Assembly (NCBI GenBank): GCA_003345595.1
Contig: PRDI01000082.1
Span: 1-11,490, forward strand
Source: Candidatus Thorarchaeota archaeon
Lineage (GTDB): Archaea > Asgardarchaeota > Thorarchaeia > Thorarchaeales > Thorarchaeaceae
Length of the DNA: 11,490 bases
Direction of reading: 5' to 3'
Shown here: positions 1-11,490 of the stretch, piece by piece
Layout: every line of letters begins with the position of its first letter
Numbering within the stretch: the stretch's first letter is position 1
Program-made: the position numbers and the translations under genes
The notes under the pieces: model-generated
The model's database searches: none
What the model saw: only the letters and a program-made list of their open reading frames with translations
Told to the model about the DNA's origin: nothing

Positions 1-357
1 TGGATTAATCGATATGGCAAGACCTTTGCTGCTTGCAGGTGTATAAACCCTCACGACGACCTTGTTCATGTATTCTTTCAGTCTCTCAGGGGGCACACCC
101 TTTGACTGCAAGACTTTGGGGTCTGCAGGCAGCATCAGCGATGCGATGTCACCCTGTGGGTCAAAGGCTAGAACAGGAATGCCCTGCATTGCGGCCTCTT
201 CAAGAATGACCTTCCCTAGGACCGTCTTCCCTGAACCTGTCGAACCGAAGAGACCACCGTGTCGTCGCAAAAGATCCACACTGATCTCGAACCTTCTGTC
301 AGTCTGCTTGCCTTCTTCATCTAGATGAAAACCCAACCACAGATTGCTGCCGTCCAC
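1..357 (-). CDS. HerA/FtsK-like P-loop ATPase (DUF87/DUF853 type), N-terminal part; runs off the left window edge
   Basis: Not in the ORF track. Manual minus-strand translation gives (M)DGSNLWLGFHLDEEGKQTDRRFEISVDLLRRHGGLFGSTGSGKTVLGKVILEEAAMQGIPVLAFDPQGDIASL..., open to position 1. Walker A GSTGSGKT lies at 223-246, preceded by RH and followed by the HerA-type hhhDPxGD strand. The GTG start at 357 has GGTGAG 6 nt upstream. An alternative in-frame ATG is at 429 and the upstream in-frame stop is at 460-462. Confidence 0.9.
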   Translation of the reverse strand, partial: MDGSNLWLGFHLDEEGKQTDRRFEISVDLLRRHGGLFGSTGSGKTVLGKVILEEAAMQGIPVLAFDPQGDIASLMLPADPKVLQSKGVPPERLKEYMNKVVVRVYTPASSKGLAISINP

Positions 358-435
358 TGAACGCTCACCAAGGATAACTGTCCAGAGTGGATTGGGACTC
401 TCCCACTTCTGTCTGGCGCTGTACGGCATGCGCCG

Positions 436-450
436 TTTATACAGTTTTCT
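436..450 (-). promoter_or_regulatory. Putative archaeal BRE/TATA promoter of the HerA-like ATPase
   Basis: Minus strand reads AGAAAA-CTG-TATAAA (purine-rich BRE then TATA), about 80 nt upstream of the GTG start. Confidence 0.45.
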
Positions 451-593
451 GGCGGCTTGTCACCTCGTTACGGAAGTCAACAGTTTTCAGGAAGAAGGCA
501 CACTCCCGAAAGCGAACTGCACATAGGTCAGGCAGAGGCCTGAGGAACAAACAGTCAGTAGTACGACATCAGCTATACAGAACTGGAAACGAG

Positions 594-617
594 GGATGGA
601 GGCGAATTCCTCCATCC
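594..617 (-). terminator. Perfect 9-bp hairpin just 3' of the 6-TM gene; possible terminator or mRNA stabiliser
   Basis: GGATGGAGG (594-602), 6-nt loop, CCTCCATCC (609-617), 10 nt past the TGA at 628-630. On the minus strand it is followed by pyrimidine-rich CTCGTTTCC. Confidence 0.5.
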
Positions 618-627
618 TATTCTGTGT

Positions 628-1248
628 TCACTCACCGACTGGTTCGTATTTTCTGCCCAAGAACATGACGGTGACTACGACGAGGACGACCGCGAATAGT
701 CCTAGAGCCACGGCAGCTCCTTCATAGAAGTTCACACTGGTGAGAATCCAATCGAAGCCCACCTTGACTGCGGCCATCACGACTCCTAGGAGCAACGAAA
801 CAAGCATGAACCGTGACGTCAACTCCTTAATCTGGCCCTTCTCGCTGCCCTTCGTGATTGTCCCACTGAAGTAGACGAAGACAAAGAGGAACACGTAAGC
901 TATCACGATCATTGTGGCGATGTTGAAAAGACTGACTTGCAGAGCAGGGTTGACAGGATCAAGATAACCAAAGATGAGAATCGCAAATATCGCCGTCAGA
1001 AACACAAACATGTTGCTGACAAGCTTATCCTCGGGATTAACGAAGCCGGTCTTTTCAGTGAAGGTATTGATTGAACTCATGATGAGTACGACAACAAGCA
1101 ATGCTGCACCTACTATCCATGCATAGAGAGGATAGAGGGTGCCTGTGATATCGAGTATCTGAAGCATGAACTTGATGATTGCTGCAAAGCCAAGGACAGT
1201 TATGCCAATCCCAGACAAAACATTCGATATAGTTGTAAGCCGGACCAT
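628..1248 (-). CDS. Hypothetical integral membrane protein, about 6 TM helices, 206 aa
   Basis: Six long hydrophobic segments with short polar loops. GGGGAG SD-like motif upstream of ATG 1248. No family motif recognised. Confidence 0.85.
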   Translation of the reverse strand: MVRLTTISNVLSGIGITVLGFAAIIKFMLQILDITGTLYPLYAWIVGAALLVVVLIMSSINTFTEKTGFVNPEDKLVSNMFVFLTAIFAILIFGYLDPVNPALQVSLFNIATMIVIAYVFLFVFVYFSGTITKGSEKGQIKELTSRFMLVSLLLGVVMAAVKVGFDWILTSVNFYEGAAVALGLFAVVLVVVTVMFLGRKYEPVGE

Positions 1249-1315
1249 TGTCTAGTCTCCCCTACTGGAGTTATCTTGTTTTTTGTTGAGTTGCTTGCTA
1301 ATTAACTCTTGCTCG

Positions 1316-2533
1316 CTAGATGTTCTCAGGATGTCTTTCTGTCCTAGAGTGCATTTCAGGCATGAAATACGTGCCTATGACTGCAATCGCAATCAGCGCG
1401 GCTACCAAGACTGCCAGACCTACGAGTCCGTATGTTGCGTAAGCGAATCCTCCGCTTGCAGGGCCGATAATCATGCCACTTCCGAAGAATATGCTGTACA
1501 CTCCCATTGTCGTTCCCCTTGCTTCCCTGTCCGAAACATCAGTTAGGTAGGCCATCGCGGCAGGCGGAAACGCACCAGCTATGAAGCCAAGTAAAGGCAG
1601 GACAGGCCATATTGCCCATAAGGCAGTGATGTCAGCGGAGTTGGAAACCAGCAGGTACGCCAGAACGCCCAGCCCCACTAGCCCGACCACAATGAACGGA
1701 CGACGTTTCATGAAGCGGTCCGAAAGATGGCTCATGATTATGATGCCGAGAACCAAGGAACCACCGAGCAACCCAAACAACATGAGCAGTTCAGTGGCTC
1801 CAAGTGAAAACTCCTCCTCCAAGATCCTCTCAGCGTATCCTATGAAGATGCCATACATTGAGATAATCGGCACGTACACAGGAATGAGCATTTGTATTCT
1901 CCTGTCGCTGGCTACTTTGCGAAGCAGACCCGTGATGCTCAACTCAGCGCGTTTCTCGGTTCTTGTTTCCTTTATGCCAATCATAGCCATGATGCCAGCC
2001 AGCGTAGCAGCAGAACCTGCGGCCACAAGGATGAGAAAGGCGGCCCATCCGAACTGAAGTAGTAGAATGCCGAGGCCGTAGCCACCTGCAAGACCGGCCA
2101 ATGTTGACAGGTCGTAATAGCCCATCAGACGAGCACGGTTGGACTCGGATGACATGTCTGCCACCATCGACAGCGTGGTTGACACCTGAGATGCAGCTCC
2201 AAGGCCGAACACAGCAGAGAACACCAAGAGAACGAAGAAACTGTTGGCGACCGAGAACAAGAACGCAGCCAACCCCGTGAGAAAGAGGCTCAGGACGAAA
2301 ATCGGTTTGCGGCCGATCTTGTCACTATACGAACCGAAGAATGAAACAGAAGTTAGCTCAGCCACCGGATAGACAATCAAGACTGCTGCTATCTCCAGCG
2401 TTCCCAAGATGCCACCCATGTAAGATGTGCTTTGGACGACGGCAATGCTGACATAGAATGATGCCCGCATTATCACAGTCACAGCATACATTGCCATGAG
2501 GTTCCAGAAGTGCCCGGATGCTCTGAGTCCCAT
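1316..2533 (-). CDS. MFS transporter (12 TM, DHA1/drug:H+ antiporter-like), 405 aa
   Basis: MFS motif A in both halves (GSYSDKIGRK and SHLSDRFMKRR), NRARLMG and EARGTTMG loops, GMIIGPASGG. Start moved from 2620 to ATG 2533, which follows GAGGAG. Confidence 0.93.
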   Translation of the reverse strand: MGLRASGHFWNLMAMYAVTVIMRASFYVSIAVVQSTSYMGGILGTLEIAAVLIVYPVAELTSVSFFGSYSDKIGRKPIFVLSLFLTGLAAFLFSVANSFFVLLVFSAVFGLGAASQVSTTLSMVADMSSESNRARLMGYYDLSTLAGLAGGYGLGILLLQFGWAAFLILVAAGSAATLAGIMAMIGIKETRTEKRAELSITGLLRKVASDRRIQMLIPVYVPIISMYGIFIGYAERILEEEFSLGATELLMLFGLLGGSLVLGIIIMSHLSDRFMKRRPFIVVGLVGLGVLAYLLVSNSADITALWAIWPVLPLLGFIAGAFPPAAMAYLTDVSDREARGTTMGVYSIFFGSGMIIGPASGGFAYATYGLVGLAVLVAALIAIAVIGTYFMPEMHSRTERHPENI

Positions 2534-2568
2534 TTCCAGTTCTCCTCGCCCACCCCGATTTGTCGTGG

Positions 2569-2649
2569 TTATAAGTCGACTGGCATAGCACAACCAAAGG
2601 GGTCCCAATCGTGGACACACGACAACATGAAATCCCGAAGCGCTTAAAT
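2569..2649. promoter_or_regulatory. Divergent promoter region between the MFS gene and the + strand hypothetical gene
   Basis: TTATAA at 2569-2574 is about 35 nt upstream of the MFS ATG (minus strand). CCGAAGCGC-TTAAAT, with the TATA at 2644-2649, is about 36 nt upstream of GTG 2686 (plus strand). Confidence 0.5.
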
Positions 2650-2685
2650 CCCATGCGACGTGCAGCCTCTACGGAGGCCTCAATA

Positions 2686-3507
2686 GTGAGCTGGCTGGCC
2701 AAGATCGTGAATGGCACACCGGATGAATTTGTGCATGCAAAGCTGGTCAAATACGGAATAGGGACGCACCCGGGCCCAAGCGCTGTCATAGGACTGAGTC
2801 AGGGACGTATCACGTTCAAAGCAGACTTCGATCACGAGAAGATGTTTGCCCAAGCCTATCTCAAGTTTGCACCTGCTGGCACCCAGAAGGTCACGGGAAC
2901 CATCATCACCTATACTGACCGTAGATCGGTCTATGAGCATCTATCACTACCTCTCTCTTGGACCAAGACCAAGGGAGAAGGTGCTTCCGTCTTCAAGGCG
3001 AAGATCAGCGAGGTCGCGCCAATCGAGGACCTCCGCGCATTACTAGATGTGGACGACCCCACGACTTTCCTACTCCTGTCCATGACCCCAAGGGACGGAA
3101 CCAAGCCTTGGTCTATCGCGACAAAGTCATCATTCCCAAAGGCATCTTTCGCAAAAGCTGGCGGAAAGCCGGATGAAGAGAAGGAAAAACCCGAAGAGGT
3201 GCCTGATGAGGACAAAGCAGTCAAGCCGAAAGACCCGACTTTCGCGAAGGGAGCTTATGCCAACACACCTGACATAGTTCGCTACCTACTCCAAGAGGCT
3301 GTGCCGGACGTCGCATCTGACGTGACTCCTAAGACAAAAGACATCCGTATAAGTAACGAAATAGTGATTGAGGAAATCATGGTCCCGGAGGACAGCGCAT
3401 TGTCTTTCTCTGAGAAGAGGAGGATGGCGAAGAAGAAGGGCAAGCTCGTTAGGAGAATCACGATTGATGGGAAGGAGCACATCAAAGAGTTTCAGTTCGT
3501 GGCATGA
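2686..3507 (+). CDS. Conserved archaeal hypothetical protein, 273 aa
   Basis: GGAGG at 2673-2677 precedes in-frame GTG 2686. The N-terminus (WLAKIVNGTPDEFVHAKLVKYGIG) and C-terminus (KRRMAKKKGKLVRRITIDGKEHIKEFQF) resemble, from memory, an uncharacterised archaeal family. There is an internal K/E/P/D-rich linker. Confidence 0.85.
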   Translation: MSWLAKIVNGTPDEFVHAKLVKYGIGTHPGPSAVIGLSQGRITFKADFDHEKMFAQAYLKFAPAGTQKVTGTIITYTDRRSVYEHLSLPLSWTKTKGEGASVFKAKISEVAPIEDLRALLDVDDPTTFLLLSMTPRDGTKPWSIATKSSFPKASFAKAGGKPDEEKEKPEEVPDEDKAVKPKDPTFAKGAYANTPDIVRYLLQEAVPDVASDVTPKTKDIRISNEIVIEEIMVPEDSALSFSEKRRMAKKKGKLVRRITIDGKEHIKEFQFVA

Positions 3508-3526
3508 TTCTTCGACTACCGCGACC

Positions 3527-3533
3527 TTTAAAA
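3527..3533 (+). promoter_or_regulatory. TATA box for the OST5-like gene
   Basis: TTTAAAA about 50 nt upstream of ATG 3583. GAGG SD-like motif at 3571-3574. Confidence 0.5.
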
Positions 3534-3582
3534 CGGCATTGCGAAGACCGAAGGCGAACTAGCAGCCGAAGAGGCCAAAACA

Positions 3583-3780
3583 ATGATGCAGATCTATTTC
3601 GAGGGACTCATATTATGGGTCGGACTGGCCTTCATCGTATTCGGACTGATGTCGTATGGATGGCTTGTGATACATGTTGAGCATAGCCGCCACTTCTCCA
3701 AGATGAAGGCTCTTTTTGCGCTTGTTCTGGGCTCATTGTTCATGGGCTTTGGCTTGCACTTCATGTTCCTCGGGCTATAG
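3583..3780 (+). CDS. Small 2-TM protein, OST5/TMEM258-like oligosaccharyltransferase accessory subunit homolog, 65 aa
   Basis: Two TM helices. TM2 LVLGSLFMGFGLHFMFLG matches my recollection of human TMEM258 LVASLFMGFGVLFLLLW. TM1 has the G-x5-W pattern (FGLMSYGWLV vs IGMFFTAWFF). Size is similar. It has its own TATA and SD. Confidence 0.72.
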   Translation: MMQIYFEGLILWVGLAFIVFGLMSYGWLVIHVEHSRHFSKMKALFALVLGSLFMGFGLHFMFLGL

Positions 3781-3802
3781 GTCCTAGGTCGGCAGGCCAC
3801 CG

Positions 3803-3824
3803 TGTGTGGTCCTACATCCACACA
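3803..3824 (+). other. Short intergenic hairpin downstream of the OST5-like gene
   Basis: TGTGTGG (3803-3809), 8-nt loop, CCACACA (3818-3824). Confidence 0.3.
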
Positions 3825-3881
3825 ACGCATATTTGTGCCGTCAACGGGTTTCAGTTGCAGCAAGTGTGAGCATTCCAGTTC

Positions 3882-5081
3882 ATGTCAGACTTGAGGAGTT
3901 CGTATCTGTTGAGCGACCAAGACGTTGAAACTCTCGCAGCTGCCAGCGGACAGCGTTTGATTCGCGAGTTTGCCGATAAGTACGCGAATCTACGTGAGAG
4001 GTCTCGGAGAGTGCCCATAGCAGATGCGAAGAAGATAGCAGACGAGTATTCGTGTCCGCTTGAGATTGGCATCGTAGCCTACCTCATCAACTTGGACGGA
4101 ATAATGGGCATCAGGGAAGCAGTTGGCCTGCTCTCCTCCGAGCTCCAACGGCGTACGAACGTCGGTGAGGACGTACCTAATATTGGGGGAAACATCCTCG
4201 AGTTCTCGCTGCTTGAAGGCAGGTGGATAGAGTACATCTACAGCACATTCGTAAGGGAACTCGAACTCAAGACCAGAGAGCTTGCCAACCTTGAGGCATC
4301 GATTGACGTGGAAACACCCCCGATTGAGAAGGTTGTGTCAGTGGTCAACTCTCGAAACCGTCTGGCTGAAACCTTCGTGTCACCCGCGGTACTGGCGTGG
4401 CTAACAGAGCATTTGAAGTCGAATACTGAGGATGTCCTGACTGCATTCTGTTTGGCTGTCACCAAGTGGAAGCTGGCGACACTGAAGGGCAAGATGCTCC
4501 AGCTCCGACGTAGAAACCAAGCCTTTTTCAGAAGGTTGAAAGTCATCTTGGCTGCTGCATCAGAATCCGCCACGGCTGACGTTGTGGTGAAGAGAATCGA
4601 TGACATCATTCAAGCATTGGGTGCGGATCTGTCTAAGATGAGTGTCAGCTCGGTCGCTCACTTCATTCTTCATATTGCACCAAGACCTATGGGGAGAGGA
4701 GATAGGTCGCGGTATGTTGATGTGGGAATGAGCTCGACACGCGGTAACAAGACCGAGCCCGACATGGCATCGCCATTCGACTTTCTCGAAAGGGATGTAC
4801 AGCTTGCTCGGCGCCGCACGGGCACTGAGCGGTCGGAGTACCTGTCCCAGCGGATTAGCCGGGTTATGCGCGTCCTCAGGTACCAAGGTAACACTACAGC
4901 TCAGGTCATTGAGAAGTGCGTTCTCGAACTCACGAACAGGTTACATATTGACAAAGCATATGCTGCAGGTGTTATCGAGAGGTCTAAGCAAGAACTCGCA
5001 AACACACCGTCCGATCGACAGGATGACATCGCTGTGAAGCTAGTGTTTGAATATATCAGCACATATGCCTTTGAGAGGTGA
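3882..5081 (+). CDS. Hypothetical, predicted mostly alpha-helical soluble protein, 399 aa
   Basis: Long ORF with natural composition and a coiled-coil-like stretch (VRELELKTRELANLEASI). It contains a G/R/P-rich motif-like segment, PRPMGRGDRSRYVDVGMSSTRGNKTEPDMASPFDFLERD. The stop codon sits inside the GAGGTGA SD of the next gene. Confidence 0.85.
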   Translation: MSDLRSSYLLSDQDVETLAAASGQRLIREFADKYANLRERSRRVPIADAKKIADEYSCPLEIGIVAYLINLDGIMGIREAVGLLSSELQRRTNVGEDVPNIGGNILEFSLLEGRWIEYIYSTFVRELELKTRELANLEASIDVETPPIEKVVSVVNSRNRLAETFVSPAVLAWLTEHLKSNTEDVLTAFCLAVTKWKLATLKGKMLQLRRRNQAFFRRLKVILAAASESATADVVVKRIDDIIQALGADLSKMSVSSVAHFILHIAPRPMGRGDRSRYVDVGMSSTRGNKTEPDMASPFDFLERDVQLARRRTGTERSEYLSQRISRVMRVLRYQGNTTAQVIEKCVLELTNRLHIDKAYAAGVIERSKQELANTPSDRQDDIAVKLVFEYISTYAFER

Positions 5082-5082
5082 C

Positions 5083-5859
5083 ATGACTGTGGATCAGGGA
5101 CCTCTCTTCTGGCTGCTGGACGTACAGGCATACAGATACGACGTAGGCGTCCTGCGTGAGACCGACCTGAAGGGAAAGGCCTTGATCCTCTCTCGACAGC
5201 TATGGTCTGCCATTCGGGGGGAGAAAGTGATTTCGATATTGATAGGCCCTGGCGTGTTCAGGGGAGTGGGCATCTTGGGAAACAGACGGGTCGATGTACT
5301 AGAACCACTCTGCGCATTGATGTTCGACCCCTCCGCACTAAGAGCCGATGAGCCCATCCCACTTGTCGACATAATCTCGCCTGAGGTAATCGACCCCATG
5401 GCTTCGCGAAAGACAGAGGAGATCATGACTGTCATCCGTCAGCTAGTGGTTGAACGTGGGAATGTCTTGGCGGCCGAAACGCTCCTCAAACTCAGGCCAG
5501 AGGGCGCTATACCCACGACTGCCTTTGCATTGGACCTCTTGAAGAAGATCAACGTTGCTCATGTTTCTGGGGTTCAGAGAGCCCAGTTCATCCTTGGAGG
5601 AACAAACGGACCTCTATATCGTCCGTTCGCAGGTTGGTATCGAAAAGGAAAGTACGACCATTCCGACCAGATCAAGGTGATGGCCACACCATTCTCAAAG
5701 TTCTGCAGTTCAGTGGACATAGACATCATGTCTGACTGGACCATAGTCGAGAAAGCCGCTACGAGCAGCAGTACTGGCATTGAGGCAATACGGGACGAGT
5801 ACGATGAAACCCTCGATGTCGTCAGAAAGAGCTCGAATCTGTTTGTCTATGAACTCTGA
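5083..5859 (+). CDS. Hypothetical protein, about 258 aa; possibly a degenerate PIN-like alpha/beta fold
   Basis: ATG 5083 (or GTG 5089) follows GAGGTGA (5075-5081), which overlaps the upstream stop and suggests translational coupling. The PIN resemblance (FWLLDVQ...LILSRQLWSAI...VLAAETLL...AIPTT) is weak and judged by eye only. Confidence 0.8.
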   Translation: MTVDQGPLFWLLDVQAYRYDVGVLRETDLKGKALILSRQLWSAIRGEKVISILIGPGVFRGVGILGNRRVDVLEPLCALMFDPSALRADEPIPLVDIISPEVIDPMASRKTEEIMTVIRQLVVERGNVLAAETLLKLRPEGAIPTTAFALDLLKKINVAHVSGVQRAQFILGGTNGPLYRPFAGWYRKGKYDHSDQIKVMATPFSKFCSSVDIDIMSDWTIVEKAATSSSTGIEAIRDEYDETLDVVRKSSNLFVYEL

Positions 5860-5911
5860 TACACCGGAAGAGTCATCAGCCGCTTGACGGGCCACAGACG
5901 AGGCAGGTACC

Positions 5912-8533
5912 TTGGAGGTCGCAGACTCAGACATACAGAGGAAACTCGCGAAACCCTACACAGTCTTGCTTCGCAGTGGCAGGCAAGAGCTGACTACCTT
6001 AGTGGGTGTCTTCTCTGATGTTCTGCGTGACAGGCAGCATGCTCAGATAACTGGCACCATCGAGTATGGCTACAGGGTGTCGGGCCTACTTGAAATCAAG
6101 CGAGCTTGGTTTGTGAAGTACAACAAGCCAGTATACTTCCAGGAGAGGGAGTTCCACGACATACTCAGGAAGGCTAAGAATATCCTTGTCCCAAACGAAG
6201 AGACGCCGACATTCATGGCAGACCTCAGGGACATGTTGTTGCGGCTCCAAGCTGTGGCCCCTCAAGTCGTTCCAGTCTGTCAACATTGCCTCCGTGAAGA
6301 CAGGCTTACCGTGCTGTCGCGAAGAAATGCCGTCAAGGTGTCTGAAACCCAGGTTTCATGCTTGGCATGCGCGCAGACCGATCTCAAGACTGATCTCAAG
6401 AACATGGGCGTCAACCTATCTCATGCCATGGTGGAGCAGCTCGAACGTCAGGTTTCTCGAATCAGGTCTGTGCCAAGGATAATCGACATGTTGACCCCGG
6501 GTTTCGATCCACTCCAAGAGCGAGACCTCACACTGTTTGACACAATCGCAATCCAAGAAGAGGAGGACACCCTACCGGTTTCCAGTCTGTCTGTCCCCCC
6601 TGAGATGATCGATGTCCTTCATTCAGAGGGTATCGAGAAGCTCCTGCCCGTTCAAAGCTTGGCAGTGGAGAAGGGCCTTCTCACCGGTGCCAACCTGCTC
6701 GTTGTTTCATCGACGACTTCTGGCAAGACCCTCATAGGAGAAATCGCCGGTGTGCCCAAGGCCATGAGTGGAAAGAAGATGGTGTACCTTGCGCCGCTGG
6801 TCGCTCTCACCAATGAGAAGTATGAGCAGTTCAGGAAGAAGTACAAGCATCTCGGGCTGCGCACCGGGATAAGAGTCGGCATGTCACGCCTCGATGTGGG
6901 TAGAGAAGGCAAACCCATTGTCGACACCGACATATCCAAGGCAGACATAGTATGTGCAACTTACGAAGCACTCGATATGGTATTCCGGTCTGGTGAAACC
7001 GGGATTCTCGGTGATGTTGGGACTGTTATCGTGGATGAAATACAGAATCTCGGTGACCCGGAGAGGGGACCAGAACTGGATGGACTGGTCGCCAGATTCA
7101 GATTCCATGCACCACACGCACAGATCCTATGTCTGTCAGCAACAGTCGGATCACCGTTGAAACTGGCAAAGGAGTTGGACATGACACTAGTCGAGCATGT
7201 CGGCAGGCCTGTTCCATTGGAGCGTCACCTCGTGTTTGCAAGGAGCGACGAGGAAAAGCGTGAACTGATACGCAGACTGGTCGTCGAGGAGTTTCGAAAT
7301 GTGAGCAGTGCAGGCAACAAAGGGCAATCGATCGTGTTCACTTACTCTAGGCGTCGCGCCCATGCGCTGAGCGACTGGCTGCGCGAGAGTCACGTATCGG
7401 CTGTGGTATACCACGGAGGGCTAACATACAATCGAAGACGTAGCATTGAAGCATCATTTGCGAAACAGCGCTATGCCTGCGTGGTGACGACCGCTGCATT
7501 AGGAGCTGGTGTCGACCTTCCTGCTTCGCAGGTGATCTTCGAGTCTCTAGCAATGGGCGCCGACTGGCTCACCAACGCCGAATTCGAGCAGATGCTTGGC
7601 CGTGCAGGACGTCTGGGTAAACACGATAGAGGACTCGTCTTTCTTCTTGTGCAGCCCGAAAAGAAGTATCATGGTGGACAGGACAAGACTGAGGACGAGA
7701 AGGCGGTGGAACTGCTGAATGGGGTTGTCGAAGATGTCGAACCAACAGCCGATGTTGAAAGCTGTGCAGAACAGGCTCTGGCTATGATTTGTTCAACGGG
7801 GTTAGTCGAGCTGAGAGAGGTTGCCAAGGCATACAGCAACTTGCTTTCCGCCACGATACCCGCCTCGGACGCACTCAAGTACTTGGTGCGGAATCACATG
7901 ATTCGCGTTCACGATGGTGGCGTCTACCCAACTGAACTGGGAAGGGCGACATCGATTTCATTCCTCACTCCGGCCGAGGGCTACCGAGTTCTCACACTGG
8001 CCGGCAGCATGGACATCATGGACATAGCCATCAAACTTGAGCCATTCGAGAACGTGTACCTCAGTGCTAGACTGCAAGCCGAGGTGGACGCGGCATTCAA
8101 GACTCACATGCCCACGCGACTATTCTCTGGAGTAATCTCAGATATAACAAGCCTCAATCGTCAATCTGGAAACGTCAGAAGGCTACCCCAGTGGGTGCTA
8201 GACGTCTTCACACGATGGACCTCAGAGCTATTGGACTGCAGATGTCGCGATTTTCCTGAGTGTGACCATGGGATGATTAAGCTAGGCAGATGGATTGTGG
8301 ATCGGCGAAAAGAGGGACTGAACCCCTCTGGCATAGCAAAGCAACTGCATGACCACTTTGAACTGTGGAGCTATCCTGGAGACCTCTTCACATGGTTGGA
8401 CTCGCTGATTCACAACCTCAAAGCCGTTCAGAGGATAGCAGCTGTTGCCGGCAAGACTGATCTGAGTGTGGAAATAGAGGAGCAGGTCGCCAAGATAGAG
8501 CGACCGCTCCAAGCGGTTGGGAAGAATCAGTAA
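5912..8533 (+). CDS. Archaea-specific Ski2-like SF2 helicase (ASH-Ski2 / COG1202 type) with C-terminal DUF5814-like Cys domain, 873 aa
   Basis: Q motif LLPVQ, motif I SSTTSGKT (6707-6730), Ia YLAPLVALTNEKY, Ib TYEALD, II DEIQ (7034-7045), III SAT, RPVPLERH, IV FTYSRR, YHGGL, V TTAALGAGVDLPA, VI QMLGRAGR. The long N-terminal extension with CQHC/CLAC and the C-terminal CRCRDFPECDH and YPGDLFTWLD motifs separate it from Hel308. The TTG start is uncertain. Confidence 0.93.
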   Translation: MEVADSDIQRKLAKPYTVLLRSGRQELTTLVGVFSDVLRDRQHAQITGTIEYGYRVSGLLEIKRAWFVKYNKPVYFQEREFHDILRKAKNILVPNEETPTFMADLRDMLLRLQAVAPQVVPVCQHCLREDRLTVLSRRNAVKVSETQVSCLACAQTDLKTDLKNMGVNLSHAMVEQLERQVSRIRSVPRIIDMLTPGFDPLQERDLTLFDTIAIQEEEDTLPVSSLSVPPEMIDVLHSEGIEKLLPVQSLAVEKGLLTGANLLVVSSTTSGKTLIGEIAGVPKAMSGKKMVYLAPLVALTNEKYEQFRKKYKHLGLRTGIRVGMSRLDVGREGKPIVDTDISKADIVCATYEALDMVFRSGETGILGDVGTVIVDEIQNLGDPERGPELDGLVARFRFHAPHAQILCLSATVGSPLKLAKELDMTLVEHVGRPVPLERHLVFARSDEEKRELIRRLVVEEFRNVSSAGNKGQSIVFTYSRRRAHALSDWLRESHVSAVVYHGGLTYNRRRSIEASFAKQRYACVVTTAALGAGVDLPASQVIFESLAMGADWLTNAEFEQMLGRAGRLGKHDRGLVFLLVQPEKKYHGGQDKTEDEKAVELLNGVVEDVEPTADVESCAEQALAMICSTGLVELREVAKAYSNLLSATIPASDALKYLVRNHMIRVHDGGVYPTELGRATSISFLTPAEGYRVLTLAGSMDIMDIAIKLEPFENVYLSARLQAEVDAAFKTHMPTRLFSGVISDITSLNRQSGNVRRLPQWVLDVFTRWTSELLDCRCRDFPECDHGMIKLGRWIVDRRKEGLNPSGIAKQLHDHFELWSYPGDLFTWLDSLIHNLKAVQRIAAVAGKTDLSVEIEEQVAKIERPLQAVGKNQ

Positions 8534-8539
8534 GACCGT

Positions 8540-8806
8540 CTATGCCTTCTCGGCATCTTGGGATTTGTCGAGCTCGAACACGACCCGAAGACTGCTAAGG
8601 CGGTCTGGTTCCATCGAGTCTATGTTCATATCCAGCCAGGCATGCAGGTCCTTTCGAATGGACTCTCTTGCGCTGAGCCGCCGCACGATTGCGGGGGATT
8701 CCTCTGACACCAGCTGGAACCGTGTGCACCCACAATCGCATGCGCCGTCAAGGACTCTGTCTATGTCAGACGAGGTCTTGCCACACCCACGACACTTGAA
8801 AAGCAT
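8540..8806 (-). CDS. Small Zn-ribbon protein (DUF2072/OapC-like N-terminus), 88 aa
   Basis: MLFKCRGCG-x11-ACDCGCTRFQLV matches the CxxCG...GCxxCG..F ribbon pattern. GGTGGAG lies upstream of ATG 8806. The stop is 6 nt from the convergent helicase stop. Confidence 0.78.
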   Translation of the reverse strand: MLFKCRGCGKTSSDIDRVLDGACDCGCTRFQLVSEESPAIVRRLSARESIRKDLHAWLDMNIDSMEPDRLSSLRVVFELDKSQDAEKA

Positions 8807-8985
8807 TCTAGACGTCTCCACCTGCCTTACATCGACTCTCTCTATGAGGATTGGTAATGCCGGGATAATACTGACAGAATGAACTCAATCGAAGAGAACT
8901 TCGCAATGTCAGTGTTTTCTGGTGAGTCGTGCATACGATTAGGCTTATCAGTCCGGCGTATGACAGTCAGATGGGGCGCGAGAAC

Positions 8986-9288
8986 ATGGCCAAACCGTGT
9001 GCAGTCTGTCGTGGCAAGTCTAAGATGCGATGTGATCGATGCAGGAACGAGTTCTGCCAGGAACATGCCGCCAGGTGCCCCTCGTGCGGGACTATCACAT
9101 GTATTCGAGATCTCGCTCACAAGACTGAATGCCCTGTCTGCAAGAGCCCACTTAGCATCTGTCCCGAGTGCCTTATGAACGGAAAGATTGTTCGCCTAAT
9201 TCCGCAGGTTCGCCAGTGTCCCGAGTGCGGTTGGATAGCTACCTCAGTATTAGGATCAGACAAACAGCGAAAGCAAGTACAGCAATGA
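8986..9288 (+). CDS. Cys-rich multi-zinc-finger protein, 100 aa
   Basis: CAVC, CDRC, CQEH, CPSC, CIRD, CPVC, CPEC, CPEC: 14 Cys arranged in eight regularly spaced ligand pairs. Start placed at ATG 8986, directly before the first CxxC. Confidence 0.85.
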   Translation: MAKPCAVCRGKSKMRCDRCRNEFCQEHAARCPSCGTITCIRDLAHKTECPVCKSPLSICPECLMNGKIVRLIPQVRQCPECGWIATSVLGSDKQRKQVQQ

Positions 9289-9496
9289 CGCAGATGACCT
9301 TCTGTGCCTTGGCACCGAATCCCCAGACAATCGGAATAGGGCCGAGAAGAATCACACCCTTGCTTTCCCGTTCCACATGAGCACTGTCGCTGTTACCCGG
9401 TTTCATTGTCATGACCAAGCCGACTATCAGAATGATCGCTCCAAAGGCGATCAGCAGCAGAGCCGCTATCTCAACCGGCGTTGTCGTCTGCATCAT
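9239..9496 (-). CDS. DUF131 (TIGR00304-type) small membrane protein, about 85 aa
   Basis: Signature KGVILLGPIPIVWG between hydrophobic helices. GAGGAAG lies upstream of ATG 9496/9493. Confidence 0.88.
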   Translation of the reverse strand: MMQTTTPVEIAALLLIAFGAIILIVGLVMTMKPGNSDSAHVERESKGVILLGPIPIVWGFGAKAQKVICVIAVLAFAVCLILILR

Positions 9497-9512
9497 CGCA
9501 ACTCGAACTTCC

Positions 9513-10058
9513 TCATCTTCTCTTCGCGCTTGGCAGAGTGAATGCCATGCTCTCGTATCCACCCACAGAATCGCCCTCATTTGCCCAGAGGACAACAATG
9601 TCATCGTACACATCGTGCTCAAGGAGACTCTCGATGTCTATCTCTTGAGTGCCAATTGGGAATCTCCATATTATCTCAAAGGGATAGGGAGCCTTCTCCT
9701 CCTCTAGCCATGTTTCGATCTGGTTGGTACCCGGCGTGAGCAGACCCCTAAAGTCGATCAAGTAGACAACAGCTACTATGTGGGTTTCACCCTTCAGGAA
9801 GATGTCGGTATAGTGGACGGTCGATGTGGCACGTTTGCCATTTATCACGACCCGCTCTTTGTCGAGGTAGTACTGCATACTGTTGGAAAGCTTCTCGATC
9901 TCCGACTTGAAAGCCCCTTCGTCTTGGAGCACTCGTTGGTAGAAGCCGGTTGGATCGTCATACTCAAAGCACAGGCGCTCATGTACCTCGCCGGATGTTG
10001 AAACAGAGAAGAAAGACTCAGCATGGATTGGCTCCACCATGTCTGAATGGTCGTTCAT
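9513..10058 (-). CDS. Conserved archaeal hypothetical protein, acidic and beta-rich, 181 aa
   Basis: GGAGG precedes ATG 10058, 10 nt after the nuclease stop. The motifs PIHAESFF, FEYDDP..Y, MQYYLDKERVVING and VGGYE resemble, from memory, an uncharacterised archaeal family. Confidence 0.85.
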   Translation of the reverse strand: MNDHSDMVEPIHAESFFSVSTSGEVHERLCFEYDDPTGFYQRVLQDEGAFKSEIEKLSNSMQYYLDKERVVINGKRATSTVHYTDIFLKGETHIVAVVYLIDFRGLLTPGTNQIETWLEEEKAPYPFEIIWRFPIGTQEIDIESLLEHDVYDDIVVLWANEGDSVGGYESMAFTLPSAKRR

Positions 10059-10068
10059 TCGCCGCCTC

Positions 10069-11073
10069 CTACTCGAGCGATACGGCGGCAAAGCCGGCCA
10101 GGCTCAAGTGGCTAGAGAACTTGCCAGCGTTGCCTGCAAAACAATAAGTTATCCGCGGCGCGACTGCCTCGGTGAATCCCATGAGCCCAGGAAAGTCAGT
10201 ATGTGCGCTAAGGGGGAAACCTCCCCGATTTACCTCTCGTAGAGCCCATCCAGAGAGAGTGTATGTGTTTGTCCAACCCCACAAATCCCTAGCACGTTCA
10301 GGGCCAAGGACTCTCTCGACGGCGCTATACGTATGATTCGGGGAAGAACTCACGATAGCGCAACCTCGCTCAAGCGCTTCTGAAGCCGCTTCTGAGCCCA
10401 GCGAAACGTATCTGAGATCAACTCCGTGACGAGAGTATACATCGCTTACATCGTCGATTACTCGATTTCCCGAAAGCACTTCCAGACCTTCCCTTTGGAG
10501 CACTGCGATTGCCTCTTGGGCCTTGCCCAGGGAATAGGCCTTGAACAGAGGGATTCTTCCTTCGTCAAGCTCAGCTCTGGCCTTGTCAATGATCATCTTG
10601 TGTACGTTCGCCCTCTCTGGGAACACCCATTCAGGGGAACCGTATGTAGCCTCAGTGATGAGCACATCGGCGTGCACAGGTCGGGCAGCCCGGTGGACAA
10701 CGCTATCTACCGCATTGTAGTCACCTGTGTAGAGTACTCGGAGACCATCATCGAACTCCAGCAAGAACATTGCTGAGCCTAGCACATGACCTGCGTTTAG
10801 AGTCGTGATTCTCACATGATTGAGTTCGACAGGCTCATCATACTTTGCAGTCGACGTACACTGCGGCAAGGGCTCTCCTCTGGCAGCAAGCGTTTCCAAC
10901 GTTTCTGCCGTGGCCACAAGACTGCCGGAACAGGCCAGGTTGGACACGTGATCGGCATGAGCATGCGATATCAGTGTGACATCTGTGTGAAGGCCCACGT
11001 CAAACGCGAACTTCATCTCACGATAGTGGAGGACTATGCCTGAACCACTCTTGGTGAGCTTCAGCGTTGACAT
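10069..11073 (-). CDS. MBL-fold metallo-hydrolase of the beta-CASP nuclease family (short COG1236-like form, no KH domains), 334 aa
   Basis: FAFD (motif 1), SHAHADH (motif 2), NAGHVLGS (3), YTGDY (4), EATYG (A), YSLGKAQE, LSGW, FPLSAHTDF (B). Confidence 0.93.
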   Translation of the reverse strand: MSTLKLTKSGSGIVLHYREMKFAFDVGLHTDVTLISHAHADHVSNLACSGSLVATAETLETLAARGEPLPQCTSTAKYDEPVELNHVRITTLNAGHVLGSAMFLLEFDDGLRVLYTGDYNAVDSVVHRAARPVHADVLITEATYGSPEWVFPERANVHKMIIDKARAELDEGRIPLFKAYSLGKAQEAIAVLQREGLEVLSGNRVIDDVSDVYSRHGVDLRYVSLGSEAASEALERGCAIVSSSPNHTYSAVERVLGPERARDLWGWTNTYTLSGWALREVNRGGFPLSAHTDFPGLMGFTEAVAPRITYCFAGNAGKFSSHLSLAGFAAVSLE

Positions 11074-11151
11074 GTGACAGCCTCGGTACTCGGATGCTTA
11101 GAGTCACAAAAGGCTTTCCAATCGTCAGTGAATATGGGATCTACTTCCCAG

Positions 11152-11490
11152 TCATAGGACCTTGACCATGAAATTCATGGAATCATACTCGGAGGATGAA
11201 CGAGTCAGACGCTCCATACTCTGAACACATTCAAGCCCTGCCTTCCCGACTAGGGGCAGCCGAATCATCTTAGTCTTTCCGCGAGCTGCGAGATTAAGAA
11301 GCTGACCAGCGGCGGCTTCCGTGCTTATCATCTCGCTATCCATGGAAGCGAACGAAACAAAGGCATCATCGCCGTGAGCCTCAAAGCCGCAAGCCAGCTG
11401 AGTACGACCTTTGACCGTGATAGTCTTCAGTGACCCTCTAAGAACAGCCAAGTTTAGCGCCAGCCAGACAAGAGAGCAGGTCAGTCCGCC
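11152..11490 (-). CDS. 3' end of a hypothetical protein truncated by the right window edge
   Basis: The frame of ORF 11152..11451 stays open to 11490 (...GGLTCSLVWLALNLAVLRGS...), so the true start lies outside the window. It is co-oriented with the nuclease gene. Function is not recognisable; it might be a GNAT-like C-terminal domain, but that is a weak impression. Confidence 0.65.
   Translation of the reverse strand, partial: GGLTCSLVWLALNLAVLRGSLKTITVKGRTQLACGFEAHGDDAFVSFASMDSEMISTEAAAGQLLNLAARGKTKMIRLPLVGKAGLECVQSMERLTRSSSEYDSMNFMVKVL

Follow-up and report, generated by a model that had tools for sequence, protein, structure and literature searches.

In the yeast oligosaccharyltransferase (OST), Ost5 and Ost1 together form subcomplex I: both helices of Ost5 pack on the single helix of Ost1, and Ost5 helix 2 is connected through lipids with the first Stt3 helices (PMC7226087). 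The yeast Ost5 gene is non-essential and is needed for full activity, and the exact role of the protein is 'not clear' (PMC7226087). In human cells, TMEM258 (PDB 6S7O chain C, 8B6L chain L) is a two-helix hairpin of 79 aa that resides in the ER. Homologues of Ost4 and of Ost5 (TMEM258) have also been described in archaea, where they were found 'in most Asgard archaeal classes' (Eme et al., 2023, Nature 618:992, PMC10307638).

The locus considered here encodes a 65-aa protein, P0001, and lies in a stretch of 11,490 nucleotides, which was analysed as a whole and is called the window (Table 1). P0001 is best explained as a Thorarchaeal homologue of the OST subunit Ost5/TMEM258 which, by analogy with yeast, would work with a subcomplex-I-like Ost1 partner beside STT3; we give this reading a probability of about three in four. 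That OST5-like proteins had already been reported in Asgard archaea, as the original prediction stated, is borne out by Eme et al. (2023; PMC10307638), and P0001 thus joins a known family as an ordinary member. As far as the published description of the Asgard Ost5 homologues goes, they are the same kind of protein from the same phylum, and nothing essential differs. Relative to that description, the present analysis adds the promoter, a loop motif that is invariant in the Thorarchaeal family, a survey of 301 Asgard genomes, the conserved synteny with a gene for a 284-aa protein, and a long, sequon-rich form of the protein. Its value is confirmatory, as one well-documented Thorarchaeal example with Ost1-, Ost3/6(DC2)- and STT3-type partners in the same genome. 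More generally, homologues of non-catalytic OST subunits in Asgard archaea bear on the idea of a multi-subunit, translocon-linked N-glycosylation machine that predates eukaryotes, and the coordinates, the conserved promoter, the family alignment and the loop motif form a basis for experimental tests of complex formation.

Table 1. Features of the P0001 locus (positions in the window) and genes at other loci that are discussed in the text.
Feature	Position	Strand	Size	Basis
Upstream neighbour, soluble protein	2653-3504 (longest frame from 2611)	+	about 284 aa	
Archaeal promoter: BRE-like ccgcgacc, then TATA box TTTAAAA (3527-3533)	3519-3533	+		sequence and conservation
Shine-Dalgarno-like GAGG, 8 nt 5' of the ATG	3571-3574	+		sequence and conservation
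Coding sequence of the Ost5/TMEM258-like protein P0001, stop codon included	3583-3780	+	65 aa	
Helix 1, residues 2-34, with G21-x5-W27	3586-3684	+		AlphaFold2 model and 36-sequence alignment A2
End of helix 1 and short basic loop HVEHSRHFS, residues 31-39	3673-3699	+		alignments A1 and A2
Helix 2, residues 40-64, with G50, SLFMGFG, then H59-F60	3700-3774	+		alignment and AlphaFold2
SLFMGFG, residues 51-57	3733-3753	+		
Downstream soluble proteins (overlapping ends), then DEAD/Helicase_C/DUF5814 helicase	3882-8533	+	399 aa, 270 aa; 873 aa	
STT3/AglB, same genome	contig C75, L037:9330-12122	+	930 aa	
OST3_OST6-type (DC2-like) protein, same genome	contig C75, L037:4877-5377	+	166 aa	
P0024, Ost1/ribophorin-I homologue, same genome	contig C56, L039:1504-4458	+	985 aa	
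GT4 (AglH/Alg7-type) gene, divergently paired with that of P0024	L039:255-1370	-		
Long form of the Ost5-like protein, family f22	L049:5703-6212	+	170-184 aa (both loci)	
Long form of the Ost5-like protein, family f22	L050:6048-6599	-		

As had been proposed from the sequence, the host is an Asgard archaeon, and it is of the Thorarchaeota type. All 30 related loci, each on a contig of one genome per species, come from archaeal MAGs, and those that carry a name belong to Candidatus Thorarchaeota, Promethearchaeota or Hermodarchaeota, all of them Asgard; the others are entered simply as 'uncultured archaeon' or 'archaeon'.

In the source genome (2.73 Mb in 129 contigs, 83% complete), the P0001 gene is present as a single copy. 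Its start is kept as M[LM]Q among relatives, and its orthologues in 30 species are 48-94% identical. When the 90 nt preceding the start codon were lined up across the 30 related Thorarchaeota loci, the element '(g)accg[ta]ga[ct][cg]TTTAAA' was found about 50 nt upstream in nearly all of them, the same distance (~50 nt 5' of the start codon) as for the P0001 promoter, and GAGG(T) was found 6-10 nt upstream of the start, again in nearly all loci. Because this layout is conserved, the upstream elements are not due to chance; together with the conserved start, they indicate that the gene is real, monocistronic and under purifying selection. It thus has a conserved promoter and a ribosome-binding site to itself, and the TATA box and Shine-Dalgarno sequence first noted for this single sequence recur in nearly all of the 30 related species. 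The translation and the AlphaFold2 hairpin likewise agree with the two-helix membrane protein of 65 aa that had been read from this open frame. The suggestion that so small a gene would be missed by annotation did not hold: the exact protein is already present in NCBI nr and in JGI/IMG. Its relatives are all named 'hypothetical protein' by NCBI, and the automatic names given to them by JGI (TRAP-type C4-dicarboxylate permease small subunit, MnhC antiporter subunit, threonine/homoserine efflux protein) were rejected, as they look like artefacts of hydrophobic composition. One orthologue from the same genus (G002:C61:19241-19432) contains an in-frame TAA within the match, which may be a sequencing error or the mark of a pseudogene.

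Several searches connect P0001 to Ost5. Ost5 (PF05251) is its best Pfam family, with an E-value of 3.1e-5 (next family, E 0.1) and a score of 24.6 bits that falls slightly below the gathering cut-off of 27.4 bits, a threshold tuned on eukaryotic sequences. The first homologues all match the same family (8/8; best E 1.1e-6), and a precomputed PF05251 match is attached to 58 of the 104 clusters of the family. Profiles of 8 (A1) and 36 (A2) sequences were compared with the PDB sequence set, which holds 177,635 distinct sequences. Human TMEM258 (6s7o_C) is the sole significant match of either profile (E 5.7e-6 for A2, whose next match is at 0.21), and this match strengthens with the depth of the profile, from E 0.16 with one sequence to 5.9e-5 with 8 and 5.7e-6 with 36. 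The alignment is nearly full length, with both helices in register and with W27 and GFG paired with their human counterparts. The profile match to Ost5 that had been anticipated was thus obtained.

Searches of larger collections place the family among archaea. The 36-sequence profile retrieved 104 clusters from 5.8 billion proteins, and all the named ones are Asgard; no named eukaryotic Ost5 was retrieved at E <= 0.01 in this search. The nearest clusters in the ESM Atlas are archaeal 'Ost5 domain' clusters and one plant Ost5 cluster. A single-sequence phmmer search of 1.84 billion representatives returned only 7 relatives. An NCBIfam match of P0001 was weak and was rejected as spurious. Taken as sequence evidence, these results make it likely, with rather high confidence, that P0001 is homologous to Ost5/TMEM258.

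The AlphaFold2 model, built from the 36-sequence alignment, consists of the two helices listed in Table 1 (mean pLDDT 92.4). In a Foldseek search, human TMEM258 ranked second and third among 350,542 chains (TM 0.73, rmsd 2.1 A, 23-28% identity), with an E-value of 0.8 that is statistically insignificant. In VIA, human TMEM258 and yeast Ost5 (6ezn_E) tied for the top place (Z 8.0 over 65 residues), a score also reached by unrelated helical hairpins. The model superposes on TMEM258 and on yeast Ost5 over 60-65 residues; this fold match is non-discriminating. The structure comparison of the predicted model is thus compatible with Ost5 homology and is no proof of it, since a hairpin fold cannot discriminate.

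The closest comparison is with human TMEM258, the longer of the two proteins; they are about 22-28% identical, and the ends of P0001 are shorter. In both, helix 1 contains G-x5-W and helix 2 contains SLFMGFG. In P0001, G21 and W27 align with the G and W of the human protein, and its SLFMGFG, which sits exactly where the original prediction had placed it, aligns with the SLFMGFG of human helix 2; the two patterns taken from the human sequence are therefore both shared. They are also kept within the archaeal family, where W27 and G55 never vary and at least 90% of the 36 sequences of alignment A2 have G57, so that the loss of the motif among homologues, named beforehand as evidence against the idea, was not observed. 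The two proteins differ in the loop, where the human protein has YEVTSTKYTR and P0001 an HVEHxRH-type motif, and in a conserved histidine (H59) that follows GFG in P0001, unlike human TMEM258. They would also differ in location, as P0001 would sit in the cell membrane. Yeast Ost5 (PDB 6EZN chain E) has the same hairpin fold as P0001 at 14% identity, and the sequence profile does not match it. Its partner Ost1 contributes a single helix, a role that the single-pass Ost1 homologue of the Thorarchaeal genome could match.

The positive charges of R36, K40 and K42 in the loop lead to the prediction that the loop faces the cytoplasm. The N-terminus of P0001 is acidic or neutral. From the sequence, the predicted topology is therefore a cytoplasmic loop with both termini on the non-cytoplasmic side.

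The same genome encodes candidate partners for such a protein. STT3/AglB was detected with an E-value of 5.9e-54, and the OST3_OST6-type (DC2-like) protein scored 34.9 bits, which is above the cut-off and concerns the membrane part only. The Ost3/6-like gene is located ~4 kb upstream of STT3, with folate and glycine-cleavage genes between them; the two are near each other and do not form one operon. The Pfam model Ribophorin_I finds no match in the source genome, its own Ost1 copy included, and matches a ~985-aa protein in four other genomes of the family. The orthologue in the source genome, P0024, is 51% identical to that protein. A profile of 25 P0024 orthologues matches 8whn_A, the crystal structure of the OST1 cytoplasmic domain of Prometheoarchaeum MK-D1, at E 1.2e-7, and PF04597 is carried by several of the orthologues. 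Because its orthologues match Ribophorin_I/PF04597 and their profile matches 8whn_A, P0024 is taken as an Ost1/ribophorin-I homologue. An Ost1-like partner, whose absence had been named as an argument against the prediction, is thus found together with STT3 and an Ost3/6-like protein. No Ost4 was found in the source genome with the Pfam model. The claim that the P0001 gene does not lie next to STT3 or Ost1 proved correct, since both are on other contigs.

P0024 begins with an N-terminal hydrophobic segment, followed by a large ectodomain that is rich in N-glycosylation sequons and includes FKBP and Ig domains; a single membrane helix around residue 840 then leads to a helical tail of ~120 residues in the cytoplasm. 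The outward-facing FKBP domain and the Ig domain precede the ribophorin-like part. Its orthologues are named 'FKBP-type peptidyl-prolyl cis-trans isomerase' by NCBI. As a separate observation, TMEM258 and FKBP11 are both present in the human PDB entries 9n9j and 9ygy.

Around P0001, the gene order is an upstream gene of 298 codons, the hairpin gene, genes of 399 and 270 codons, and the helicase gene, and these five genes keep this order in all 30 Thorarchaeal loci (30/30) in which the region is assembled. In other Asgard families (designated here by f and a number), the upstream gene can again adjoin the hairpin gene: f2 and f12 have the pair in tandem, and f9, the largest of these families, has it in divergent orientation. 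The two downstream genes come after the hairpin gene in f12, f13, f15, f19 and f21. The 284-aa protein is found in 188 of the 301 sampled Asgard genomes. Its phyletic pattern and that of the hairpin overlap in part and disagree in both directions: in f3, the 284-aa protein is present in 4/4 genomes and the hairpin in 0/4, whereas the hairpin is present without it in f22 (20/21 against 0/21) and in f27 (10/11 against 0/11). The adjacency is thus read as inherited order or shared regulation, and an obligate partnership of the two proteins was rejected on the basis of this mismatch. The three neighbours of 284, 399 and 270 aa have no match in Pfam, NCBIfam, PADLOC or the PDB sequences, and a search of the ESM Atlas returned nothing for the 284-aa protein. 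No fold convincingly similar to the AlphaFold2 model of the latter (pLDDT 86.5) was retrieved (Foldseek E >= 0.02); the best VIA match of this model (Z 6.7) covers one ferredoxin-like subdomain.

The loop, with HVEHSRH at residues 31-37, is the best-conserved part of the Thorarchaeal family: all 36 sequences have H31 and S39, and at least 90% of them have V32, E33, R36 and H37. Among more distant Asgard members, only H31 and E33 of the motif persist, with other residues in place of H34 and H37. The original prediction had pointed to the His-rich loop and to a histidine inside helix 2, H59, as departures from the human sequence; both are seen in the alignment. It had added that they might bind metal, a part that finds less favour below.

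The hydrophobic composition of membrane mini-proteins can inflate scores. An Asgard-specific two-helix protein with a Gly- and Phe-rich second helix could thus resemble Ost5 by chance or convergence, with no common descent. This would accommodate the very short length of P0001, its Pfam score under the gathering cut-off and a fold search that is insignificant and tied with unrelated hairpins; it would also suit the loop motif, which is absent from eukaryotes (human TMEM258 was compared), and the weak six-frame matches (E <= 1) that the Ost5 model gives in 9 of 14 control genomes. However, the match is reciprocal and specific, with Ost5 ahead of the next Pfam family by more than three orders of magnitude and TMEM258, the only PDB sequence match, separated from the next by more than four. 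Chance resemblance would also have to produce helices that align in register with W27 and GFG conserved and a TMEM258 match that improves as members of the family are added, in a family limited to an archaeal phylum that also has homologues of Ost1, Ost3 and Ost4. We consider this explanation unlikely. It is quite unlikely, too, that P0001 is an Ost5 homologue which works elsewhere than in OST, as a membrane anchor or assembly factor for the products of its conserved neighbours. No OST gene is nearby, and the conserved neighbours are soluble proteins and an RNA/DNA helicase; the 284-aa gene adjoins in 30/30 Thorarchaeal loci, with an adjacency that survives the flip of orientation in other Asgard families, and in at least five further families the hairpin gene is succeeded by the two downstream genes. 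Yet these neighbours have neither membrane segments nor a known membrane link, the hairpin gene has its own promoter, and the phyletic disagreement described for f3, f22 and f27 runs in both directions.

Two further possibilities concern the loop. It could form a metal- or pH-sensing site from H31, H34 and H37 with E33, and so have a regulatory role that is absent from eukaryotic Ost5. The conservation of H31, E33 and H37, together with the presence of H34 in nearly all Thorarchaeal members, would suit such a site, and with the i, i+3, i+6 spacing where helix 1 ends, their side chains would share a single face. This proposal is nevertheless highly improbable, as the reduction of the motif to H31 and E33 outside the Thorarchaeal family argues against it, no metal-binding family is matched, and a single hairpin would offer few ligands unless it oligomerised. 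With a slightly better but still very low likelihood, the conserved His/Glu/Arg loop and the adjacency of the 284-aa gene could point to a cytoplasmic adaptor or regulator, specific to Asgard archaea, that docks on the glycosylation/translocon machinery; if true, such docking via P0001 would be without eukaryotic counterpart.

The preferred reading of P0001 as an Ost5/TMEM258 homologue in OST suggests the following arrangement, which is modelled on the yeast and human complexes. Both ends of P0001 would lie outside the cell and its basic loop in the cytoplasm. Its two helices would pack on the single membrane helix of P0024 to form a subcomplex-I-like module, which would dock, partly via lipids, beside the first helices of STT3 and would stabilise or position Ost1. 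The module would have no catalytic role. The HVEHxRH loop would most likely touch lipid head groups or the stretch of Ost1 that borders the membrane on the cytoplasmic side.

A survey of distribution and synteny across Asgard genomes had been proposed as a check on the original prediction. The neighbourhood is partly kept, as described above, and the family profile finds one copy of the gene in 221 of the 301 sampled genomes and in 72 of the 90 that are of high quality. This distribution fits the presence in most Asgard classes given in the published statement of Eme et al. (2023; PMC10307638). No Ost5-like match was found among the 301 sampled genomes in families f3, f14, f17 and f20, and few were found in f5. 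Within its own family, 73 of 76 genomes have the gene, as do 65 of 68 in f9, and it is near-universal in several further families. In f22, the Ost5-like core forms the C-terminal portion of a longer protein (Table 1), which begins with an N-terminal membrane segment and continues with a Thr/Asn-rich linker full of NxT sequons that leads to the two-helix core. As far as its sequence indicates, this long form fits an outside-facing N-terminus of the core.
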